In this document: positions 1 through 64,000 of the stretch, piece after piece | Layout of the letters: each line of letters opens with the position of its first letter | Numbering within the stretch: the stretch's first letter is position 1 | Source of the DNA: Gaiellaceae bacterium | GTDB taxonomy: Bacteria > Actinomycetota > Thermoleophilia > Gaiellales > Gaiellaceae | Assembly: GCA_035252585.1 (NCBI GenBank) | Contig: DATFCX010000010.1 | Coordinates: forward strand, 483 to 64,482 | DNA length: 64,000 bases | Reading direction: 5' to 3' | Program-made: the position numbers and the translations under genes | The notes under the pieces: model-generated | What the model was told of the DNA's origin: nothing | Seen by the model: the letters and a program-made list of their open reading frames with translations, nothing else | The model's database searches: none

Positions 1-159
1 GGCCTGCCCGAGGGCACGGAGATCGTGGCCTACTGCCACTCCGGCTCACGCTCCGCACTGGCGACGCTCGCCCTGCGCTCCGCGGGGTACGAGGCGCGCA
101 ACTACGCAGGCTCCTGGCACGAGTGGAGCCGTCACGACGAGCTACCGCTCGAGCGCTAG
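1..159 (+). CDS. rhodanese-domain sulfurtransferase, C-terminal fragment (5' end outside window)
   Basis: Frame 1 is open from base 1 and reads GLPEGTEIVAYCHSGSRSALATLALRSAGYEARNYAGSWHEWSRHDELPLER, with stop TAG at 157-159. CHSGSRS matches the rhodanese catalytic Cys loop (C-x-x-G-x-R-S/T). It is absent from the ORF track because it has no start in the window. Confidence 0.7.
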   Translation, partial: GLPEGTEIVAYCHSGSRSALATLALRSAGYEARNYAGSWHEWSRHDELPLER

Positions 160-179
160 CCGACGTACGCTTCGGACGC

Positions 180-614
180 GTGAAACGCCGGTATGTCGTA
201 CTGGCCGGAATGGTCGTCGCCGCGGGCGTCGCGTTCGCCCTGGCAACTTCGAGCGCGCGTTCCGGCGGTTCCGGGCCAGGTCTGTTCTCGACGATTCCCA
301 CTGGGAAGCTGGCGGCCGGCGGCATCACGCTGACCGCGCCGCACGGGTCGACCCCGTCGGCGGCCGCCGGCCGGGCAGCCGCGAGGGCAGCCGGTCGCGC
401 CTTCGGGGAAAAGCTCCTCGAGTACCACTACGCCTATTGCTCCGACACCCAGCACGTGCCGCCGCTCGCCCAGGACTGTTGGGCCGTGTCCCTCGACCCG
501 AGCGGCCATGGAGGCGGCGGGGCTCCGCAGACCGGACCGCCGAGCGCGGCTACCTACCTTTTCGTCCTCGTCGATCCGTCCACCGACGCGGTGATCGAGG
601 GCCAGTCGGACTGA
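180..614 (+). CDS. hypothetical membrane-anchored/secreted protein
   Basis: Track ORF is 123-614. The in-frame GTG at 180 (VKRRYVVLAGMVVAAGVAFALATSSA...) avoids overlap with the upstream gene and gives an N-terminal TM/signal anchor. No recognisable domain; start uncertain. Confidence 0.45.
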   Translation: MKRRYVVLAGMVVAAGVAFALATSSARSGGSGPGLFSTIPTGKLAAGGITLTAPHGSTPSAAAGRAAARAAGRAFGEKLLEYHYAYCSDTQHVPPLAQDCWAVSLDPSGHGGGGAPQTGPPSAATYLFVLVDPSTDAVIEGQSD

Positions 615-617
615 GGG

Positions 618-1130
618 CTACTCCTCCGGTGCGGGAGGAGCCTCCGGAGGCGCTTCCGCGCGGGCGGCGCTCTCCTGCGCCTGAGCCCACGGCATCGCTT
701 CGCCCGATGCGCGCATCTCCATGACCGCGGCGGCGACCTCCGCGATGCCGGCGATCAGCGCCAGGTAGATGCCGTACCTCGCCCCGACGCCGTAGCTGAT
801 CCCGACGGCGTGAAGGCGGGGGAAGCTCACCCAGCGAATGATCACGAGCAGTAGCCCGAGCGCGGCGACACCCGCGACGAGCGTCGCCGGGCCGATCCGC
901 AGCGACGGCAACGTCGCGCCCGAGCGGCGGAGCACCACGAGCGCCCCCGCGATCGTCAGGAGCAGCCCTCCGGCCCAGGCCGAGAAGCCGGCCGACCAGC
1001 CGCTGACCGACGCGCTGAACGGACCCACGCTGACGCCGTACCAGGGCAAGAAGAGCGCGATGAACGCGACGGCCGCTCCGCCTGCGATCACGCGATCCAG
1101 CGTGCTCATGCTCTTCCAGTCGAACCGCAT
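618..1130 (-). CDS. hypothetical polytopic membrane protein (single copy of the LPW module seen at 34666-36240)
   Basis: 170-aa ORF with several hydrophobic spans. AVAFIALFLPWYGVSVGPFSASVSGWSAGF resembles the repeated ...LFLPWQ.../...FLLPWQ... modules of the 524-aa protein at 34666-36240. Pro/Glu/Ala-rich C-terminal tail. Confidence 0.55.
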   Translation of the reverse strand: MRFDWKSMSTLDRVIAGGAAVAFIALFLPWYGVSVGPFSASVSGWSAGFSAWAGGLLLTIAGALVVLRRSGATLPSLRIGPATLVAGVAALGLLLVIIRWVSFPRLHAVGISYGVGARYGIYLALIAGIAEVAAAVMEMRASGEAMPWAQAQESAARAEAPPEAPPAPEE

Positions 1131-1289
1131 CTCCCCACCTCCAGAGCCGAAAATCCCCCCGACCGCGCGCTATCGTGAACCGCCTGCCGACCGGAGTCAA
1201 GGCGCGCGACCGGCGCTGCTCCTTGAACGGCGCGCTCCGCAGGTGAAGAATGTGCCGATCGAAGCAACCGGACGGGAGAGGAGCTCAGC

Positions 1290-1700
1290 ATGATTCACAC
1301 TCGGCCTTCACGGCGGCGGATCGCGCGGGCGATCCCCGTCCTCTGGATCGCCGCGCTGCTGGCCGTGTGCTGCGCCGGCACCGCCGTCGCCGCGGCGGGC
1401 TCACACGCGACGTCGCAGGCGAAGCTCAGCGGCAAATGGAAGGGGAGCTACAGCGGCGCGGTGTCGGGCCACTTCACGATCCACTGGAAGCAGACCGGGA
1501 CGAAGCTCAGCGGGACCATCGCCCTCTCGAAGCCGAAGGGGAAGTACGGCATCGGCGGCCACGTACGCCAGGGCAAGATCAAGTTCGGGGCGGTCGGGGT
1601 CGGGGCCACCTACAAGGGCAAGGTGCACGGGACCCAGATGTCCGGGACCTGGAACAGCCCTCAGGGCGGCGGGAAGTGGAGCGCGCACAAGGTCTCCTGA
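1290..1700 (+). CDS. hypothetical secreted protein
   Basis: SD-like GGAGAGGAG lies upstream of the ATG. Signal-peptide-like N-terminus (RRRIARAIPVLWIAALLAVCCAGTAVAAAG). The mature part is Gly/Lys-rich with reiterated SG(K/T)W motifs. No known domain recognised. Confidence 0.55.
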   Translation: MIHTRPSRRRIARAIPVLWIAALLAVCCAGTAVAAAGSHATSQAKLSGKWKGSYSGAVSGHFTIHWKQTGTKLSGTIALSKPKGKYGIGGHVRQGKIKFGAVGVGATYKGKVHGTQMSGTWNSPQGGGKWSAHKVS

Positions 1701-1719
1701 CGGCTCGACCGGACGAAGA

Positions 1720-2538
1720 CTAGGAGAGCGCGATCAGCGCGACGCCGGCCGCGACCGCGACGGCGCCCGTGAGCCGTTCCACGCCCACGCGTTCGCGGAG
1801 GAACGCGCCGGCGAGTAGCGCGGCGAGCACAACGCTCGTCTCGCGCACGGCGGCCACCGCGGGTGCGGAAGCGAGGCGCAGGGCGGCCAGCACGAGCGCG
1901 TAGGCGCCGAAAGAGGCCGCGGCCGTGAGCAGCGCGCTCCAGCCGAGCTCCGCCCGGAGTACGGCGGCGCCTCGCCGGGCGGCCACGAGCGGCAGAGCGA
2001 CGAGCCCGACGGGAGTCATGACGAGCTCGAGGTAAGGGAGCGCCGCGGCGTGCTGCAGCCCGTCCTTGTCCACGAGCGTGTAGCCGGCGATGGCGCAGCC
2101 GATCGCCAGCGCGACGAGCACGCCCTCCGCCCCACGCCTGATCCCGCGGACGAGCACGACGCCGACCGCGACGAGACAGACGCCGGCCGCCGCTCCGGCC
2201 GAGACGTGGCGGCCGAGCACGACCGCCGTGCCGAGCAGGACGAGCAGCGGCGCCGATCCTCGCGCGACCGGATAGACGACGGAGAGCTCCCGCCGGCGAT
2301 ACGCGGCGACGAGGAGCGCGAAGTACGCGCCCTCGAAGGCGGCCGAGGCGGCGACGTACGGCGCGACCGCCCACGAGACCGACCACGTCGTGGCGGCGAC
2401 CGGCGCGAAGATCAGCAGCGAGAGCCCGAGGACGACTGCGGTGCGGGCCTCGACGTCCTCCGACCCGCGGAGGAGGACGTTCCAGCCCGCATGGAGGACG
2501 GCCGCCGCCAGCGCGAGGGCGAGGGCGTCAGCGGGCAA
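1720..2538 (-). CDS. DMT-superfamily (EamA-like) permease
   Basis: 272-aa very hydrophobic ORF with about 9-10 predicted spans. The N-terminus ALALALAAAVLHAGWNVLLR is typical of EamA-type transporters. It overlaps the upstream GATase gene by 11 nt. Confidence 0.6.
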   Translation of the reverse strand: MPADALALALAAAVLHAGWNVLLRGSEDVEARTAVVLGLSLLIFAPVAATTWSVSWAVAPYVAASAAFEGAYFALLVAAYRRRELSVVYPVARGSAPLLVLLGTAVVLGRHVSAGAAAGVCLVAVGVVLVRGIRRGAEGVLVALAIGCAIAGYTLVDKDGLQHAAALPYLELVMTPVGLVALPLVAARRGAAVLRAELGWSALLTAAASFGAYALVLAALRLASAPAVAAVRETSVVLAALLAGAFLRERVGVERLTGAVAVAAGVALIALS

Positions 2539-3217
2539 GCCGCTCGGCCGCGGCGAGGAACGAGCGGCGGAGGCTGCGGCCGAGCTCGTTCCAGTCGCCG
2601 ATCCGCTCGCGCGTCTCGGCGCGGAGGCGGTTCGGGTCGGCCGGGAGGTCGCTCTTGTCGCCGATCCAGCGCTCGAGCTGAGGCTCCGTCACCTCGGGAT
2701 GGAACTGCACGCCCCAGCACGCGTCCCCGAGGCGGAACCCCTGCAGCGACGCCGCGCTGTGCGCGAGCGCGACGGCTCCTTCCGGCAGCTCGTGCGCGTA
2801 GTGATGCCACTGGAGCGCCTCGAACCGCGGCGGCAGCGACGAGAGAACGGGGTCCGCCGCGCCGGCGTCGGTCAGCTCGACCTCGGTCCAGCCGATCTCG
2901 GGTACGGGGAGCGGCCCGACCCAGGCGCCCGCGGCCCGGGCGAGGAGCTGGGAGCCGAGGCAGACGCCGAGGGTCGGCGTCGTCCCGTCGAGCAAGGTGT
3001 CGAGCCAGCCCGACTCGTCCCGCAGCCACGGGTGCTGCTCCTCCTGGTCGACGTGCATCGCGCCGCCGAAGACGAGCACGGCGTCGTACGCGTCGACCGG
3101 TGGCGGTGGTCCCTCCGCGAAGCTCAGCTCGTCGAACCGGTGCCCGAGCTCGGTGACCACCGCACCGAAGAGCTCGCTGCCCGCGTCCCCCGGGTGCACG
3201 ATCGAGAGGACGTTCAC
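2528..3217 (-). CDS. class I glutamine amidotransferase-like protein
   Basis: GVCLGSQLL nucleophile elbow and [10 protein letters not shown] His/Glu motif. Size (229 aa) fits a stand-alone GATase1. Confidence 0.8.
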   Translation of the reverse strand: MNVLSIVHPGDAGSELFGAVVTELGHRFDELSFAEGPPPPVDAYDAVLVFGGAMHVDQEEQHPWLRDESGWLDTLLDGTTPTLGVCLGSQLLARAAGAWVGPLPVPEIGWTEVELTDAGAADPVLSSLPPRFEALQWHHYAHELPEGAVALAHSAASLQGFRLGDACWGVQFHPEVTEPQLERWIGDKSDLPADPNRLRAETRERIGDWNELGRSLRRSFLAAAERLAR

Positions 3218-3227
3218 GGCCGGCAGC

Positions 3228-4172
3228 CTATGCTCCGCCGCTCGCGGCGATCCGGTTCACGTCGAGGAGGCGCCGCAGCTGCCGGGCGTTCGTCGCCGCC
3301 TGCGAGACGCGCCCGAGCGGGTTCTCGGGATCCTCGGACGACGCGTTGTTGTTGAAGAAGGCGTAGGCCTGCTCCGACTGCCCGGCGAGCTCTTGCAGCG
3401 GCTCGACCCACTCGCCGAGCTCGTCGTCGGAGTAGAGGTAGTCAAAGCGCTCGGCCGCCGAGCCGCCGCGCCTGTTCCAGGTCGCGAGGTTGCGGCCGTG
3501 GAATCGGACGTACGCGGTCGGGGAGGTCGTCGCGACGACGGTGGGGACGAGGTTCTTCGCAGTGTCGGAGCGTGGCGCGTCGACGACGACGTAGCCGGCG
3601 CCGATCCGCTCGAGGAAGGCGAGGCTCGCGGCCCGGTTCTCGTCGTCCAGCCACGAGCGGTGCCGGAACTCGACGAGCATCTCGTCGTCGCCGAGCTGCT
3701 CCCGCGCCCACTCGAGGTAGTCGAGCGACGCCTCCTTGTAGACGACGTACGGCGGCAGCTGGAGGAGGATGCCGCCGAGCTTGCCCGCGGCGCGGAGCGG
3801 CTCGAGCGCTGCGAGGAAGCGGCGGAAGATCTCTCCGCGGAGCTCGCGCGGCGGACGGTCGACCCGGCCGCGCTCGTCCACGGGCATCTCGCCGCGCAGG
3901 TCCTCCGGGATCACCTCCGCCTTGACCGGATGGCGCGTCATGAGGCCGAACGCCTTGATGTGCATCGTGAAGCCGTCCGGCGTCCGCTCGGCCCAGCCCT
4001 GCACCATCGACTCGCTCGGCAGGCGGTAGAACGTCGAGTCGACCTCGACCGTGTCGAAGTGCTCGGCGTACCAGGCGAGCCGCTCCTTGGCGGGCAGCTT
4101 CGGCGGATAGAACCACTTCGAGAGCGCCTCGTCGGCCCAGGAGCAGGTGCCGATCCGGATCGTCGCCGCCAT
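3228..4172 (-). CDS. DUF72 (YecE-like) family protein
   Basis: IRIGTCSWADEALSKWFYPPKLPAKERLAWYAEHFDTVEVDSTFYRLP is the canonical DUF72 N-terminus. 314 aa. Confidence 0.85.
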   Translation of the reverse strand: MAATIRIGTCSWADEALSKWFYPPKLPAKERLAWYAEHFDTVEVDSTFYRLPSESMVQGWAERTPDGFTMHIKAFGLMTRHPVKAEVIPEDLRGEMPVDERGRVDRPPRELRGEIFRRFLAALEPLRAAGKLGGILLQLPPYVVYKEASLDYLEWAREQLGDDEMLVEFRHRSWLDDENRAASLAFLERIGAGYVVVDAPRSDTAKNLVPTVVATTSPTAYVRFHGRNLATWNRRGGSAAERFDYLYSDDELGEWVEPLQELAGQSEQAYAFFNNNASSEDPENPLGRVSQAATNARQLRRLLDVNRIAASGGA

Positions 4173-4182
4173 GCGAAGGACG

Positions 4183-5640
4183 CTAACGGGAGACGGTCTT
4201 CCTGAGCAGCGAAAGGTTGAGCGTGACCCGGCGGATCGTGATGGTCGGGGAGCCGCCCGGGCCGGAGACCGGGAGGTAGACGCCGTCCGCCGACGTCGAG
4301 CCGACGGTGACGACGATCCGGCGCCCGCGAGGGACGAGCACCGCCTCGTCGAGCAGCGGGATCTTGACGACGCCCGAGCCCTTCCCGATCCGCGCGGCCC
4401 CTACGGTGACCGGCGCCTTCGCCCCCTTGAACGAGACCATCGCCCTCAGCTCGGTCCAGGCACCCGAGTTACCGGAGTAGCGGACGCTGACGGAGCTGTC
4501 CCCGAAGGTTTCGAAGGGGCCGCCGGTGAGCCGCACCGATCGCTTCACCGACCTGTTCGACGCGATGCCCTTCGTCCCCGGCAGGTTCACGCTCTCGTGG
4601 CGCGTCCGCGGCAGGCCCTTGAAGAAGCTCGTCGAGCCGTCCCACGGATCGTGCGCGAGCTCGACGCCGCCGCCCGGGCCGGGCGGATGCTCGCCTACGA
4701 CGGCGAGGTACTCCCTGAGCCAGCCCACCGCCTCGGCGACGACGCGCAGCTGCTCGGCCGCGGGGTTCTGCGCCGGCAGATGGCCGAGGTCGCCGACGTA
4801 GAGACGCTTCGGCCCTCCGAGCAGCTTGTACGCCGCCCGCGCCTGGTCCAGGTCGAAGAGAAAGTCGTGGCGCCCCTGCACGAGCAGCGTCGGCACGGTG
4901 AGGGCGTGGAGCCTGGAACGGGAGGAGCGCGCCGCCTCCGTGCTCTCGACTGCGGAGGTCACGTTCCCGCCGAGCAGATCCGTCCTGGCCTGGGTGAGCG
5001 AGGAGTCCCAGCGCGCGAGGGGCACGGCCGCGGCGAGCCGCCCGAGCAGGCCGCCTCTCGGCACGCCGTCCGGGTTGAGGGCCGTTCCGAGGTCCGTCCA
5101 CGTGATCGCCGGCACGATCGCCTCGAAGGGAACGCCCGCGACGGCTGCGTTCCAGACGGCGCTGCCGCCGATCGAGAGGCCGAAGGCGCCGATGCGTGTG
5201 TTCGAGACGTCCCCGCGCGCCGCGAGCCACGCGAAGAGATCCCGTACGTCCTGCACCTCCTTCGGCCCGTCGAGTCCGAACTTGCCGCCGGACGCGCCGG
5301 TGCCGCGCGCGTCGCACGCGAGGGAGGCGAAGCCTGCCGGAGCGAGGGCGGCGTTCGCGATCGTCTCCATGTAACGGTGGTCCTGGCCGAGCCCGTGGAA
5401 GAGCAGGACGCCGGGCCAGCCACCCGACGGCGCGCTGCCGCCCGGCAGGACGAGCCCACACGCGAGCTTCGTCCCGTCCGAGACCGTGATCGTCAGCTCC
5501 TGCGTCGTCTTGCCGCCGGCACGCGTCGCCGCGAAGACGGCCGAGGCCCCGCCGCACACGAGCACCGCTGCGACCACGGCGACGACGGCTCTGGCACGAC
5601 CCACGAGCCGCACGCTAGCGCGCTTTACGATGCGCGTCAT
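4183..5640 (-). CDS. secreted alpha/beta hydrolase, CocE/NonD (peptidase S15)-like
   Basis: Track ORF is 4183-5712. The internal ATG at 5640 gives MTRIVKRASVRLVGRARAVVAVVAAVLVCGGASAVFA, which is signal-like. GLSIGGS nucleophile elbow, and a C-terminal beta-sandwich-like region as in X-Pro dipeptidyl-peptidase family proteins. Confidence 0.7.
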   Translation of the reverse strand: MTRIVKRASVRLVGRARAVVAVVAAVLVCGGASAVFAATRAGGKTTQELTITVSDGTKLACGLVLPGGSAPSGGWPGVLLFHGLGQDHRYMETIANAALAPAGFASLACDARGTGASGGKFGLDGPKEVQDVRDLFAWLAARGDVSNTRIGAFGLSIGGSAVWNAAVAGVPFEAIVPAITWTDLGTALNPDGVPRGGLLGRLAAAVPLARWDSSLTQARTDLLGGNVTSAVESTEAARSSRSRLHALTVPTLLVQGRHDFLFDLDQARAAYKLLGGPKRLYVGDLGHLPAQNPAAEQLRVVAEAVGWLREYLAVVGEHPPGPGGGVELAHDPWDGSTSFFKGLPRTRHESVNLPGTKGIASNRSVKRSVRLTGGPFETFGDSSVSVRYSGNSGAWTELRAMVSFKGAKAPVTVGAARIGKGSGVVKIPLLDEAVLVPRGRRIVVTVGSTSADGVYLPVSGPGGSPTITIRRVTLNLSLLRKTVSR

Positions 5641-6460
5641 GGACTCGCGGCCCGTGGGCGTCTTCGATTCCGGCGTGGGCGGGCTGACCGTCCTCCACGA
5701 GTGTCTCGTCACGATGTCGAACGAGGACTTCGTCTATCTCGGCGACCACGCGCGCCTGCCGTACGGGCCGCGGCCGCTCGCGGAGATCCGCCGCTTCGCG
5801 CGTGAGATCGGCGCCTATCTCGAGCAGCAGGACGTGAAGCTGATCCTCGTCGCGTGCAACGCAGCGACATCGGCCGCGCTCCCGCGGCTGCAGGAGGAGC
5901 TGACCGTGCCGGTCGTCGGCGTGATCACGCCCGAGGCGCACGCTGCGGTGCAGGCGACGCGGAACCGGCGGGTCGGCCTCCTCGCGACCGCGGCGACGGT
6001 GGAGGCCGGGCGCTACGCCGAGCTCGTGCATGCGCTCGACGCCGGCATTTCCTTCCACCCGGTCGCGTGCCCACGGCTCGTGCCGCTCATCGAGGGCGGC
6101 GATCCGTACGGCGAGGAGACGGAGGGCGCGGTGCGCGAGTACGCGGCGCCGCTGCAGGCGGAGGGAGTCGACACCGTGATCCTCGGCTGCACGCACTATC
6201 CGCTGATCCGCAAGATCTTCGAGCGCGTCTTCGGGCGCGACGTGACGCTCGTCTTCTCGGCGGAGGAGACGGCCCGCGAGGTCGCGGAGACGCTCTCGCG
6301 CAAGGGCGTCGAGAACGAGCGCGGCCGGGTCGGCGCCTACCGCTTCCTCACGACCGGCGATCCCGAGGCGTTCCGCGAGCTCGGCCGCCGCTTCCTCCAG
6401 CTTCCGTTGAGCGAGGTCGAGCACGTCACGGTGGCGACGCTCGAGGGAGCAGCCGCGTGA
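5630..6460 (+). CDS. murI: glutamate racemase
   Basis: VGVFDSGVGGLTV, LVACNAATS and LGCTHYPL motifs carry the two catalytic Cys. The track ORF starts at 5486, but the conserved N-terminus begins at ATG 5630 (or 5639). Diverges from the hydrolase gene with about 11 nt start overlap. Confidence 0.9.
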   Translation: MRVMDSRPVGVFDSGVGGLTVLHECLVTMSNEDFVYLGDHARLPYGPRPLAEIRRFAREIGAYLEQQDVKLILVACNAATSAALPRLQEELTVPVVGVITPEAHAAVQATRNRRVGLLATAATVEAGRYAELVHALDAGISFHPVACPRLVPLIEGGDPYGEETEGAVREYAAPLQAEGVDTVILGCTHYPLIRKIFERVFGRDVTLVFSAEETAREVAETLSRKGVENERGRVGAYRFLTTGDPEAFRELGRRFLQLPLSEVEHVTVATLEGAAA

Positions 6461-7173
6461 GCGCTCGGGAGGGAGGGCGGAAGCCCGACCGGCTCCGCGC
6501 GATCTCCTTCGAGCCGGATTTCCTCGAGAATCCGCACGGCTCGGTCGTGATCACCCAGGGCAGGACCAAGGTGCTCTGCACGGCGATGGTCGAGGAGGAC
6601 GTGCCGCGCTGGCTGCGCAACCAGGGCCGCGGCTGGATCACCGCGGAGTACTCGCTCCTGCCGGCCTCGACCGGCGATCGCGTCCAGCGGGAGGCGGCGC
6701 GTGGCAAGCAGCAGGGACGGACCGTCGAGATCCAGCGGCTGATCGGCCGCGCCGTGCGCGCCGTGGCCGACTTCGAGGCGCTCGGCGAGAGGACGCTGTG
6801 GCTCGACTGCGACGTCCTCCAGGCCGACGGCGGCACGCGCTGCGCCGCGATCTGCGGCGCGTACGTCGCCGCGATGCGGGCCCTCGATCGCTTCGGCCTG
6901 TCGCGCACGTTCCGCGACTCCGTCGCGGCCGTGTCCGTCGGCGTCGTCGACGGCGTCCCGCTGCTCGACCTCGACTACGCCGAGGACTCGAACGCGGATA
7001 CGGACATGAACGTCGTGATGACCGGTGACGGACGCCTCGTCGAGGTGCAGGCGACGGCCGAGCGCGACCCGTTCGCGCGCGAGACGCTCGACGAGCTGCT
7101 CGAGCTCGCGGAGGCGGGCATCGGCGAGATCGCGGCGCTCCAGGCCGAGGCGGTCGCGCGTGAGCTCCCCTAG
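6457..7173 (+). CDS. rph: ribonuclease PH
   Basis: GSVVITQGRTKVLCTA, GRTVEIQRLIGRA and DCDVLQADGGTRCAAI motifs. The GTG start at 6457 overlaps the murI stop (GTGA). The longer track ORF (5854-) is an out-of-frame extension over murI. Confidence 0.9.
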   Translation: MSAREGGRKPDRLRAISFEPDFLENPHGSVVITQGRTKVLCTAMVEEDVPRWLRNQGRGWITAEYSLLPASTGDRVQREAARGKQQGRTVEIQRLIGRAVRAVADFEALGERTLWLDCDVLQADGGTRCAAICGAYVAAMRALDRFGLSRTFRDSVAAVSVGVVDGVPLLDLDYAEDSNADTDMNVVMTGDGRLVEVQATAERDPFARETLDELLELAEAGIGEIAALQAEAVARELP

Positions 7174-7858
7174 CGTTCTCGTCCTCGCAGCCGTTGCTCA
7201 CATCGGCTGGCCGGAGGTGCTGTTGCGCCTCTTCGTCGCGGCGGCGCTCGGCGGCGCGATCGGGCTCGAGCGCGAGCTGCGGGAACGCCAGGCCGGGCTG
7301 CGCACGCACCTCGTCGTCTCGGTCGGCTCCGCGCTGTTCACGCTCGTTTCCGCCTACGGCTTCGCGAGCTTCGACGGCAAGGTCGACCCGACCCGGATCG
7401 CCGCGCAGATCGTGAGCGGGATCGGCTTCCTCGGCGCCGGGGCGATCATCCGCCAGGGCCTCTCAGTGCGCGGGCTCACGACCGCGGCCTCGCTCTGGCT
7501 CGTCGCCGCGATCGGCATGGCCGCGGGCGCGGGCTACTGGGACGGCGCGCTCATCGCCACGCTCGGTGCGCTCCTGACGCTCGGGCCCCTGCGCGTCGTC
7601 GCCTTCCGCATCCTCAGCCGCTACCGGCCGGTGCACGACCGCCTCCTCGTCGAGCTCCCGGCCGGCGGCAGCCCGGGACCCGTCATCGACGCGATCGAGC
7701 GGGCCGGCGGGCGCGTCGTCTCGCTCGACGTGACCCAGGAAGGCGAGCGGCGCTCGGTGGCCGCGGACGTGGAGCTGCGGCCCGGCACCGCGGCTGTAGC
7801 CGTCGTGGCCGGCGTCGCGGACGTCGACGGCGTGCTCGAGGTGCAGTGGACGGACTGA
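7160..7858 (+). CDS. MgtC/SapB family membrane protein
   Basis: LLRLFVAAALGGAIGLERELRERQAGLRTHLVVSVGSALFTLVS is the MgtC signature, followed by a soluble ACT-like C-terminal domain. GTG at 7160 overlaps the rph end by 14 nt. Confidence 0.75.
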   Translation: MSSPSVLVLAAVAHIGWPEVLLRLFVAAALGGAIGLERELRERQAGLRTHLVVSVGSALFTLVSAYGFASFDGKVDPTRIAAQIVSGIGFLGAGAIIRQGLSVRGLTTAASLWLVAAIGMAAGAGYWDGALIATLGALLTLGPLRVVAFRILSRYRPVHDRLLVELPAGGSPGPVIDAIERAGGRVVSLDVTQEGERRSVAADVELRPGTAAVAVVAGVADVDGVLEVQWTD

Positions 7859-8415
7859 CCGCGGTCCTGTGCTCGCGGAACCGGCACAAGGCGCGGGAGC
7901 TCGAGCGGCTCCTGCCCGGCTGGACGATCGAGCCGCTCGACCGCGACGACTACCCGCCCGAGACCGGCGCGACGTACTACGAGAACGCGGCGATCAAGGC
8001 CGCGTTCGGCCGGGCGCACGAAAGCGGCTGGATCCTTGCCGAGGATTCGGGCCTCGAGGTGGAGGCGCTCGACGGACGGCCGGGCGTGCTCTCGGCGCGC
8101 TACGCGCCCGAAGGCCCGCCTGCCGTCGCGAAGCTCCTCGGCGAGCTCGAAGGAGTCGGGGACCGCCGCGCGCGCTACGTCTCCGAGCTCGTCCTCCTCG
8201 CGCCCGACGGCCGCGAGCTCCGCGGCACCGGCACGCTCGAGGGGCGGATCGCAGCGGAGGCGCGCGGCAGCGAGGGCTTCGGCTACGACCCGATCTTCGT
8301 CCCGGACGGCGAGGAGCGGACGGTGGCTGAGCTCGGCGACGAGTGGAAGGCCCGGAACTCCCACCGCGCCCGCGCCGCGCGCGCGCTACTCGATTCCCTC
8401 GGCTCCGGTCAGTGA
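7846..8415 (+). CDS. rdgB: non-canonical purine NTP pyrophosphatase (RdgB/HAM1)
   Basis: SRNRHKARE, EDSGLEVEALDGRPGVLSARY and GFGYDPIF motifs. The GTG start overlaps the MgtC-like gene by 13 nt. Confidence 0.9.
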   Translation: MDGLTAVLCSRNRHKARELERLLPGWTIEPLDRDDYPPETGATYYENAAIKAAFGRAHESGWILAEDSGLEVEALDGRPGVLSARYAPEGPPAVAKLLGELEGVGDRRARYVSELVLLAPDGRELRGTGTLEGRIAAEARGSEGFGYDPIFVPDGEERTVAELGDEWKARNSHRARAARALLDSLGSGQ

Positions 8416-9222
8416 CATCGCCTCCGAGGCTGTCCGCCGCTCTCGCCACCACCAGTTGAGCTCGCCGCCGAACACGATCACGTTCGCCATCACGTAGAGC
8501 CAGAGGAGCAGGATCGCCGGCCCGCCCAGCGTCCGCAGCGTCACGTTGACGTCGGCGAAGCGCACGAAGATCGGCAGCGCCTGGAACGACGCCTCCAGCA
8601 CCACCGCACCGAGGATCGCTCCCGGCAGCGCGTCCTCCCAGCGCACCAGGGTGTTCGGCAGCCAGCGGTAGACGACGAGGAGGAAGAGGAAGACGCCGGC
8701 GAGCGACGCTCCGATCGAGACGACGTAGGCGAGGGCGGGGCTGCGTGCGAAGGCGCCGAGATTGTGCTTCAGGAACTCGACTCCGAGCGCGCCGACCACG
8801 AGGCTGACGAACAGCGTGACGAGGACGCTCACCGCCAGCGCCGCGGCCAGCAGCTTCCCGTGCAGGAAGCGCCGGTTCGGAAGCCCGTAGACGATGTTGA
8901 GTGCCGACTCGAGCGCGCTGAAGAACGAGAGCGACGACCAGATGAGGCCGATGCCGCCGATGATCCCGAGAGCGGCCGCGTTGTTCTGGACGCGGCGGAC
9001 GAGCTTGATGATGCTGTCGAGCGAGGTCCCCGGGAAGGCGTGCTTCAGCTCCTTGACGAAGAAGGTGGACGCCTGGGCGCGGTGGGCGAGGCCGAAAAGC
9101 GAGAGCGCGAGGAAGACGAGCGGCACGAACGAGAGGAGGGCGAAGTACGCGACCATCGCCGCCAGGTGCGTGCCGCGGTCGGCGAAGAACTTGCGCACGA
9201 GCTGGCGGCGCCGAATCGTCAC
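8386..9222 (-). CDS. YihY/BrkB family membrane protein (copy 1)
   Basis: AAMVAYFALLSFVPLVFLAL..., LIWSSLSFFSALESALNIVY and the C-terminal ANVIVFGGELN are the YihY pattern. GTG at 9222 (VTIRRRQLVRKF...) was chosen because the upstream part of track ORF 8386-9519 is low-complexity. Confidence 0.8.
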   Translation of the reverse strand: MTIRRRQLVRKFFADRGTHLAAMVAYFALLSFVPLVFLALSLFGLAHRAQASTFFVKELKHAFPGTSLDSIIKLVRRVQNNAAALGIIGGIGLIWSSLSFFSALESALNIVYGLPNRRFLHGKLLAAALAVSVLVTLFVSLVVGALGVEFLKHNLGAFARSPALAYVVSIGASLAGVFLFLLVVYRWLPNTLVRWEDALPGAILGAVVLEASFQALPIFVRFADVNVTLRTLGGPAILLLWLYVMANVIVFGGELNWWWRERRTASEAMSLTGAEGIE

Positions 9223-9253
9223 GCGCGAATCCTCGCTGATAGCCTCGACGGCA

Positions 9254-9595
9254 ATGGAGGCGGCGCGGGCTCTCGCGGATCTCGTCGAGATCTCGCCCCA
9301 GATCGAGGCGGCCGCAGTCGTGGCGGCAGACGGGGAGATGGCGGGCTCGGTGGGCGTGCCGGAAGGGCGCGCGAGCCTGCTCGCGCGAGCCGTACGCGAG
9401 CTCGTCGACGGCGCCGCGTTTCGCAGCGAGGGGCGCGTCACGCAGATCCACGCAGAGCTCGAGGGTGGCGACGTGTTCGCGGTCACCGGCGCGGCTGAGC
9501 GGACGATCGTGGCCGTCACGACCGAGCGGCCGTCGCCCGGTCTCGTCTTCTACGACCTGAAGCGGTGCCTCGCCGCCGTGGCGGATGAGACGTAG
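9254..9595 (+). CDS. Roadblock/LC7-like small protein (tentative)
   Basis: This is the C-terminal 113 codons of track ORF 8894-9595, starting at ATG 9254. LADLVEISPQIEAAAVVAADGEMAGS...GDVFAVTGAAERTIVAVTTERPSPGLVFYDLKRCL follows the alpha-beta-alpha Roadblock/MglB pattern as I remember it. Not verified. Confidence 0.45.
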   Translation: MEAARALADLVEISPQIEAAAVVAADGEMAGSVGVPEGRASLLARAVRELVDGAAFRSEGRVTQIHAELEGGDVFAVTGAAERTIVAVTTERPSPGLVFYDLKRCLAAVADET

Positions 9596-9794
9596 GCTGC
9601 TCACGCTCGCCGGGTTCGCGAGCGGCGCGCTCGCCGGAACGGCCGTGTACCGGCGCTGGTTCGGCGCCCGCCGCGAGCGGATCGATCTCTACTTCGCCGA
9701 CGGCTCCTTCGTCACGTTCGGCGCGGGCTCGTCGGAAGCGGCGCGGCTCCTTCCGCTCGCGCAGCAGGTCTTCACGGCGGCGCGCCGCCGATGA
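9585..9794 (+). CDS. hypothetical 69-aa protein with an N-terminal TM helix
   Basis: The ATG overlaps the upstream stop by 11 nt and the stop overlaps the pyrE ATG (ATGA). RLLTLAGFASGALAGTAVY is hydrophobic. High GC3. Confidence 0.4.
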   Translation: MRRRLLTLAGFASGALAGTAVYRRWFGARRERIDLYFADGSFVTFGAGSSEAARLLPLAQQVFTAARRR

Positions 9795-10348
9795 ACGACG
9801 CGGAGCTTCGGGAGGCGCTCGTCTCGGCGGCCTACCTCGAGGGCGACTTCGTGCTGCGCTCCGGTAAGCGCTCCCGCTACTACCTCGACAAGTTCCGCTT
9901 CGAGACGCGTCCGGACCTCCTCGCGCCGCTCGGGGAGCGGATCGCCGCCGCCGTCCGTGAGCACGAGCCCGAAGCAGCGCGCCTCGCCGCCCCGGTGCTC
10001 GGCGCCGTGCCGCTTGCCGCGGCGGCATCGTTGGCCGGCGGGCGGCCGTTCGTGATCGTTCGCGACGAGGCGAAGGAATACGGCACCGCGAACCGGCTCG
10101 AGGGCGCCTACGAGGAAGGCGAGCTCGTCTGCCTCGTCGAGGACATCGTGACCTCCGGCGGGGCGCTCGTCGATGCGATCTCGGCTGTGCGAGACGCCGG
10201 TCTCGTCGTCCGCACGGCAGTCTGCGTGATCGACCGGGAGGAGGGCGGCGCCGACGCTCTCGCGCGCCACGCCGTGCGTTTGCGGCCGCTTTTCCGGGCA
10301 GGAGACCTGCTGCAAGGCGAGAAAACCCCCGCAAAACCGCATGGTTGA
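9791..10348 (+). CDS. pyrE: orotate phosphoribosyltransferase
   Basis: GDFVLRSGKRSRYYLD and the PRPP loop LVEDIVTSGGA. 185 aa. Confidence 0.9.
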   Translation: MNDAELREALVSAAYLEGDFVLRSGKRSRYYLDKFRFETRPDLLAPLGERIAAAVREHEPEAARLAAPVLGAVPLAAAASLAGGRPFVIVRDEAKEYGTANRLEGAYEEGELVCLVEDIVTSGGALVDAISAVRDAGLVVRTAVCVIDREEGGADALARHAVRLRPLFRAGDLLQGEKTPAKPHG

Positions 10349-10373
10349 GCGGCAAACACGGACTTGGTAGGGT
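10345..10373 (+). promoter_or_regulatory. candidate sigma-70-type promoter of hup
   Basis: TTGAGC (10345-10350), a 17-nt spacer, then TAGGGT (10368-10373), about 40 nt upstream of the hup GTG, which is preceded by GGAGGAGAG. Confidence 0.45.
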
Positions 10374-10412
10374 CGTTCAGGCCCAGCAAGCGATCTACGA
10401 CTGGAGGAGAGA

Positions 10413-10703
10413 GTGACGAAGCAGGAGTTCGTATCCGAGATTGCCCGCCGCGCGCAGCTGTCCAACCGCGACGCAGGCAAAGCCGTCGACGCGTTCCTCG
10501 ACGCCGTCACCGACACGCTGAAGGGTGGAGGCGAGGTCGCGTTCACAGGATTCGGAAAGTTCTCGACCGCGAACCGCGCGGCGCGGACGGGGGTCAACCC
10601 GCGCAACCCGAGTGAGAAGGTGCACATCCCTGCGGCACGGGTCCCGAAGTTCTCGGCCGGCAGCGGCCTCAAGACGGCCGTCAAGCAGACGTCGTCCTAC
10701 TAG
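10413..10703 (+). CDS. hup: HU-family DNA-binding protein
   Basis: MTKQEFVSEIA...GFGKFSTANRAARTGVNPRNPSEKVHIPAARVPKFSAG is the classic HU/IHF arm. GTG start. Confidence 0.9.
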   Translation: MTKQEFVSEIARRAQLSNRDAGKAVDAFLDAVTDTLKGGGEVAFTGFGKFSTANRAARTGVNPRNPSEKVHIPAARVPKFSAGSGLKTAVKQTSSY

Positions 10704-10729
10704 ACCAGCCAAGTCTCCTCCGAGGATCG

Positions 10730-10760
10730 AGAGGCCGCCTCCGGGCGGTCTCTTGTTTTG
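10730..10760 (+). terminator. rho-independent terminator after hup
   Basis: AGAGGCCGCC (10730-10739), loop TCCG, GGCGGTCTCT (10744-10753), giving a 10-bp stem with one G-U pair, followed by TGTTTT. Confidence 0.8.
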
Positions 10761-10799
10761 GGGAAGCCCTCGCCGGGGGTCCCCGTATCCTCAGTGACG

Positions 10800-11630
10800 A
10801 TGTGCGACGCGGGTCATTTCGCGGATCGGCTGGCGGCCGCCGTGGAACGCCACGGCGCGCCGCTCTGCGTCGGTCTCGACCCCGATCCCGCGCTGATGCC
10901 CGCAAGGCTGGGCATCGGCGAGTTCTGTCGCGGGATCGTCGACGCCGTCGCCGACGTCGCCGTCGCCGTGAAGCCGCAGGCGGCCTTCTTCGAGGCGCAG
11001 GGAGCCGCCGGCTGGGCGGCGCTCGCCGAGGTGTGCGACCACGCCCGCGCTGCCGGCCTGCTCGTGATCCTCGACGCCAAGCGGGGCGACGTCCCGTCGA
11101 CCGCCCGCGCATACGCCGCGGCCCTCGCGCCGCTCGCCGACGCGGTGACGGTGAACCCGTACCTGGGCCACGACTCGCTCGAGCCGTTCTTCGCGCGCGA
11201 CGGACTCGGCGTGTTCGTCCTCGTCAAGACCTCGAACCCGAGCAGCGTCGACGTCCAGGACGTCCGGCTCGCCGACGGAAGGCCGTTGTGGCAGCACGTC
11301 GCCGCCCTCGTCGACCGCTGGGGAGCGGACGATCTCGGGGCGAGCGGGCTCTCCTCGGTCGGGGCGGTCGTGGGGGCGACCTTCCCGCAAGAGGTGGCCG
11401 AGGCGCGGCAGCTGCTGCCGCGGTCCGTGCTCCTGCTGCCTGGGGTCGGTGCGCAGGGAGCGCGTGCCGCGGAGCTGGCCGAGGCGTTCTCGGTCGGGCC
11501 GGCCGGCGCGCTCGTCTCCGCCTCCCGCTCCGTTCTCTACGCCGACCGGGGCGCGGGCTGGCAGGAGGCGGCGGCCGCCGAGGCCGGACGCCTCGCCGAC
11601 GAGCTGCGTTCCGTCGCCGTCGCGGGCTGA
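10800..11630 (+). CDS. pyrF: orotidine 5'-phosphate decarboxylase (type 2)
   Basis: LCVGLDPD, LDAKRGDVPSTA, VTVNPYLG and LLPGVGAQG motifs. ATG 10800 was chosen within track ORF 10758-11630. Confidence 0.85.
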   Translation: MCDAGHFADRLAAAVERHGAPLCVGLDPDPALMPARLGIGEFCRGIVDAVADVAVAVKPQAAFFEAQGAAGWAALAEVCDHARAAGLLVILDAKRGDVPSTARAYAAALAPLADAVTVNPYLGHDSLEPFFARDGLGVFVLVKTSNPSSVDVQDVRLADGRPLWQHVAALVDRWGADDLGASGLSSVGAVVGATFPQEVAEARQLLPRSVLLLPGVGAQGARAAELAEAFSVGPAGALVSASRSVLYADRGAGWQEAAAAEAGRLADELRSVAVAG

Positions 11631-11631
11631 C

Positions 11632-11949
11632 GTGGAACGGAGCCGCATCACGCGCTGGGCGGCGCCCGTCGCCTTTCTCGCCGCGGTCACGATCGGCGCG
11701 CTCCTCGTCCGCTCCGGCCTCCAGCACGGCAAGCATCACGCGACGAAGCCGGCCACGACGCTGACCGCGAAGTCGAAGCAACACCACGGGCACGCTCACC
11801 GGCGACCAAAGACGTACACCGTCGAGCAGGACGACACGCTGGAGTCGATCGCGACGAAGACGGGCACGACGGTCGCCAGGCTCCTGAAGCTCAATCCCGG
11901 GGTCAACCCCACGGCGCTCCGCGTGGGCCAGAGGATCCGCGTCCAGTAA
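11632..11949 (+). CDS. membrane-anchored LysM-domain protein
   Basis: GTG 11632 lies directly after the pyrF stop. N-terminal TM (WAAPVAFLAAVTIGALLV), a His/Lys-rich linker, then the LysM domain YTVEQDDTLESIATKTGTTVARLLKLNPGVNPTALRVGQRIRV. Confidence 0.7.
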   Translation: MERSRITRWAAPVAFLAAVTIGALLVRSGLQHGKHHATKPATTLTAKSKQHHGHAHRRPKTYTVEQDDTLESIATKTGTTVARLLKLNPGVNPTALRVGQRIRVQ

Positions 11950-11976
11950 CCTCCGCCCCGGCGTGGTGCACCGGCA

Positions 11977-12933
11977 GTGATCGTCACCGTAACCCTCAAC
12001 GCCGCGGTCGACCGGACGCTGACCGTTCCGAACTTCCAGTTCGGCCACCGGCACCGCGCATCGAACAGCCTCACGAGCGCGGGCGGCAAGGGCATCAACG
12101 TCGCACGGGCGCTGAAGCGGCTCGAGGCGCCGGTCGTCGCGACCGGGCTCGCCGGCGGTCGCACCGGCGAGCAGATCGTCGAGGATCTCGGCATCGAGGG
12201 GATCATCAGCGACTTCGTCCGCATCTCCGACGACTCGCGCACCTCGATCGCCGTCCTCGACCCGACCGCGGGCGCGCTCACCGAGGTCTACGAATGGGGC
12301 CCGGCCGTGCGGCCCGAGGAGCTGCGGATGCTGACCGACAAGCTCCACTACCTCTCTCGCGTGGCCACCTTCGTCGTCTTCTGCGGCTCCCTGCCGCGCG
12401 ACGTCGAGAACGACTTCTACGCCGACGCCATCCACGACCTGACGCGCCGCGGCATCAAGTGCGTCCTCGACTGCGAGGGAGAGCCGCTGCGGCTCGGCGT
12501 CGAGGCGGAGCCCTACCTCGTCACGCCGAACCAGCAGGAGGCCGAGAGCCTCGTGGGCCAGGAGTTCATGGACGAGGAGGACTTCGTCATGGCCCTCGAC
12601 ACGATCGCCGACCTCGGTGCGCGCAACGTCCTCATCACCCAGGAGACCGCGTGCTTCGCGCTCGTGCGGGAGGACCGGCACGTGCAGCGGTTCCGGGCGT
12701 CGATCCCGCGCGTCGAGCCGATCGCCCCGGTCGGCGCCGGGGACGTCCTCCTCGGCGGCTACCTCTCCGAGCGCTTCAACGGGCGTTCGGTCGGCGACGC
12801 GCTGCGGACCGCAGTCGGTTGCGCGGCGGCCTCGGTCGTCGAGCTCGGGGCCGGGCGGTTCGACCCTCGCGAGGCGGCCCGTCTTGCGGGCGGAGTCGAG
12901 ATCGTCGAGCTCGCGCCCGTCGAGGCCGGCTAG
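11977..12933 (+). CDS. PfkB-family 1-phosphofructokinase/hexose-phosphate kinase
   Basis: MIVTVTLNAAVDRT..., SAGGKGINVARAL and the C-terminal PVGAGDVLLGG anion hole. 318 aa. Confidence 0.85.
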   Translation: MIVTVTLNAAVDRTLTVPNFQFGHRHRASNSLTSAGGKGINVARALKRLEAPVVATGLAGGRTGEQIVEDLGIEGIISDFVRISDDSRTSIAVLDPTAGALTEVYEWGPAVRPEELRMLTDKLHYLSRVATFVVFCGSLPRDVENDFYADAIHDLTRRGIKCVLDCEGEPLRLGVEAEPYLVTPNQQEAESLVGQEFMDEEDFVMALDTIADLGARNVLITQETACFALVREDRHVQRFRASIPRVEPIAPVGAGDVLLGGYLSERFNGRSVGDALRTAVGCAAASVVELGAGRFDPREAARLAGGVEIVELAPVEAG

Positions 12934-14018
12934 CCGATCGTCACTGCGCGGAGCCGGCCGCTGCCGTTGTGGTTCTCCGCCCAGATGAGCCGGCCGCGTG
13001 CGAGCGCGAGGCCGACGGAGGTCAGTCCCGTATTGGCGACGGTTCGGATGCGGCCGTTCCGGGTGGAGACGCTGCGAAGCCGGCGGCCGGCGCGGTAGAC
13101 GATCATCCGGTCGCTCGCCGCGAGTAGCGGTGCGGTCGACGGGGAGACCAGCGCGCTGCCGAGCTTCGTCCCGTCGGTCGCGGAGAACCACGAGATCCTG
13201 TCGTGGTCGCCCGGTCCGGTGAGCACGGCGAGCACGTGGGAGCTGAGCGCGATCGCCTGGGGGATTCCGTGCACCTTGGGCTCGGCGAGCACCTGTCCCG
13301 TCGTGGCGTCCACGATCGGAAGCGTGGCATTGGTGGTGGCCGCGGGACGGTTGCCGTGGACGATCGTCGCAGGGATGTACGCGACGCGACCGGCTGCTGC
13401 GGCGAGCTGGAGCGCAGGCTCGGTTCCGGGCAGCGGCGTGGATGTGAACTTCGTGCCCTGGCGCGTGACGACCCGGATCCCGCCGTCGGCGATCTTCTCC
13501 TTGCACATCCCGCCGGCGAGGCAGCTTTCGGGGTTGACGTACTCGACGTCCACCCACGAGTACGCGAGCACGTGGCCGGCTCCCGCCACGCCGCCCAGCC
13601 ATTCGCCGGTGCCGTCCGTCGCGTGGCCGAGCCGGTCGAGCTGCCGCTCGGGCCCGCCGAAGGATGCGGCGAGGACGAAGTCGAAGGGCGACGGGCCGGT
13701 TCCGTGCAGCGTCCAGATGGCCGACGACATGCGAGCTGCGATCGCGAGCTGCGCCTGCCCCTCCGAGAGATCCCAGGTGCACGTCGTGTTGCTGGAGGAG
13801 GGCGGCGGCAGGATCCGGTCCCGCTTCCCCGGGGACATCACGTGCACCTCGTTGCAGGGATGATCGCCGGAGGCGAGCCATGCGGCGAGATTGTTGTCCG
13901 CAGCGACCGCCGCAATAGGGCCGCTCGGGCTCTTGCGCAGGGTGTGTGAGGTCGGCCGTCCGGCCAGCGCCGAGCCGGCGAGGACGAGAAGTCCCGCAGT
14001 CGCGAGGAGGACCCGCAC
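12930..14018 (-). CDS. hypothetical secreted protein, probably beta-propeller-like
   Basis: GTG at 14018 gives the signal-like VRVLLATAGLLVLAGSALAGRP. The rest of track ORF 12930-14405 upstream is antisense to guaB. Beta-rich repetitive pattern; no family recognised. Confidence 0.55.
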   Translation of the reverse strand: MRVLLATAGLLVLAGSALAGRPTSHTLRKSPSGPIAAVAADNNLAAWLASGDHPCNEVHVMSPGKRDRILPPPSSSNTTCTWDLSEGQAQLAIAARMSSAIWTLHGTGPSPFDFVLAASFGGPERQLDRLGHATDGTGEWLGGVAGAGHVLAYSWVDVEYVNPESCLAGGMCKEKIADGGIRVVTRQGTKFTSTPLPGTEPALQLAAAAGRVAYIPATIVHGNRPAATTNATLPIVDATTGQVLAEPKVHGIPQAIALSSHVLAVLTGPGDHDRISWFSATDGTKLGSALVSPSTAPLLAASDRMIVYRAGRRLRSVSTRNGRIRTVANTGLTSVGLALARGRLIWAENHNGSGRLRAVTIG

Positions 14019-14031
14019 GGCTGGACGGTAG

Positions 14032-15612
<1,581 letters not shown>

Positions 15613-15655
15613 GGGTGCGCAAGTCCTTGTATTCCCCGGTCACGAGGACCGGCCG

Positions 15656-17176
15656 GTGCTCGTCCTCGACCTCGGTGGGCAGTACTCGCAGCTGATCGCG
15701 CGGCGCGTCCGCGAGTGCCGCGTCTACTCCGAGCTCGTCGGCCACACGATCACGCCCGAGGCGGTGCGCGCCCGGAACCCGTACGCGCTCGTGTTGAGCG
15801 GCGGCCCGGCGTCCGTCTACTCCGACGACGCGCCGCGCGTCGATCCGGCGCTGTTCGAGCTCGGAGTGCCGACGCTCGGGATCTGCTACGGCGCGCAGCT
15901 CATGGCACTCGAGCTCGGCGGCCGCGTCGACCGCACCGGCGTCTCGGAGTTCGGGCGCACCTCGATGGAGGCGGTGGAATCGCAGCTTCTGGCGGACACG
16001 CCTCCTGCGCAGACGGTCTGGATGTCGCATCGCGACACTGTCGTCGCAGCACCGGAGGGCGCGCGTGTGGTCGCGAGCTCGCCGGCGACGCCGGTCGCGG
16101 CCTTCGAGGCGCCCGAGCGCGGGCTGTACGGCGTCCAGTTCCATCCGGAGGTCGTCCACACCCCCCACGGCATGGACGTGTTGAAGAACTTCCTGTACCG
16201 CGTCGCCGACGCGCCGCCGGCCTGGACCCCGGCCGCCGTGATCGAGGAGCAGGTGGCGCGCATCCAGGCCCAGGTCGGTCGCGAGCGCGTGCTCTGCGCC
16301 TTGTCCGGCGGCGTCGACTCCTCCGTCGCCGCGCTGCTCGTGCACAAGGCGGTCGGCGAGCAGCTCACCTGCGTCTTCGTCGACCATGGCCTGCTGCGCC
16401 AGGACGAGGCCGAGCAGGTCGTCGAGACCTTCGGCGAGCACTTCCAGGTCCCGCTCGTCCACGTGCAGGCGCAGGCGCGGTTCCTCGAGCTGCTCGAGGG
16501 CGTCGAGGAGCCGGAGGAGAAGCGCAAGATCATCGGCCGCGAGTTCATCCGCGTCTTCGAGGAGGAGGCGCGGAAGCTCGGGGACGTCCGCTGGCTCGTG
16601 CAGGGGACGCTCTACTCCGACGTGATCGAGTCGGGCGGTACCGAAGGCGTCGCCGCCACGATCAAGTCGCACCACAACGTCGGCGGCCTGCCGCCCGACA
16701 TGAAGATTCGCCTCGTCGAGCCGCTGCGGCTGCTGTTCAAGGACGAGGTTCGGCGCGTGGGGGAGGAGCTCGGGATGCCCGAGCGGATGGTCTGGCGCCA
16801 GCCGTTCCCGGGCCCGGGCCTCGCGATCCGGATCATCGGCGCGGTCACCGCCGAGCGGCTCGAGATCCTGCGCCAGGCAGACGCGGTGCTGCAGGAGGAG
16901 GTGCGGCGCGCCGGCCTCTACGGCGAGCTGTGGCAGTCGTTCGCCGTGCTACCCGCGGTTCGCTCGGTCGGCGTCCAGGGCGACGAGCGAACGTACGGCT
17001 ATCCGATCGTGATCCGGGCGGTGACGAGCGACGACGCGATGACCGCCGACTGGGCGCGGCTCCCGTACGACCTCGTCGAGACGGTCTCCGCCCGGATCGT
17101 GAACGAGATCCCGGGCGTCAACCGCGTGGTGCTCGACGTGACGTCGAAGCCGCCGGCGACGATCGAGTGGGAATAG
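15656..17176 (+). CDS. guaA: GMP synthase (glutamine-hydrolysing)
   Basis: GATase GICYGAQLM and FHPEV, PP-loop SGGVDSSV, and the canonical C-terminus PPATIEWE. Confidence 0.95.
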
Positions 17177-17190
17177 CGTACGAGCCCGGG

Positions 17191-17802
17191 ATGGGCTCCT
17201 TCTACGACCTGCTCAAGAAGCGTCGCGCCGTTCGCAGCTACACCGGCGAGCGCGTGCCGCGCGAGACGCTCGAGCGGATCGCCCGCGCCGCGCGCCGCGG
17301 ACCGAACGCCGGCTACAGCCAGGGCCTGCGGCTGCTCGTCGTCGACGAGCCGGAGACGATCGCCCAGCTCGCGGCGATGCAGGAGGACGAGGCGTCGCAG
17401 GGGTGGTTCGGCAAGGCCGCGGCGCACGTCTTCGTGCTCACGCGGGAGCAGGACTACCACGACCGCTACAACCAGCCCGACAAGCTTGCGGTCACCGGCG
17501 GCGTCGAGGTCGTGTGGCCGGTGCCGTTCTGGCACGTCGACGCCGGCGCGGCGCTGATGCTCGTGTGGCTGGCGGCACTCGAGGAGGGCCTCGGCGCGGG
17601 CGTGTACGGCGTGCCGGTGGAGGAGGACGCGCGCTGGCGGGAGCTGCTCGCGATCCCGGACGACCTGACGATCGTCGTCGGGGTGACGATCGGCCATCCC
17701 GCGGAGGATCCCGACTGGGACCGGGCGACGAGCGCTTTCTCGCAGCGCCGGCGCGCGCACGACGAGGTCGTGCAGTGGAACCGCTGGCCCTCGGCTTTGT
17801 AA
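17191..17802 (+). CDS. nitroreductase family protein
   Basis: ATG 17191 within track ORF 15715-17802. LLKKRRAVRSYTGERVPRETLERIARAARRGPNAGYSQ is the typical nitroreductase N-terminus. Confidence 0.8.
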   Translation: MGSFYDLLKKRRAVRSYTGERVPRETLERIARAARRGPNAGYSQGLRLLVVDEPETIAQLAAMQEDEASQGWFGKAAAHVFVLTREQDYHDRYNQPDKLAVTGGVEVVWPVPFWHVDAGAALMLVWLAALEEGLGAGVYGVPVEEDARWRELLAIPDDLTIVVGVTIGHPAEDPDWDRATSAFSQRRRAHDEVVQWNRWPSAL

Positions 17803-17833
17803 GTCGTTTCGCATCCGCATTAGGCTCTAACCC

Positions 17834-20800
17834 ATGACGGTTTGCGCCTCCTGCGGACGCGAGAACCGTGAGGGACGGAAGTTCTGCGTCGGCTGCGGCC
17901 GATCCCTCGCGGTCGACCTCACGTGCGCTTCCTGCGGCGCTCCGTACGAGCCGGACGAGCGGTTCTGCGGCGATTGCGGCGCCGCGCTGGCCGGCGGGAC
18001 GGCGACGGCTGCGCCCGCGGAGCCGGCGGTCGCAGAGCGCCGCCTCGTCTCGGTCTTGTTCGCCGACCTGGTCGGGTTCACGACACTCTCGGCCTCTCGC
18101 GACCCGGAGGAAGTCCGGGAGCTCCTCTCTCGCTACTTCGACACGTGCCGGCGACTCGTGGGCCTGTACGGGGGTGTGGTCGAGAAGTTCATCGGCGACG
18201 CTGTGATGGCGGTCTGGGGGACGCCGGTCGCGACGGAGGACGACGCCGAGCGCGCGGTTCGCACTGCGCTCGACCTCGTCGCCGCCGTGCAGGCTCTCGG
18301 GCAGGAAGCCGGCATCGACGGTCTCCGCGCCCGCGCCGGCGTCCTCACGGGCGAGGCCGCGGTCAACATCGCCGCGATCGGCGAGGGCATGGTGGCCGGC
18401 GACCTCGTGAACACTGCATCGCGGGTGCAGTCGGTCGCGGAGCCGGGCTCCGTCTTCGTCGGCGAGGCGACACGGCGGACGACGGAGGGGACCGTCGTCT
18501 ACGAGTCCGCGGGAAGCTTCGAGCTGAAGGGCAAGGAGGGTGAGACGCCGCTGTGGCGCGCCTTGCGCGTCGTCTCGGGCCGGGCGGGCTCGCTCAAGTC
18601 GGAGGGCCTGGAGGCGCCGTTCGTGGGACGCGACCGCGAGTTGCGGCAGATCAAGGATCTCTTCCACGTCTGCGCAGAGGAGAAGCGGGCGCAGCTGGTC
18701 TCGGTGACGGGAATCGCCGGCATCGGGAAGTCGCGGCTGTCCTGGGAGTTCTACAAGTACTTCGACGGCATCGCCCAGACCATCTACTGGCATCGCGGCC
18801 GCTGCCTCGCCTACGGCGAAGGCGTGACGTACTGGGCGCTGGGGGACATGGTCCGGTGGCGCTGCGGGATCGCGGAGGACGACCCGCAGGAGGAGGCGCT
18901 GCAGAAGCTCCACGCCGCGCTCGACGAGCATCTACTCGATCAGGAGGAACGGCGGTTCGTGGAGCCGCGACTCGCCCAACTGCTCGCTCTCGGCGACGGC
19001 GCCTCCCACGAGCGCCAGGACCTGTTCGCGGCGTGGCGCCTCTTCTTCGAGCGGCTGGCGGACACGTATCCGACGATCCTCGCCTTCGAGGACATGCAGT
19101 GGGCGGACGAGTCGCTCCTCGACTTCGTCGAGTACCTGCTCGAGTGGTCGCGCGACAAGCCGCTGCTCGTCGTCACCATGGCGCGGCCCGAGCTGCTCGA
19201 GAAGCGGCCGACCTGGGGCGCCGGCCACCGCAACTTCACCTCGCTCTACCTCGAGCCGCTCTCGGAGCAGGCAATGGAGGAGCTGCTCGTCGGCCTGGTG
19301 CCGGGGCTACCGCCGCAGCTGCGCAACCAGATCCTCGAGCGGGCGGAAGGCGTCCCCCTCTACGCGGTGGAGACGGTGCGAATGCTGCTCGACCGCGGCC
19401 TGCTCGTTCAGGAAGGCTCGAGCTACCAGCTCGTGGGCGAGGTCGGCACGCTCGAGGTTCCCGAGACGCTGCACGCGCTCATCGCCGCGCGTCTCGACGG
19501 TCTCGCACCCGAAGAGCGGCGCCTGCTCGGCGACGCAGCCGTCCTGGGCAAGACGTTCGCGCCGCACGCTCTCACCGCACTGAGCGGCGTCCAGAGCGAG
19601 GAGCTGGAGGGAATCCTCGCCGGCCTGGTGCGGCGCGAGGTGCTCGGGTTGCAGTCCGATCCGCGCTCGCCCGAGCAGGGCCAGTACACGTTCCTCCAGG
19701 ATCTCCTTCGCCACGTCGCGTACGAGACGTTGCCGAAGCGAGAACGGCGCGGCAAGCACCTCGCCGCCGCCGAGCATCTCTCCGCAACCCTCGAGGAGGA
19801 CGAGGTCTCCGAGGTCGTCGCCTCCCACCTGGTCGATGCCTACCGGCTCGATCCCGAGGCCGAGGACAGCGCAGCCCTGCGCCGGCAGGCGTACGAGGCA
19901 TTGCTCCGCGCGGGGTCCCGTGCTGCCGCGCTCGGTGCTTCGGGCGAGGCGCTGCGCTACTTCGAGCAGGCGGCCGAGCTCGCCTCCGAGCCGCGTGAGG
20001 AGGCCGCGGCCCTTACCCGGGCCGGCGAGATGGCGGTTGCGGCGGGTGAGAACGAGCGCGGAATCGCGCTCCTCGAACAGGCGATCGGTCTGTACGAGTC
20101 GTGCGGAGACACCCACGGAGCGGCGCGGGCCGCGGGCTGGACGGCGGTCGCCGAGCAGCGGCTGGGGCGCCACCAGGCTGGGATCGAGCGACTGGAGCAG
20201 GCCCACTCGGCCATCGGCGCCGACGAGCCCGACGCCGATCTCGCGCTTCTTCTCCTTCGGCTGGGGCAGGCGTACTTCTTCGGCGGGGAGTCCGAACGAG
20301 CGGCTGAGCTGATCGAGCGAGGCCTGGGTATCGCCGAGGCGCTCGAGCTCCCCGAGCTGCTCGGGCGCGGGTGGTCGCTGAGAGGCATGGTCGTGGCGGG
20401 AGCTCATCCCGAGGAGGGGCGCGGATTCTTCCAGCTCGCGCTCGAGAAGGCGCTCAGCCTCGAGCTGTACCCGGACGCCAGCAATGCGAGCGCGAACCTG
20501 TCCGATCTCGCGTTCGGGCGAGACCGGTATGTGGAGTCGCTCACGCACCTCGAGCTCGCACTCGAGCTCTCGCGCCGGGTCGGCGTTCGGCCCTTCGAGT
20601 GGTTCGCGCTGAGCGAGATGAGCTACGCGCTGATCATGCTGGGTCGCTGGGACGAGGCGCTCGCGCGCTTCGCGGAGCTTCCGCCGGAGCTGCTCGGCGC
20701 GGAGTCGAACGTGCTGAGTCCGCTGAGCGGCATCCTCGAGCTGTACCTCCACCGCGGGCAGCTCCAGCCTGCGCGGGAGCTCTTGGCCAGGTTCGAGCCG

Positions 20801-21355
20801 ATGGGCGAATCGGGCATCGCCCAGGCCGAGGGCTGCTACCAGGCGGGGCTCGCGGCGGTGCGCCTCGCCGAGGGCGACCTCGCGGCTGCCTTGAAGGCGG
20901 CCGAGCAGGCCTTCCAAAATCGCGAGGTGGGGCGCATCACAGGTCAGAACTGCAAGCTCGGCTTTCTCCATGCGCTCGAGGCCACTCTCGCTTCCGGCGA
21001 TCACGGGAAGGCAGTCGAGCTTCTCGAGATCGTCGAAGCGCAGCCACCGGGTCTCAGCTCGCCGTTCCTCCAGGCCACCGCGCATCGCTTCCGCGGCCGG
21101 CTCGCCGGCGACGATCCCGGCGCGGACAGGCACTTCACGGCTGCCGCTGCTCGACTTCGGGCGGCCGAGCTTCCCTTCTATCTCGCCGTCGTCCAGCTCG
21201 AGCACGGCGAGTGGCTGACGGCCCGCGGGCGGCCGGACGACGCGCAGCCGCTCCTGGCCGAGGCGCGCGACACGTTCGAGCGGCTCGAGGCTGCTCCGTG
21301 GCTGGAGCGGGTCGACTCCGTCGCACCCGGCGCACCTGCCGAAGCCCTGGCCTGA
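17834..21355 (+). CDS. multidomain signalling protein: double zinc ribbon + class III adenylate/guanylate cyclase + AAA/STAND ATPase + TPR array
   Basis: [19 protein letters not shown] and [19 protein letters not shown] are two Cys4 ribbons. Cyclase motifs: [22 protein letters not shown] and [12 protein letters not shown]. Walker A is [10 protein letters not shown] (18709-18732). The C-terminal 500+ aa is helical-repeat/TPR-like. Confidence 0.85.
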
Positions 21356-21357
21356 GC

Positions 21358-21912
21358 GTGCGCTCGGCCGACGTCGTCGACCGGCTCGCGGCCGCGAAGA
21401 TCGGCGGGACCTACAACCAGTACGCGGCTTCGCAGCTTCTGCGCGAACGGCTGTGCGGGTATCTCGAGTCCGCAGCCGGCGCGCAGGTCGTCCTCGTGGG
21501 CGAGGCCGCCGGCTATCGCGGCGCCCGCGTGAGCGGGATTCCGTTCACCTCCGAGCGGCAGCTCACCGGCTCCGGCCCGGCGGAGGCGACCGCGACGATC
21601 GTCCACCGTGTCCTAGCGCAGCTCGGCGTCGCGGACGAGGTCTTGCTCTGGAACGTGGTCCCGACGCACCCGGGCAGCGAGACCTCGAACCGTCGGCCGA
21701 CACGCGGGGAGGTCGAGGCGGCTGCGCCGTTCCTCCACGAGGTGACCCGCGGACGCGTCACGATCGGCGTCGGGCGGATCGCCGCGGCGGCTCTCGACGC
21801 ACCGTACGTCCGGCATCCGTCGCACGGCGGAGCGGCGGCTTTCGAAGAGGGATTGCGCCGGGCTTTCGCTACAATCGGCCGCCGGCGGGCTCCTGTCCGC
21901 CGCTTTCTATGA
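21358..21912 (+). CDS. uracil-DNA glycosylase superfamily protein
   Basis: GTG 21358 lies 2 nt after the cyclase stop. [21 protein letters not shown] (motif A-like GE-x-x-G...G-x-PF) and VRHPSHGG (motif B HPS). The stop overlaps the rplM ATG (ATGA). Confidence 0.7.
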
Positions 21913-22343
21913 AGACCTACAGCGCCAAGCCGGGAGAAGTCACGCGCGAGTGGTATCTCGTCGACGCCGAGGGCAAGACGCTCGGCCGGCTCGCCACGCA
22001 GATCGCCGACACGCTCCGCGGCAAGCGGAAGCCGCAGTACACGCCGCACGTCGACACCGGCGACTTCGTGGTCGTCGTCAACGCCGAGAAGATCCAGGTG
22101 ACCGGCAACAAGCTCGACCAGAAGCGGTACTACCGCCACTCGGGCTATCCGGGCGGCCTCCGCAGCCGGACGCTCCGCGACCAGCTCGAGCGCCGGCCGA
22201 CCGAGGTGCTCCGCGTCGCGGTCAAGGGGATGCTTCCGAAGAACCGGCTCGCGCGACAGCAGATCACGAAGCTGAAGATCTACGCCGGTCCCGAGCATCC
22301 GCACGAGGCCCAGAACCCGAAGCCGCTGGAGACCGAGCAGTGA
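21909..22343 (+). CDS. rplM: 50S ribosomal protein L13
   Basis: [33 protein letters not shown]...[13 protein letters not shown] 21909 within track ORF 21453-22343. Confidence 0.95.
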
Positions 22344-22373
22344 GCCAGATCGCCCAATGAGCCAGATCGCACA
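22340..22373 (+). repeat. 17-nt tandem duplication spanning the rplM stop and rpsI start
   Basis: GTGAGCCAGATCGCCCA (22340-22356) is followed directly by ATGAGCCAGATCGCACA (22357-22373), 15/17 identical. The second copy carries the rpsI ATG. Confidence 0.85.
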
Positions 22374-22752
22374 GTACCGCGGTACCGGCAAGCGCAAGAC
22401 GTCGGTCGCGCGGGTCATCCTGCGCCCCGGTGACGGCTCGACGTGGGTCAACGGCCGCACGCTCGAGGAGTACTTCCCGCGCTCCGTGTGGCAGACGATC
22501 GCGGTCTCGCCGCTCAAGGTTGCCGGCCTCGAGGGCCAGTACGACCTCCGCGTCCGCGTGCACGGCGGAGGCCTGACCGGCCAGGCGGGAGCCGTGCGTC
22601 ACGGCATCGCCCGCGCGCTCGTCGAGGCGAATCCGGAGCTGCGCGTGCCGCTCAAGCGCGAGGGCTTCCTCACGCGCGACGCACGCCAGGTCGAGCGCAA
22701 GAAGGCCGGCCTGCACAAGGCGCGCAAGGCACCGCAGTTCTCGAAGCGCTGA
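22357..22752 (+). CDS. rpsI: 30S ribosomal protein S9
   Basis: [14 protein letters not shown]...[19 protein letters not shown]...[24 protein letters not shown]. Confidence 0.95.
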
Positions 22753-22765
22753 GCGCCGAGTCGCG

Positions 22766-23161
22766 GTGACGCGGTTCGTCCTCGACTGCGAGACGCTGCT
22801 GCGTATCGCGGCCGGCGAGCTCGAGGTCGCAGCCGGGCACAGGCTCGTCGCGCCGGCGCTCGTCCGCTCCCAGGCGCTGTCCGCGCTCTACGAGGCGGCG
22901 CGCCGCGGCGAGATCTCGCGCGCCGAAGGCCTCGAGCGAGTGCGACGGATCAACTCGCTCAAGGTCCGCTTCCTCGGAGACAAGGTGCTCCAGCAGCAGG
23001 CTTGGAAGGTCGCCGAGCAGCTCGGCTGGGAGACGACCTACGCCGCCGAGTACGTGGCGCTGACGACGTTGCAGGCGGATGCGTTCGTGACCTCCGACTC
23101 CGAGCTCGCGCAGTCCGTCTCCGGCCTCGTGCCCACGGCGACGCCCGACGCGCTCGGCTAG
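22766..23161 (+). CDS. PIN-domain-like protein (VapC-like fold, atypical acidic residues), no cognate antitoxin gene seen
   Basis: N-terminal FVLDCETLL (PIN strand 1 with Asp) and C-terminal TYAAEYVALTTLQADAFVTSDSEL (PIN helix plus the final T-x-D motif). GTG start 13 nt after rpsI. Tentative. Confidence 0.5.
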   Translation: MTRFVLDCETLLRIAAGELEVAAGHRLVAPALVRSQALSALYEAARRGEISRAEGLERVRRINSLKVRFLGDKVLQQQAWKVAEQLGWETTYAAEYVALTTLQADAFVTSDSELAQSVSGLVPTATPDALG

Positions 23162-23802
23162 CGCAGCCGCTCGAGGCTCTCCAGGAGCAGGTCGAGCCCG
23201 TACTCGAACGCCGGAACCTCCTTGTGCGGACCGTCCCCGAGGTGCTGCAGCGCGTGCTCGTTGAGGTGCGGGTAGGTCGCGACCGGGACCGTGCGCTCGA
23301 TGAAGGCGCGCACGTCGTCGATCTCGGGCGGGGTCGAGCCGTGTGCCGCCTGCCACAGGGAGAAGCCGATGATGTGGGCGTCGAGGACGTGGTAGGCGTG
23401 GTACGTCGTCTCGGCCGAGAAGCCCGCGTTCCGAAGCGCTCCGAGCAGTGCGTCCATGAACTCCAGCCGCGCCGGTCGGATCCTGGGCGTCGTCAGCAGC
23501 GTCGCCGCCCACGGGTGACGGATGAGCGCCTCGTGCGCCGCCAGGGAGCTCGTCCGGATCGCGGGAAGCCCGCCGTCGACGTCCGGAGGCTTCATCTCGG
23601 CGAGCACGAGGTCGAGGATCCCGTCCAGCAGGTCGTCCTTGTTCGAGACGTGGTTGTAGAGCGACATCGCCTCGTACCCGAGCGCCTGGCCGAGCCGCCG
23701 CATCGAGAGCGCGTCGATGCCCTGCTCGTCGACGAGATCGAGCGCGGCCTCGAGGATGCGCTCGCGGTTCAGGGGCTTGCGTCTCGTCGTGGCCATTGAC
23801 AT
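23158..23802 (-). CDS. TetR/AcrR family transcriptional regulator
   Basis: REAILEAALDLVDEQGIDALSMRRLGQALGYEAMSLYNHVSNKDDLL is a TetR HTH. 214 aa. Confidence 0.85.
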   Translation of the reverse strand: MSMATTRRKPLNRERILEAALDLVDEQGIDALSMRRLGQALGYEAMSLYNHVSNKDDLLDGILDLVLAEMKPPDVDGGLPAIRTSSLAAHEALIRHPWAATLLTTPRIRPARLEFMDALLGALRNAGFSAETTYHAYHVLDAHIIGFSLWQAAHGSTPPEIDDVRAFIERTVPVATYPHLNEHALQHLGDGPHKEVPAFEYGLDLLLESLERLR

Positions 23803-23823
23803 AGCTTACGCTGTATGTCATCT

Positions 23824-23845
23824 TACGCCGTAAACTTACGGCGTA
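23824..23845. promoter_or_regulatory. perfect 10-2-10 palindrome, candidate TetR operator
   Basis: TACGCCGTAA-AC-TTACGGCGTA sits in the 57-nt divergent intergenic region between the TetR gene and the oxidoreductase gene. A third related half-site, GCTTACGCTGTATG, is at 23805-23818. Confidence 0.6.
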
Positions 23846-23859
23846 TGGAGGAGACGAAC

Positions 23860-24822
23860 ATGATGAAGGCGCTCGTTCGGCACCGGTACGGCGGCCCTGG
23901 AGTGGTGCGCGTCGAAGAGGTGGAGAGGCCCGCGCTGGAGGACGATCGCGTCCTGGTCCGTGTCCATGCGAGCTCGCTCAACAAGGCCGACTGGCACGAG
24001 CTGCGCGGCTGGCCGCGCGTCCTGCGCCCCATCACCCGCGGCGGCGTGCTGCGTCCGAAGAGTCCGCTGCTCGGCTGCGACTTCGCCGGAGTGGTGGAGG
24101 AGGTCGGGAAGGACGTGACCGATCTCGCTCCCGGCGACGAGGCGTTCGGCGTCCGCAGCGGCTCGTTCGCCGAGTACGTGAGCGCGGCCAACGTCGTCCG
24201 CAAGCCGGCCAACGTCTCGTTCGAAGAGGCGGCGACGATGGGGATCGCGGGCCTGACCGCGCTCCAGGGACTCCGGGATCACGCCCGGCTCCGGGCCGGC
24301 GAGCGCGTGCTCGTCAACGGCGCTTCGGGTGGAGTCGGGACGCTCGCCGTCCAGATCGCGAAGGCGTTCGGCGCGCACGTGACCGCGGTGTGCAGCACGC
24401 GCAACGTCGAGCAGGGGCGCGCCCTGGGGGCCGACCGCGTCCTCGACTACACCCGCGAGGACTTCACGCGCGAGGGAGAGCGGTACGACCTGATCGCCGA
24501 CGTCGCAGGCGGCCAATCGTGGTTCGCGCTGCGCCGCGCGCTGAGGCCGGAGGGCCGGCTCGTGGTCGTTGGGGCGCACGGGAGCCGTGGCCCGCTGAGG
24601 CACATCGCGGCCGTCAAGCTCGCGTCGCTCCGAAGCGAGCAGGAGGTCAAGTTCTTCATCGCGAAGCTCAACAAGCCCGACCTCCAGACGCTCGCCGACC
24701 TGCTCGAGAGCGGCCGGCTGAGGCCGGCGATCGACCGGACGTACGACCTCGCCGAGGCGCAAGACGCACTGCGCACGTTCGGCGAAGGGCACGTCCGCGG
24801 CAAGCTCGTGCTCACCATGTAA
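23860..24822 (+). CDS. zinc-type/MDR NAD(P)H-dependent oxidoreductase (quinone oxidoreductase-like)
   Basis: MMKALVRHRYGGPG..., VNGASGGVGTLAVQIAK Rossmann motif, and C-terminal GHVRGKLVL. ATG 23860 was chosen because GGAGGAG lies 6 nt upstream (the track starts at 23815). Confidence 0.8.
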   Translation: MMKALVRHRYGGPGVVRVEEVERPALEDDRVLVRVHASSLNKADWHELRGWPRVLRPITRGGVLRPKSPLLGCDFAGVVEEVGKDVTDLAPGDEAFGVRSGSFAEYVSAANVVRKPANVSFEEAATMGIAGLTALQGLRDHARLRAGERVLVNGASGGVGTLAVQIAKAFGAHVTAVCSTRNVEQGRALGADRVLDYTREDFTREGERYDLIADVAGGQSWFALRRALRPEGRLVVVGAHGSRGPLRHIAAVKLASLRSEQEVKFFIAKLNKPDLQTLADLLESGRLRPAIDRTYDLAEAQDALRTFGEGHVRGKLVLTM

Positions 24823-24841
24823 GCCGCTATCGTCCCGCGCC

Positions 24842-26107
24842 GTGGCGCGGCAGCACTTCGGAACCGACGGCGTCCGCGGCGTCGTCGGCGAGACGCTCAC
24901 CGCCGACCTCGTCGAGCGGCTGGGCAGGGCGGCGGCGCTCTGGTGCGAGCGGGGACGGGTCTTCGTCGGACGAGACACGCGAGGCAGCGGCCCGGAGCTC
25001 GAGCAGGCGTTCGCAGCCGGCTTCGCGTCCGCGGGAGGCACCGCCGTCCTCGGCGGGGTGCTGCCGACGCCGGCGGTCGCGCTGCTCCGGCTCGACCTCG
25101 CGGCGGTCATCTCGGCTTCGCACAACCCGCCGGAGTACAACGGCGTCAAGTTCTTCGACCGCGAGGGCCGCAAGCTGAGCGACGCCGCCGAGGAGGAGAT
25201 CGAGGCGCTTCTCGACGCTCCGGCCGACGGCTCCGGCGAGATCGATCGCGTCGACGTCGCGGCGGACAGCTACCTCGAACACGTGCTCGAACGCTTCGGG
25301 ACGGATCTGAGCGGCCTGCGGATCGCGGTCGACTGCGCGAACGGCGCCTACGCGGGCCTGGCGCCGCAGGCCTTCGAGCAGCTCGGCGCGGACGTCGCCG
25401 CGATCGGCAACGAGCCGGACGGGACGAACGTCAACGTCGGCTGCGGGGCGACCGATCTCCGCGCGCTCGCCGATCTCGTCCGTGACGGCGGCTTCGACCT
25501 CGGGGTGGCCTTCGACGGCGACGGCGACCGGATGCTCGCCGTCGACGAGCGGGGCGAACCGGTCGACGGCGACCAGATCCTCGCGGTCCTCGCGCTCGAC
25601 CTCGGCGTCGACGGAGTCGCCGTCACCACGATGGCCAACCTCGGCTTCCATCGCCTGATGGAGGAGCGCGGCGTCCGCGTCGTCGTCACCGACGTCGGCG
25701 ACCGCTACGTCCTCGAGGCGCTTCGACGCGAGGATCTGCTGCTGGGCGGCGAGCAGTCCGGCCACCTGATCTGGCTCGACGGCCACGTGACCGGGGACGG
25801 CCTCGTCGCCGGGCTCCTCCTCTGCCGCGCGCTCCACGGACAGAAGCTCTCCGAGGCGGTCGCGGTCATGCCGCGCTTCCCCCAGGCGACGCGCAACCTG
25901 CCGCGGACCGGCGGCGGCCCGCTCCCCGGCGAGCTGCTCGCGGCGGTCGAGAGCGTCAACGCCGAGCTGGACGGTTCGGGGCGCGTCCTCGTCCGGCCGT
26001 CCGGCACCGAGCCGGTCGTTCGCGTCCTGGCCGAGGCCGAGACGCCGGAGGCCGCGGAAGACCTCTGTGCTAGGATCGCCGCCCTGGTGACACACGAGCT
26101 CGGCTGA
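24842..26107 (+). CDS. glmM: phosphoglucosamine mutase
   Basis: FGTDGVRG and the phosphoserine loop SASHNPPEYNGVKFF, GVAFDGDGDR, GGEQSGH. Confidence 0.9.
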   Translation: MARQHFGTDGVRGVVGETLTADLVERLGRAAALWCERGRVFVGRDTRGSGPELEQAFAAGFASAGGTAVLGGVLPTPAVALLRLDLAAVISASHNPPEYNGVKFFDREGRKLSDAAEEEIEALLDAPADGSGEIDRVDVAADSYLEHVLERFGTDLSGLRIAVDCANGAYAGLAPQAFEQLGADVAAIGNEPDGTNVNVGCGATDLRALADLVRDGGFDLGVAFDGDGDRMLAVDERGEPVDGDQILAVLALDLGVDGVAVTTMANLGFHRLMEERGVRVVVTDVGDRYVLEALRREDLLLGGEQSGHLIWLDGHVTGDGLVAGLLLCRALHGQKLSEAVAVMPRFPQATRNLPRTGGGPLPGELLAAVESVNAELDGSGRVLVRPSGTEPVVRVLAEAETPEAAEDLCARIAALVTHELG

Positions 26108-26197
26108 CCCGCCCGCGACGCAGCGGTCGGGCCATGAGGCCGGGCTCTTCGTGTTTTCAGAAAGGGTTTTTCGCGCCCAGCGGGGAAAGGAGCAGAC

Positions 26198-28024
26198 GTG
26201 TGCGGAATCATCGGATACGTCGGGTCACGTGACGCAAAGCCGCTGCTCCTGGAGGGTTTGCGCCGCCTCGAGTACCGCGGCTACGACTCGGCCGGGGTCG
26301 CGCTGCGCGAGGAGGACGGACTCGACTACGTGCGCGCCGTCGGCAACCTCCGCAACCTCGTCGAGGCGGCCGGAACCAACGAATCCCACTCCCGGCACGG
26401 CCTCGGCCACACGCGCTGGGCGACGCACGGCGGTGTGACCGAGCGCAATGCCCATCCGCTCAGCGGCTGCGAGCCGGGACGGCTGGCGATCGTCCTCAAC
26501 GGGATCATCGAGAACTACGTCGAGCTGCGCGAGCAGCTGGCCGAGCGCGGCCATGTCCTCACCTCCGAGACCGACGCCGAGGTGGTAGTCCACCTGCTCG
26601 AGGAGGAGTACGACGGCGACCTCGCGCAGGCGCTCGTCCGCGTCTACCCCAAGCTCGAGGGACATTTCTCGATCGTCGCGATCCACCACGACCAGCCCGA
26701 CGTGCTCGCCGGCGTCCGGCACCAGACCCCGCTCGTCGTCGGGCTCGGGGACGGCGAGAACTTCCTCGCCTCCTCGATCGCCGCCTTCCTCAGCGAGACG
26801 CGCACCGTCATGCATCCGCGAGACGGCGAGGTGGTCGAGATCACCCCGCACGGCGTGCGCTTCCTCGCCGACGGCGGTGAGGTCGAGGCACCCGAGCGGC
26901 AGGAGATCGACTGGGACGAGGAGAGCGCCGAGAAGGCCGGGTTCGAGACGTTCATGCTCAAGGAGATCTGGGAGCAGCCCGAGGCGGTGGCCGAGACGAT
27001 CGGAGACCGCGTCCGCGGCCACAGGCTCGTGCTCGAGGCGCTCGGCATGAGCGAGCTCGAGGTTCGCAATCTCCGCCGGATCGTGGTCGTCGCCTGCGGC
27101 ACGGCCTACCACGCCGGCGTCGTGGGCCGCTACATCCTCGAGGAATGGGCACGCGTCCCGGTCGAGCCCGACATCGCGAGCGAGTGGATCTACCGCAACC
27201 CGGTGCTGTCGAAGGACACGCTCGTGATCGGCATCTCCCAGTCCGGCGAGACGCGCGACACCGTCAACGCCGTCAAGCTCGCGCGCGAGAGCGGCGCCCG
27301 CACCCTCGCGATCACGAACCTCATGGGCACGCAGATCACCCGCGAGGCCGAGGCGACGCTCTACACCCGCTGCGGGATGGAGGTCGGCGTCGCCGCCTCC
27401 AAGACGTTCACCGCGCAGGTCGCGCTGCTCAGCCTGCTCGCGCTCAAGCTCGCCGAGATCCGGCGGACGCTGCCGCAGGACGAGATCGACTTCATCCTCG
27501 ACCGCCTGCACGAGCTGCCGCAGAAGATGCGCGAGTTCCTCGACGGCGACCACCCGATCGAGCAGATCGCACAGCGCTTCCACACCGAGCCGTTCTTCCT
27601 CTACCTCGGGCGCCACATCGGCCTGCCCGTCGCGCTCGAGGGCGCGCTCAAGCTGAAGGAGATCTCGTACATCCCGACCGAGGCGTACTCGGCCGGCGAG
27701 ATGAAGCACGGGCCGATCGCCCTGCTCGCCGAGGGGACGCCCGTCGTCGTCGTGGCGACGAACATCCACGTCTACGACAAGATCGTCTCCAACATCCAGG
27801 AGACCCGGGCCCGCGGCGCGCACGTGATCGCGATCGCGACCGACGGCAACGAGGACATCCAGCACCACGCCGACGACGTGATCTACGTGCCGCGGACGCC
27901 GAACTTCCTCCAGGCGTCGCTCGCCGTGATCCCGCTGCAGCTCCTCGCCTACCGCATCGCGCGGCTCCGCGGGCTCAACGTCGACCAGCCGCGGAACCTG
28001 GCGAAGACCGTCACGGTGGAGTAA
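26198..28024 (+). CDS. glmS: glutamine--fructose-6-phosphate aminotransferase
   Basis: The start is GTG (initiator Met) followed by Cys: (M)CGIIGYVG, the Ntn-Cys. Two SIS domains (GISQSGETRDT) and C-terminal NLAKTVTVE. SD GAAAGGAG upstream. Confidence 0.95.
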   Translation: MCGIIGYVGSRDAKPLLLEGLRRLEYRGYDSAGVALREEDGLDYVRAVGNLRNLVEAAGTNESHSRHGLGHTRWATHGGVTERNAHPLSGCEPGRLAIVLNGIIENYVELREQLAERGHVLTSETDAEVVVHLLEEEYDGDLAQALVRVYPKLEGHFSIVAIHHDQPDVLAGVRHQTPLVVGLGDGENFLASSIAAFLSETRTVMHPRDGEVVEITPHGVRFLADGGEVEAPERQEIDWDEESAEKAGFETFMLKEIWEQPEAVAETIGDRVRGHRLVLEALGMSELEVRNLRRIVVVACGTAYHAGVVGRYILEEWARVPVEPDIASEWIYRNPVLSKDTLVIGISQSGETRDTVNAVKLARESGARTLAITNLMGTQITREAEATLYTRCGMEVGVAASKTFTAQVALLSLLALKLAEIRRTLPQDEIDFILDRLHELPQKMREFLDGDHPIEQIAQRFHTEPFFLYLGRHIGLPVALEGALKLKEISYIPTEAYSAGEMKHGPIALLAEGTPVVVVATNIHVYDKIVSNIQETRARGAHVIAIATDGNEDIQHHADDVIYVPRTPNFLQASLAVIPLQLLAYRIARLRGLNVDQPRNLAKTVTVE

Positions 28025-28059
28025 GAGCTCCGGCCGCGCGGCTGCGGCAAGATCGACCG

Positions 28060-28773
28060 GTGAGCACCGACTACGACGGGATGGCGGGCAGCTACGAGGA
28101 GCACGCCGCCCACAGCCCCTACAACGCGCATTACGACCGGCCGGCGGTGCTCGAGCTCGTCGGCGAGGTCGCCGGGATGCGCGTGCTCGACGCCGGCTGC
28201 GGCCCGGGGCTCTACGGCGAGGAACTGATCGCCCGCGGCGCCGATCTCGTCGCCCTGGACGGATCGACCGCGATGGTCGAGCTCGCCCGGAAGCGACTGG
28301 GCCCGCAGACGCCGGTGCTCCACGTCGACCTCGCCGATCCGCTCCCGTTTGCCGAGTCGGAGTTCGAGCTGATCGTCTGCGCCCTCGTGATCCACCATCT
28401 CGACGACCGAGAAGCATGTCTGCGGGAGTTCTTCCGGGTGCTCAGGCCCGGCGGTCACGTCGTCCTCTCGACCCAGCACCCGACGACGGACTGGCTGCGC
28501 AAGGGCGGCTCGTACTTCGAGACGACGGAGGAGGAAGACTCCTGGCACAGGGGTGACGCCGCCTACACGGTTCGCTTCTGGCGCGAGCCGCTCACTGCGT
28601 TCTGCGCCGCGATCTCGAACGCCGGATTCTTGATCGAGCGGCTCGTCGAGCCGTTACCCACCCAGACGATGCGCGAGCGCTGGCCGGAGCACTGGGAGAA
28701 GCTCCGGCGAGAGCCGGGCTTCCTCGTCCTTCGTCTCGCGAAGCCGCCTGGAAATATCTCCGGATCGAGCTAG
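28060..28773 (+). CDS. class I SAM-dependent methyltransferase
   Basis: GTG 28060 within track ORF 27145-28773. RVLDAGCGPGLYG motif I, LVALDGS, LRPGGHVVLST. Confidence 0.8.
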   Translation: MSTDYDGMAGSYEEHAAHSPYNAHYDRPAVLELVGEVAGMRVLDAGCGPGLYGEELIARGADLVALDGSTAMVELARKRLGPQTPVLHVDLADPLPFAESEFELIVCALVIHHLDDREACLREFFRVLRPGGHVVLSTQHPTTDWLRKGGSYFETTEEEDSWHRGDAAYTVRFWREPLTAFCAAISNAGFLIERLVEPLPTQTMRERWPEHWEKLRREPGFLVLRLAKPPGNISGSS

Positions 28774-28812
28774 CCTCCCGAGCCAGGTGGCGACTTTGTC
28801 GGAGTCGACGGT

Positions 28813-30972
28813 ATGGGCTTGACCGGGCGCCTGGCTCGGGCCAGCGCGGCGCGGCCGAGGCGGACGTTCGCGCTCTGGGGCGTGGCGGTGCTGGTTGCGT
28901 TCGCGCTGATCGCGACCTCGCTCCACGGGCTGAGCTCCAACGGAAACGTCGTGGGCAACCCGGAGTCGACGAAGGCGAAGGACACGATCGCGCGTGCCTT
29001 CCCGGGAGTCGTCGCGAGCGAGAAGCAGGACGTGATCGTCGTGACCTCGAGCCGCCACATGGTGGACTCGCCGCAGTTCCGCGCGTTCGGCGCGCGCCTC
29101 GAGGCAGCGCTTCGAGCGACCGGCGAGGTGCGCAATGCTCGGCCGGTCGCCGTCTCGCGCGATCGTAGGTCGGCGCTCGTGTCGGTGGAGATCCGCAGCG
29201 ACTCCGGCGCGCACGCCGTCGAGCGGGCCGTGGAGAGGGCGAACGGCGGCGCGTTCCAGGTCGGCATCACCGGCTACCACTCCACCGGCTACGACTTCGG
29301 CAAGCAGTCGCAGACCGACCTCGAGAAGGGCGAGCTCGCCTTCGGCCTCCCGGCCGCGCTCATCGTCCTCGTGCTCGTCTTCGGCGCTCTGGTCGCCGGG
29401 CTCGTGCCGGTGCTGATGGCGATCCTGTCGATCGTCGTCGCGCTCGGCCTGGTCGCCCTGATCTCGCTCGGGTTCTCGCTCTCGGTCTTCATCGTGAACA
29501 TGCTCACGGGGATGGGGCTGGCGCTCGGGATCGACTACTCGCTCTTCGTCGTGTCGCGCTACCGCGAGGAGCGACTGCGCGGTCTCGAGAAGGAGGACGC
29601 CATCGAGCACGCCGGCGCCACCGCCAGCCGGGCCGTGCTCTTCAGCGGCAGCACGTTCGTCGTCGCGCTCGTGGGGATGTTCATCGTCCCGACCTCGATC
29701 ATGCGTAGCCTGGCACTGGGCGCGATCCTGGTCGGCATCGTCTCGGTCGCTGCTGCGCTGACACTGCTGCCGGCCCTGCTGAGCGTCACCGGCGACCGCG
29801 TCGACGCGCTGCGCGTGCCGATCCTCGGCCGGAATCTCGGTCGCGCCGACGCGGCCGAGGGCCGCTTCTGGCGGCGGATCGTGGAGCTCGTGCTGCGGCG
29901 ACCCGCGCTGTCGCTCGCCCTGGCTGTCGCGCTGATGCTCGCCGCCGCGTCGCCCATCTTCGGCCTTCACATCGGGGCGAACGGCGTCAGCACCCTGCCG
30001 CCGAATCTGCCCTCGAGACAGGGCTACGACCTGCTGCAGCGCGCCTTCCCCGGCCAGAACCCTCAGCCGGTCAGGATCGTCGCCGTCGGTGGCGGCCCGA
30101 GGACGCCGCTCGACATGATCGCCCTCAAGAGCGATCTCGACGCGGATCTCTTCGGCCGCGGGACGATCCAGACGGCGAGCGGTCCGCCCCGCATCGTGTT
30201 GCTGACGGTGCCGCTCCGCGGCGACCCGGTCGGCAAGGACGCGGTGGCGGCTGTGCGCGAGCTCCGCTCCGACCTGATCCCGGCCGCCTTTCGAGACAGC
30301 GGCGCGCGCGTCTACGTCGGCGGGACGACGGCGGAGAACGTCGACTACTTCGACGCGGTGACGAACCCGACGCCGTACGTGCTCCTGTTCGTGCTCGGCC
30401 TGAGCTTCATCCTGCTCACGATCGCCTTCCGCTCGGTCGTCGTCGCGCTCGTCTCGGTCCTGCTCAACCTGCTCTCCGTCGGCGCCGCGTACGGACTGCT
30501 CACGCTCGTCTTCCTCGAGGGCCACGGCGCGGGTCTGTTCGGCTTCCAGCACACGAACGTGATCGACGCGTGGGTGCCGCTCTTCCTGTTCTCGGTGCTG
30601 TTCGGGCTCTCGATGGACTACCAGGTGTTCCTGATGAGCCGGATCAAGGAGCGCTACGACGAATCGGGCTCGACGCACGCCGCGCTGATCGGGGGCGTGG
30701 CGTCGACGGCGCGGATCATCACCGGGGCGGCCGTGATCATCGTCGTCGTCTTCGCCGGCTTCGCCGCCGGGCAGCTCGTGATGTTCCAGCAGATGGGCTT
30801 CGGTGTCGCCGTAGCGCTGCTCCTCGACGCGACGATCATCCGCTCGGTGGTGCTGCCCAGCATGCTCGGCCTCCTCGACCGGCACAGTTGGTACCTGCCG
30901 CGCTGGCTCGACTGGATCCCGCACGTCGAGGTCGAGCGCCCGATCGCGACGCCGCCCGTGGCGGACCTCTGA
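28813..30972 (+). CDS. MMPL/RND-superfamily membrane transporter
   Basis: 719 aa. It has two blocks of 5-6 TM helices, each preceded by a periplasmic loop. GIDYSLFVVSRYREE and GLSMDYQVFLMSRIKE are the duplicated MMPL motifs. Confidence 0.85.
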   Translation: MGLTGRLARASAARPRRTFALWGVAVLVAFALIATSLHGLSSNGNVVGNPESTKAKDTIARAFPGVVASEKQDVIVVTSSRHMVDSPQFRAFGARLEAALRATGEVRNARPVAVSRDRRSALVSVEIRSDSGAHAVERAVERANGGAFQVGITGYHSTGYDFGKQSQTDLEKGELAFGLPAALIVLVLVFGALVAGLVPVLMAILSIVVALGLVALISLGFSLSVFIVNMLTGMGLALGIDYSLFVVSRYREERLRGLEKEDAIEHAGATASRAVLFSGSTFVVALVGMFIVPTSIMRSLALGAILVGIVSVAAALTLLPALLSVTGDRVDALRVPILGRNLGRADAAEGRFWRRIVELVLRRPALSLALAVALMLAAASPIFGLHIGANGVSTLPPNLPSRQGYDLLQRAFPGQNPQPVRIVAVGGGPRTPLDMIALKSDLDADLFGRGTIQTASGPPRIVLLTVPLRGDPVGKDAVAAVRELRSDLIPAAFRDSGARVYVGGTTAENVDYFDAVTNPTPYVLLFVLGLSFILLTIAFRSVVVALVSVLLNLLSVGAAYGLLTLVFLEGHGAGLFGFQHTNVIDAWVPLFLFSVLFGLSMDYQVFLMSRIKERYDESGSTHAALIGGVASTARIITGAAVIIVVVFAGFAAGQLVMFQQMGFGVAVALLLDATIIRSVVLPSMLGLLDRHSWYLPRWLDWIPHVEVERPIATPPVADL

Positions 30973-31181
30973 GCCCGCGCCGGCCGTAGAGGAGGCATGT
31001 TCGGGATCGTCGGCCGCGGATCCGGCAGAAGGACCTGATCGGAGGAGGAGCCGAAGAGATCCCCGGGCACGTCGGGTACGGGCAGTGGTTCATCCACCGC
31101 CACGGGATCGAGCACTACCTCTGGGTCTGGTTCGGCCGCACGCACCCGACGCGACGCCAGCTCGCGCGGGCGAACGCCGAG

Positions 31182-31730
31182 CTACGGACTGCCGGCTAGC
31201 CGGGCAGGCTCGGGAAGGCTCGACGCGCGCTCGGGCGGGTCGCCGGGGAGCGGCCACTCGCGTCCGAGCCGGTCGACCCAGACGGCGCAGCGCCCCGTGG
31301 CGCGGGCCCCCGCGACGTCCCAGGCGTGCGCGGCGACCAGGATCGCGTCCCCGGGCAGGAGCTCGTACACCTCCGCGTGCGGCTTGTAGCGCTCGACCTC
31401 CTCCGCCGAGCGGATCTCCGCGACGGAGCCCGCCATACCGCCTCGCTCCAGCAGCTTCTCCGTTGCCTCTCGCCCGCCGTTCGTCAGGACCCAGGGCTCG
31501 GCGCCCGAGGCGCGGACTCGCTCGATCGCCGGCAGTCCGTCGCCGTACGGTTCGAGCTCCGGCAGTCGTCGCGCGAGATCCGGATCGAGGGCCGCGGCGA
31601 GCTCGTCGAGCGGAGCCCACCCGCCCGCGACCGTCAGGGCCAGGGCGTGGTGGAGGACGCGAGGCATTCGCTCCTCCAGATCGCCGAGGTCGAAGAGCGT
31701 GCCGAGCGAGTCGAACGCCACCACCGTCAT
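31182..31730 (-). CDS. HAD-superfamily hydrolase (haloacid dehalogenase type II-like)
   Basis: VVAFDSLGTLFDL (motif I D-x-x-GT), VLTNGG, and KPHAEVYEL...LVAAHAWDVAGA. Confidence 0.7.
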   Translation of the reverse strand: MTVVAFDSLGTLFDLGDLEERMPRVLHHALALTVAGGWAPLDELAAALDPDLARRLPELEPYGDGLPAIERVRASGAEPWVLTNGGREATEKLLERGGMAGSVAEIRSAEEVERYKPHAEVYELLPGDAILVAAHAWDVAGARATGRCAVWVDRLGREWPLPGDPPERASSLPEPARLAGSP

Positions 31731-31735
31731 GCCGC

Positions 31736-32173
31736 TCAGGTGTCCGGCGGCGGACGGCGCAAACGCTTCGTCCGGGAGCGGCGCTTCTTCTGCTCGAGCC
31801 TTCGCTCGCGGGCGGCCGCGGTCGGCTTGGTGGGCACGCGCTTGCGCTCGACGCGGAGTGCATCCCGGAGCGCCCCCACGAGGCGCTCGAGCGCGAGGTC
31901 GCGGTTGCGCGATCGGCTGCGCTCGTCCTGTGCCACGGCCCGCAGGACCGGGCCCGCGCGCGCGATCACGCGCCGCTTCTGGGTCGGCGTGAGTGCGTTC
32001 GAGGCCTCGACGTCGAAGACGGCGACGATCCGCGTCTCGGACTTCTGCGCGTGCTGGCCGCCGGGCCCGCTCGAGCGGGAGACCTGCAGCTCCACCTCCG
32101 CCAGCGGCAGCACGACCGAACGCGTGACGCGAATAGACTCGGCTGGTACTTCCCGCTCCGTAGGCGTCGGCAT
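31736..32173 (-). CDS. arfB: alternative ribosome-rescue factor ArfB (peptidyl-tRNA hydrolase, GGQ protein)
   Basis: SSGPGGQHAQKSETRI GGQ motif plus a Lys/Arg-rich C-terminal tail. 145 aa. Confidence 0.85.
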   Translation of the reverse strand: MPTPTEREVPAESIRVTRSVVLPLAEVELQVSRSSGPGGQHAQKSETRIVAVFDVEASNALTPTQKRRVIARAGPVLRAVAQDERSRSRNRDLALERLVGALRDALRVERKRVPTKPTAAARERRLEQKKRRSRTKRLRRPPPDT

Positions 32174-32217
32174 AGCCGACGCCTACGCTACTGGTCGGCT
32201 CCGTCTAGCCTACGCCG

Positions 32218-32997
32218 ATGGCCGCGATTCTGCTCGACGTGGACGGCGTCCTGCACGTCTCCGGCCAGCCGCTGCCGGGCGCGGCCGACGCGGTGCGCCG
32301 TCTCCGCGACGCCGGCCACCGGCTCCGTTTCGTCACGAACGCGACGACGCGCTCGAAGGCGGACCTCGCCGCGGGTCTCCAGTCGACCGGAATCGACCTC
32401 GAGGTGGCGGAGGTGCAGACGACGGCGGACGCAGCCGTCGAGGCGCTGAAGGGCCGGCGCGTCCTCGCGCTCGTCATGCATTCGCTCGTCGGCGACCTCG
32501 AAGGGCTCGAGCTCGTCGGCGACAACGTCGACGCAGTCCTGATCGGCGGCGCCGACGACTCGCCCGAGACGAACCTCGTCTTCTCCTACATGAACCTCGC
32601 GCGCGCCTTCGCCGAGCTCGAGCTCGGCGCCGATCTCTACTGCCTGCACCGCAACCGCTGGTGGCAGACGCAGCGCGGGCCGCTGCTCGACTCCGGTTGC
32701 TACGTCGCCGGGCTCGAATACGCCGCGCAGACCGCTGCGAACGTGCTGGGCAAGCCGAGCCCTGCCTACTTCGACGCCGCCTGTCGCGCGCTCGACGCCG
32801 AGCCCTCCATGACCTGGATGGTCGGCGACGACCTCGAGACGGACGTGGCGGGCGCGCGCGGGGTCGGGATGCGGGCCGTGCTCGTCCGCACGGGGAAGTT
32901 CCGGCCGGACGCCGTCGAGGCGTCGCGGATCAAGCCGGACGGGATCGTCTCCTCGATCGCGCATCTTCCCGAGTGGCTCGAGGAGCACATCGCTTGA
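32218..32997 (+). CDS. HAD-IIA family phosphatase (NagD-like)
   Basis: ILLDVDGVLH, FVTNATTRS, GKPSPAYF and MVGDDLETDVAGA motifs. Confidence 0.8.
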   Translation: MAAILLDVDGVLHVSGQPLPGAADAVRRLRDAGHRLRFVTNATTRSKADLAAGLQSTGIDLEVAEVQTTADAAVEALKGRRVLALVMHSLVGDLEGLELVGDNVDAVLIGGADDSPETNLVFSYMNLARAFAELELGADLYCLHRNRWWQTQRGPLLDSGCYVAGLEYAAQTAANVLGKPSPAYFDAACRALDAEPSMTWMVGDDLETDVAGARGVGMRAVLVRTGKFRPDAVEASRIKPDGIVSSIAHLPEWLEEHIA

Positions 32998-33365
32998 CGG
33001 TCAGCGTCGGGACTGACCTGATCGAGATCGAGCGGGTCCGCCGTTCGCTCGCGCGTTACGCACGGTTCCGGGAGCGCTGCTTCACCGAGGCCGAGCGCGC
33101 CTACTGCGACTCTCGCCGCAACCCTGCCCAGAGCTACGCCGGCCGCTTCGCCGGCAAGGAGGCCGTCGGCAAGGCGCTCGGCTTCGGCGTGGCGCGGGCG
33201 TTCGCCTGGCAGGAGATCGAGATCGCCGGTCGGCCCAAGCCGGCGGTTCGCCTCTCCGGTCGGCTCGCGGAGAGGGCCGCCGCGCTCGGCATCGGCTCGG
33301 TCGACCTCTCGATGACGCACTCCCGCGAGCTCGCGCAGGCGGTTGCGGTCGCGACCGATGGCTGA
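32994..33365 (+). CDS. acpS: holo-[acyl-carrier-protein] synthase
   Basis: The TTG start overlaps the HAD stop (TTGA). VGTDLIEIERV, FAGKEAVGKALG. The 123 codons are the C-terminal part of track ORF 31326-33365. Confidence 0.85.
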   Translation: MTVSVGTDLIEIERVRRSLARYARFRERCFTEAERAYCDSRRNPAQSYAGRFAGKEAVGKALGFGVARAFAWQEIEIAGRPKPAVRLSGRLAERAAALGIGSVDLSMTHSRELAQAVAVATDG

Positions 33366-34686
33366 GCTCGAGCCGCTCTACACAACGGAAGAGATGCGGG
33401 CCGCGGAGGCGGGCCACGAGGTCGACGCGATGATGCAGCGCGCGGGCGCCGCCGTGGCCGAGGCGCTCATGCGCCGCTTCCCCGACGCTCGCCGCATCGC
33501 CCTGCACGCGGGCGGCGGCGCCAACGGCGGCGACGGACGGATCGCCGCGGAGCTCCTGCAGGCCCAGGGACGCGAGCTCGTCGACGGGCGGCCCGACGTC
33601 GTGATCGACGCGCTCCTCGGCACGGGGCTGAAGGGCGCACCGCGCGACGAGACGTCGCGGCTCATCGAGGAGATCAACGCTGCCGGCGTTCCGGTTCTCG
33701 CGGTCGACATCCCGTCCGGGGTGAACGCGTCCACGGGGGAGGTCGCCGGCGCGGCTGTGCAGGCCGACGTCACCGTGACGATGCACGGCCCGAAGGTCGG
33801 TCTCGCCGTCGCGCCGGGGCGCTTCCACGCAGGCGAGGTGGAGGTCGCGGACATCGGCCTCGACGCCGCGGCGACCGAGCACCGGCTCGTCACGCGCGAG
33901 ATCCTGGCGGCCGTTCCGCGCCGCTCGGCGCGCGACAACAAGTACACCGCCGGCCACGTGCTCGTCGTCGGGGGGTCGCGCGGGATGACGGGAGCCCCGG
34001 CGCTCGCCGCGCGCGCCGCGCTCCGCGCCGACGTCGGCTACGTGACGATCGCCGCTCCCGGCGAGTCGCTCCCCGTGCTCGAGACGCTCGTGCTGGAGGC
34101 GGTGAAGCGGCCTCTCGAGGACGTCTTCGACGTGGCGGGCCAGGCGAAGGCCCTCGCCTTGGGGCCCGGGCTCGGCCGCGAGAAAGAGGCCAAGGCGCTC
34201 GTCCGCCGCCTGCTTGCGGAGGTCGACGTACCGGCTGTCGTCGACGCCGACGCGCTCTTCGAGCTCGAGCCGGGCGACTGGCCCGCGCCGCGCGTCCTGA
34301 CTCCGCACGAGGGCGAGCTCGCGCGCCTGCTCGGGAGGGAGTCGAAGGAGATCGCAGCGCACCGGCTCGCGTCGGCGCAAGAGGCGGCGGAGCAGTTCCG
34401 CGCGGTCCTCGTCCTCAAGGGCGAGGACTCGCTCGTCGCAGCGCCCGGCCGCGGAGTCCTCGTGTGCGCGCTCGGTCTGCCGTCGCTCTCGACCGCGGGC
34501 ACGGGGGACGTCCTCACCGGCGTCACGGCCGCGTTCCTCGCGAAGGGCATGGAGCCGCGGATAGCGGCGGCGGCGGCGTGCGCGGCCCAGCAGCTCGCGT
34601 CGCACGAGGCGGCGCAGCGCTACGGCCTCGTGGCGAGCGACGTCGTCGAGGCGCTGCCGAGGGCGTTAGCTCTCGGTCTCGGGTAG
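33358..34686 (+). CDS. nnr: bifunctional NAD(P)H-hydrate repair enzyme (epimerase/ADP-dependent dehydratase)
   Basis: YjeF-N motif GGGANGGDG and C-terminal kinase-fold motif AGTGDVLTG. ATG 33358 overlaps the acpS end by 8 nt. Confidence 0.85.
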   Translation: MAELEPLYTTEEMRAAEAGHEVDAMMQRAGAAVAEALMRRFPDARRIALHAGGGANGGDGRIAAELLQAQGRELVDGRPDVVIDALLGTGLKGAPRDETSRLIEEINAAGVPVLAVDIPSGVNASTGEVAGAAVQADVTVTMHGPKVGLAVAPGRFHAGEVEVADIGLDAAATEHRLVTREILAAVPRRSARDNKYTAGHVLVVGGSRGMTGAPALAARAALRADVGYVTIAAPGESLPVLETLVLEAVKRPLEDVFDVAGQAKALALGPGLGREKEAKALVRRLLAEVDVPAVVDADALFELEPGDWPAPRVLTPHEGELARLLGRESKEIAAHRLASAQEAAEQFRAVLVLKGEDSLVAAPGRGVLVCALGLPSLSTAGTGDVLTGVTAAFLAKGMEPRIAAAAACAAQQLASHEAAQRYGLVASDVVEALPRALALGLG

Positions 34687-36240
34687 CCGGTCGAGGCGCA
34701 GGATCTCGGGCAGCCGAAGGTTCTCGACACCGCGGCTGCGCTCGATCCAGCCGAGAGCCGCGAGCAGCAGGCAGAGGCCTATGAGGGTGACGCCGCCCCA
34801 GACGATCCCGACCGACCGCTCGCGGACGAGCTCGAGGGCCGGCAGGGGGAGGATGAGGAGAGGCGTCAGCACGAGGCCCAGGCCAGGAGTCCGTGCGCGC
34901 CGGATCTGCGCGACCCACAGATGGAGCAGGTGGAGCGCAAGGAAGAGCGCGGCGACCGAGAACCAGCTGCGCACCGCCTCGGCCCTGAGCTCCCAGGTCA
35001 GCGGCAGCACGCCCACCCAGCCCGGCACGACGGCCGCCCCTACACAGGCGAGCGACGCGAGCACGGGCAGGGTCCGCGGCAGCGCCCTTCTGCGGTCGAA
35101 GTGCGGCCACTCCAGGCGCGCGAACGTCGCGAGCAGGAGCAGCCCCGCTGCCGCGTAGCCGACGTACGCGCCGTAGCCGACGTGGACGAACCGATTGTCC
35201 TCTTCCGTCACGACGATGCCGACGGTGGCGATGAGGACCGCGATGCCGAGCACGGCCTCGAGTGCGTAGGTCGCAGCCGGGACGAAGACCGGTGCCGCGA
35301 GGATCAGCAGCGCCAGGCCGCCGGCCGTTGCGCCGGGAATCGCCTGCCAGCCGTCAGACGTGAAGCGGCCCCCGGCGAATTGCTGCCAGGGCAGGAACAA
35401 CGAAATGAGGAGCAGCAGGGCCGAGCCGAGCCGGAGAGCGGTCCAGCGATCCGTGGCTGCGGAGACCTCGATCGGCCTCCGGGCGCGCGCGGCCTCGAGC
35501 GCAACGAGCGCGACGGCGCAGGCGATGCCGACCCAGGTGCCGTAGACGTGGGGCGCGCTGAACTCGACGCCGTTCGCTGCGGCTCCCGTGAGGACGGCCA
35601 CGGCGACGGCGGCGCCGAGTCGCAAGCGCGGTTCCCGTCTCCATACCCATCCCGCGCCGACGAGGAGCCCGGCTGCGGCAATCATGGCCGCGGGGCTGGC
35701 CAGCCCGATCACCGTGACCCCGCCCGGCGCCTTCTGCCACGGCAGGAGGAAGGAGACGAGCAGGCCGAGACCGAGCAGGGCCGCCGCCGCTTCCGTGGTG
35801 GTCAGTCGCCGGAGCAGCTCGTCTCTCCGCAGCACGAGCGCGGTCAACGCAGCCAGCCCGCCGCTCGCGCCTCCCAGGTAGACCCCGTAGCTCCACCCCC
35901 AGTGCAGGTGTCCATAACCGGTCCAGCCGGCCGGGCCCGGATAGACCCCGATTGGGAAGGCGAACTCGGTCAGCTGCAGGGCCGTGCCTGCGGCGAAGTA
36001 GGCAAGGGAGACGCCGAGTCCGCCGAGCGGCAGCCTCGACGTGCGGCTCGGCCGGATCAGGGCGGCAGTCGCGGCGACGGCGAGCGCCACGGCGAGCAGC
36101 GCGGCTGCATAGCTCGGCGCGGCGGACCAGCCGATGAGGTCTCCGGGCGCGTTGTGGGGCGTGCGCCACCGCAGGTAGAGACTCGCGATGAAGGCGAGCG
36201 CGCTCGCGATCAGCACGAGCAGCGGGACGCGAACTCTCAT
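34666..36240 (-). CDS. hypothetical large polytopic membrane protein with internal repeats
   Basis: 524 aa and almost entirely hydrophobic. Three reiterated modules: ALAFIASLYLRWRTPHNAPGDLIGW, LGLLVSFLLPWQKAPGGVTVIG and ALLLLISLFLPWQQFAGGRFTSDGW. No family recognised. Confidence 0.6.
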   Translation of the reverse strand: MRVRVPLLVLIASALAFIASLYLRWRTPHNAPGDLIGWSAAPSYAAALLAVALAVAATAALIRPSRTSRLPLGGLGVSLAYFAAGTALQLTEFAFPIGVYPGPAGWTGYGHLHWGWSYGVYLGGASGGLAALTALVLRRDELLRRLTTTEAAAALLGLGLLVSFLLPWQKAPGGVTVIGLASPAAMIAAAGLLVGAGWVWRREPRLRLGAAVAVAVLTGAAANGVEFSAPHVYGTWVGIACAVALVALEAARARRPIEVSAATDRWTALRLGSALLLLISLFLPWQQFAGGRFTSDGWQAIPGATAGGLALLILAAPVFVPAATYALEAVLGIAVLIATVGIVVTEEDNRFVHVGYGAYVGYAAAGLLLLATFARLEWPHFDRRRALPRTLPVLASLACVGAAVVPGWVGVLPLTWELRAEAVRSWFSVAALFLALHLLHLWVAQIRRARTPGLGLVLTPLLILPLPALELVRERSVGIVWGGVTLIGLCLLLAALGWIERSRGVENLRLPEILRLDRLPETES

Positions 36241-36291
36241 CGGATCAGGAAATCTACTCCCAGTCCCGGTCGGTGACTAGGCTGGGCGCCC

Positions 36292-37302
36292 GTGCACCGG
36301 AGCGAGATCACGATCGACCTCGACGCGATCCGCCACAACGCGCGCCGGCTGCTCGAGGCGCTCGACGGGGCCGAGCTCTGGGCCGTGGTGAAGGCGAACG
36401 GCTACGGCCACGGCGCGAGCGACGTCGCGCGGGCGGCGCTCGAGGCGGGCGCCTCCGTTCTTTGCGTGGCGACCATGCCCGAGGGAGTCGCGCTGCGGCG
36501 CGACCACCGAGATGCGCGCATCCTCGTCATGTGTCCGGGCGACCCTGCCGAGGCGCGCGAAGCGCGGTTGGAGCTGGTCGTCTCGGGTGGCGGCGAGATA
36601 CCCGGCGACATCCCGGTGCACCTCAAGCTCGACACCGGCATGGGAAGGTGGGGGCTCGCCGAGCTGCCGGAGCCGCCCGCGAACGTCGTCGGACTGATGA
36701 GCCATCTCGCGACCGCCGACTCGGATCCGGCGTTCGCGCGGCGGCAGGTCGAGCGGTTCCGCGCGGCGACGGAGCCGTACGCCCATCTCACGCGGCACGT
36801 CGCGAACAGCGCCGCTGCGCTCCGTCTGGCTGAGTCTCGCTTCGACGCAGCCCGCTGCGGGATCGCCCTGTACGGGATCTCGCCCTTCGACACCGATCCG
36901 GCCGAGGACGGGTTGCGGCCTGCGCTGTCGTGGCGGAGCCGGCTCGCCCAGGTGCGCCTGCTCCAGCCGGGAGACAGCACCGGCTACGGCCGGCGGTTCG
37001 TCGCCGAGCGGCCGACGTGGATCGGGATCGTCCCGGTCGGCTACGCCGACGGGTTCCGGCGGGACATGACCGGTACCGAGCTGCTCGTCGACGGAGAGCC
37101 GCGGCGGACGGTCGGCACGGTCTCCATGGACGCGGTGGCCGTCGAGCTCGGCCGGGAACTGCCGGTGGGGACGCCGGTCACGATCGTCGGCGACGGGCTG
37201 CTCGTCGAGCGGCACGCCGACGCGGCCGGCACGATCGGCTACGAGATCGCGTGCGGGATCAGCTCCGACCCGGCTCGCGCCCGCCGTGTCGTCGTCGGCT
37301 GA
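36292..37302 (+). CDS. alr: alanine racemase
   Basis: ITIDLDAIRHNARRL and the PLP-Lys motif AVVKANGYGHG; GYADGF. GTG start. Confidence 0.9.
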   Translation: MHRSEITIDLDAIRHNARRLLEALDGAELWAVVKANGYGHGASDVARAALEAGASVLCVATMPEGVALRRDHRDARILVMCPGDPAEAREARLELVVSGGGEIPGDIPVHLKLDTGMGRWGLAELPEPPANVVGLMSHLATADSDPAFARRQVERFRAATEPYAHLTRHVANSAAALRLAESRFDAARCGIALYGISPFDTDPAEDGLRPALSWRSRLAQVRLLQPGDSTGYGRRFVAERPTWIGIVPVGYADGFRRDMTGTELLVDGEPRRTVGTVSMDAVAVELGRELPVGTPVTIVGDGLLVERHADAAGTIGYEIACGISSDPARARRVVVG

Positions 37303-37987
37303 CCGCTTCGCGCGTACGGCCGAGCACGTCGCGGCGCGGCAGGACTCCCGCGCAGCGCGGCTCGCGAAAGAGGTGCGCGACTTCGTCGCACCGAGCGGTG
37401 ACGAGCGAGTCCTCGACGTCGGCACCGGCGCGGGTGCGCTGGCGCTCGCGCTCGCGCCGCTCGTTCTGGCGGTCGTGGGGCTCGACCCGGTGCCCGAGCT
37501 GCTCGACCTCGCGCGCGCACGAGCCTTGTCGAACACCGAGTTCGTGGAGGGAGACGGCGCGGAGCTGCCGTTCCCGGATGGCGCCTTCGACCTCGCCGGC
37601 ACGCTCCGCACGCTCCATCACGTGGCGCGACCCGAGCAGGTAGTCGCCGAGCTCGCGCGCGTGACGAGGCCTGGCGGCCGCGTGCTCGTCGTGGACCAGC
37701 TCGCACCCGACGATCCGGACGAAGCGGCCGCGCTCCACGGGTTCGAGGCCGCCCGCGATCCGTCGCACACGCGCCTGCTCGCCGACGAGGAGCTGCGAGC
37801 GCTCTTCGCCGCGAACGATCTGTCGCTGCTACGGGAGCGCCGCGAGGAGGAGCGGCGTGACCTCTCGGCGTATCTCGACCTCGCCGGCTGCGAAGGCGAC
37901 CGCCGGGCGCGTGCCGAGGCGCTCGCGGAGGCCGACCCGCGCTTCCTCGTCGCCGGCGTCGGCTGGTACCTGCTCGAGCGAGGCTGA
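37286..37987 (+). CDS. class I SAM-dependent methyltransferase (Methyltransf_11-like)
   Basis: RVLDVGTGAGALALA motif I, LPFPDGAFDL, TRPGGRVLVVD. Overlaps the alr end by 17 nt. Confidence 0.75.
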   Translation: MSSSADRFARTAEHVAARQDSRAARLAKEVRDFVAPSGDERVLDVGTGAGALALALAPLVLAVVGLDPVPELLDLARARALSNTEFVEGDGAELPFPDGAFDLAGTLRTLHHVARPEQVVAELARVTRPGGRVLVVDQLAPDDPDEAAALHGFEAARDPSHTRLLADEELRALFAANDLSLLRERREEERRDLSAYLDLAGCEGDRRARAEALAEADPRFLVAGVGWYLLERG

Positions 37988-37988
37988 G

Positions 37989-38411
37989 CTAGTGCCCGGT
38001 GACGCCGCCGTCGAGGTTGGCGAACGCCTCGCGGAGCTGGGCGCGCTCGGCGTCGAGCTCGGTGAAGGAGAGCATCAGGCGCCGCTCGCCCTCCGCGGAC
38101 AGGCGGAGGTGGGCGACCCGCGCGTCCCGCTGCGACTGCTCCCGCTCTATCAGCCCCGCGCTCTCGGCGCGGCGCACTAGCTCGGTCACGGTGCTCTGCG
38201 CGAGCTGCATCCGGTCGGAGAGCTCCGTCACGGTCGACTGCTGGCTGCCGTCGGAGGCGCCCTTGATCATCATCAGCAGCGTGTAGCGCTGCGGGGTCAG
38301 GCCGGAGTGGCGTGCGATCTTCTCGCTGCGGCGGAGGAAGTGCCGCAGGGCCGAGCGGAACTCGGCGACGGCGATGACGTCCTGGATGCTCGGATCGCTC
38401 TGAATGGCCAT
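37989..38411 (-). CDS. MarR family transcriptional regulator
   Basis: LTPQRYTLLMMI...STVTELSDRMQLAQSTVTELVRRAESAGLIERE is a winged HTH. 140 aa. Confidence 0.8.
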   Translation of the reverse strand: MAIQSDPSIQDVIAVAEFRSALRHFLRRSEKIARHSGLTPQRYTLLMMIKGASDGSQQSTVTELSDRMQLAQSTVTELVRRAESAGLIEREQSQRDARVAHLRLSAEGERRLMLSFTELDAERAQLREAFANLDGGVTGH

Positions 38412-38430
38412 ATGCCGATTCTAGGGTTCT

Positions 38431-39180
38431 TCAGGGTGCTTTTGGCAAACGGGCGAGGACGCGGGTGAAGACGTTCGGCATCGCGTCTTGCAGCGGCGCG
38501 ACCGGGCCGTAGTACCAGGGCACCGTCGTCTCGCCGCGTCCCTCCTCGAGCGAGCGGAGCACATGCGCCGCGACTTCCTCCGGTCCGATCACGACCCGCT
38601 GGACGCGCCGCGGCAGCCAGGACTGCGGAAATCCCTCCGTCTCGGTGAAGCCGGGCTTCACCGTGTGCACCCGGATTCCCTCGCCGCGCAGCTCGGCCGC
38701 AGCCGTGCGGGAGAAGGCCAGCTGGGCGTGCTTCGAGGCTGAGTAGGGGCCGCTCGGCGGCCCGGCGACGACGCCCGACACGGAGACGATGTTCACGACG
38801 TCCGACGGCGCTGCGGCACGCAGGCCCGGCAGGAAAGCGCGCAGGCACCAGACCGCACCGAGGTAGTTGATGCGGATCAGCCGCTCGATCACCTCGGGAT
38901 CGCCGTGGACGAAGCTCGTCCGGCCCGGGATGCCGGCGTTGTTCACGAGCACGTCGATCCCGGGATGCCGCTCGAGGATGCGTGCGGCGAGGGCCTCGAC
39001 CGCGCCGCGGTCGGAGACGTCGCACAGCTCGGCCTCGCCGCCGATCTCCTCCGCCAGAGCTTCGAGGCGCTCGGCTCGCCGCGCGAGCAGGATGCAGAGG
39101 TCGCCGCGGCCGGCGAGCAGGCGGGCGATCTCGGCGCCGATGCCCGAGGAGGCGCCCGTGACGACCGCGACCCGGCCCAC
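38431..39180 (-). CDS. SDR-family oxidoreductase
   Basis: VAVVTGASSGIGAEIA (TGxxxGxG), NNAG, and YSASKHAQ (Y-x3-K). Confidence 0.85.
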   Translation of the reverse strand: MGRVAVVTGASSGIGAEIARLLAGRGDLCILLARRAERLEALAEEIGGEAELCDVSDRGAVEALAARILERHPGIDVLVNNAGIPGRTSFVHGDPEVIERLIRINYLGAVWCLRAFLPGLRAAAPSDVVNIVSVSGVVAGPPSGPYSASKHAQLAFSRTAAAELRGEGIRVHTVKPGFTETEGFPQSWLPRRVQRVVIGPEEVAAHVLRSLEEGRGETTVPWYYGPVAPLQDAMPNVFTRVLARLPKAP

Positions 39181-39218
39181 GCGGACAGGCTATCTCCGGC
39201 TTCTCTAGGATCGCGCCG

Positions 39219-39998
39219 ATGGCCGGACCGTTCGAGGGCAAGCGAGGACTCGTGCTCGGCGTCGCCAACAAGCGCTCGATCGCGTGGGCGATCGCGCGCG
39301 AGCTCGCGGCGGGGGGCGCAAGCCTTGCGTTCACGTACCAGGGCGAGCGGATCGAACCGACGGTGCGCGAGCTGGCAGCGTCGGTCGAGGCGCCGCTGGT
39401 GACGGAGTGCGACGTCCGCTCCGACGAGGACGTGGCGCGCGTCTTCGCCGAGGTGGGCGAGGCCTTCGGCGGCGAGCTCGACCTGCTCGTCCACTCGGTC
39501 GCGTTCGCGGCCGCCGAGGATCTCGAGGGCCGCTTCACCGACACGCCGCGCGACCGGTTCTGGCTCGCCGTCGACGTGAGCGCGTACTCGCTCGTCGCCT
39601 GTGCCCGCGCGGCCGAGCCGCTGATGGAGAAGGCCGGCGGCGGCGCGATCCTCACGATGACGTACCTCGGCGGCGAGCGCGCCGTGCCGCACTACAACGT
39701 GATGGGCGTGGCCAAGGCGACGCTGGACGCGTGCGTGCGCTACCTCGCCTGGGATCTCGGCGAGAAGAACATCCGCGTCAACGCGGTCTCGGCCGGGCCG
39801 GTGCGGACGCTCGCGGCCCGCTCCATCGCCGGCTTCACGACGATGGAGGACATCGTCGAGGAGCGCTCTCCGCTCCGCCGCCACATCACGGCGGACGACG
39901 TCGGCGCGGCGGCCGCGTACCTCCTCGGCGACGGCGCCGGCAACGTGACCGGCACGACGCTGTACGTCGACAGCGGCTACCACGCGATGGGCATGTAG
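39219..39998 (+). CDS. fabI: enoyl-[acyl-carrier-protein] reductase (NADH)
   Basis: GLVLGVANKRSIAWAIA, HSVAFA, and YNVMGVAKATLDA (Tyr/Lys pair). 259 aa. Confidence 0.9.
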   Translation: MAGPFEGKRGLVLGVANKRSIAWAIARELAAGGASLAFTYQGERIEPTVRELAASVEAPLVTECDVRSDEDVARVFAEVGEAFGGELDLLVHSVAFAAAEDLEGRFTDTPRDRFWLAVDVSAYSLVACARAAEPLMEKAGGGAILTMTYLGGERAVPHYNVMGVAKATLDACVRYLAWDLGEKNIRVNAVSAGPVRTLAARSIAGFTTMEDIVEERSPLRRHITADDVGAAAAYLLGDGAGNVTGTTLYVDSGYHAMGM

Positions 39999-40039
39999 CG
40001 AACCGGGCGCGCCGCCGCCGCCTCGGCCGTACTCCGTTC

Positions 40040-40750
40040 GTGAGACGCCTTCCCGCGCTGCTCGTGCTCGTCGTACTCGCTCGGGTCGGCGGGGCGGACG
40101 CCGCGCCGGGCTCACGTCCGGCGCACGTCCTGCTCGGCCGCTCGCAGCGCGGCCGTCCGATCGTCGCGCTCCACACCGGGAACCCGCGAGGGGTGCGCGT
40201 GCTCGTGGTGGGCCGCATCCACGGCACCGAGTGCGCCGGAATCCCGATCGCGCGCGCGCTCGCGCGTCTCCGGACCGGGCTCGACCTGTGGGTGATCCCG
40301 AACCTCGACCCGGACGGCTATGCGATCGGCAGGCGCCAGAACGGGCGCGGCGTCGACCTGAACGCGAACTGGTCGTCGGGCTGGCGCGGCGGCGGCCGTC
40401 CCTGGGACACGTATTACCCGGGCCCGCGGCCGTTCTCCGAGAGGGAGACGCGGATCGCCCGCAACCTGATCCGCCGGCTTCGGCCGCGCGTCACGATCTG
40501 GTTCCACCAGCACATGAATCTCGTCTGGGCCTGGGGCCGGAGCAGCCGCGCCGGGCACATCTACGCGCGCGCCGCCGGCATGCGCTTCTACCACCATCAC
40601 TGGCTTCCCGGCACTGCTCCGAACTGGCAGAACCACCACCTACCAGGGACGGCCTCCTTCGTCGTCGAGCTCCCCGCCGGGACGCTCACGCCGCGGGTGC
40701 GCCGTCACGTGCGTGCCGTGCTCAGGCTCGGCTCGGCCCTCAGGCGCTGA
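40040..40750 (+). CDS. secreted M14-family zinc carboxypeptidase-like protein
   Basis: GTG 40040 gives the signal-like RRLPALLVLVVLARVGGADA. HGTE (H-x-x-E zinc site), NLDPDG, GVDLNANW, FSERET. This is the C-terminal part of track ORF 39284-40750. Confidence 0.7.
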   Translation: MRRLPALLVLVVLARVGGADAAPGSRPAHVLLGRSQRGRPIVALHTGNPRGVRVLVVGRIHGTECAGIPIARALARLRTGLDLWVIPNLDPDGYAIGRRQNGRGVDLNANWSSGWRGGGRPWDTYYPGPRPFSERETRIARNLIRRLRPRVTIWFHQHMNLVWAWGRSSRAGHIYARAAGMRFYHHHWLPGTAPNWQNHHLPGTASFVVELPAGTLTPRVRRHVRAVLRLGSALRR

Positions 40751-41654
40751 GGAGGCGGCGGGTCTCCGCCGCGATCACGAGCTCCTCGCGCGAGGCGACG
40801 ACCTCGACGCGGAGGTCGCCGAGGAAGCGGACGCGCTCGACGATCCGCTCGCGCACGTTCGCGGCGTGCTCGCCGATCCCGCCCGTGAACGCGAGGACGT
40901 CGAGGCCGCCGCAGGCCGTCGCCATCGCGGCCACCGCAGCCGCGACGCGATGGACGAAGACGTCGAGCGCGAGCGGAGAGGACTCCCTCACATCCCCGGA
41001 GCCGCTGCCGGAGAGACCGGCCAGCCCCGACTCGTGCTCGAGCGCGTCCGCGAGCTCCTTCTCGGTCAGCAGTCGCTCGCGCAGCAGGTAGAGGAGCGCG
41101 CCGGGGTCGACGGAGCCCGAGCGGGTCGCCATCGGCACCCCCTCGAGCGGGGAGAATCCCATCGTGGTGTCGACCGAGCGCCCCTCGAGCACGGCCGTGA
41201 CCGAGCAGCCGCCGCCGAGGTGGCAGACGACGAGACGCTCCGCCTCGACCTGCGAGGCGACCCACTGGACGGAGATTCCGTGGAAGCCGTAGCGGTGGAC
41301 GTTCCATTCCTCCCGCCAGCGCTCGGGGATCGCGTAGGTCGAAGCGGCTCGGGGGAGAGTGCGGTGGAACGCCGTGTCGAAGACCGCGACGTGCGGGACG
41401 TCCGGCAGCGCCTTGCGCGCGCGGCGGATCTCCTCGAGCGCGCGGCGGTTGTGGAGCGGCGCGAGCGTCGACAGGTCCTCGATCGCCCGCTCGACGCCGT
41501 CGTCGACGAGCACCGGCCCGAGGAACCGTCGCCCGCCGTGCACGACGCGGTGGCCGACCGCGCCCGCCGCGGCGAAGTCGTCCACGGGCCGGGATTCGTC
41601 TCCGGTGACGAGGTGAAGCTTGAGGCTCGTGGAGCCCGCGTTGACCACCAGCAC
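40740..41654 (-). CDS. ackA: acetate kinase, unusually compact (304 aa)
   Basis: [51 protein letters not shown] and REELVIA are all present in canonical order. Confidence 0.8.
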
Positions 41655-41674
41655 GTCGATGGAAGGAGAGTGCC

Positions 41675-43996
41675 ATGACCGACGACGAACTCCGCCTCCT
41701 CGATGCGTACTGGCGCGCCGCGAACTATCTCTCGGTCGGGCAGATCTACCTGCTCGACAACCCGCTCCTGCGCGAGCCGCTCATGCCGGAGCACGTCAAG
41801 CCGCGGCTGCTCGGCCACTGGGGGACGACGCCCGGCCTCAACTTTCTCTACACGCATCTGAACCGCGCGATCCGCGAGCGCGGCCTCGACGCGATCTTCG
41901 TCTGCGGTCCCGGCCACGGCGGGCCTGCGGTCGTCGCGCAGTCGTACCTCGAGGGGACGTACAGCGAGCTCTACCCGCACGTCACGCGCGACGAGGACGG
42001 GCTGCGGGCGCTGTTCCGCCAGTTCTCGTTCCCCGGCGGGATCCCGAGCCACGCCGCGCCCGAGACGCCGGGCTCGATCCACGAGGGCGGCGAGCTCGGG
42101 TACGCGCTCTCGCACGCCTACGGCGCCGCCTTCGACGATCCGGCCCTGACCGTCGCCTGCGTCGTCGGCGACGGCGAGGCGGAGACCGGGCCGCTCGCCA
42201 CGAGCTGGCACTCGAACAAGCTCTCGAACCCGGAACGGGACGGCCGCGTCCTCCCGATCCTCCACCTCAACGGCTACAAGATCGCGAACCCGACCGTCCT
42301 CGCGCGGATCCCGGAGGACGAGCTCGCCTCGCTGCTGCGCGGCTACGGCCACGAGCCGCTCGTCTTCACCAGCGGGTTCGACGACGAGGACGTCCTCTCG
42401 ATCCACGGCCGTTTCGCCGAGCTGCTCGACCACGCGCTCGACGACCGGCGGGCGACGATCGTGTTCCGCACGCCGAAGGGCTGGACCGGGCCGCGCGAGG
42501 TCGACGGAGTGCAGGTCGAGGGGACGTGGCGGGCGCACCAGGTGCCGCTCGCGGAGGTGAGGACGAACGAGCGGCACCGGCGCCAGCTGGAGGAGTGGTT
42601 GCGGAGCTACCGGCCGGAGGACCTGTTCGACGACGCCGGAGCCCTGCGCGAGGAGCTCGTCCTGCTCGCGCCCGAGGGCGAGCGCCGGATGTCGGCGAAC
42701 CCGAAGGCGAACGGGGGCCTCCTCCTGCGCGACCTGGTGCTGCCGGACTTCCGCCGCTTCGCGGTCGACGTGGACGAGCCCGGCGGCACGACCGCCGAGG
42801 CGACGCGCGTCCTCGGCCGCTGGCTCACCGAGGTCGTGCGCGCGAATCCCGACAACTTCCGCATCTTCGGCCCCGACGAGACGGCGTCGAACCGCCTCGA
42901 CGCCGTGTTCGAGGTGACGGCCAAGCAGTGGAACGCGCGGGTGGAGCCCGTCGACGAGCACCTCGCGCCGAGCGGCCGGGTCGTGGAGATGCTCTCCGAG
43001 CACCAGTGCCAGGGCTGGCTCGAGGGCTACCTCCTCACCGGGAGGCACGGGCTCTTCAACTGCTACGAGGCGTTCATCCACATCGTGGACTCGATGTTCA
43101 ACCAGCACGCGAAGTGGCTGAAGGTCACGCGCGCCATCCCGTGGCGGCGGCCGATCGCCTCGCTCAACTACCTGCTGAGCTCGCACGTCTGGCGCCAGGA
43201 TCACAACGGCTTCTCGCACCAGGATCCCGGCTTCATCGACCACGTCGTGAACAAGAAGGCGGAGATCATCCGCGTCTACCTCCCTCCGGACGCGAACTGC
43301 CTCCTCTCGGTGGCCGATCACTGCCTGCGCAGCCGGCACTACGTGAACGTGATCGTCGCCGGGAAGCAGCCGGCGCTGCAGTTCCTGCCGATGGACGACG
43401 CGATCCTCCACTGCACGCGCGGCGTCGGAATCTGGGACTGGGCCTCGAACGACGACGCCGGCGAGCCCGACGTCGTGCTCGCGTGCTGCGGAGACGTGCC
43501 GACACTCGAGACGCTCGCCGCGGCGTCGATCCTCCGCGAGCGGCTGCCGGAGCTCGAGGTGCGCGTCGTCAACGTCGTCGACCTGATGCGGCTCGAGCCC
43601 GAGAGCGAGCACCCGCACGGGCTTCCCGACCACGAGTTCGACTCCATCTTCACGACGACGCGCCCCGTCGTCTTCGCCTACCACGGCTACCCGTGGCTGA
43701 TCCACCGGCTCACGTACCGCCGCACGAACCACGCCAACATCCACGTGCGCGGGTACAAGGAGGAGGGGACGACCACGACGCCGTTCGACATGGTCATGCT
43801 CAACGACCTCGACCGATACCACCTCGTCATCGACGTGATCGATCGCGTGCCGGGCCTGGTCGAACGCGCCGGCCACCTCCGGCAGGAGATGGAGGACGCG
43901 CGGCTGCGCGCCCGCGCCTACGCCCGCGAGCACGGGGAGGACGCGCCCGAGGTGGCGGAGTGGCGCTGGCCGCCGGAGGCGGTCGTCTCGCCCTAG
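41675..43996 (+). CDS. xfp: xylulose-5-phosphate/fructose-6-phosphate phosphoketolase
   Basis: [43 protein letters not shown] and the rest of a 773-aa colinear phosphoketolase. SD GGAAGGAGAG upstream. Confidence 0.95.
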
Positions 43997-44838
43997 AAGC
44001 GCGCGCGGCGGGCGAGACCCGCCGCGGTGAGCACCCAGGCGGCGAGCGCGATCCCGAAGAAGACCGTGCCGACGTCGCGCAGGGCGGAGTAGCCGTCGGC
44101 GCCGCCGAGCACGCGGCTCGCGACGCCGTACATTCCCAGCGGGAAGACGAAGCTCCAGCGGGCCGCCTCGTACCGCCACCGCCGCACGCGCAGCTCCGTC
44201 ACCACGAGGAACGGAAACGCGGCCGAGGCGGCGGCCCAGGTGGCGAGCGCGACGCTCGAGCCGAGGGCTCCGCGGTCGAGCAGGAGCTCGGCGGCCGCGA
44301 GCGTCGTGATGGCGAGCGCCCCCATCACGATCCAGTGGGTGGGGTTGAAGCGGCGTTCCCGTACCGAGCTGTGGACGATCCTGCCGGCGACGACCGGATA
44401 GAGCGCGAAGCCGAGCGCCCAGAAGGCGAGGGCCGGCGCACGGAGTGGAGCCACGCCGTGCCGGTCCAGCTCGGCGGCGAGCACGCTCAGCGACTGCGTC
44501 GCGACGATCGAGAGCAGCGAGCCGGCCGCCTCGCTCCGGACGGTGACGGCGACCACGAGCCAGAGCGCGACCGAGAGAGACCAAAGCGCGAGCGCGAGCT
44601 GCCCCTCTCCCGCCAGCAGGAAGTCGGCGCCGATGACGGCCGTGCCGGCGACGACGGCGAAGGAACGGATCGAGCGCGCCCGCAGGATCGCGGCGAGAGC
44701 GATCCAGACCAGGCACGCGCACGCGAGCAGGAGGTCTGCGAGCGGGGCGATCCCCTCGAGCCGCGCACCGACGCCGAGGATCCCGGTCGCCATGACGACC
44801 GCGAACGCGCCGGCGTCGACCCCCTCGAGCGCGCGCAC
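43993..44838 (-). CDS. TehA/Mae1 (TDT)-like anion channel/transporter
   Basis: 281 aa with about 9-10 TM. The N-terminus [18 protein letters not shown] resembles the TDT family start. GTG start 9 nt after the MoaD-like stop. Family call tentative. Confidence 0.55.
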
Positions 44839-44847
44839 GCGCGGGCG

Positions 44848-45111
44848 CTACCCGCCGCTGATCGCAGCGATGACGTCGAGGCGCGAGCGCTCCGCGATCG
44901 CCGTGTCCAACCCGGCACGCTCGCCGTCGACGTAGACGTGGAGGTGCCGGCGCAGGGCCGGCCCCTCCTCGACGATCCGGTCGCGCAGCCCGGGCCACTG
45001 CGTCTCGAGCGAGTCGATCGCCGCGAGCACGGTCGCGGCCTCGACCTCGACGCGGCGCGGCAGCCCGGGGAAGAGCGGGGTCAGCGTTCCTGGGAGCCTG
45101 ACGTCCGCCAT
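44848..45111 (-). CDS. MoaD/ThiS-family ubiquitin-like small protein ending in Gly-Gly
   Basis: ATG 45111 within track ORF 44848-45177. 87 aa, HVYVDGERAG...DVIAAISGG-stop. The start lies 2 nt after the BNR gene stop. Confidence 0.7.
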   Translation of the reverse strand: MADVRLPGTLTPLFPGLPRRVEVEAATVLAAIDSLETQWPGLRDRIVEEGPALRRHLHVYVDGERAGLDTAIAERSRLDVIAAISGG

Positions 45112-45113
45112 GG

Positions 45114-46187
45114 TCAGTCGAGAACCGCCACGTCGACCGACGAGATCGCCGGCAGGTAGCTCGCGATCTCGCTCCACGTCTCGCCCTCGTCGGCGCTCGC
45201 ATAGACCTGGCCGGTGCTCGTGCCGAAGTAGACGCCGGGGACGTCGTGCGTGTCGATCGTCATCCCCTGGCGCAGCACCCCGAGATACGCGTTCTCCTGC
45301 GGAAGGCCCGTGCGCATCGGCTGCCAGCTCGAGCCGGCGTCACGCGTGCGCCAGACGGTGAGCTTGCCGTCGTGCATCGTCCGATCGTGGAGTCCGTCGA
45401 CCGGTGCCACGTAGAAGGTGTCGCGATCGTGCGGGTGGGCCGCAGCGGCGAAGCCGAAATCGCCCGGCAGACCCTCGGTGATCTCGTTCCACGACTGGCC
45501 GGCGTCGTCGGAGCGGTGCACGCCGACGTGGTTCTGCTGGTACATGCGCTGCGGGTCGGCCGAGCGGACGAGCTTGTGGACGCAGAAGCCGACGTCCTCG
45601 TAGTCCGCGGGCCAGTCGCGCCGGAGGCCCTTGTTCCGCGGGGTCCACGACGAGCCGCCGTCCTCGGTCTGGAAGGCGCCGATGCCCTGGACGATCGCGA
45701 AGAAGTCGTCGGAATCTCCGCTGTCCGTGACGAAGCCCGAGATCCCCAGATGGCCGGGCGGCTGGTTCGCCGGGTCGTCCCAGCTCTCGCTGCCGTGCTG
45801 TCCGGACAGCGTCGACAGAAGCGCCCAGGTCTGGCCGTTGTCGCGGCTCTCGAAGATGCCCGGCGCCTCGACGCCGACGAGCAAGCGGTCGCCCGCGCGC
45901 GCGAGGGTCGAGGCCTTCGAGATCTTGCGCCCGTCGTCGTCGCCGTACGTGAGACCCTCGCTCGACTGCTCCCACGTCTCCCCGAGGTCGGGGCTGCGCC
46001 AGACGGTCGAGCCGTGCCACTCGCTCGCGGCAGCCGCGAAGATCGTGCCGGTGGTCGGGTCGTAGATGGCGTGGTAGACGGGCCATCCGTCGCAAAACGG
46101 GCCGCGCAGGTTCCAGTCGCGGCGGTCGTCGCTCTCGAGCAGGAACGTTCCCTTCCGCGTCGCGACGGTCAACAAAGTCTTCGGCAT
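45114..46187 (-). CDS. BNR/Asp-box repeat beta-propeller protein (sialidase/Ycf48-like fold)
   Basis: ATG 46187 is preceded by AGGAGAG. Six Asp-box-like repeats: SPDLGETW, SRDNGQTW, TEDGGSSW, SDDAGQSW, TRDAGSSW and SADEGETW. The upstream part of track ORF 45114-46577 is low-complexity. Confidence 0.8.
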   Translation of the reverse strand: MPKTLLTVATRKGTFLLESDDRRDWNLRGPFCDGWPVYHAIYDPTTGTIFAAAASEWHGSTVWRSPDLGETWEQSSEGLTYGDDDGRKISKASTLARAGDRLLVGVEAPGIFESRDNGQTWALLSTLSGQHGSESWDDPANQPPGHLGISGFVTDSGDSDDFFAIVQGIGAFQTEDGGSSWTPRNKGLRRDWPADYEDVGFCVHKLVRSADPQRMYQQNHVGVHRSDDAGQSWNEITEGLPGDFGFAAAAHPHDRDTFYVAPVDGLHDRTMHDGKLTVWRTRDAGSSWQPMRTGLPQENAYLGVLRQGMTIDTHDVPGVYFGTSTGQVYASADEGETWSEIASYLPAISSVDVAVLD

Positions 46188-46217
46188 CGATGCTCTCCTC
46201 ATCTCGCGGGGACTGTC

Positions 46218-46298
46218 GAGAGTGTCGCCGATTCGCACTCTCAGTGGTAGAGACTCCGCGGCTGCCGGAAAGTCATCGCTCCCGGCGGCCGCGGAGTC
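46218..46298 (-). other. two strong hairpins in the SRPBCC-BNR intergenic spacer (possible U-tract-less terminator/processing or regulatory element)
   Basis: Hairpin one: GAGAGTG (46218-46224) pairs with CACTCTC (46236-46242). Hairpin two is a 17-bp interrupted stem: GACTCCGCGGC-T-GCCGG (46252-46268), a 13-nt loop, then CCGGC-G-GCCGCGGAGTC (46282-46298). It starts 12 nt downstream of the SRPBCC stop. Confidence 0.5.
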
Positions 46299-46309
46299 GG
46301 AAGGTCGGA

Positions 46310-46747
46310 TCAGCCGGTCAGCGGCTTGCCGGTCTCGAGCAGCGTCTTGAGACCGGAGAGGACGAACATCCAGCCTCCGGAGACGCCCGCCGCGGTTTTC
46401 GGCGCACCCTCGAGCTGGTCGTGGACGACGGTGAGCTTGGTGATCCCGCCGTCCTGGGGTTCGATCTCCCAGGTGAGGCGGCTCGGCTCCTCCGCCGCCA
46501 TCTCGGGGTCGTAGGCCGAGATCCACTGGTGCACGAGCCGGTGTGGCCGGTCGGCCTCGAGCACCTCCTCGTCCCACTCGGTGTCGCCGATCACGGAGAA
46601 GCGGCGGCCGTCTCGTACCTCGATGCGGGCGCCGAAGAAGTACTGCTGCGTGAACTCCGGCTTCGTGATCGCGTCCCAGACCTGCTCGGGGGTGGCGCGG
46701 ATGAAGACGGAGTAGACCTGCGTTGTCTGTGCGGTAAGCGTGCTCAT
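46310..46747 (-). CDS. SRPBCC (AHSA1/START-like) family protein
   Basis: ATG 46747 overlaps the ArsR stop (ATGA). VFIRATPEQVWDAITKPEFTQQYFFG...RLTWEIEPQDGGITKLTVVHD is the typical Aha1-domain pattern. Confidence 0.8.
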   Translation of the reverse strand: MSTLTAQTTQVYSVFIRATPEQVWDAITKPEFTQQYFFGARIEVRDGRRFSVIGDTEWDEEVLEADRPHRLVHQWISAYDPEMAAEEPSRLTWEIEPQDGGITKLTVVHDQLEGAPKTAAGVSGGWMFVLSGLKTLLETGKPLTG

Positions 46748-47061
46748 GCGGTGTCCTCCAGTTCGTGCTTGAGATCCGCGAGCGCCGCGACGCGGTGCTC
46801 GGTGTACTTGTCGATCCACCGGTCGTGGATGAGCCGGATCGGAACCGGGTTCAGGAAGTGGAGCTTCTCCCGGCCCGCCCGGCGGGTGACGACGAGCCCG
46901 GAGTCCTCGAGCACGCGCAGGTGCTTCATCACGCCGAAGCGGGTCATCTCGAGCTCGGACTCGAGCTCCGTGAGCGTGCGGCCGTCGCGCTCGAAGAGCC
47001 GGTCGAGGAGATGGCGCCGTGTCGAGTCGGCGAGCGCCTTGAAGACCTGGTCGTCGTCCAC
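46744..47061 (-). CDS. ArsR/SmtB family transcriptional regulator
   Basis: VFKALADSTRRHLLDRL...LTELESELEMTRFGVMKHLRVLEDSGLV is a wHTH. 105 aa, GTG start. Confidence 0.85.
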   Translation of the reverse strand: MDDDQVFKALADSTRRHLLDRLFERDGRTLTELESELEMTRFGVMKHLRVLEDSGLVVTRRAGREKLHFLNPVPIRLIHDRWIDKYTEHRVAALADLKHELEDTA

Positions 47062-47072
47062 GCGGCGATTTT

Positions 47073-47092
47073 ACGTGACCAAAAGGTCACAT
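47073..47092. promoter_or_regulatory. inverted repeat, candidate ArsR operator
   Basis: ACGTGACC-AAAA-GGTCACAT. The core GTGACC/GGTCAC is perfect. It lies 12-31 nt upstream of the ArsR GTG in an AT-richer patch. Confidence 0.55.
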
Positions 47093-47103
47093 GTCAACTT
47101 GGT

Positions 47104-47691
47104 CTACGTGAACGGCTTCAGGACCATCGCGGCCACGACGATCAGGAGCACGCCCTCGTCTACCCGGGCAATGAGAAGGATCCGCCGGATGGCCGCCTGT
47201 GTCTCGGCCGCGTCCGCGCCCACCGTCTCGATCAGCTGTCCGATGCGCTTCGCCTGAGGGCCGAGGACGAGGAGGCCGGTCAAGAACGTGATCACGTAGC
47301 CGACCAGCCCCACCACGATCCAGGACGTTCCCCAGTCCAGGTTCAGGTTGACGACCATCGCTATGCCCATCGCGAGCACCAGCAGGCCGATGGGGGCGAA
47401 CACTCGCTCGCCGATGAATGCAGCCTGTCTCGCAATCGTCGCCATCTCAGAGGGATCGGATGAGCGCTCGGCTCGCAGCGCGAGGATCGTCAGCGTCAGG
47501 CCTCCGCCGACCCAGAGGACGGCTCCGGTCACGTGCACCCACTTGAAGAAGGCATACCAGTGCGACGGAGCGACGTTCGTCTTGAAGACGAAGACGAGCG
47601 CGAGGGCCAGGACGGCGAGCCCGACCACGGCGGTGACCGTGGTCGAGGCGCGGCGGTCTGTGGCCGTCGCGGCGGGATGTGAAGTGTCCAT
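47104..47691 (-). CDS. integral membrane protein (DUF2269-like, tentative)
   Basis: ATG 47691 within track ORF 47104-47787. Four TM spans; FFKWVHVTGAVLWVGGGLTL. Confidence 0.5.
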   Translation of the reverse strand: MDTSHPAATATDRRASTTVTAVVGLAVLALALVFVFKTNVAPSHWYAFFKWVHVTGAVLWVGGGLTLTILALRAERSSDPSEMATIARQAAFIGERVFAPIGLLVLAMGIAMVVNLNLDWGTSWIVVGLVGYVITFLTGLLVLGPQAKRIGQLIETVGADAAETQAAIRRILLIARVDEGVLLIVVAAMVLKPFT

Positions 47692-47720
47692 GGCGCGAGT
47701 AAACGCGATTGCTCGGACGG

Positions 47721-48182
47721 CTACAAGCCCCGCGCCGCGGCGATCAGCTCGTCCAGATCGGGCAGCTCGCTCGGCTCGTACGCCCACGCGCCGCGGACGA
47801 CGCCGTCGGTGTCCACCAGGAACGCGCTGCGCTGCGAGACGTCCCGCATCCCGTTGTAGTCGATCGCGACGCCGAAGCCGCGTGTCGCGTCGGCGTTCCA
47901 GTCGGACAGGAGCGGGAAGTCTAGGTCGAGCGCCTGCATCCAGGCGACGTGCGTGTACGGCGAGTCGCGCGAGATCGCGAACGGCTCGACGCCGGCGTCC
48001 TGCAGCTCCGCTCTCCTGTCACGCAGGAGCTCGAGCTCCGTCGTTCAGGTGGCGGACCAGTCGAAGAGATAGAAGAGGAGCAGCAGCGGACGCTCGTGGA
48101 TCAGGTCGCCGACGCGCGCGCGCTCGCGCGGCGTCGTCCAGATCACCGCCTCGAGCGGCGCTGTCTCCCCGGTCTCGAGCAT
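47721..48182 (-). CDS. AhpE/BCP-type 1-Cys peroxiredoxin with in-frame TGA (48045-48047) at the peroxidatic position: candidate selenocysteine protein, alternatively a nonsense pseudogene
   Basis: Track ORFs 48045-48281 and 47721-47939 share one frame. Joined, they read ...LLLLFYLFDWSAT-TGA-TTELELLRDRRAELQDAG...FPLLSDWN...QRSAFLVDTDGVVR, 153 codons in total. GC3 is high on both sides of the TGA. Confidence 0.6.
48004..48037 (-). promoter_or_regulatory. SECIS-like stem-loop downstream of the in-frame UGA
   Basis: mRNA: UGA-ACGACGG-AGCUC-GAG-CUCCUG-CGUGA-CAGGAG-AGCG-GAGCU. The lower 5-bp helix begins 8 nt after UGA. The upper helix is a perfect 6 bp. The 5-nt apical loop, containing G-U, lies 22-26 nt after UGA. 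Confidence 0.4.
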
Positions 48183-48192
48183 GCCGCCGATC

Positions 48193-49419
48193 CTATGCGG
48201 CGGCCGCGGGCTCGGGTTCGGGCGCGACCTCCGTCGCCTCCGCGATCTCGCGCACGACCTCGACGATGTCGCGATTCGCATTGAAGATGTGCAGCTGCCG
48301 GTCTGCGCCGTTGCCGCGGCGCAGGATCTCGTCGACGCCCGCGAGCTCCTCCTCCGAGCCGAGATCGCGCGCGTGCGGGCCGATCGTCTTCAGCGTCCGC
48401 CGGACGAGAGCGGCCACCGGCAGCCGGTTGCGGCGCCCCGTGTGCAGGTCCATCACGGGCGCGGAGAGCCCGTAGCGCGCGGCGAGCCACTTGTTCTCGG
48501 TGGTGAGGATGCGGTGGAAGGAAGGGATCTCCTCGCCGCGCTCCACGAGCTCCGCGTAGTGCTTCACGAGCGCCTGGCAGTAGGCGGTGATCGCGATCAC
48601 GTCGTCGAGCCGCGTCACGGCGTCGCAGATCCGGAGTTCGACTGTGCCGAGCCGCGGGTGCAGGCGGATGTCCCACCAGATGTGCGTGTAGTCCTGGATG
48701 CAGCCGGTCTTCTCGAGCTGGTTCACGACTTGCGCGTAGTCGGCGTAGTCGCGGAAGCGGGGAGGAGGCCCGGAGCGCGGGAAGGCGGCGAAGACCATGT
48801 GGCGCGAGGATCGGAGCCCCGTCGGCTCGCCGCGCCAGAACGGCGAGCTGGCCGACAGCGCGACGAGCTCCGGGAGGTGCGCGATCAGCGCGTTCACGAC
48901 CTGGATCGCCTTCTCCGCGTCGTCCACCGCGACGTGCACGTGCATCCCGAAGATGAGCTCGCGCCGCGCGATGTACTGCATCTGGTCGACGAGCGCGCGG
49001 TAGCGATCCTTGGCCGTGATCCGCTGAGTCTCGAACAGCGAGAACGGATGCGTGCCCGCCGAGCCGACACGCAGGCCTTTCTCCCGCGCGATGTCCGTGA
49101 CGTAACGCCGGATGCGGAGGAGCTGCTGCTGCACTCCCGCCGGCGTGTGGCAGACGGGTGTGGCCACCTCGAGCACCGACTGCATCAGCTCTGCGTTGAT
49201 CCGCGGCTCGAGCTCGTGCCCAGCGACCGCTGCGAGCACGGTGTCGATGTGCTGGACGAGGTCGAACGTCTCGGCGTCGAGGAGCATGTACTCCTCCTCG
49301 ACCCCGAGCGTGTACGGGTCACTCGCGCCGAAGGCGTGGTCGAGCACGCTGCCGCCCGGCGGGAACTGCGAGCCTTTGCCGGTGATCGAAACCGGAATCA
49401 GGGAGTCCGAGTCGGTCAT
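48193..49419 (-). CDS. carboxylate-amine ligase, glutamate--cysteine ligase family 2 (YbdK-like)
   Basis: ATG 49419 overlaps the YhhQ stop (ATGA). TLGVEEEYMLLD, ELMQSVLEV, GTHPF, IFGMHVHV and WWDIRLHPRLGTVELRICD are GCS2 hallmarks. Confidence 0.85.
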   Translation of the reverse strand: MTDSDSLIPVSITGKGSQFPPGGSVLDHAFGASDPYTLGVEEEYMLLDAETFDLVQHIDTVLAAVAGHELEPRINAELMQSVLEVATPVCHTPAGVQQQLLRIRRYVTDIAREKGLRVGSAGTHPFSLFETQRITAKDRYRALVDQMQYIARRELIFGMHVHVAVDDAEKAIQVVNALIAHLPELVALSASSPFWRGEPTGLRSSRHMVFAAFPRSGPPPRFRDYADYAQVVNQLEKTGCIQDYTHIWWDIRLHPRLGTVELRICDAVTRLDDVIAITAYCQALVKHYAELVERGEEIPSFHRILTTENKWLAARYGLSAPVMDLHTGRRNRLPVAALVRRTLKTIGPHARDLGSEEELAGVDEILRRGNGADRQLHIFNANRDIVEVVREIAEATEVAPEPEPAAAA

Positions 49420-50030
49420 GCCGGGACGATATCCCCCGTGTTTGCAGGAAGAAAGCGTCGGCCGAGCACGACGAGCGGGATTCCGATCACGACCGACGAG
49501 GCGATCTTCCCCACGAGCTGGCCGTCGAAGAAGTGGAGGCCTGCGGTCCCGAACGCGAGCACGAGGAAGACCGCGCTGTCGATCGGGGCGCTGGCCCCCG
49601 CCGAGACAGCGACGCGCACGCCGTCGTGCACGCGCCCGCGGAGCGGAGCGCCCACGAGGTTGTCGACGGTCTCCGACGCGAGGAAGGCGGCGAGGCTGGC
49701 GGCCACGATGCGCCACGTCGAGCCCACAGCGCTGTCGAACTCCTGGCCCGGAAAGGCCGGGTGGGAGTGGACGAGGAGCGCGATGTAGCCGGCGAAGAAC
49801 GCCGAGCCGACGAAGCCGAGACCGATCAGGAGCTGGGCGTTGACCGCGCCGTCGCGGCGGGTCGCGCCGGTGTGGTGCGCGAGCTGCACGAGCGCGAGCG
49901 CGACGCCGATCGAGTAGACGCCGCCGGGAGCCTGCAGGTGCGTGAACGGGAGGCGGATGAACTTCTGCGCGCCGATCTGCGCCGAGAGCACGACGGCGAC
50001 ATAGAGCCCGGCGAGGGTGGCGAGCCTCAT
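49416..50030 (-). CDS. VUT-family queuosine-precursor transporter (YhhQ/DUF165-like)
   Basis: 204 aa with 6 TM. LAAFLASETVDNLV and SAPIDSAVFLVLAFG motifs. The ATG overlaps the RidA stop (ATGA). Confidence 0.75.
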   Translation of the reverse strand: MRLATLAGLYVAVVLSAQIGAQKFIRLPFTHLQAPGGVYSIGVALALVQLAHHTGATRRDGAVNAQLLIGLGFVGSAFFAGYIALLVHSHPAFPGQEFDSAVGSTWRIVAASLAAFLASETVDNLVGAPLRGRVHDGVRVAVSAGASAPIDSAVFLVLAFGTAGLHFFDGQLVGKIASSVVIGIPLVVLGRRFLPANTGDIVPA

Positions 50031-50401
50031 TCCGGGAGGAGCGCGTCGGCCTCGATCTCGACCTTCCAGGCCGGATCGAGCGTCCCGGTGATGACGAGCA
50101 TCGCCGAGGCGGGTCGAATCTCGCCGAACACCTCGCCGTGCGCGCGTCCGATTGCCTCCCAGTCTGCCGGGTCGACGATGTACACCCGCGTCCGGACCAC
50201 GTGCTCCGGTTCCGCGCCGAGCTCGCGCAGCGCGTCCACGATGATCGTGAGGCAGCGCTTCGCCTGCTCGTACGGATCGTCCGTCTCGACGCCGACCGGA
50301 GCCGTTCCCGAGACGAAGATGTGACGCCCGTCGCGCACGGCGCGGCAGTAGCCGACCGTGTCCGCGTAGGGCGACACCGCAGGAACGGTTTCGCGCGCCA
50401 C
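50027..50401 (-). CDS. RidA/YjgF family reactive-intermediate deaminase
   Basis: GTG 50401 within track ORF 50027-50713. GRHIFVSGTAP..., QAKRCLTIIVDAL, VRTRVYI, and C-terminal KVEIEADA. Confidence 0.8.
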   Translation of the reverse strand: MARETVPAVSPYADTVGYCRAVRDGRHIFVSGTAPVGVETDDPYEQAKRCLTIIVDALRELGAEPEHVVRTRVYIVDPADWEAIGRAHGEVFGEIRPASAMLVITGTLDPAWKVEIEADALLPE

Positions 50402-50420
50402 CTTCCTAGTATCCCCCGCT

Positions 50421-51230
50421 GTGGAATCGCTGCGGGCGGTCGACGGGTGGGGCGCGGGAGTCGCCGCGGCCGGAGTCACGCGCGCGGACGGCGTCGTCGC
50501 GACCCACGGGCCGCGAGACGCGGAGCTTCCGTGGGCCTCCGTGACGAAGCTCCTCACAGGAGTCGCGGTTCTCGTGGCGCTCGAGGAGGGGACGCTCGAC
50601 CTCGACGAGCCCGCCGGCCCGCCGGCCGCGACCCTGCGCCATCTGCTCTCGCACGCCTCCGGCCTGCCGGTCGACGGCGAGACGCCGCTGACGGAACCCG
50701 GTCGTCGCCGCATCTACTCGAACACCGGTATCGAGCTCGCCGCCCGGCTGCTCGAGGAACGGGCCGAGATGCCCTTCGCGGATTACTTCGTCCAGGCCGT
50801 CGTCCGGCCGCTCGGCCTCGCCGGCAGGCTCGCCGGCTCCCCCGCCCACGGCTACCGCGGACCCCTCGACGATCTGCTCGCCCTCGGCCGCGAGCTGCTC
50901 GCCCCGACGCTCGTCGCGGGAGAGACGCTCGCGGAGGCGACCGCCGTCCAGTTCCCCGGCCTCGCCGGCGTCCTCCCGGGCATCGGCCGGATGGAGCCGA
51001 ACGACTGGGGGCTCGCGTTCGAGCTGCGCGACGAGAAGTCGCCGCACTGGACGGGCACGCGCAACTCCGCACGCACCTTCGGCCACTTCGGCGCGAGCGG
51101 CACCTTCCTCTGGGTCGACCCGGACGCCGGCGTTGCCTGCGGCGTCCTCACCGACCGGCGGTTCGGCGACTGGGCGCTCGAGGCCTGGCCGCCGCTCGGC
51201 GACGCCGTCCTCGCCGAGCTCGGCGCGTGA
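50421..51230 (+). CDS. serine hydrolase of the beta-lactamase (class C/esterase-like) family
   Basis: SVTK (S-x-x-K), YSNTG (Y-x-N) and HFGASGT (H/K-x-G) motifs in order. GTG start. Confidence 0.8.
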   Translation: MESLRAVDGWGAGVAAAGVTRADGVVATHGPRDAELPWASVTKLLTGVAVLVALEEGTLDLDEPAGPPAATLRHLLSHASGLPVDGETPLTEPGRRRIYSNTGIELAARLLEERAEMPFADYFVQAVVRPLGLAGRLAGSPAHGYRGPLDDLLALGRELLAPTLVAGETLAEATAVQFPGLAGVLPGIGRMEPNDWGLAFELRDEKSPHWTGTRNSARTFGHFGASGTFLWVDPDAGVACGVLTDRRFGDWALEAWPPLGDAVLAELGA

Positions 51231-51233
51231 CCG

Positions 51234-51548
51234 CTACTCGTCGTCGGCGAAGAGCGGCCGCACGTACTCGTCGAACGTCTCCCGGTCGCAGCTCGCGACG
51301 ACCGCCGGCGTCATCGCGGAGACGGTCGCCGTCCGTGGCATGGCCATCGCCGGCGCGACCTCGCCGAAGTAGTCGCCGGGGCGAAGCACGCTGCGCGCCC
51401 CGAGGTCGCGCTGGCTGACGGCCAGGACGCCGGCGAGGAGGACGTAGAAGCGGTCGCCCGATTCTCCTTCGCGCATGAGCACCGTGCCGGCAGCGACCTC
51501 TTCGCGCTCCATGCGCTGCGCGAGCCGGGTCAGGGTCTCGCCGGGCAA
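51234..51548 (-). CDS. cyclic-nucleotide-binding domain protein (as called from TTG 51548; see finding on the in-frame TAG)
   Basis: VAAGTVLMREGESGDRFYVLLAGVLAV...LRPGDYFGEVA...PRTATVSAMTPAVV is a complete cNMP beta-barrel. The N-terminal helix continues upstream of the only available (TTG) start. Confidence 0.6.
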   Translation of the reverse strand: MPGETLTRLAQRMEREEVAAGTVLMREGESGDRFYVLLAGVLAVSQRDLGARSVLRPGDYFGEVAPAMAMPRTATVSAMTPAVVASCDRETFDEYVRPLFADDE

Positions 51549-51608
51549 CCCGGCGAGCAGCTCGAGGCGGGCGAGGTCGTGGCGTGTGGCGGAAGCCCGC
51601 GGCGAGGT

Positions 51609-51734
51609 CTACTCCTCGTCCTCGTCGGCGGCCTCGGGCGGCGCGTAGCCGCTGCGCTGCTCCTCCTCCTCGTCCATCCGCCCGCTCTGGGCCAGCTCCT
51701 GTTCCTCCTCGTTCGGGCGCGGGTTGTCGTGCAT
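51609..51734 (-). CDS. 41-codon highly acidic ORF, in frame with the cNMP-binding gene
   Basis: Strong SD GGAGGAGGAGG lies before ATG 51734. MHDNPRPNEEEQELAQSGRMDEEEEQRSGYAPPEAADEDEE-TAG. GC3 is near maximal. Confidence 0.4.
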   Translation of the reverse strand: MHDNPRPNEEEQELAQSGRMDEEEEQRSGYAPPEAADEDEE

Positions 51735-51831
51735 CGCCTCCTCCTCCCTGAAACGGTTAGGTCCGGCCGTCCGCAAAGTTGAGCCGAACGGCCCATAGCC
51801 ATTGTCCGGCTTCGTGTCGATCATGCCCGCA

Positions 51832-51993
51832 ATGAGCGAGCGAGGGTTCCACCGCATCGAGGACGACATCGCCGAGACGTGGCTCGAGGACTGGGCCGGC
51901 GCCGGTCTCGGAGAGCTCGAGGCGTATCTCGCCAAGCATGCGGAGTTCCTCCGGTTCGTCGAGGGTCGCGACGCGACCCCCACCGCCGACTAG
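51832..51993 (+). CDS. hypothetical small protein (53 aa)
   Basis: MSERGFHRIEDDIAETWLEDWAGAGLGELEAYLAKHAEFLRFVEGRD... with high GC3. Alternative starts at 51802 (TTG) and 51823 (ATG). No family recognised. Confidence 0.4.
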   Translation: MSERGFHRIEDDIAETWLEDWAGAGLGELEAYLAKHAEFLRFVEGRDATPTAD

Positions 51994-52022
51994 TAGCTCG
52001 CCGGCTTTCGCGAGGGCGCGCG

Positions 52023-52045
52023 GAGCGCGGCAGGCAGCCGCGCTC
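52023..52045. terminator. hairpin between convergent genes (possible bidirectional terminator, no U-tract)
   Basis: GAGCGCGGC-AGGCA-GCCGCGCTC, a perfect 9-bp stem, lies between the small ORF stop (51993) and the trxA stop (52053). Confidence 0.4.
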
Positions 52046-52052
52046 TCGACGC

Positions 52053-52364
52053 TTAGCTTTCGAAGCCGAGCTGGCGCTCGAGCATGCCCTTCGGCATCGC
52101 GCCGACCGCGGAGGCCTTGGGCGCGCCGCCTTCGAAGAGCATCATGTTCGGGATCGACTGGATGCCGTAGCGCATCGCGAGATCCTGGTTCTCGTCGATG
52201 TTGACCTTGACGAGCTTGACGTTGTGCTCGTCGGCGATGCGCTCGAGCACGGGCGCGACCGCGTGACACGGCCCGCACCACTCCGCCCAGAAGTCCACGA
52301 GGACTGGCTCCTCCGCCTGGAGGACCTCGCTCTCGAAGGTGGTGTCGGTGACGTCGGTTGCCAT
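52053..52364 (-). CDS. trxA: thioredoxin
   Basis: ATG 52364 within track ORF 52053-52421. VLVDFWAEWCGPCHAVAP...SIPNMMLFEGG. Confidence 0.9.
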   Translation of the reverse strand: MATDVTDTTFESEVLQAEEPVLVDFWAEWCGPCHAVAPVLERIADEHNVKLVKVNIDENQDLAMRYGIQSIPNMMLFEGGAPKASAVGAMPKGMLERQLGFES

Positions 52365-52449
52365 CGTTTCCTTTCGGTGTCGCGTGAGTGTGGGGACCTC
52401 TACCAGGTTCCCGATAGTCATTAACGCCTCGGCCTAGACTTGCCTTCCC

Positions 52450-55400
52450 ATGGGGGAGCCAATCTTCCACGCTCTACCGGACAAACCCGACCACCCCGCG
52501 CTCGAGCGGGAGATGCTCGCGCGCTGGGACGAGGAGGGCACGTTCGCCAAGCTGCGAGAGCAGAACCGTGGCGGCCCGCGATTCTCGTTCATGGACGGCC
52601 CGATCACGGCGAACGCGCCGGCCGGCGTGCACCACGGGATCGGGCGCACCCTGAAGGACGTCTTCCAGCGCTATCACGCGCTCCGCGGGTGCGACCTCCG
52701 CTATCAGAACGGCTTCGACTCGCAGGGGCTGCACGTCGAGGTGCAGGTCGAGAAGGCGCTCGGGCTCAACTCGAAGCGCGACATCGAAGAGTTCGGTGTC
52801 GCCGAGTTCGCCCGCAGGTGCCGGGAGTTCGTCGCGGAGTTCGCCGCCCGCCAGACCGCACAGTTCGTCCGCCTCGGTCAGTGGATGGACTGGGGCAACG
52901 ACTACTTCACGTTCTCGGACACGAACATCGAGTACATCTGGCGCTTCCTGAAGGCCGTGCATGAGAAGGGCTGGCTGTACAAGGGACACCGATCGACGCA
53001 GTGGTGCCCGCGCTGCGGCACGTCGCTCTCGAAGCACGAGCAGGCCGGTGAGGAGAACTACGAGGAGCTCGAGCACCCTTCGCTCTTCGTCCGCTTTCCG
53101 CTGAAGGGCCGTGACGGCGAGTCGCTCGTCGTCTGGACGACGACGCCCTGGACGCTGCCGGCGAACGTGGCCGCGGCGGTGCAGCCCGACGCGGAGTACG
53201 GGCGCAACGAGGTGGGGGAATGGGTCGCCGTCGCGCGCTATCCGGACGAGCACTTCGAGGAACGCGTGCGCGGATCGGAGCTCGTCGGCCTCGAATACGC
53301 CGGCCCCTTCGACGATTTCGCTGCGCAGGACGGCGTCGTGCACCGCGTGATCCCGTGGGACGAGGTCTCCCTCGACGAGGGCACGGGAGTTGTCCACATT
53401 GCGCCCGGCTGCGGCGCCGAGGACTTCGAGCTCTCGCGCGTCCACGATCTGCCGGTGCTCGCGCCGATCGACGAGTCCGGGCTCATGCTGCCGGGCTTCG
53501 GTGAGCTCGAGGGGAGGGCGACCGGCGAGGTCGTCGATCCCGTGATCGAGTCGCTCCGCGACCGGGGCCTCCTCGTCGAGGCGACGTCGATCGTTCACCG
53601 CTATCCCGTCTGCTGGCGGTGCCGCACGCCGCTCGTCTTCCGGGTGGTCGACGACTGGTTCATCTCCGCGGAGGAGATCCGGCAACCGATGCTCGACGGC
53701 AACGCGACCGTCGAATGGACGCCGCCGCAGTACAAGAAGCGGATGGACGACTGGCTCCGCAACATGGGCGACTGGAACATCTCCCGCCGTCGCTACTTCG
53801 GCCTGCCGCTGCCGTTCTACGAGTGCGAGTGCGGGCACCTGAACGTCGTCGGCTCACGCGCCGAGCTCGAGCAACGCGCCGTCTCGGGGCTCGAGCAGCT
53901 CGAAGAGCTCCACCGGCCGTGGATCGACGCCGTTCGCATCCGGTGCGAGAGCTGCGACGCCGAGGTCGAGCGGATTCCGGAGGTCGGCGACGCGTGGCTC
54001 GACGCGGGGATCGTCCACTTCTCCACGCTCGGTTGGCGCAACCGGGAGTGGGTCCCGGGCGGTTATGCGACGGGCGCGTCAGCCGGCCTGTCGGGCGCCG
54101 ACCTGCCGGATCACGAGTACTGGGAGGCGTGGTTCCCCGCCGACTGGGTCTCCGAGGGGCGGACCCAGATCCGGCTCTGGTTCTACTCCCAGTGCTTCAT
54201 GGCGATCACCCTCGAGGGGGAACAGCCGTACCGTCGCGTCCTCACGTACGAGAACGTCGTCGACGAGGACGGCCGCGAGATGCACAAGTCGTGGGGGAAC
54301 GCGATCGACCTCGACGACGCCCTCGAGCGGATGGGCGCCGACACGATGCGCTGGCTCTACTCCTCCCAGAACCTGGCGCAGGAGCTGCGCTTCGGCTACG
54401 GCATGGCCGAGGACGTCAAGCGCCGCTTCCTGACCTTCTGGAACTCGGTCCGGTTCTTCGTCGACTACGCGAACATCGAGGGCTTCAGGCCGTCCTCGCC
54501 CATGACGGCGCCGGGCGGCGACCTTCTCTCGCTCGACCGCTGGCTCGTCGAGCGCACCCACGCGTTCGTCCGCGCCTGCGAGGCGGCGTACGACGCATAC
54601 GACACGGTCACCGTGATGCGCGAGTGGGAGTCGTTCGCGGACGACCTCTCCAACTGGTACATCCGCCGTACGCGGCGGCGCTTCTGGGACGGCGATGACC
54701 GCGCGGCATTCGAGACGCTCTGGTACGCGCTCGTACAGCCGCTGCGTGCGCTCGCGCCGATCCTCCCGTTCGTGACCGACCACCTGTGGCGCACGCTCGT
54801 CCTCGACGGGCCCGAGTCGGTGCACCTCGCCGGCTGGCCGGACGTGCCCGAGCCGGACCGTGCGCTGCTGGACGAGATCGCCGCGGTTCGGCGGGTCGTC
54901 GAGCTCGGCCGGCAGGCGCGCTCCTCGTCCGGGATCAAGCTGCGGCAGCCGCTGCGGCGGCTCGTCGTCGAGGGGGCGCTTCTCGACGGGCACCTCGACG
55001 AGGTCGCGGACGAGCTCCGGGTAAAGGACGTCGAGCTCGGCACCGTCGAGGCGGTGGAGTTGCGCGTCAGGCCGAACCTGCCGAAGCTCGGCCCCAAGCT
55101 CGGCAAGCAGCTCGGCGCGGTGCGCGAGGCGCTCTCCGCCGGCGAGTTCGAGGAGCTGGACGGCGGCCGCTTCCGCGCGGCGGGGCACGAGCTCGAGCCC
55201 GACGAGGTGCTCGTCGAGCGCGGCGGGCGTGAGGGCTGGGCGGTCGCGTCGGGGGACGGCGTGACGGTCGCGCTCGACCTCGGCCTCGACGACGAGCTCG
55301 TGCTCGAAGGCGAAGCGTACGAGCTCATCCACCGCGTCAACTCGCTGCGCAAGGAGCGTGGATTCGAGCTGACGGACCGGATCGCGCTCACGGTGCCCGA

Positions 55401-55503
55401 GGCACAGCGCGACCTGGCCGACCGCCACGGCGAGTGGATAGCGCGCGAGGTGCTCGCGACCGGGATCCACGTCGCCGACGAGCTCGCGATCGAGAAGAGC
55501 TAA
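52450..55503 (+). CDS. ileS: isoleucine--tRNA ligase (type 2, eukaryote/actinobacterial-like)
   Basis: 1017 aa. PITANAPAGVHHGIGRT (HIGH region), CPRCGT zinc knuckle, CP1 editing domain, EMHKSWGN (KMSKS region). Confidence 0.95.
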   Translation: MGEPIFHALPDKPDHPALEREMLARWDEEGTFAKLREQNRGGPRFSFMDGPITANAPAGVHHGIGRTLKDVFQRYHALRGCDLRYQNGFDSQGLHVEVQVEKALGLNSKRDIEEFGVAEFARRCREFVAEFAARQTAQFVRLGQWMDWGNDYFTFSDTNIEYIWRFLKAVHEKGWLYKGHRSTQWCPRCGTSLSKHEQAGEENYEELEHPSLFVRFPLKGRDGESLVVWTTTPWTLPANVAAAVQPDAEYGRNEVGEWVAVARYPDEHFEERVRGSELVGLEYAGPFDDFAAQDGVVHRVIPWDEVSLDEGTGVVHIAPGCGAEDFELSRVHDLPVLAPIDESGLMLPGFGELEGRATGEVVDPVIESLRDRGLLVEATSIVHRYPVCWRCRTPLVFRVVDDWFISAEEIRQPMLDGNATVEWTPPQYKKRMDDWLRNMGDWNISRRRYFGLPLPFYECECGHLNVVGSRAELEQRAVSGLEQLEELHRPWIDAVRIRCESCDAEVERIPEVGDAWLDAGIVHFSTLGWRNREWVPGGYATGASAGLSGADLPDHEYWEAWFPADWVSEGRTQIRLWFYSQCFMAITLEGEQPYRRVLTYENVVDEDGREMHKSWGNAIDLDDALERMGADTMRWLYSSQNLAQELRFGYGMAEDVKRRFLTFWNSVRFFVDYANIEGFRPSSPMTAPGGDLLSLDRWLVERTHAFVRACEAAYDAYDTVTVMREWESFADDLSNWYIRRTRRRFWDGDDRAAFETLWYALVQPLRALAPILPFVTDHLWRTLVLDGPESVHLAGWPDVPEPDRALLDEIAAVRRVVELGRQARSSSGIKLRQPLRRLVVEGALLDGHLDEVADELRVKDVELGTVEAVELRVRPNLPKLGPKLGKQLGAVREALSAGEFEELDGGRFRAAGHELEPDEVLVERGGREGWAVASGDGVTVALDLGLDDELVLEGEAYELIHRVNSLRKERGFELTDRIALTVPEAQRDLADRHGEWIAREVLATGIHVADELAIEKS

Positions 55504-56444
55504 GCGGCGGCGCGCTCGGCGCGCCGGAGCTCGACGGGCAGCTTGAAGCTCACGTCCTCGTGGACGGGCTCCTGCTCGCACACGTCGGCGCCCCGCGCCG
55601 CGAACCAGGCGCAGACGTCCGCCACGAGCCGCTCCGGCGCGGACGCGCCCGACGTGAGCCCGACCGTCTCGCAGCCGTCGAGCCAGCTCTCGTCGATGCC
55701 ATGCACGTCGTCGACGAGATGCGCCGGCGTTCCGTCGGCGCAGGCGACGTCGACGAGCCGTTGCGAGTTCGACGAGTTGGGCGAGCCGACGACGAGCAGC
55801 AGATCGACCTCGCGCAGCAGCTCCTTCACCGCCCACTGGCGGTTCGAGGTCGCGTAGCAGATGTCCTCACGGGCCGGCCCCTCGATGCGCGGGAAGCGGC
55901 GGCGCAGCACCGCGACGATCTCGCCGGTCTCGTCGACGGAGAGCGTCGTCTGCGTGACGTACGCGAGCGGCCGGTCCGCGGGAAGCGACACTCGCTCGGC
56001 ATCCTCCGCCGACTGGACGAGGACGATCGCCTCCGGCGCCTCGCCGAGCGTTCCCTCGACCTCCTCATGGCCTGCGTGGCCGATGAGGACGATCGCGTAG
56101 CCCGCTTCGGCGTAGCGGCGCGCCTGCGCGTGCACCTTGGTCACCAGCGGGCAGGTGGCGTCGATCGTGGTCAGGCGCAGCTCGTCCGCCTCCCGGCGGA
56201 CGGCGGGAGCGATGCCGTGGGCGGAGAAGACGACTGTGGCTCCCTCCGGCACGTCCGCGAGCGTGTCCACGAAGACCGCGCCGCGCGCCTGCAGGTCCCC
56301 GACGACGTGCGAGTTGTGGACGATCTGCTTGCGGACGTAGACCGGGCGTCCGTAGTGGGCGAGGGCCCGCTCGACCGTCTCGACCGCCCGTTCGACCCCC
56401 GCGCAGTAGCCTCGAGGCGAGGCGAGGAGAAGGCGTTTCACCAC
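55500..56444 (-). CDS. ispH: 4-hydroxy-3-methylbut-2-enyl diphosphate reductase
   Basis: GTG 56444 (VVKRLLLASPRGYCAGVERAV). Three Fe-S Cys motifs: YCAGV, ATCPLVTKVH and ICYATSNRQ. Overlaps the ileS stop by 4 nt (convergent). Confidence 0.9.
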   Translation of the reverse strand: MVKRLLLASPRGYCAGVERAVETVERALAHYGRPVYVRKQIVHNSHVVGDLQARGAVFVDTLADVPEGATVVFSAHGIAPAVRREADELRLTTIDATCPLVTKVHAQARRYAEAGYAIVLIGHAGHEEVEGTLGEAPEAIVLVQSAEDAERVSLPADRPLAYVTQTTLSVDETGEIVAVLRRRFPRIEGPAREDICYATSNRQWAVKELLREVDLLLVVGSPNSSNSQRLVDVACADGTPAHLVDDVHGIDESWLDGCETVGLTSGASAPERLVADVCAWFAARGADVCEQEPVHEDVSFKLPVELRRAERAAA

Positions 56445-56499
56445 GGCCCGGCCACGATAGCCGGGGAGCGTTAGAGCGGCGTGAGGGGAACGGCACGAC

Positions 56500-56694
56500 G
56501 CGATCTTTCCGGCGCTCGACCATGCTCCGTGCGAGTTGCAAAGATGGGCCGGACGGCCCATTGTCCGTATCGCAAACGGGCTCTAGCCTCCCTGCCACTG
56601 GGCGATGCGAACCGCGACGTCTGCGGACGTCTTGCGGGGAGCAATCGGGAGAGCCCGCCGCACCGACCCCCCGAGCGGCGGGCTTTTCCTTTCC
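56500..56694 (+). ncRNA. candidate small RNA or cis-regulatory leader (class unknown)
   Basis: The stretch is non-coding by GC3 in all frames (by eye). Hairpins: ATGGGCC-GGAC-GGCCCAT (56544-56561) and GACGTC-TGCG-GACGTC (56616-56631), then the terminator at 56652-56694. The 5' end is not defined. Confidence 0.3.
56652..56694 (+). terminator. rho-independent terminator upstream of the histidine kinase gene
   Basis: AGCCCGCCGC (56652-56661), 13-nt C-rich loop ACCGACCCCCCGA, GCGGCGGGCT (56675-56684), then TTTCCTTTCC. The stem is a perfect 10 bp. The reverse strand has no U-tract. Confidence 0.7.
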
Positions 56695-56730
56695 CGGGCT
56701 CGGTTTCTGGCCCGGTTGGACGTCTCGCCG

Positions 56731-56736
56731 TACAAT
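56731..56736 (+). promoter_or_regulatory. candidate -10 element (TACAAT) for the histidine kinase gene
   Basis: TACAAT lies 11 nt upstream of GTG 56748, where high GC3 begins. No convincing -35. Speculative. Confidence 0.3.
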
Positions 56737-56747
56737 CTCACCGCCCA

Positions 56748-59700
56748 GTGCGGACCCCAGACGAGCACTCGACCGTTCGCGCGCTCGGCCGCGCCGCGGC
56801 CGCAGTCGTGCTTCTGCGTGCCATTCTCCGCCGCGGCGGCTCGCGCGAGGGCGAGCGGGCCTCGACCGAGCGCGAGTTCGAGAGCATCAGCCGCGTCGCC
56901 GACGAGCTCGCGCGAAGCGGCGACGTCGAAGCCGTCGCGCGGACGCTGCTGGACGAGCTGGCCGAGCTTTTCGACGTCGGCTTTGCGGCACTCACCTTCG
57001 TCTCCGAGGACGCGCGCGAAGCGGCCGGCTATCTCGCGCGGGCGGGCGGCGAGGACCTCGACTGGTGGCGCACCGTGCGCGTCGACCTCGAGCGCGAGCC
57101 GTCGGGGATCGCAAGCGCGGTCTTCGAGGCGCAGGCCTTCACGGTCTACGACACCCAGAGCTCGGGCCTGGTCAGCGCGCGGCTCGCGACCCGCGTCGGA
57201 GCGAAGAGCGCGGCGTTCGTCCCGCTGCTCGTGCAGGAGCGCGTGACCGCGGTGCTCTCGGTCGCCACGCTCGACGAGCCGCGCGTGTTCTCGACCGAGG
57301 ATCTCGCCGTCATGCAGACGCTCGCCTCCGAGGCGGCCGTCGCGCTCGAACGGCTGCGCACCAGCCTTGCCCTCGAGGAGGCGCTCACGCGGGAACGGCT
57401 CCTCGCCTCGATCGCGCGGCAGCTGCGGAGCGAGCTCGATCTGTCGGCGGCGCTCGCCGGCGCGGCGGAGGCCGTCGCCCACGCCCTCGGAGCCTCGCGC
57501 TGCCTCGTCCACATCGGCGACGCTCCCGTCCGCTCCTCCGTCGGTGCGGAGTGGCACGAGCCGCAGCGCGAGCCTTTCGGGGAGAGCACGCCAGAGCTCG
57601 AGCTGCTCGAGCGGGCGGCGGCGGAGCAGCGCGCGGTCGTGGAGACGGCCGACGCGGCGACCGCCGTCGCAGTCCCGGTGCTCGTGTTCGAGCGGCCGTC
57701 GGGCTTCCTCACCGTGCATCGCCCGGCCGCCCGGGCGTGGAGCAAGGGCGATCTCGCGCTGCTCGAGGGCGTCGCCGCGGAGATCGGCCTCTCCCTCCGG
57801 CTCGCGCGGCTGCTGGAGGAGAACGAGGAGCAGCTCGCGCAGCAGGGCGCGCTGCTGCGTGCCGCGCACGTGCTGAGCAGCGAGCTCGACCTCCCGGCCG
57901 TGCTGCAGCGACTGGCCGACCAGCTGGCGCAGCTCCTCGACGCCGACGCCGCGGACTGCTACCTCCTCGACCGCGACCGCGGCCTCTTCCGCTGCGTCGC
58001 GGTGCACGGCTTCGACCGCTCCCTGCTCGGCTTCGAGTTCCCGGCGGGCCAGGGCCTCGCCGGCGCGGCGGTCCGCGAAGGGCGGCCGCTCGTCGAGAGC
58101 GCCTACGGCGAGATCGAGGCGCCGGTTCCCCACCCGGCCTACGACGGCTTCACGGACGTCATCACCGCGCCGATGGTCTGGAGCGACGACGTCGGCGGGG
58201 TGCTCGGCGTCGGCCGGCGCGAAGGCCCGCGCTTCGGCGAACGGGACGCGGACGTCCTCGAAGCGTTCGCGGGTCTCGCGTCGCTCGCTCTGCGCAACGC
58301 CGAGATGTTCACGCAGAGCGCACGGCAGGCCCGGGTCCAGCGCGGCTTCTACCGCATCGCCTCGGTGCTCGGGCAGTCTCTCTCCCGGCCTGCGACGCTC
58401 GAGGCGATCGCCCAGGCGGCGGCGGAAGCGCTCGGCGGCAGCTCCGCTGCCGTGCTCGTGCCCTCGAGTGGGCGGCTGGAGGCCGTCGGGTCGTACGAGC
58501 TGCCGGCCGATCTCGGGCGCATCTTCGAGGAACGGGCTGCCGAGCACCACGGGACGCTCTTCCGGGCGGCCACCGAGGATCGCATCCTCGTCTCCTCCTC
58601 GATCTCGGACGACGAGCGGCTGCTCCCCGACCTGCGGACGGCTGCCGTCGCGAACCGGTACCGCTCGCTCATCTCCGTGCCGGTGGACGCGCCCCGCGGC
58701 GCCGGGCGCGGTCTCGTACTCATCTTCTTCGCGGAGCAGCGGTCCTTCAGCGACGACGATCTCGAGCTCGCGCGCCACCTCGCGGACGCGACTCGTGGGG
58801 CCCTCGAGCGGAGCGAGCTGTTCGAGGCCGAGCGCGGGGCGCGCGCCCTCGCGCAGCAGCTGACGCGCACGGGGCGCCTCCTCACGAGCGAGCTCGACCC
58901 CGCTGCCGTGCTCGACGAGGTCGTCCAGCAGGCGCCGGCGCTCGTCAACGCCGACGCAGGTGCGTTCAGGCTGCTCGACGGGGAGGAGCTCGTCGTGACG
59001 GCGGCCGAGGGGGACGGTGCGGAGGCCGCGCTCGGCTCGCGGAGCCCGGCCGGCAGCTGGCTCTCCGGCGACGTCGTCCAGTCGGGCGCACCGGTGGTGC
59101 ACGCCGACGCGGGCGGGGACGAGCGCCTGCGCGGGCTCGATCCGATGCTCCAGGCGGGCCACGCGGCCTTCCTCGGAGTCCCGGTCGGCGGGCCGGAGGG
59201 AGCAACGATGAGAGTCCTCGCGGTCTACGCCTCGATGCCGCGCGAGTGGCGCGAGGAGGAGATCGAGGCGCTGCTGGCGGTCGCCGCGAGCACGTCGGCC
59301 GCGCTGTCGAACGCCGAGCTCTACCAGCGCGTGGCGCTGGAGCGCGAGCGCTCGGTCGCGATCCTCGCGAACATCGCCGAAGGGATCGTCGCCGTCGACC
59401 GCGACGGCAAGGTCGTCCTCTGGAACAGCGCGGCCGAGGGGATCACGGGCGTCCCCGCCGCGGTCGCGCTCGGCCGGGCGCCCGTCGACGTGCTGCAGCG
59501 GAGCCTCGAGGCGCCCGACGACGGCGCGCGCGGCGACCGGCTCGTTCCGATCATGCGCGGCCGCGAGGAGGTCTGGCTGTCCGTCACCGAGGCCGTCATG
59601 CGCGATCCGCTCGGCGCAGTCGCGGGCCGAATCTTCGCCTTCCGCGACATCTCGGGGGACCGGCTCGTCGAGCAGGTCAAGTCCGACTTCGTGAGCACCG

Positions 59701-60392
59701 TCTCGCACGAGCTCCGCACGCCGCTCACCTCGATCTACGGCTTCGCCGAGACGCTCCTCCGGCAGGACGTCATGTTCGGCGAGGAGGAGCGGCAGACGTT
59801 CCTCCGCTACATCGCCTCCGAGTCGCAGCGTCTCACGTCGATCGTCGACACGCTGCTCAACGTCGCCCGTCTCGACACCGGCGACCTTCAGGTCAACCTC
59901 GCCGAGACCGACGTGCGCGACGTCGTCGGCCAGGTGCTGGACACGGTCTCCGCGGCCGACGTCAACGGGCACGAGTTCGTCGTCGAGCTGCCGGACGAGC
60001 CGCTGGCGGCGACGGCCGATCCCGAGAAGCTGCGCCAGGTGTGCTCGATCCTCGTCGAGAACGCCATCCGCTACTCGCCGGAAGGAGGGACCGTGACCGT
60101 CGGCGCCTCCAGGCGGCGGGACACGGTCGAGGTCAGCGTCGCCGACGAGGGGATCGGCATCCCGCAGGCCGACCAGGAGCAGATCTTCCGCAAGTTCTAC
60201 CGCGGCTCAGACGCCGAGCTGCGGGCCGGCGCCGGCGGCACCGGCCTCGGGCTCTTCATCGCCCGCGGGCTCGTCACGGCCATGGGCGGACGCATCTGGG
60301 TCTCGTCGCAGGAGGGCGAGGGCTCGCGCTTCGCATTTGAGCTTCCGGCCGCAGTTGCCGATTCAGTGAGCGGAGGCCAGCAGCGAGTATGA
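56748..60392 (+). CDS. sensor histidine kinase with about five tandem GAF domains, a PAS domain, HisKA and HATPase_c
   Basis: Reiterated GAF-like blocks of about 160-170 aa run from REFESISRVADELARSGD... onward. PAS: ILANIAEGIVAVDRDGKVVLWNSAAEGITG. H-box FVSTVSHELRTPLTSI (about 59700). N box ENAIRYSP. G boxes DEGIGI and GTGLGLFIARG. Start is GTG 56748 or 56808; the track start 56481 lies in non-coding sequence. Confidence 0.85.
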   Translation: MRTPDEHSTVRALGRAAAAVVLLRAILRRGGSREGERASTEREFESISRVADELARSGDVEAVARTLLDELAELFDVGFAALTFVSEDAREAAGYLARAGGEDLDWWRTVRVDLEREPSGIASAVFEAQAFTVYDTQSSGLVSARLATRVGAKSAAFVPLLVQERVTAVLSVATLDEPRVFSTEDLAVMQTLASEAAVALERLRTSLALEEALTRERLLASIARQLRSELDLSAALAGAAEAVAHALGASRCLVHIGDAPVRSSVGAEWHEPQREPFGESTPELELLERAAAEQRAVVETADAATAVAVPVLVFERPSGFLTVHRPAARAWSKGDLALLEGVAAEIGLSLRLARLLEENEEQLAQQGALLRAAHVLSSELDLPAVLQRLADQLAQLLDADAADCYLLDRDRGLFRCVAVHGFDRSLLGFEFPAGQGLAGAAVREGRPLVESAYGEIEAPVPHPAYDGFTDVITAPMVWSDDVGGVLGVGRREGPRFGERDADVLEAFAGLASLALRNAEMFTQSARQARVQRGFYRIASVLGQSLSRPATLEAIAQAAAEALGGSSAAVLVPSSGRLEAVGSYELPADLGRIFEERAAEHHGTLFRAATEDRILVSSSISDDERLLPDLRTAAVANRYRSLISVPVDAPRGAGRGLVLIFFAEQRSFSDDDLELARHLADATRGALERSELFEAERGARALAQQLTRTGRLLTSELDPAAVLDEVVQQAPALVNADAGAFRLLDGEELVVTAAEGDGAEAALGSRSPAGSWLSGDVVQSGAPVVHADAGGDERLRGLDPMLQAGHAAFLGVPVGGPEGATMRVLAVYASMPREWREEEIEALLAVAASTSAALSNAELYQRVALERERSVAILANIAEGIVAVDRDGKVVLWNSAAEGITGVPAAVALGRAPVDVLQRSLEAPDDGARGDRLVPIMRGREEVWLSVTEAVMRDPLGAVAGRIFAFRDISGDRLVEQVKSDFVSTVSHELRTPLTSIYGFAETLLRQDVMFGEEERQTFLRYIASESQRLTSIVDTLLNVARLDTGDLQVNLAETDVRDVVGQVLDTVSAADVNGHEFVVELPDEPLAATADPEKLRQVCSILVENAIRYSPEGGTVTVGASRRRDTVEVSVADEGIGIPQADQEQIFRKFYRGSDAELRAGAGGTGLGLFIARGLVTAMGGRIWVSSQEGEGSRFAFELPAAVADSVSGGQQRV

Positions 60393-60874
60393 GTGGCGAC
60401 ATGGATGGGTATACGCGGCCGGTGCCGGACAGGGGCCAGGTGCAGGTGCTCGTGATCGACGACGAGGCGCCGATTCGGCTGCTCTGCCGGGTCAATCTCG
60501 AGGCCGAGGGGCTCGAGGTGCTCGAGGCGGCGGACGGCACGACCGGGCTCGATCTCGCGCGGGCGGAACAGCCCGACGTCGTGCTCCTCGACGTGATGAT
60601 GCCCGGCCTCGACGGCTGGCGGGTGGCCGAGGAGCTGCTCGAGGACGACCGCACGCGCGGCATCCCGATCATCTTCCTCACGGCGCGCGCCGAGTTCCGC
60701 GACCGCGCCCGCGGCCTCGACATCGGAGGCGTCGACTACGTGACCAAGCCGTTCAACCCGCTCGAGCTCGCCCCGCTCGTGCGCGAGCTGCTCGTCCGCA
60801 TCGACCGCGGCGAGCGCGACGAGCTCCGTGGCGAGAAGCTCGCCGAGCTCCGCGCGCTCATCGAGTCGGAGTAG
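60389..60874 (+). CDS. single-domain response regulator (REC) with a short helical C-terminal extension
   Basis: VLVIDDE, phospho-acceptor LLDVMMPGLDG, FLTA and KPF motifs. No output domain. The ATG overlaps the kinase stop (ATGA). Confidence 0.85.
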   Translation: MSGDMDGYTRPVPDRGQVQVLVIDDEAPIRLLCRVNLEAEGLEVLEAADGTTGLDLARAEQPDVVLLDVMMPGLDGWRVAEELLEDDRTRGIPIIFLTARAEFRDRARGLDIGGVDYVTKPFNPLELAPLVRELLVRIDRGERDELRGEKLAELRALIESE

Positions 60875-62156
60875 CGCTCTTCGAATCGCGCGCGAGCCGC
60901 TCCTCGACCGCCTCGCGGACGATCGTGGGGAAGTCGTAGCGGACGGATAGCTCCCAGTCGTCCTCGACGAGGCGTCCGTAGCGCCCGAGCTCGTAGTCGG
61001 TGGCTGCGACGACGTAGATCCGCTCCGGATGGAGGTTGCCCGTCTCGCCGGCGACGTGGAGCGGGCCGCGCGGCCTGCCGCGCAGCGGGTTGTCGGTCGT
61101 CTGCTGGAACTGCGCGTCGTTGCCGCGCTCGATCATGTGGGCAAGCTGTGCTCCGGTGAGCTCGACGACCGCGGGGTTCGCGGTGGAGTGGCAGACCTCC
61201 CAGAGGTCTCGGCGGCGCAGCGGCCCTGGAGGGAGCGGCTCGTCGAGGACGACCGCCGACGTTGCGAGACCGACCTCTGCGCCCATCCGCTCGCGGAGCA
61301 TCCCCGCGATCCACTGCGCGTCGAGCGGTTCGTCGAGGTCGGCGAGAACCTCGTCGAGCGAGGCGTCGAGGTCGGCTTCGGCCGCCGCGACCTCGGCCAG
61401 CACCGCCGGATGCCGGGGCACGTCCTCGCCGACCTGGATCGTCGAGACGCGGATCTCGCCGTCGATCACGTCGATCCTGCCGAGATGCTCGGCGTAGCAT
61501 CCGGCCTGGGTGATCGTCACCGAGCCGACGCGGTCTCCCTCGGGCAGCAGATGGTGGGTGTGGGCGCCCACGATCACGTCGACTTCGCCCTGCACCTGCT
61601 CGGCGAGCTCCGGATCGAGGGCAGAGGCATAGCTCTCGTCGGTCGCGTAGCCGAGGTGGGAGAGGCAGACGACGAGCTCCGCCCCTTGCGACCGCAGCTC
61701 GCGAGCCCAACGCCGCACCGTTTCCACCTCGTCGGCGACGTCGATGCTGTACACCCCGGCGTCGAGGAAGCTTTGGAAGGGATCCGTGACGCCGACGAAG
61801 CCGACGCCGTCGATCAGCGCGGTGGGCTGGACTCCGTCGACCGGCGAGAGGTTCGCGAGCAGCAGCGGGTAGCTCGCGGCACGAGCCTGGTCGGCGATGA
61901 CCTGCGGGCCGTAGCGCAGCCAGGCGGCGTTCCCGACGGTGGCCACCTCACAGCCGGCGGCGGAGAGCAGCCGGTGCATCGCGACGCCCTTCGTCAGGTT
62001 CGAGAGCCGCGTCGTCGTCTCCTCGACGTCGCCGGCGTCCACGTAGATCACGCGGTGCGGCGTCTCGTCGCGGATCCGCTCGACGAGCGTCGCGACGCGC
62101 GCGAGCCCCTCGACACGCCCGTGGATGTCGTTCGTGTGGAGGATGGTGACCCGCAT
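60858..62156 (-). CDS. bifunctional metallophosphatase/5'-nucleotidase family protein
   Basis: ATG 62156 within track ORF 60858-62657. ILHTNDIHGR, DAGD, GNAAW (variant of GNHEF), LSHLG and GAHTHH metallophosphoesterase motifs, plus a C-terminal 5'-nucleotidase domain. Confidence 0.8.
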   Translation of the reverse strand: MRVTILHTNDIHGRVEGLARVATLVERIRDETPHRVIYVDAGDVEETTTRLSNLTKGVAMHRLLSAAGCEVATVGNAAWLRYGPQVIADQARAASYPLLLANLSPVDGVQPTALIDGVGFVGVTDPFQSFLDAGVYSIDVADEVETVRRWARELRSQGAELVVCLSHLGYATDESYASALDPELAEQVQGEVDVIVGAHTHHLLPEGDRVGSVTITQAGCYAEHLGRIDVIDGEIRVSTIQVGEDVPRHPAVLAEVAAAEADLDASLDEVLADLDEPLDAQWIAGMLRERMGAEVGLATSAVVLDEPLPPGPLRRRDLWEVCHSTANPAVVELTGAQLAHMIERGNDAQFQQTTDNPLRGRPRGPLHVAGETGNLHPERIYVVAATDYELGRYGRLVEDDWELSVRYDFPTIVREAVEERLARDSKSATPTR

Positions 62157-62203
62157 CCGGCCCTGACGATACGCAAAGCCCCGGGCCTTAGACTGAGGCT
62201 CCT

Positions 62204-62278
62204 CGGGGCGTAGCTCAGCCTGGTCAGAGCGCCCGGTTTGGGGCCGGGAGGCCGGCAGTTCGAATCTGCCCGCCCCGA
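62204..62278 (+). tRNA. tRNA-Pro (anticodon UGG)
   Basis: Cloverleaf read by hand. Acceptor CGGGGCG/CGCCCCG, D arm GCTC-AGCCTGGTCA-GAGC, anticodon arm CCCGG-TTTGGGG-CCGGG (UGG at 34-36), variable AGGCC, T arm GGCAG-TTCGAAT-CTGCC, discriminator A. CCA is not encoded. Confidence 0.9.
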
Positions 62279-62316
62279 TACCGCAACCCGATCGCGTCCT
62301 GTGTCGTTGCCCCGAC

Positions 62317-63375
62317 ATGCCCGCACGGGACCAGCAGCGCGGCGCGACGCAGGTGGAGGAGACCCGGCGCCCGCAACCCGACGAAGCGCCGCTCGACGAC
62401 GGGCGCGCAGACGGAGCTCCGATGCCGCAGCCGGAGCGCGACGAGCCGCGGCTCGTCGATCCGGGCCTCGGCGACCTCTCCTTCCGCGACTGGCGGGCGA
62501 TCCTCGTCCGTGCCGTCAAGGAGTTCCTCGACGACAACGGGACGATGCTCGCGTCGGCGCTCGCGTACTCGACCTTCTTCGCGATCCCGTCGGTCCTGCT
62601 CGTCGTGGTCGGCGTCTTCTCGCTCCTGGTGGGGCCGGACACGATCACGTCCCTCATGGCGCACTTCTCGAAGGTGATGCCGGGTCAGGCCGCGAACCTG
62701 CTCGGCGGAAGCCTCAAGCGCCTGAACCAGAATCCGTCGACCGGCGTCGTGATGACGATCGTCGGCTTCGTGCTCGCGCTCTGGGCGACGACCGGCGCGA
62801 TGACGACGTACATGACGGCGCTCAACCTCGCCTACGAGCGCAAGGACGGGCGCTCGTTCGTCCGCAAGCGCATCGTCGCCGCCCAACTCGTCGCGGTGAT
62901 CGGAATCGCGTTCCTGCTCGTGGCGATCCTGCTCATCTTCGGACCGCCGATCGAGCGGTTCGTCGCCTCGCACGCCGGCCCGCTCTCCGGTGCGATCGGC
63001 TGGATCTGGTGGATCGCGACGTGGCCGATCCTCGTCGCCGGCCTCCTGGCGGCGTTCGCGACGCTGCTCTATCGCGGTCCGGACGTCGAGCACCCGCACT
63101 GGCGCTTCATCACGCCCGGCTCGGTCTTCGCGGCCGTCGTCTGGCTCGGCGCCTCGGGCGCCTTCGCGTTCTACACCTCGAGCTTCGGCTCGTACAACAA
63201 GACGTGGGGATCGCTCGCCGCGGTGATCATCATGCTCACGTGGCTCTGGCTCGCCGGGATCGCGCTGCTCCTCGGCGCCGAGATCAACGCCGAGGCCGAG
63301 CGGAGCCGGGAGCTGCGGGAAGGCCGGCCGGCCGAGCGCGCGCTGCTGGTGCCGTCGCGGTCCGGCTCGCGCTGA
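62317..63375 (+). CDS. YihY/BrkB family membrane protein (copy 2, with an about 60-aa hydrophilic N-terminal extension)
   Basis: GTMLASALAYSTFFAIPSVLLVVVG, TTYMTALNLAYE, and the C-terminal GAEINAE pattern. Confidence 0.8.
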   Translation: MPARDQQRGATQVEETRRPQPDEAPLDDGRADGAPMPQPERDEPRLVDPGLGDLSFRDWRAILVRAVKEFLDDNGTMLASALAYSTFFAIPSVLLVVVGVFSLLVGPDTITSLMAHFSKVMPGQAANLLGGSLKRLNQNPSTGVVMTIVGFVLALWATTGAMTTYMTALNLAYERKDGRSFVRKRIVAAQLVAVIGIAFLLVAILLIFGPPIERFVASHAGPLSGAIGWIWWIATWPILVAGLLAAFATLLYRGPDVEHPHWRFITPGSVFAAVVWLGASGAFAFYTSSFGSYNKTWGSLAAVIIMLTWLWLAGIALLLGAEINAEAERSRELREGRPAERALLVPSRSGSR

Positions 63376-64000
63376 ACGCGCCGCTTGCCTGCTCGTCGGC
63401 GAGGAAGCGCAGCAGGTAGCCGGCGAACGCTCCGAAGAAGACGAGCGCCTCCTCTGCGGCCATCGTCACACCTGCGATCTGCTGGTCGCCGAGCGGGCTC
63501 GGTCCCCACGTCCGCGGCGCGTGGACGTAGAACGGATAGATCGCGCGCGGGATCAGCGCCAGCAGCAGGCCGAGCGGGGACGCGAGCACGAAGGCGGCGA
63601 AGAGGTAGGCGGCCTTCGCGCCGGCGGAGGCTCTCCCGTGCACCACCGGCCACCAGACGCAGATGCCGGCGGCGAGATACGTCAGGTGCTCGACGTGGAG
63701 GAGCGAGTGCGGGTGGCGAAGCGCGGCGTCGTAGATCCAGGGGAGATGCCACGTGTAGTACGCGAGCAGCCAGAGCGGCAGCGCGACGAACGGCCGGAAG
63801 AGCGGGAACCCCGAGGCGCGCTCCGCGAGGCGCGGCGGGATCGCGAGCACCAGCAGCACGGGCGCCCACTCCGCGAGGACGACGTTCTGGAGCAGGTGCG
63901 CCCAGAGAAAGGTGTGGTTCGCGAGCGGCTCGAGCTGCGTGACGAAGGCGGCGAACACGAGGCCCACGCCGACCGCGCCCGCGGCGAGGCGCAGGCGGGA
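63284..64000 (-). CDS. cytochrome c oxidase assembly factor CtaG-like membrane protein (N-terminus probably beyond the window)
   Basis: The frame is open to the window edge. HLLQNVVLAEWAPVLLVLAIP, WHLPWIYDAAL and HSLLHVEHLTYL resemble caa3-type CtaG. The 3' tail overlaps the convergent YihY gene by 92 nt, so the true stop/tail is uncertain. Confidence 0.55.
   Translation of the reverse strand, partial: SRLRLAAGAVGVGLVFAAFVTQLEPLANHTFLWAHLLQNVVLAEWAPVLLVLAIPPRLAERASGFPLFRPFVALPLWLLAYYTWHLPWIYDAALRHPHSLLHVEHLTYLAAGICVWWPVVHGRASAGAKAAYLFAAFVLASPLGLLLALIPRAIYPFYVHAPRTWGPSPLGDQQIAGVTMAAEEALVFFGAFAGYLLRFLADEQASGAFSASRTATAPAARARPAGLPAAPGSARPRR

Follow-up and report, generated by a model that had tools for sequence, protein, structure and literature searches.

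The window analysed here, a stretch of 64,000 nucleotides from a Gaiellaceae genome, carries a two-gene module that couples an Asp-box (BNR) beta-propeller to a small ThiS/MoaD-family protein. This pair alone is the conserved core of the locus, and its products appear to be direct partners: we propose that the small protein is a carrier activated in trans, that the propeller is its client enzyme and that both belong to a stress regulon, a reading to which, taken as a whole, we assign a probability of about one half. All characterised ThiS/MoaD-type proteins that we know of have led to a cofactor, to an amino-acid or natural-product sulfur pathway, or to protein tagging, and to our knowledge no beta-propeller serves as the client of a sulfur carrier. 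Here, a very widespread member of this group is locked to a partner fold never linked to such chemistry, which is mislabelled "sialidase" in thousands of genomes and whose 3B7F family has had a crystal structure without a function since 2007. A literature search found no publication on the propeller-carrier pair.

The module lies in a row of five genes on the minus strand (Table 1), for which the coordinates and spacings of the initial annotation were reproduced. The SRPBCC start and the ArsR stop overlap as ATGA, a 122-nt spacer separates the SRPBCC gene from the propeller gene, and gaps of 2 nt and 9 nt lead from the propeller stop to the ThiS-like start and from the ThiS-like stop to the TDT start.

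Table 1. Genes and predicted regulatory features of the locus, in the direction of transcription (positions in the window).
Feature	Position	Strand	Details
Sigma-70-type promoter TTGACA-N18-TAAAAT	47068..47097	(-)	11/12 positions match
ArsR/SmtB-family winged-helix repressor	46744..47061	(-)	105 aa, GTG start; HTH_20 6.7e-10
SRPBCC/AHSA1 protein	46310..46747	(-)	145 aa; AHSA1 E = 2e-20
Hairpin	46253..46298	(-)	19 bp, no U-tract; overlaps ECF56-type promoter
ECF56 (SigG-type) promoter-like motif CGATGACTT-N14-AGTC	46252..46278	(-)	64 nt upstream of propeller ATG
Cytoplasmic Asp-box (BNR) beta-propeller, 3B7F family	45114..46187	(-)	357 aa; six SxDxGxTW boxes
CysO-like ThiS/MoaD-family beta-grasp protein	44848..45111	(-)	87 aa; SGG-stop end
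TDT/SLAC1-family membrane protein	43993..44838	(-)	281 aa, GTG start

The propeller gene adjoins a ThiS-like gene in 107 of 116 loci, and the linked loci span five phyla or classes (Actinomycetota, Chloroflexota, Alpha-, Beta- and Gammaproteobacteria), reaching from soil Actinomycetota to Pseudomonas aeruginosa and Ralstonia. The intergenic gap is mostly 0-25 nt (median about 3 nt), and the gene order is flipped in Beta- and Gammaproteobacteria. On the propeller tree, each major clade contains linked pairs, the only losses being one Streptomyces-like clade and sporadic cases in Alphaproteobacteria; some clades (Streptomyces, Rhodobacter) keep the propeller without the carrier. Natural ThiS-propeller fusions are found occasionally, in independent samples, and retain the GG at the junction. 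The propeller is the sole constant neighbour of the carrier gene, the genes 3' of the carrier vary in nearly every locus, and a recurrent sulfur-metabolism gene beside the pair was not found across the loci. The initially suspected partnership of the propeller with the GG protein is thus real. Nothing beyond the absence of a known pathway speaks for a chance adjacency of unrelated genes, which is refuted for the pair by linkage across phyla, in both gene orders and in natural fusions; we regard its probability as negligible.

The initial annotation had treated propeller, carrier and channel as one module, and held that a triplet not conserved in related genomes would imply accidental adjacency. 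The channel gene follows the pair in only three of seven same-genus relatives (the window and the genomes G317 and G307); since it is missing from the four others, which are equally close, and from all 80 other loci, this implication falls on the channel and not on the pair. The TDT channel is therefore a recent, lineage-specific 3' passenger in three genomes, outside the conserved system. Its family had been recognised correctly, as the protein is a full-length match to SLAC1 (PF03595; 79.9 bits, cut-off 27.9, E = 2.5e-22, residues 10-274), but the TehA/Mae1 likeness does not extend to equivalog level, given a TIGR00816 score of 35.9 against a cut-off of 237.

Upstream of the pair, the ArsR-AHSA1 genes are a recurrent but optional head: they accompany it in 12-14 of 80 loci, upstream every time, in at least five lineages that include other phyla. 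ArsR exceeds the NF033788 cut-off (59.9 bits, cut-off 55) and has no Cys in its 105 aa, which leaves no thiolate site for metal or metalloid sensing. A sigma-70-type promoter precedes it, the sole site of this kind within 3.5 kb (0.1 expected), and the palindromic operator noticed earlier is present as GTGACC-TTTT-GGTCAC (47075-47090) in the spacer between the -35 TTGACA and the -10 TAAAAT. Four relatives (L037-L040) share unchanged half-sites GTGAC-N6-GTCAC and conserved -35 and -10 boxes, while the centre of the palindrome varies. The -10 box ends 6 nt before the ArsR GTG, and the ArsR mRNA is therefore probably leaderless. ArsR-AHSA1 would form a separate, self-repressed unit; several lineages have it together with the module. 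In an extended form of the initial interpretation, ArsR, SRPBCC, propeller, carrier and channel would make and export an anionic sulfur compound in a single pathway. The 2-nt and 9-nt gaps fit co-transcription, the order is identical with 10-13-nt gaps in G317 and G307, the head recurs in several lineages, and the TDT family includes the sulfite efflux pump Ssu1. Such a pathway is nonetheless largely refuted by the distribution of its genes, and we consider it very improbable: the channel is confined to three genomes and, at 76-79%, falls below the propeller (86-89%) in conservation, the genes downstream of the carrier differ at almost every locus, and most loci lack the head.

The small protein is indeed a ThiS/MoaD-type beta-grasp protein, as first annotated. 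Its carrier nature is indicated because it scores above the Pfam cut-off for ThiS (PF02597; 28.2 bits, cut-off 22.5), because its best solved relatives in a profile search of the PDB are CysO proteins (4n6e_B, Amycolatopsis orientalis, 2.5e-13; 3dwg_C, Mycobacterium tuberculosis, 3e-11), and because an exact C-terminal GG is present in 67 of 75 propeller-linked homologues. The AlphaFold model (pLDDT 91.9) has the strand-strand-helix-strand-strand pattern. An E1 or JAMM gene was not found near the five genes here or in 1.09 Mb of flanks covering all 116 related loci, nor was a known synthase nearby, which upholds the absence reported initially. That absence is less odd than was then thought, because another contig (C66) of the same genome encodes a rhodanese-ThiF E1, the ThiS that goes with it, a PLP enzyme and a JAMM, and because distantly encoded E1s common to several carriers are established, as for MoeZR (PMC3227635). 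The carrier shares 30-47% identity with the ThiS beside this E1. By analogy, the E1 would adenylate and thiocarboxylate the C-terminus of the carrier in trans. None of the cognate clients MoaE, ThiG or a PLP cysteine synthase was found beside the carrier, where only the propeller is constant.

Alternatively, the carrier may be a ubiquitin-like modifier of the SAMP/TtuB type, activated by E1 and joined to target lysines under stress, with the propeller as main target, receptor or E3-like specificity factor. SAMP1 is the best NCBIfam match (8.4e-11) and SAMP1 structures are matched at 2e-7, the propeller has an invariant Lys in a GTRKG motif, the genome encodes a JAMM, and the 1-8 residues that follow the GG in some homologues would need trimming. 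However, the SAMP1 score (NF041918) of 42.3 bits lies below the equivalog cut-off of 60, the CysO matches are stronger than the SAMP matches, and neither JAMM nor E1 is linked at any of the loci. We know of bacterial conjugation by ThiS-type proteins only for TtuB, and find this alternative rather unlikely.

The propeller is, judged from its sequence, a 3B7F-type single seven-bladed Asp-box propeller. It matches 3b7f_A over residues 5-352 (phmmer, 5.8e-53), the model of a fused homologue superposes on 3b7f with a TM-score of 0.89 at 38% identity, and its profile family is BNR/Sortilin-Vps10. The initial doubt about a secreted sialidase was well founded: the N-terminus has no signal-peptide-like features, the RIP motif is missing, and 3B7F is a single seven-bladed propeller (PMC2716378) whereas GH33 exo-alpha-sialidases are six-bladed with an FRIP/Arg-triad. 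Sialidase chains match at only about 3e-4, over the Asp-box region. A GH74 xyloglucanase, with two tandem seven-bladed propellers, does not fit a single propeller either (target-normalised TM-score only 0.3). Among sequences at only 31-66% identity, a set of polar residues is near-invariant (K12, C202, H204, Q218, N219, H220, R225, H251, R269, R306 and D312), and, judged by propeller topology, they fall at the beginning of strand A or in B-C turns of the homologue model; the near-invariant His of a GGLxLH motif is unaligned in the window's own subfamily. Going by this topology, the carrier would dock on the propeller with its GG tail reaching a conserved top-face site (His/Gln/Asn/Arg/Lys), so that the propeller would stand to its carrier as MoaE, ThiG, CysM or BexX stand to theirs. 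If so, it would use the sulfur or the activated C-terminus of the carrier to make or repair a small molecule or a macromolecule.

The propeller might instead be a scaffold or sensor that binds the beta-grasp body and the C-terminal carboxylate of the carrier without sulfur chemistry, the GG being kept for fit and the pair acting as adaptor or regulator in a stress response. Its structural neighbours beyond 3B7F are binding proteins (Ycf48, which binds the D1 peptide, sortilin, DAIP) or two-propeller glycosidases, with no sulfur enzymes among them. A fusion of a Ser/Thr kinase to the propeller has no transmembrane linker, which points to sensing or binding in the cytoplasm, the GG is internal in the ThiS-propeller fusions, and none of the 116 loci has a linked E1 or sulfur gene. 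On the other hand, the exact GG-stop together with the rarity of 1-2-residue caps is a signature of C-terminal activation, the nearest sequence relatives of the carrier are proven sulfur carriers, and the many invariant polar residues look catalytic rather than like an interface. We see such a binding pair as a less probable competitor of the client-enzyme reading.

The 122-nt spacer had been noted as structured, which stands (-60.8 kcal/mol for the whole spacer, z = -3.1, with a 19-bp hairpin); the ECF56-type promoter within it had been missed. The hairpin pairing is kept in the relatives L037 and L038 and the hairpin is missing in L039 and L040; it may terminate or attenuate the ArsR-SRPBCC transcript. 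The consensus given in a preprint on ECF56 is CGATGAGTT-N14-GGTC (bioRxiv 10.1101/2020.01.30.927608), and the window has AGTC as -10 box. The motif occurs at three sites in the 1.9-Mb genome, with none in the reversed control, and in 33 of 116 loci it is found 59-166 nt before the propeller gene, where about 0.2 would be expected (background 0.0016 per 300 nt). Another of the three sites stands before a RibD_C gene, and RibD_C genes are among those reported for the ECF56/SigG regulon (bioRxiv 10.1101/2020.01.30.927608). On contig C24 the genome has a sigma factor of the TIGR02960/PRK08241 type that carries an NTF2-like tail and an MPP motif. The module would thus be transcribed from its own predicted ECF56 (SigG-type) stress promoter, and on the strength of this motif the pair most likely belongs to a stress regulon. 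The running text of the same preprint, as distinct from its gene table, does not mention MoaD, BNR or sialidase; it connects the mycobacterial ECF56/SigG regulon to the PafBC DNA-damage response. The link of the pair in other lineages is to ECF42. A further step, that the propeller represents a new class of client enzyme for thiocarboxylate carriers in ECF56/SigG and ECF42 stress regulons, is put forward tentatively. The promoter motif ties the pair to ECF56/SigG and gives a testable handle on both the pair and these regulons.

Compared with known systems, the closest solved relatives of the carrier, which share its GG terminus, are found in CysO-CysM of M. tuberculosis (PDB 3DWG) and CysO-BexX of A. 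orientalis (PDB 4N6E). As there, the carrier gene is tightly coupled to one partner gene and the E1 is encoded elsewhere and probably shared, but the partner is a seven-bladed Asp-box propeller instead of a PLP enzyme or a ThiG-like TIM barrel, and no Mec-type JAMM is linked. Like MoaD-MoaE molybdopterin synthase, the pair is a two-protein carrier/client unit; unlike it, it contains no MoaE domain and is not generally linked to Moco genes, a gene for a MoaD-MoaE fusion lying 2-5 kb from the pair only in seven related Chloroflexota loci. The rare fusions, with N-terminal carrier and GG at the junction, resemble the fused MoaD-MoaE protein MoaX of M. tuberculosis, whose activity requires cleavage at the GG (PMC4326299). 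The family structure 3B7F (Reut_B4987, Cupriavidus pinatubonensis JMP134) comes from structural genomics, where it is described as a "putative glycosyl hydrolase with BNR repeats"; it contains no partner, and the 3B7F-related genes of Cupriavidus and Ralstonia have the ThiS-like gene upstream, whereas it is downstream in the window. With the ECF56/SigG regulon of Actinobacteria the operon shares an upstream motif of the form CGATGA(G/C)T(T/C)-N14-NGTC. Ycf48/HCF136 and the Vps10 domain of sortilin have the same propeller type (TM-score about 0.6 to Ycf48) at 12-16% sequence identity; they differ in being lumenal or extracellular assembly factors or receptors without a Ubl partner, but Ycf48 and sortilin bind C-terminal segments of peptides and offer a possible model of how the GG tail is held.

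The genes under study lie in a metagenome-assembled genome of the Gaiellaceae (Thermoleophilia), 58.6% complete. Five co-directional genes had been described there in the initial annotation, with spacings that are reproduced exactly and family assignments that Pfam and NCBIfam confirm for all five. PADLOC was also consulted for a role in anti-phage defence, and this reading was dropped, as the matches were generic winged-helix ones for ArsR and nothing else.

Features of the minus-strand array in the window
Feature	Position	Strand	Remarks
ArsR	46744-47061	minus	family by Pfam/NCBIfam
SRPBCC/AHSA1	46310-46747	minus	ATGA overlap with ArsR; family by Pfam/NCBIfam
Spacer	between SRPBCC/AHSA1 and propeller	minus	122 nt
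ECF56-type promoter motif (predicted)	46252-46278	minus	CGATGACTT-N14-AGTC; 64 nt before propeller ATG
Propeller	45114-46187	minus	357 aa; six Asp-boxes; family by Pfam/NCBIfam
Carrier	44848-45111	minus	87 aa; SGG-stop end; 2 nt after propeller gene
TDT membrane protein	43993-44838	minus	281 aa; 9 nt after carrier gene

The propeller family is large, with more than 4,500 matches among close relatives and 368 clusters at 50% identity (E <= 1e-30); of 301 Actinomycetota genomes sampled, 93 encode a member. Its gene neighborhood was surveyed in 116 loci, pooled from Actinomycetota, a Thermoleophilia/Chloroflexota/Alphaproteobacteria set (80 loci), annotated plasmid and chromid records, and same-genus genomes. 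Of these, 107 have a ThiS-like gene directly beside the propeller gene, and two of the remaining nine loci end too early to judge. The gap between both genes is mostly 0-25 nt, and 67 of 75 complete carrier ORFs end exactly in GG, with one or two additional residues in three more. The order is reversed, with the carrier first, in Ralstonia solanacearum, Cupriavidus metallidurans, and one Pseudomonas aeruginosa record, which the depositors labeled "MoaD/ThiS family protein" followed by "exo-alpha-sialidase." In the propeller tree every major clade shows the ThiS linkage; the only exceptions are one monophyletic Streptomyces-like clade and sporadic cases among Alphaproteobacteria. Single-ORF fusions in the order ThiS domain, GG, short linker, propeller occur in at least two lineages and were confirmed on contigs of independent samples. 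The Streptomyces-like clade (L023, L025, L035, and L121) has lost both the ThiS partner and the ECF56 promoter motif described below, losses that may mark a functional shift, and carries a convergent uracil-DNA glycosylase gene after the propeller gene. A propeller homologue without ThiS on a Rhodobacter sp. CZR27 plasmid (L119, NZ_CP023549.1) is divergent from the ergothioneine genes egtB-egtD, which may be a coincidence or a hint of sulfur metabolism.

The 87-aa protein was originally taken for a ThiS/MoaD-type beta-grasp protein, and its predicted structure has this fold (pLDDT 91.9). When a profile of 37 propeller-linked carriers was compared to solved structures, the CysO proteins of A. 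orientalis (2.5e-13) and M. tuberculosis (3e-11) ranked ahead of SAMP1 and MoaD. The propeller matches PDB 3B7F in sequence (5.8e-53), and the modeled structure of a naturally occurring fusion (pLDDT 87.9) has a TM-score of 0.89 to the same structure, followed by GH74 enzymes, Ycf48, DAIP, and sortilin as fold matches. The early judgment that a secreted sialidase is unlikely agrees with its seven blades and the lack of a RIP motif; with one single propeller, a GH74 identity was likewise rejected. Among sequences that are 31-66% identical, a Lys, Cys-x-His, Gln-Asn-His, His-Pro, three Arg, and an Asp are conserved. Going by typical propeller topology, several of the conserved positions would lie at inner-strand starts or B-C turns, the face of propeller active sites. 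The metagenomic protein P0144 (704 aa) joins a Ser/Thr protein kinase to a propeller of this family and has no membrane-spanning stretch between them, which suggests that the propeller can serve as a sensor or binding domain in the cytoplasm. A search of the literature on the pair, 3B7F, and PA1355/PA1356 found no functional study and, for the pair, no paper; these two tags are presumably the P. aeruginosa locus tags of the pair, a guess from the gene order near pmpM.

The TDT/SLAC1 gene does not share this conservation. It was proposed to form a triplet with propeller and carrier. Besides the window, two genomes of the same genus (G317 and G307) have it behind the pair, with 76-79% identity compared to 86-89% for the propeller. 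Four equally close relatives, which share the whole array GCS2-peroxiredoxin-(DUF2269)-ArsR-SRPBCC-propeller-ThiS, lack it at this place, as do all 80 loci of the Thermoleophilia/Chloroflexota/Alphaproteobacteria set. This distribution rules it out as a module member. Genes 3' of the carrier vary almost everywhere and include those for a metallo-beta-lactamase fold protein, a Pat-like acetyltransferase, Bax1-I, response regulators, and others. Because the TDT gene is patchy and the downstream genes differ, the triplet is a local arrangement at a synteny breakpoint. All-against-all clustering of 920 flanking ORFs gave no third universal partner; recurrent but not universal neighbors are AHSA1, ArsR, DUF1579, VOC/PhnB-like, and MarR proteins. 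One Chloroflexota group has a MoaD-MoaE fusion, acetyl-CoA synthetase, and a lysine-aminomutase-like protein nearby, probably a lineage-specific synteny; in seven Chloroflexota loci (L086, L088, L110, L111, L114, L115, and L116) the MoaD-MoaE fusion gene is 2-5 kb from the pair.

Upstream of the pair, the ArsR gene has the sole sigma-70-like promoter in 3.5 kb. The palindromic operator noticed at the outset, GTGACC-TTTT-GGTCAC, is located between the -35 (TTGACA) and the -10 (TAAAAT), which ends 6 nt before the GTG start, so that a leaderless transcript is probable. Four relatives keep the -35, the -10, and the GTGAC/GTCAC half-sites unchanged and vary in the palindrome center, which is the signature of a real operator. 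The ArsR sequence has no cysteine, and the protein is therefore no thiolate metal sensor. The upstream DUF2269 stop codon (47104-47106) is just 6 nt from the -35 box (47092-47097), so read-through from the peroxiredoxin operon would enter the ArsR operator directly. Searches with HMMs of the window's proteins and their relatives detected AHSA1 in 14 and ArsR in 12 of 80 loci, always upstream of the propeller gene and mostly on the same strand. These belong to the window's Gaiellaceae clade, Roseomonadaceae/Acetobacteraceae (with an intervening DUF1579 gene), Prosthecomicrobium, one Geminicoccaceae member, and Chloroflexota, and each lineage has its own palindromic operator. From this distribution, ArsR-AHSA1 is a head of the propeller-carrier module that recurs but is optional. 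A palindrome of the type (A/T)TAACC-N4-GGTTA(A/T) precedes the ArsR genes of ArsR-AHSA1 units in other phyla (L078, L084, L091, L097, and L108); the Gaiellaceae clade instead has GTGAC-N6-GTCAC.

The spacer carries a predicted ECF56-type promoter for the pair. A preprint gives CGATGAGTT-N14-GGTC as the experimentally defined ECF56/SigG motif (bioRxiv 10.1101/2020.01.30.927608). In 33 of 116 loci this bipartite motif, its boxes conserved and its spacer variable, lies 59-166 nt ahead of the propeller gene, compared to ~0.2 expected from a background of 10 matches in 1.9 Mb of flanks on both strands. They comprise most of the Thermoleophilia loci, nine loci from other Actinomycetota of several families, and two from Chloroflexota. 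The window's own genome has three sites in 1.9 Mb, and the reversed motif none. Its two remaining sites, C23:142624-142650 (+) and C61:28134-28160 (-) (L133 and L134), lie one before an MFS transporter gene and one before a RibD_C (deaminase-reductase-like) gene, candidate members of the same regulon; the reported ECF56 regulon includes a deaminase-reductase (bioRxiv 10.1101/2020.01.30.927608). The likely ECF56 sigma factor for the spacer promoter is encoded on contig C24 (L143:1444-2406, +; 320 aa, above the TIGR02960 and PRK08241 cut-offs). Its NTF2-like C-terminal tail contains an MPP motif, which the same preprint names as the ECF56 hallmark (bioRxiv 10.1101/2020.01.30.927608). The spacer had also been called structured, and a 19-bp hairpin (z = -3.1) is indeed present. 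It overlaps the ECF56-type promoter and may terminate ArsR-SRPBCC transcripts; two close relatives lack it, and all keep the promoter boxes. The spacer matched no riboswitch or other known RNA family in Rfam at E <= 1.

Six other loci have an ECF42 motif (TGTCGG-N17-CGTC; PMC6180224, Table 1) 60-126 nt before the propeller gene; the window's spacer lacks it. An ECF42-like sigma factor (419 aa, long C-terminal extension) is encoded at L150:1396-2655. The regulatory company of the pair includes ECF56 or ECF42 promoters and ArsR-AHSA1, DUF1579, VOC, and YciI neighbors, and the S. meliloti ECF42 regulon contains a hydrophobic-ligand-binding-domain protein and glyoxalase-like proteins (PMC6180224). 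Together, these associations group the pair with stress or detoxification genes. Three points are new here: the TDT gene is no longer counted with the module, an ArsR-AHSA1 head recurs upstream of it, and the pair is linked to ECF56 promoters.

As stated initially, no E1 or JAMM gene is near the pair; this holds in the window and throughout 1.09 Mb of flanks around related loci, which contain no homologue of this genome's E1 or JAMM. Both enzymes are encoded elsewhere in the genome, on contig C66 (L001 and L006), where a second ThiS-family gene is clustered with genes for a rhodanese-ThiF E1, a methyltransferase, a PLP-dependent (cysteine-synthase-like) enzyme, and a JAMM protein. This E1 is the sole ThiF-family E1 found in the incomplete genome. 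A pair that only binds, with no activation of the carrier, is rather unlikely, and a conjugation model is more doubtful still. The strict GG, the CysO-like sequence, the MoaX-like fusions, and the shared rhodanese-E1 elsewhere favor, at roughly even odds (about 0.5), activation in trans: the carrier would be converted to a thiocarboxylate by the shared rhodanese-E1 encoded away from the pair, and would then be used by the propeller as client. The C66 cluster resembles the CysO/CysM/Mec arrangement. The ThiS-propeller fusions are like MoaX in arrangement, which is active only after cleavage at its GG (PMC4326299), and a Deinococcus MoaD-MoaE fusion is cleaved by a JAMM (PMC8832034). The rhodanese-E1 itself, distant from the pair and shared, is comparable to MoeZR (PMC3227635).

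Follow-up and report, generated by a model that had tools for sequence, protein, structure and literature searches.

Within the window, the whole stretch of 64,000 nucleotides of Gaiellaceae DNA that was analysed, a minus-strand peroxiredoxin locus interrupted by an in-frame TGA is almost certainly an intact gene and not a broken one. Judging from comparative sequence evidence, it is very probably one gene for a selenocysteine (Sec)-containing peroxiredoxin of the 1-Cys type (1-Sec), in which the internal TGA most likely encodes Sec at the catalytic site. A conserved recoded UGA, selection on both halves of the gene, RNA-level constraint on a hairpin and an orthologue with Cys at the column were observed directly, and by implication the Gaiellaceae examined here would use selenium. 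The gene and its internal TGA are located as follows.

47721 to 48182, minus strand: complete coding sequence of the proposed selenoprotein, 153 residues including the proposed Sec46, a 1-Sec peroxiredoxin of the AhpC/TSA family
48045 to 48047, minus strand: in-frame TGA, the proposed Sec codon (codon 46), in the motif L-F-D-W-S-A-T-U at the peroxidatic Cys column

The frame runs from the ATG at 48182-48180 to the TAG at 47723-47721, and the TGA at 48045-48047 is the sole internal one. As an earlier note on this DNA had described, the mechanical ORFs at 48045-48281 and 47721-47939 lie in one frame, the ATG of the second ORF following the TGA after 35 sense codons; the note's joined 153-codon translation from the ATG at 48182 was reproduced exactly, and the high GC3 that it reported on either side of the TGA amounts to 0.93 on both. 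Besides the UGA position the window protein has no Cys codon and hence no resolving Cys, as in the 1-Cys mechanism. The gene, for which GAGCTCCTGCGTGACAGG with TGA before it can serve as a search string, is also carried by the complete or near-complete genomes OY970337.1, OY970250.1 and CAVVDH010000001.1. In a GC3-based scan of the 64-kb window for coding-TGA-coding junctions, the peroxiredoxin site was the only convincing one; a second flagged site, at 62685-62687, was unconvincing as a selenoprotein gene.

With U written as C, the joined protein matches Pfam AhpC-TSA (PF00578) at 2.5e-22 (79.5 bits against a cut-off of 26). The TGA does fall at the peroxidatic Cys column, as had been proposed, aligning with the peroxidatic Cys of Aeropyrum pernix BCP (2cx3, 'fsPvCtkEl'); the active-site Arg is intact in the same alignment ('qRSaFlV'), and the Ser at -3 from the UGA is present. 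In place of PxxxTxxC the protein has the unusual motif LxxxSxxU, in which U (C in the Cys forms) marks position 0, together with the conserved Arg. Leu replaces the canonical Pro (-7) in all Sec forms and the nearest Cys forms, and FYPFDWSATC, with Pro, was seen only in more distant Cys forms. None of the NCBIfam equivalogs reached its cut-off for the joined peroxiredoxin, the PrxU family NF040737 scoring 47.7 bits against a cut-off of 270.

Among solved structures, phmmer ranked archaeal BCP/Bcp4 (2.4e-17) ahead of Mycobacterium tuberculosis AhpE (3.7e-12). An AF2 model of a Cys orthologue (pLDDT 95) superposed on solved peroxiredoxins with TM values of 0.85-0.93, and Foldseek gave TM 0.93 at 26% identity for Bcp4 and TM 0.89 at 30% identity for AhpE. 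The designation AhpE-type given in the earlier note is only an approximation, since archaeal Bcp4 lies at least as near and, by both the phmmer and the TM values, nearer. M. tuberculosis AhpE (PDB 1xxu/5id2), which depends for its recycling on a low-molecular-weight thiol system (mycothiol/mycoredoxin), shares with the Gaiellaceae protein its length of about 153 aa, a single catalytic residue and the lack of a resolving Cys, whereas it has Cys and the canonical Pro where the Gaiellaceae protein has U and Leu. The best solved-structure matches, Sulfolobus solfataricus Bcp4 (PDB 3hjp; 2.4e-17) and A. pernix BCP/PrxQ (PDB 2cx3; 1.3e-15), have the same length and architecture (fold TM 0.93 to 3hjp), but these are archaeal Cys enzymes, and the resolving Cys that A. 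pernix BCP carries at +5 is missing from the Gaiellaceae protein.

The comparison set comprised 80 species-level or species-representative genomes (Gaiellaceae/Gaiellales MAGs), each contributing one locus. TGA stands at exactly the same codon in 79 of these loci and TGC in the remaining one (L058), so that with the window included 80 of 81 sequences carry TGA; the pattern is far beyond chance, because the same column holds TGA in 79 of 80 independent species-level genomes. The orthologous proteins are 62-89% identical and as long as the window protein, their frames stay open to the normal C-terminus, and no added in-frame stop occurs among the 80 loci. The only frameshift in the set is a 1-nt insertion upstream in one TGA locus (L053), probably an assembly or long-read error. 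Purifying selection acts on both sides of the TGA, with dN/dS of 0.13 in the N-terminal core and 0.30 in the C-terminal part. Cys occupies the column in the L058/P0002 orthologue and in at least 50 other homologues, and the Cys orthologues are single proteins of 152-156 aa. The column alternates solely between TGA and Cys, which at the sequence level is the classic Sec/Cys signature.

Directly downstream of the TGA lies a candidate for the bacterial SECIS element.

48013 to 48029, minus strand: proposed bacterial SECIS upper hairpin, with stem CUCCUG (48029-48024), loop CGUGA (48023-48019) and stem CAGGAG (48018-48013)
48004 to 48037, minus strand: extended stem-loop, in which the upper hairpin sits on a lower stem formed by 48037-48032 with 48010 and 48008-48004

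The 17-nt hairpin begins 15 nt past the UGA, and its apical loop lies 21 nt from it; the lower stem is conserved only in closer relatives, the alignment showing variable flanks in the divergent subgroup. Codons +5 to +11 (GAG CTC CTG CGT GAC AGG AGA) carry no synonymous change in any of 78 sequences, even at CGT, AGG and AGA, which are rare codons here, in contrast to other invariant Leu/Arg columns with codon entropies of 0.6-1.7 bits; dS is 0.15 in this stretch and 0.54-0.59 elsewhere. In an RNAalifold analysis of 47 representative sequences the 6 base pairs were never broken, and variation in stem and loop was confined to two stem positions, each a U-A to U-G wobble, with no compensatory double changes. 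The hairpin has no covariation support because it is essentially invariant, and the structural evidence is therefore the suppression of synonymous changes and not covariation. In the Cys orthologue L058, where the region reads CTG TTG CGC GAC AAG, the hairpin is destroyed and the stretch has no more tendency to fold than shuffled sequence (z = 0.26).

The published bSECIS model describes a loop of 3-9 nt with G in its first two positions, a stem of 4-16 bp, a UGA-to-loop distance of 16-37 nt and a minimum free energy of -7.5 kcal/mol or lower (PMC13188914). The candidate fits this description with a 5-nt loop with G at position 2 followed by U, a 6-bp stem, a spacing of 21 nt and an upper stem-loop of 17 nt; its bare stem, at -7.4 kcal/mol, is 0.1 kcal/mol short of the energy cut-off while agreeing with the other published values, and the lower stem brings the energy to -18 kcal/mol. 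An in-CDS hairpin just 3' of the UGA with G-U in its apical loop is shared with the E. coli fdhF-type SECIS and the bSECISearch consensus, whereas the sequence is unrelated, no bulged U is evident and the spacer is 15 nt, compared with about 11 nt in the fdhF SECIS. Rfam at gathering thresholds gave no match in the whole window, and a permissive scan of 47950-48100 returned chance microRNA matches only; the hairpin belongs to no curated SECIS family. Across all DNA retrieved in the analysis, the same hairpin was found in this peroxiredoxin gene only.

Searches by tblastn and ARAGORN detected none of selA, selB, selD and tRNA-Sec, either anywhere in the 64-kb window or in the 80 loci with flanks of 10 kb around the gene; the tblastn probes were E. 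coli SelA, SelB and SelD sequences, which worked as probes on 120 SelA loci. The Sec machinery exists in the Gaiellaceae lineage on contigs other than the peroxiredoxin-bearing ones, since selA, selB and tRNA-Sec are present on three further contigs assigned to Gaiellaceae (L169, L201 and L202). On L201, a MAG contig of 2.99 Mb (ERZ25039602:contig_12339), SelA scored 530 bits against a cut-off of 268 (TIGR00474), SelB 374 against 242 (TIGR00475) and tRNA-Sec 62.9 against 47 (RF01852); its tetranucleotide correlation with the Gaiellaceae set is 0.991, and the MM-CoA mutase that it encodes shares a cluster (90% identity or more) with a protein labelled [Gaiellaceae bacterium]. No SelD turned up on the contigs assigned to Gaiellaceae. 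When the sel loci were compared with the peroxiredoxin loci by blastn, the matches were at paralogue level only, and no contig was common to both gene sets.

That the two gene sets were not traced to a single genome, together with some JGI gene calls that give W or G at the codon, would fit a UGA that is recoded as something other than Sec, either by hairpin-stimulated near-cognate read-through (Trp, Cys, Arg) or by reassignment of UGA in the lineage. Such recoding is improbable. The W and G calls are artefacts of genetic codes 4 and 25, for the one that was checked (L207) has TGA at this codon and likewise 'reads' its true terminal TGA as W. TGA still serves as the stop codon of the peroxiredoxin gene itself in 14 loci and of about half the window's genes (22 of 45 crude gene calls). 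An enzyme with Trp, Arg or Gly as its peroxidatic residue would be inactive, which is hard to square with the conservation of its other active-site residues; the column varies between TGA and Cys only, and selA, selB and selC do occur on contigs assigned to the lineage.

Rather less probable still is genuine, conserved termination, in which a 45-aa peptide and a C-terminal protein of about 100 aa with a start of its own would form a split or regulatory arrangement. A minority of orthologues have an ATG four codons past the TGA (…TxE-M-ELLRD…), and 104-aa products are annotated by NCBI and JGI, but most orthologues, including that of the window, have CTC there, with the next in-frame start 35 codons downstream. 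Neither piece is a complete thioredoxin fold, both lack the catalytic residue, and the Cys orthologues are single proteins over their whole length. A strain-specific nonsense mutation of TGC or TGT to TGA, i.e., the fresh pseudogene that the earlier note had kept as its alternative, is refuted to near certainty, even though TGA is one base away from TGC and gene callers break the locus up into pieces of 45 aa and 72 or 104 aa, by the recurrence of the TGA, with no added stop, in 79 of 80 species-level genomes whose proteins are as little as 62% identical, by the dN/dS values on its two sides and by the frozen synonymous sites of the hairpin. The same note had named further stops or frameshifts in relatives, or Cys in all orthologues with no downstream hairpin, as signs of decay; the relatives show no extra stops, their one insertion looks like a long-read error, and the hairpin is conserved to the nucleotide only in company with TGA, in agreement with the preference for a Sec codon expressed there.

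A Sec codon at this position has precedent, as had been noted. Peroxiredoxins with Sec make up a well-known family of selenoproteins (PMC13188914, PMC1794560), the prototype being PrxU of Eubacterium acidaminophilum (Söhling et al. 2001, as cited in PMC13188914), with members predicted in Deltaproteobacteria, Clostridia and Symbiobacterium (PMC1794560). The Gaiellaceae protein is very probably a lineage-wide new Sec-peroxiredoxin of this already known kind and not a new kind of system. It shares with the family (PF00578, TxxU) the AhpC/TSA fold, Sec (proposed here) in place of the peroxidatic Cys in (T/S)xxU, an in-CDS SECIS hairpin directly after the UGA (a candidate here) and plentiful Cys homologues with repeated Sec/Cys switching. 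It differs from PrxU in having LxxxSxxU in place of PxxxTxxU, 153 aa without a resolving Cys and a GCS2 ligase gene as partner, and its hosts, found throughout Gaiellaceae (soil Actinomycetota), are not the anaerobes of the first catalogue. A literature search found no paper linking Gaiella or Gaiellales with selenocysteine.

The following genes flank the peroxiredoxin gene.

48193 to 49419, minus strand: YbdK/GCS2-family glutamate-cysteine (carboxylate-amine) ligase, upstream of the peroxiredoxin (Pfam GCS2, 3.1e-61)
47104 to 47691, minus strand: DUF2269 integral membrane protein of 195 aa, downstream (Pfam, 5.1e-19), found downstream in 46 of 80 loci
46744 to 47061, minus strand: ArsR/HTH_20 transcription regulator of 105 aa, further downstream (Pfam HTH_20, 6.7e-10), found in 36 of 80 loci

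The ligase scores 410.5 bits against a cut-off of 409 for NCBIfam NF010043 and 408 against 371 for NF010039; its mechanical ORF runs to 49716, but the gene call on an identical 8.8-kb ENA contig has 408 aa. With 10 nt between the ligase stop and the peroxiredoxin ATG, the two genes probably form one operon. The ligase gene is found on the same strand at most 4 kb upstream in 68 of the 80 loci, and is directly adjacent in most among the loci listed.

We infer the inserted residue, the SelB-dependent mechanism and the reductant as follows. The UGA at codon 46 would be read by Sec-tRNA(Sec), as in the established bacterial Sec pathway, this tRNA being brought in by the elongation factor SelB while SelB is bound to the hairpin CUCCUG-CGUGA-CAGGAG, 15 nt further along the mRNA. 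Following peroxiredoxin chemistry, a selenolate would occupy the peroxidatic position of the thioredoxin-fold enzyme (motif LFDWSxTU plus the conserved Arg), and peroxide would be reduced via a selenenic acid on Sec. Because the protein has no other Cys, recycling would need an external thiol, which, more speculatively, may be a low-molecular-weight thiol connected with the YbdK/GCS2 ligase of the probable operon or, equally a matter of speculation, a thioredoxin or glutaredoxin-like protein. It is conceivable, though we regard it as unlikely, that the 1-Sec peroxiredoxin and the linked ligase constitute an undescribed peroxidase system dependent on both selenium and a low-molecular-weight thiol, and that this is a core, lineage-wide trait of Gaiellaceae. 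If so, the system could be the principal reason that aerobic Gaiellaceae keep the Sec-decoding machinery, and the ecology of this group, which is among the most abundant soil actinobacteria, would be tied to the availability of selenium in soil.

Recognition of the Sec codon would repair the annotation of a conserved antioxidant enzyme across an abundant family of soil Actinomycetota and extend Sec-peroxiredoxins to a soil lineage beyond the anaerobes first catalogued. The gene also provides a natural Sec/Cys series that is very clean, and its candidate SECIS is minimal and strictly conserved; both may be used for studying Sec retention and SelB recognition in Actinomycetota. Standard gene callers miss the full gene, as had been predicted, and pipelines routinely call a truncated protein: hundreds of database entries for this gene are fragments of 94-104 aa named 'redoxin domain-containing protein' or 'peroxiredoxin', and some entries are full-length solely through wrongly applied genetic code 4 or 25 (checked for one).

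The in-frame TGA of the minus-strand peroxiredoxin gene is very probably a selenocysteine (Sec) codon. This reading, proposed in an earlier note from the sequence of the window, is strongly supported by the comparative sequence evidence, as the TGA is conserved, both of its flanks are under selection, and a frozen hairpin follows it that is lost in a Cys form.

48182 (ATG) to 47723-47721 (TAG), minus strand: peroxiredoxin coding sequence
48047-48045, minus strand: its one internal TGA

Translation of the window returned exactly the joined string given in the note. With the stop read as Cys, the 153-residue product matched Pfam AhpC-TSA (2.5e-22, 79.5 bits against a cut-off of 26), and also matched Redoxin. 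Alignment to Aeropyrum pernix BCP (PDB 2cx3; 2.4e-17) places the TGA at the peroxidatic Cys of 'FSPVCTKEL' and pairs the active-site Arg of the two proteins (QRSAFLV in the window protein, AKRAVFIV in BCP), and GC3 is 0.93 both upstream and downstream of the TGA; the proposed catalytic column, the intact Arg and the undiminished third-position GC were all borne out. A six-frame scan of the whole window for coding-TGA-coding junctions flagged this site and one other, unconvincing TGA at 62685-62687 (minus strand), which has an atypical GC1 (0.44-0.51), lies near a tRNA-Pro (62203-62279) and is probably an antisense-frame artefact.

In a protein search, full-length predicted homologues were at most 71% identical to the window protein, and dozens of matches with 78-93% identity were only 94-104 aa long and spanned the post-TGA part alone, so gene callers elsewhere evidently trip on the same stop; NCBI labels these fragments 'redoxin domain-containing protein [Gaiellaceae bacterium]'. 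Scanning one genome per GTDB species yielded 80 loci, nearly all from MAGs labelled Gaiellaceae, Gaiellales or Thermoleophilia. Once the loci were translated and anchored, TGA was found at exactly the equivalent codon in 79 of the 80 as well as in the window, and a single locus, L058, carries TGC. One TGA-containing gene with an identical hairpin (L071:3812-4240) comes from a contig that was binned as 'Acidobacteriota bacterium REEB338' but probably belongs to Gaiellales. Four codons beyond the TGA (+4), the main group of loci has CTC; ATG stands there in a divergent subgroup (e.g. L055, L056, L062, L065-L070; T-x-E-M-E-L-L), which explains the many database fragments starting 'MELLRD…'.

It might be supposed that UGA is reassigned in these genomes and that Trp is inserted at the Sec column, as several JGI 'full-length' proteins have W there and one has G. 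The W entries are P0001 (L207:20-553), P0010, P0018, P0020, P0036, P0040, P0044, P0049, P0054, P0058 and P0067, and the G entry is P0109. However, in the one case checked, the DNA of L207, the contig encoding P0001, has TGA at that column, and the gene's true terminal TGA was likewise read as W; these calls evidently reflect a gene caller switching to genetic code 4/25 on short contigs. Moreover, TGA terminates the peroxiredoxin gene itself in 14 of the 80 loci and ends 22 of 45 crude gene calls in the window, and UGA is therefore not reassigned. The other alternative, a private nonsense allele or fresh pseudogene, as the note had also considered, is refuted by the sharing of the TGA among species-level loci, by frames at 62-89% protein identity to the window that are open to the normal C-terminus wherever the whole gene is on the contig, L053 excepted, and by dN/dS values of 0.13 (the 14 codons preceding the TGA) and 0.30 (codons +12 to +105). 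In L053:10001-10460 (MFD00008.bin.2.49, a long-read MAG), a 1-nt insertion frameshifts the N-terminal part, with the TGA and the invariant hairpin retained, and is probably an assembly error, not decay.

Selection also appears to act on the RNA. The nucleotides GAGCTCCTGCGTGACAGG directly 3' of the TGA varied little or not at all among the TGA-bearing sequences compared. Across 78 sequences, no synonymous change was seen in codons +5 to +11 (GAG CTC CTG CGT GAC AGG AGA), even though three of these are Arg codons, all rare in a genome of about 70% G+C; codon entropy at other invariant Leu/Arg columns of the gene was 0.6-1.7 bits, and dS was 0.15 in the frozen stretch versus 0.54-0.59 elsewhere. 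The RNAalifold consensus of 47 representative sequences is a 6-bp stem (CUCCUG/CAGGAG) with a CGUGA loop. The stem is unbroken in all 47, the sole changes being U-A to U-G wobbles in six, and no compensatory covariation was detected among them because the hairpin is essentially invariant; the evidence for RNA-level selection is instead that synonymous change is suppressed and that this suppression goes with the TGA state. The Cys orthologue of L058 encodes a nearly identical peptide with other codons (CTG TTG CGC GAC AAG) and with Lys at residue +10 where the Sec forms have Arg; its hairpin is gone, and the folding energy of the region is no better than that of shuffled sequence (z = 0.26). 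The published bacterial SECIS model (PMC13188914) calls for a stem of 4-16 bp and a loop of 3-9 nt with a G within its first two positions, usually with G or U next; the loop should lie 16-37 nt from the UGA, and the minimum free energy should not exceed -7.5 kcal/mol. The predicted element agrees structurally with this model, having a 5-nt loop with G at position 2 followed by U and a spacing of 15 + 6 = 21 nt. The sole shortfall is the energy of the bare stem, by 0.1 kcal/mol (-7.4 kcal/mol for the bare 17-mer; z = -2.6); the 45-nt element that includes the window's lower stem reaches -18 kcal/mol.

No tRNA-Sec and no Rfam matches were found within the 64-kb window, and no selA, selB, selD or tRNA-Sec in the window or in 1.47 Mb of locus flanks; for a 64-kb sample, the absence from the window is uninformative. 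Metagenome contigs were therefore scanned for the SelA PLP motif GDKLLGGPQ, back-translated with high-GC codons, and all 120 recovered stretches encoded SelA homologues, many adjoining selB, selD and tRNA-Sec. The sel locus closest to the Gaiellaceae set in tetranucleotide composition was contig L169 (r = 0.990; leave-one-out r for true Gaiellaceae loci, 0.967-0.997). Homologues 89-98% identical to its SelA are encoded on the MAG contigs L201 (2.99 Mb) and L202 (1.34 Mb). L201 encodes SelA (530 bits on TIGR00474, cut-off 268), SelB (374 bits on TIGR00475, cut-off 242) and tRNA-Sec (62.9 bits on RF01852, gathering score 47); its composition correlates with the Gaiellaceae set at r = 0.991, and the methylmalonyl-CoA mutase encoded 8 kb away from selA shares a 90%-identity cluster with HYZ20360.1 '[Gaiellaceae bacterium]'. 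Thus selA, selB and tRNA-Sec are present on contigs that we assign to Gaiellaceae. No selD was seen on these contigs, and no contig was common to the SelA, SelB and peroxiredoxin match lists. Between selA and selB lies an O-methyltransferase-like gene (PF08100 Dimerisation and PF00891 Methyltransf_2), and tRNA-Sec directly follows selB in L169 and L202.

L169: gene order selA, methyltransferase gene, selB, tRNA-Sec
L169:10848-11798, minus strand: O-methyltransferase-like gene, 316 aa
L202:11296-12246: O-methyltransferase-like gene, 316 aa
L201:11296-11811: O-methyltransferase-like gene, truncated, 171 aa

No NCBIfam equivalog reached its cut-off with the window protein (AhpC, 58.6 bits versus 272; PrxU, 47.7 versus 270; BCP, 45 versus 140). 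A Cys orthologue with 66% identity to the window protein, P0003, was modelled with AlphaFold from a 46-sequence alignment (pLDDT 95). The best PDB matches of the model were Sulfolobus solfataricus Bcp4 (TM 0.93, 26% identity), Mycobacterium tuberculosis AhpE (TM 0.89, 30% identity) and M. tuberculosis BcpB (TM 0.88), and on these modelled matches the family, a compact 1-Cys-type protein of about 153 aa, is placed between AhpE and archaeal Bcp proteins. The label 'AhpE-type' used in the note is fair for the probable working mode but only tentative as to membership. The window protein contains no Cys and therefore has no resolving residue. The universal peroxiredoxin motif is PxxxTxxC; here it is LFDWSxTU, with Leu for Pro in all Sec forms and the nearest Cys forms, and FYPFDWSATC occurs only in more distant Cys homologues.

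In a rough neighbour-joining tree of 144 forms, Sec and Cys states were interleaved, implying that the residue switched between Sec and Cys several times, a pattern also described for thiol oxidoreductase selenoproteins of bacteria (PMC1794560, PMC13188914). Sec-peroxiredoxins (PF00578, TxxU) are a family already well established among prokaryotic selenoproteins (PMC13188914, PMC1794560), for which PrxU of Eubacterium acidaminophilum is the prototype (PMC13188914), and were predicted in Deltaproteobacteria, Clostridia and Symbiobacterium (PMC1794560). The window family differs in being near-universal in Gaiellaceae, a soil actinobacterial family, in its LxxxSxxU motif, in the lack of any Cys in the window protein, in its GCS2 partner gene and in a minimal predicted SECIS conserved to the nucleotide. 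Among the papers searched, none linked Gaiella or Gaiellales with selenocysteine. The family is new as a lineage-wide Sec-peroxiredoxin, although the kind of system is already known; the Sec reading corrects the annotation and is ecologically suggestive within a well-known category.

The partner gene, 10 nt upstream on the same strand, encodes a YbdK/GCS2-family glutamate-cysteine (carboxylate-amine) ligase (Pfam GCS2, 3.1e-61; NF010043, 410.5 bits versus 409; NF010039, 408 versus 371).

48193-49716, minus strand: GCS2/YbdK ligase, mechanical ORF, 507 aa
41675-43996, plus strand: phosphoketolase (XFP_N, XFP, XFP_C), 773 aa

In an ENA contig of 8.8 kb with identical sequence, the ligase is called at 408 aa, and within the 507-aa ORF the profile alignment begins near residue 137; translation probably starts close to 49419. 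In 68 of the 80 loci a ligase gene is on the same strand no more than 4 kb upstream, adjacent in most of the loci listed, and this pairing suggests that a gamma-glutamylcysteine-type thiol may recycle the selenenic acid of the peroxiredoxin. Downstream, many loci have a DUF2269 membrane protein gene followed by an ArsR-type regulator gene. The phosphoketolase gene, about 4 kb from the peroxiredoxin locus, is an ordinary gene.

What the first reader, a model, noticed from the sequence alone, without database searches (positions are those of the whole stretch)
48004..48037. SECIS-like two-helix hairpin placed 8 nt downstream of the UGA
Reading the mRNA (minus strand) after the UGA gives ACGACGG AGCUC GAG CUCCUG CGUGA CAGGAG AGCG GAGCU GCAG.
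- CUCCUG and CAGGAG form a perfect 6-bp upper helix capped by the 5-nt loop CGUGA.
- AGCUC and GAGCU form a 5-bp lower helix across a small internal loop.
- The apical loop lies 22-26 nt from the UGA and contains G and U.

As I recall, bacterial SECIS elements (the E. coli fdhF paradigm) are hairpins starting about 11 nt after UGA with a G/U-containing apical loop roughly 16-37 nt from the codon. The geometry therefore fits, but hairpins are easy to find in GC-rich DNA. GGAGCUCGAGCUCC is also self-complementary, so alternative folds exist.
Basis: partly seen in the sequence, partly recalled or inferred. Interest (0 to 1): 0.6.

Follow-up and report, generated by a model that had tools for sequence, protein, structure and literature searches.

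The report
Selenocysteine insertion hairpin in peroxiredoxin gene
The hairpin after the in-frame UGA is very probably a genuine bacterial selenocysteine-insertion signal in a peroxiredoxin gene of a soil actinobacterium (Gaiellaceae), but only its upper 17 nucleotides are conserved; the kind of element is already known.

Summary
On the minus strand, UGA (48047-48045) is followed by AGCUC / CUCCUG-CGUGA-CAGGAG / GAGCU at 48037-48004.

Folding energy alone does not distinguish the hairpin (z = -0.8). A crude UGA-plus-hairpin scan of this 1.9 Mb GC-rich genome gave 105 hits. The comparative evidence is strong:
- **Gene.** It is a BCP/PrxQ-like peroxiredoxin, with UGA at the peroxidatic Cys position.
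- **Spread.** Orthologues were found in 250 of 301 Gaiellaceae genomes and in a sister family. Nearly all of those examined carry one in-frame TGA.
- **Conservation.** In 116 distinct TGA orthologues (45-99% protein identity), the 17-nt core CUCCUG-CGUGA-CAGGAG has 0-2 changes. These are mostly wobble-compatible or in the loop. The core is held by rare Arg codons (CGT, AGG).
- **Natural experiment.** Six orthologues with TGC/TGT form four independent lineages. All encode similar residues here (four keep LLRDR) but carry 3-5 changes that destroy the hairpin.
- **Consensus.** The geometry fits the published bacterial SECIS model (6-bp stem, 5-nt loop, G then U, 21 nt from UGA to loop).

In this 58.6%-complete MAG, selA and selD are present but selB and tRNA-Sec were not found. 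Both are common in the genus.

Verdict: a real SECIS, a new member of a known kind, of modest interest.

The parts
47721..48182 (-). Coding sequence of a 153-residue BCP/PrxQ-like peroxiredoxin. Selenocysteine (U46) sits at the peroxidatic-Cys position (motif FDWSAT-U-TTE). The protein has no Cys.
   Evidence: Translation with TGA=U is open from ATG 48182 to the stop at 47721. Pfam AhpC-TSA, E = 2.5e-22. The best PDB match is Aeropyrum pernix BCP 2cx3, with U aligned to its peroxidatic Cys. Orthologues with exactly one in-frame TGA occur across Gaiellaceae.
48045..48047 (-). In-frame UGA read as selenocysteine.
   Evidence: TGA is present in 116 of 122 distinct orthologous sequences; the other six have TGC/TGT. 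More distant homologues have Cys at this column.
48048..48050 (-). Invariant ACC (Thr) codon immediately 5' of the UGA; possible recoding context.
   Evidence: ACC in 41 of 41 species. It is the only codon outside the hairpin among the five least synonymously variable of 33 conserved codons with at least fourfold degeneracy. Two of the six Cys variants have ACG instead. Any role is inferred only.
48030..48044 (-). 15-nt spacer between the UGA and the conserved stem.
   Evidence: The length is constant in all orthologues, but the sequence varies at synonymous and non-synonymous sites.
48013..48029 (-). SECIS core: stem CUCCUG (48029-48024) / CAGGAG (48018-48013) capped by the loop CGUGA (48023-48019).
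   Evidence: Identical in 99 of 116 TGA orthologues, with 1-2 changes in the rest. RNAalifold predicts exactly these 6 pairs. The four degenerate codons inside it are among the five least variable (hypergeometric p = 1.2e-4), and it uses the rare Arg codons CGT and AGG. It is single-copy in each of the 37 genomes that carry it; wherever one search lists the orthologue's coordinates, it lies inside that gene. It is lost in all six Cys variants.
48004..48008 (-). It pairs with 48033-48037 in this genome, but the pairing is not conserved.
   Evidence: 79% of cells paired; pairs 28:57 and 30:55 are broken in 29 and 34 of 101 sequences; covariation is no better than shuffles. It is not in the RNAalifold consensus.

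Best explanation
The 17-nt stem-loop CUCCUG-CGUGA-CAGGAG (48029-48013, minus strand) lies 15 nt after the in-frame UGA at 48047-48045. It is the bacterial SECIS element of a selenocysteine-containing BCP/PrxQ-type peroxiredoxin of a Gaiellaceae bacterium.

Proposed mechanism, inferred from the E. coli and Moorella paradigm:
- As the ribosome approaches the UGA, the upstream mRNA and the weak lower helix are unwound.
- The upper hairpin forms just outside the mRNA entry channel.
- Its loop (G at loop position 2, followed by U) is bound by the C-terminal winged-helix domain of SelB carrying GTP and Sec-tRNA(Sec).
- That tethers the complex to the A site, so UGA is decoded as Sec at the peroxidatic position.

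Shown here: the element is under nucleotide-level purifying selection, and that selection exists only when the codon is UGA.

Inferred, not shown: SelB binding and actual Sec insertion.

The near-total invariance, and therefore the lack of covariation, is best explained by double constraint. The stem bases also encode the conserved peptide LLRDR. Almost any single change breaks either a base pair or a residue.
For: 1. The gene is a peroxiredoxin with UGA at the catalytic Cys column.

2. Orthologues with exactly one in-frame TGA were found in 34 of 36 genomes of the genus and 6 of 6 of a sister family. Orthologues were found in 250 of 301 Gaiellaceae genomes.

3. The 17-mer has 0 changes in 99, 1 in 15 and 2 in 2 of 116 distinct TGA orthologues, at 45-99% protein identity. 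The stem changes are U-A to U-G (7), C-G to U-G (1) or loss of the terminal pair (4). The loop changes are mainly U to G, which the published G[G|U] loop pattern allows.

4. Synonymous sites: the hairpin codons CTC, CTG, CGT and AGG are four of the five least variable among 33 conserved degenerate codons (p = 1.2e-4). CGT and AGG make up only 6% and 3% of Arg codons elsewhere in these genes.

5. Natural experiment: six orthologues with TGC/TGT need four independent switches on the tree, forced by well-supported branches. All have 3-5 substitutions in the 17-mer. Four still encode LLRDR through the common codons CGC/CGG/CTG, and the others differ at only one of these residues (HLRDR, LLRDK). 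Hairpin energy falls from -7.4 to between -1.2 and -3.7 kcal/mol. Four of these genomes keep tRNA-Sec and three keep selA. So the link is to the codon in cis, not just to the genome's Sec trait.

6. RNAalifold predicts only this helix.

7. It meets the published bSECIS consensus (PMC13188914, Fig. 2A): loop 5 nt, stem 6 bp, G at loop position 2 followed by U, 21 nt from UGA to loop.

8. Sec machinery: selA and selD are over their cut-offs in the own genome. Among the 61 relatives searched, 43 have SelB over its cut-off and 28 of 36 genus genomes have tRNA-Sec. A genus SelB carries the SelB-wing_3 domain.

9. Three other selenoprotein genes in the same genome (FdhA-like, thioredoxin-like U-PHC, deiodinase-like/AhpC-TSA U-PYC) have GC-rich 6-bp hairpins with GU in the loop, 11-12 nt after their UGA.

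10. More distant Sec-containing homologues have different hairpins at a similar position. They fold more stably there than Cys homologues: mean -18.3 against -12.7 kcal/mol, one-sided Mann-Whitney p = 0.012, small and non-independent sample.
Against: - No experiment shows Sec insertion or SelB binding.
- There is no compensatory (both-sides) covariation in the stem, so the helix itself is supported only by invariance and wobble-compatible changes.
- The folding energy is unremarkable (z = -0.8). The bare 17-mer is -7.4 kcal/mol, marginally short of the -7.5 consensus threshold; it is -8.7 with flanking bases.
- With upstream mRNA included, the predicted probability of the helix falls to 0-0.04.
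- selB and tRNA-Sec were not found in this 58.6%-complete MAG.
- The loop does not fit the preferred N1...N2 closing-pair detail of the consensus (C and A do not pair).
Confidence: 0.9

Rival explanations
1. The functional SECIS is the full two-helix structure. On this view the lower helix AGCUC/GAGCU is required for SelB recruitment or for the correct presentation of the upper helix.
For: In this sequence the two-helix fold is the MFE of the downstream 63 nt. The lower pairs have probability 0.49-0.96, and the helix adds about 10 kcal/mol. The nearest roughly 60 relatives keep the five pairs.
Against: Across 101 TGA orthologues only 79% of lower-helix cells pair. Two of the six pairs are broken in about 30%, and covariation equals the shuffled expectation. 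RNAalifold drops the helix. It starts 8 nt after UGA. From general knowledge of the ribosomal mRNA channel, not tested here, that segment should be inside or at the channel when UGA is in the A site. In E. coli fdhF the lower helix is dispensable (my knowledge, not checked here).
Confidence: 0.12
2. The hairpin is a chance by-product of a conserved peptide (LLRDR) in GC-rich coding DNA and has no role in recoding. The UGA would then be suppressed or read by some other means, or the gene is broken.
For: The energy z-score is only -0.8. There are 105 comparable UGA+hairpin hits in the genome. No stem covariation is seen.
Against: The same peptide is encoded without the hairpin in four of the six Cys variants, and a near-identical one in the other two. 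Synonymous sites are frozen only when the codon is TGA, and they are held by rare codons. The ORF is intact past the TGA in more than 100 species. No reassignment of UGA was seen (no tRNA with a UCA anticodon), and selenoprotein machinery is present in the lineage.
Confidence: 0.02
3. The conserved 17-mer serves another nucleotide-level function unrelated to SelB. Examples are a translational pause site, a regulatory protein or sRNA target, or a DNA-level site that merely coincides with the UGA.
For: Invariance of sequence, rather than covariation of structure, is what a sequence-specific binding site would also produce. Full-length mRNA folding suggests alternative pairings with upstream sequence.
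Against: Conservation is conditional on the UGA in four independent lineages. That pattern is expected for a SECIS, not for an independent site. Position, loop composition and allowed variation match the bSECIS model (PMC13188914). The 17-mer occurs nowhere else in these genomes.
Confidence: 0.04

Closest known systems
Bacterial SECIS consensus model (bSECISearch model of Zhang and Gladyshev, as summarised in PMC13188914, Fig. 2A); paradigm E. coli fdhF SECIS
   Same: A stem-loop inside the ORF directly after the Sec UGA. It has a small apical loop (5 nt), a 6-bp upper stem, G in the first two loop positions followed by U (or G in variants), and 21 nt from UGA to loop (allowed range 16-37). 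The conserved and presumably sufficient part is a 17-nt upper stem-loop, as in the fdhF minimal element (my knowledge).
   Different: The spacer to the conserved stem is 15 nt, against 11 nt in fdhF (my knowledge) and 11-12 nt in the three other selenoprotein genes of this genome. There is no bulged U. The loop ends C...A cannot pair. The element is almost invariant across a whole bacterial family, whereas bSECIS elements are usually described as poorly conserved in sequence.
Peroxiredoxin (Prx) selenoprotein family, T/SxxU in PF00578 (PMC13188914 table; PMC1794560); founding member PrxU of Eubacterium acidaminophilum, NCBIfam NF040737
   Same: AhpC/TSA fold. Sec replaces the peroxidatic Cys in an S-x-x-U motif, and the conserved Arg is present.
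   Different: It is not a PrxU orthologue: 47.7 bits against a cut-off of 270. It is a short, 153-residue, BCP/PrxQ- or AhpE-like protein with no Cys at all, so it is a '1-Sec' enzyme. Leu replaces the usual Pro of PxxxT/SxxC. The lineage is Gaiellaceae (Thermoleophilia).
Cys-containing BCP/PrxQ peroxiredoxins (e.g. Aeropyrum pernix BCP, PDB 2cx3; M. tuberculosis AhpE, Rv2238c)
   Same: These are the best solved-structure matches over nearly the full length. The active-site motif is colinear.
   Different: They use Cys and have no recoding signal. The six Cys orthologues in Gaiellaceae show what the region looks like without a SECIS.
Sec-to-Cys conversions with residual or decayed SECIS-like structures (FdhA, HesB-like; PMC1794560, Fig. 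4)
   Same: Cys forms are nested among Sec forms of the same orthologous group, and the downstream hairpin is no longer maintained.
   Different: Here there are four independent conversions within one family. The decay is complete, to -1.2 to -3.7 kcal/mol, rather than leaving a retained fossil hairpin.

Membership tests
Bacterial SECIS element (bSECIS consensus model, PMC13188914 Fig. 2A) | Stem-loop located in the mRNA immediately downstream of an in-frame Sec-UGA | tested here: met
   UGA is at 48047-48045 and the conserved stem starts 15 nt later, inside the ORF.
Bacterial SECIS element (bSECIS consensus model, PMC13188914 Fig. 2A) | Apical loop of 3-9 nt on an upper stem of 4-16 bp | tested here: met
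   A 5-nt loop (CGUGA) on a 6-bp stem, found both by RNAfold on the single sequence and by RNAalifold on 101 orthologues.
Bacterial SECIS element (bSECIS consensus model, PMC13188914 Fig. 2A) | At least one G in the first two loop positions, usually followed by G or U | tested here: met
   The loop is C-G-U-G-A. In all 116 TGA orthologues loop position 2 is G, and position 3 is U or, in five, G. The optional N1-N2 closing pair is not formed.
Bacterial SECIS element (bSECIS consensus model, PMC13188914 Fig. 2A) | 16-37 nt between the UGA and the apical loop | tested here: met
   21 nt (15-nt spacer plus 6-nt stem arm), constant in all orthologues.
Bacterial SECIS element (bSECIS consensus model, PMC13188914 Fig. 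2A) | Minimum free energy of -7.5 kcal/mol or lower | tested here: met
   -7.4 for the bare 17-mer (marginal), -8.7 with one flanking base on each side, -18.0 with the lower helix. The RNAalifold consensus is -8.6.
Bacterial SECIS element (bSECIS consensus model, PMC13188914 Fig. 2A) | Conservation tied to the Sec codon: present in UGA homologues, not needed in Cys homologues | tested here: met
   116 TGA orthologues have 0-2 changes. Six TGC/TGT orthologues, from four independent switches, have 3-5 changes and have lost the hairpin.
Bacterial SECIS element (bSECIS consensus model, PMC13188914 Fig. 2A) | Genome encodes SelA, SelB, SelD and tRNA-Sec | tested here: inconclusive
   In the own MAG (58.6% complete), selA (cut by a contig end) and selD are over their cut-offs. 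selB was not found; the best hit is IF-2. tRNA-Sec was not found. Among the 61 relatives searched, SelB is over its cut-off in 43 genomes and tRNA-Sec in 28 of 36 genus genomes.
Bacterial SECIS element (bSECIS consensus model, PMC13188914 Fig. 2A) | Binds SelB and directs Sec insertion at the UGA | not testable with these tools
   This needs reporter, binding or mass-spectrometry experiments. The only related result is that a genus SelB has the SECIS-binding SelB-wing_3 domain.
Peroxiredoxin selenoprotein family (T/SxxU, PF00578) | AhpC/TSA domain | tested here: met
   PF00578, E = 2.5e-22, 79.5 bits against a cut-off of 26.
Peroxiredoxin selenoprotein family (T/SxxU, PF00578) | Sec at the peroxidatic Cys position in a T/S-x-x-U motif, with the conserved active-site Arg | tested here: met
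   S-A-T-U aligns with S-P-V-C of 2cx3. The Arg of QRSAFLV aligns with the Arg of KRAVFIV. The usual Pro at position -7 is Leu here.
PrxU equivalog (NCBIfam NF040737) | Score over the curated equivalog cut-off | tested here: not met
   47.7 bits against 270. It is a different Prx subfamily; no NCBIfam model reaches its cut-off.

The most novel reading that the evidence does not exclude
The extreme sequence invariance of the 17-mer across a whole family and a sister family, and its 15-nt spacing (against 11-12 nt in the genome's other selenoprotein genes), might reflect more than dual coding and pairing constraint. One possibility is a lineage-specific SelB identity element read by sequence. 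Another is a selenium-responsive switch in which the CAGGAG arm alternates between the SECIS stem and pairing with the pyrimidine-rich upstream segment seen in full-length folds. That would tune Sec-peroxiredoxin output in an abundant aerobic soil lineage.
Probability: 0.07. Interest if true: 0.5.

Novelty: new member of a known kind. Interest (0 to 1): 0.3.

Why it matters
- **Annotation.** No curated NCBIfam model reaches its cut-off for this protein, so default gene callers are likely to split or truncate the gene at the UGA. Recognising the SECIS gives the correct 153-residue selenoprotein. It also provides a simple 17-nt marker for it across Gaiellaceae, a widespread soil actinobacterial family. 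No paper on selenocysteine use in this family was found in the held library.
- **Biology.** The gene is close to a core gene of the family (250 of 301 genomes). That implies these bacteria depend on selenium for a peroxide-detoxifying enzyme.
- **Method.** The locus shows how to validate a bacterial SECIS when covariation is absent: by frozen synonymous sites, plus repeated loss of the hairpin wherever UGA became a Cys codon.
- **Limit.** It does not change what is known about how SECIS elements work.

Tried and rejected
- **Rfam.** There were no matches in the window at gathering thresholds, and only sub-threshold microRNA and sRNA noise at E <= 10 around the site. None of the hits was a SECIS family, so this says nothing either way.
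- **Thermodynamic significance.** The downstream 63 nt give z = -0.8. A 141-nt context gives z = +0.86 with a different fold. Rejected as a criterion.
- **Covariation.** The count of structure pairs on the two-helix model shows no excess over shuffles. The stem is invariant, so this test cannot support or refute it.
- **Regex scan for UGA+hairpin in the own genome.** It gave 105 hits, mostly in non-coding frames. It is useless as a detector, but it exposed three further real selenoprotein genes.
- **selB in the own genome.** The best hit proved to be IF-2. ARAGORN and the Rfam tRNA-Sec model found no tRNA-Sec. This is attributed to the 58.6% completeness; selA sits at a contig end.
- **Loss of the Sec trait as the cause of Cys variants.** This fits G461, which lacks selA, selB, selD and tRNA-Sec over their cut-offs. 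G582 likewise lacks selA and tRNA-Sec (selB and selD were not searched there). It does not fit the other four, which keep tRNA-Sec. Rejected as a general explanation.
- **FdhA hairpin as a yardstick.** Its exact 17-mer occurs in only 9 of the 61 genomes searched, G000 included, so it was not pursued further.
- **Homology with distant Sec-peroxiredoxins.** Those in other families of the phylum (L061, L065, L070, L073) have hairpins 7-9 nt after the UGA with AGUU-type loops. They are not positionally homologous, so they could not be used for covariation.

Full report
**What is in the sequence**

On the minus strand the mRNA reads ...GAC UGG UCC GCC ACC UGA, with the UGA at 48047-48045. Next come ACGACGG, AGCUC (48037-48033), GAG, CUCCUG (48029-48024), CGUGA (48023-48019), CAGGAG (48018-48013), AGCG, GAGCU (48008-48004) and GCAG.

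Reading TGA as U gives one open frame from ATG 48182 to the stop at 47721. It encodes 153 residues with the motif FDWSAT-U-TTE and no cysteine.

**What the gene is**

- Pfam assigns AhpC-TSA (E = 2.5e-22) and Redoxin.
- No NCBIfam model reaches its cut-off. The selenoprotein PrxU equivalog scores 47.7 bits against 270.
- The best solved structures are BCP/PrxQ-type and AhpE-type peroxiredoxins. U aligns with the peroxidatic Cys of Aeropyrum pernix BCP, and the active-site Arg is conserved.
- The neighbours on the same strand are a GCS2-family glutamate-cysteine ligase upstream and a DUF2269 membrane protein downstream.
- Relatives in public genomes are MAGs labelled Gaiellaceae, Gaiellales or Thermoleophilia.

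**Is the hairpin more than chance by folding?**

No.
- In a 141-nt context the MFE is a different structure, with z = +0.86.
- With upstream sequence included, the pair probability of the upper helix is 0-0.04. With downstream sequence only, which is the situation behind a translating ribosome, it is 0.83-0.99.
- A crude scan of the 1.9 Mb genome for UGA followed by a GC-rich 6-bp hairpin with GU in the loop returns 105 hits, mostly in meaningless frames.

**Comparative evidence**

*Spread of the gene.* The protein has orthologues with exactly one in-frame TGA in 34 of 36 genomes of the same genus. The same holds for 6 of 6 genomes of a sister family in the order. Orthologues were found in 250 of 301 genomes of the family, spanning 82 of 89 genera. 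Among the roughly 150 matches listed, all but five have one TGA.

*Conservation of the core.* I collected 122 distinct sequences of the region from 15 nt before to 72 nt after the codon. Of these, 116 carry TGA. In them the 17-nt core CUCCUG-CGUGA-CAGGAG is identical in 99, differs at one position in 15 and at two positions in 2, at protein identities from 99% down to 45%. The changes are:
- U-A to U-G in the stem (7 sequences);
- C-G to U-G (1);
- loss of the outermost pair (4);
- loop U to G (5), once together with loop A to C.

The inner five pairs are kept in all 116.

*Structure prediction.* RNAalifold on 101 of these sequences predicts exactly the six upper pairs and nothing else.

*Copy number.* The exact 17-mer occurs once in each of the 37 genomes (of 61 searched) that carry it. 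Wherever one search lists the orthologue's coordinates, it lies inside that gene. It is therefore not a repeat.

*Synonymous sites.* In a codon alignment of 41 species, 33 columns hold a conserved amino acid with at least fourfold degeneracy. Conserved Leu codons elsewhere have codon entropies of 0.87-1.6 bits and conserved Arg codons 0.5-1.6 bits. The hairpin codons CTC, CTG and AGG have 0 bits and CGT has 0.28. They are four of the five least variable columns (hypergeometric p = 1.2e-4). The fifth is the invariant ACC just before the UGA. CGT and AGG make up only 6% and 3% of Arg codons in the rest of these genes. So selection acts on the RNA, not only on the peptide LLRDR.

**The natural experiment**

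Six orthologues have TGC or TGT instead of TGA: L144 and L178-L182.
- Every one has 3-5 substitutions in the 17-mer.
- Four still encode LLRDR, now with the common codons CTG, CGC and CGG. The others differ at only one of these residues (HLRDR, LLRDK).
- The hairpin energy drops from -7.4 to between -1.2 and -3.7 kcal/mol.
- On a maximum-likelihood tree of 121 proteins, with the Sec/Cys column masked, the six Cys rows fall in four separate places. Each is nested among Sec rows. Four changes are forced by well-supported branches and are found in all bootstrap trees.
- With the sister family all Sec, the parsimonious reading is four Sec-to-Cys conversions. The root is only a midpoint, so direction is inferred.
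- One Cys genome (G461) has none of selA, selB, selD or tRNA-Sec over their cut-offs. Another (G582) has neither selA nor tRNA-Sec.
- The other four keep tRNA-Sec, and three of them keep selA.

So maintenance of the hairpin depends on the UGA in cis. That is the expected behaviour of a SECIS.

**The lower helix**

Two pairs are broken in about 30% of sequences. Covariation is no higher than in shuffles. It is conserved only among the closest relatives, where little has changed anyway.

It begins 8 nt after the UGA. From general knowledge of the ribosomal mRNA channel, that region should be unwound when the UGA is in the A site. I regard the lower helix as incidental, or at most an auxiliary stabiliser in this sub-clade.

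**Why there is no covariation**

The stem pairs link Leu codon positions with positions in AGG and the following AGN codon. Only two pairs (columns 36:48 and 39:45) join two wobble positions. Their synonymous compensatory alternatives (CTT with AGA; CTA with GAT) would replace G-C pairs by A-U pairs. Almost any other change alters a conserved residue or breaks a pair. This dual constraint is my inference. It explains the frozen sequence without invoking sequence-specific reading of the stem. The genome's other selenoprotein genes have quite different stems, which agrees with this.

**Sec competence**

- The window's genome is a 58.6%-complete MAG of 84 contigs.
- selA is over its cut-off but cut by a contig end. 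selD is also over its cut-off.
- selB was not found; the best hit is IF-2. No tRNA-Sec was found.
- Among 61 relatives, SelB is over its cut-off in 43 genomes. tRNA-Sec is over its cut-off in 28 of 36 genus genomes, and in 18 of 19 high-quality genomes.
- A genus SelB has the C-terminal SelB-wing_3 domain.
- One family of the order lacks tRNA-Sec in the six genomes searched and also lacks this gene.
- The own genome carries at least three more selenoprotein genes. They are a molybdopterin formate-dehydrogenase-type subunit (...ARI-U-HSSTV...), a Thioredoxin_3 protein (T-U-PHC) and a deiodinase-like/AhpC-TSA protein (FGSFT-U-PYC). Each has a 6-bp GC-rich hairpin with GU in the loop, 11-12 nt after its UGA.

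**Comparison with what is known**

The published bacterial SECIS consensus (PMC13188914, Fig. 2A; also quoted in PMC10778597) requires:
- a 3-9 nt apical loop on a 4-16 bp stem;
- a G in the first two loop positions, usually followed by G or U;
- 16-37 nt between UGA and loop;
- MFE of -7.5 kcal/mol or lower.

The element has a 5-nt loop, a 6-bp stem, the loop CGUGA (CGGGA in some) and 21 nt of spacing. Its energy is -7.4 bare, -8.7 with flanking bases and -8.6 as the alignment consensus.

Peroxiredoxin with T/SxxU is a recognised bacterial selenoprotein family (PMC13188914; PMC1794560). This protein is a distinct BCP-like, Cys-free member and is not PrxU.

No paper in the held library deals with selenocysteine use in Gaiella or its relatives. 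Two papers merely mention both words.

Earlier scan notes on the same window had flagged the TGA at the peroxidatic position and the operon context. My results agree with both.

**Verdict**

The hairpin is real. Its upper 17 nt are very probably (about 0.9) the SECIS of a Sec-peroxiredoxin, working as in the SelB paradigm. The lower helix is not supported.

This is a new member of a known kind. It is ordinary in mechanism. It is neat as a comparative demonstration, and useful for annotating an abundant soil lineage. SelB binding and Sec insertion remain untested.

Noticed in passing
L175:1001-1003 (= G000 contig C31:11732-11734, + strand; outside the window): There is an in-frame TGA in a molybdopterin oxidoreductase (FdhA/FdnG-like, context ...VENQARI-U-HSSTVPSLG...). 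The hairpin GUGCCC-AGUCU-GGGCAC starts 12 nt after it. The exact hairpin 17-mer after a TGA is found in only 9 of the 61 genomes searched, G000 included.
   Followed up: partly
L176:601-603 (= G000 C13:26820-26822, +): There is an in-frame TGA in a Thioredoxin_3-domain protein (VFVTPT-U-PHCP redox motif). The hairpin GCCGGC-CGUGCU-GCUGGC starts 11 nt downstream. This is a likely thioredoxin-like selenoprotein.
   Followed up: partly
L177:1549-1551 (= G000 C61:1549-1551, +): There is an in-frame TGA in a deiodinase-like/AhpC-TSA protein (FGSFT-U-PYC). The hairpin GCGGAG-GGUC-CUCUGC starts 12 nt downstream. This is a likely second redoxin-type selenoprotein of the genome.
   Followed up: partly
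window 48048-48050 (-): The Thr codon ACC directly before the UGA is invariant in all 41 species of the codon alignment, although Thr is fourfold degenerate. Two of the six Cys variants have ACG. This may be a codon-context effect on UGA recoding.
   Followed up: partly
window 47104-49716 (-): The Sec-peroxiredoxin sits between a GCS2-family glutamate-cysteine ligase (48193-49716) and a DUF2269 integral membrane protein (47104-47787) on the same strand. This suggests a thiol/peroxide-defence operon. Conservation of this synteny was not checked.
   Followed up: no
L061, L065, L070, L073 (other families of the phylum): More distant Sec-containing peroxiredoxin homologues (31-36% identity; motifs such as F-x-x-V-U) carry a different hairpin. 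It has a 7-9 bp stem with an AGUU or AGUUC loop, starts 7-9 nt after the UGA, and shows stem differences among the four sequences. It is probably a separate SECIS class for a separate Prx subfamily.
   Followed up: partly
G000 C41:20-1054 (-), locus L013: selA is cut off by the start of its contig. selB often follows selA in bacteria, so its absence from the assembly may be a fragmentation artefact.
   Followed up: no
window 47950-48090 (-): In folds that include upstream mRNA, the pyrimidine-rich segment GCUCCUCUUC (about 48081-48072) pairs with the GGAGAGCGGAGC region and competes with the SECIS stem. Whether this alternative pairing is conserved or has any role was not examined.
   Followed up: no
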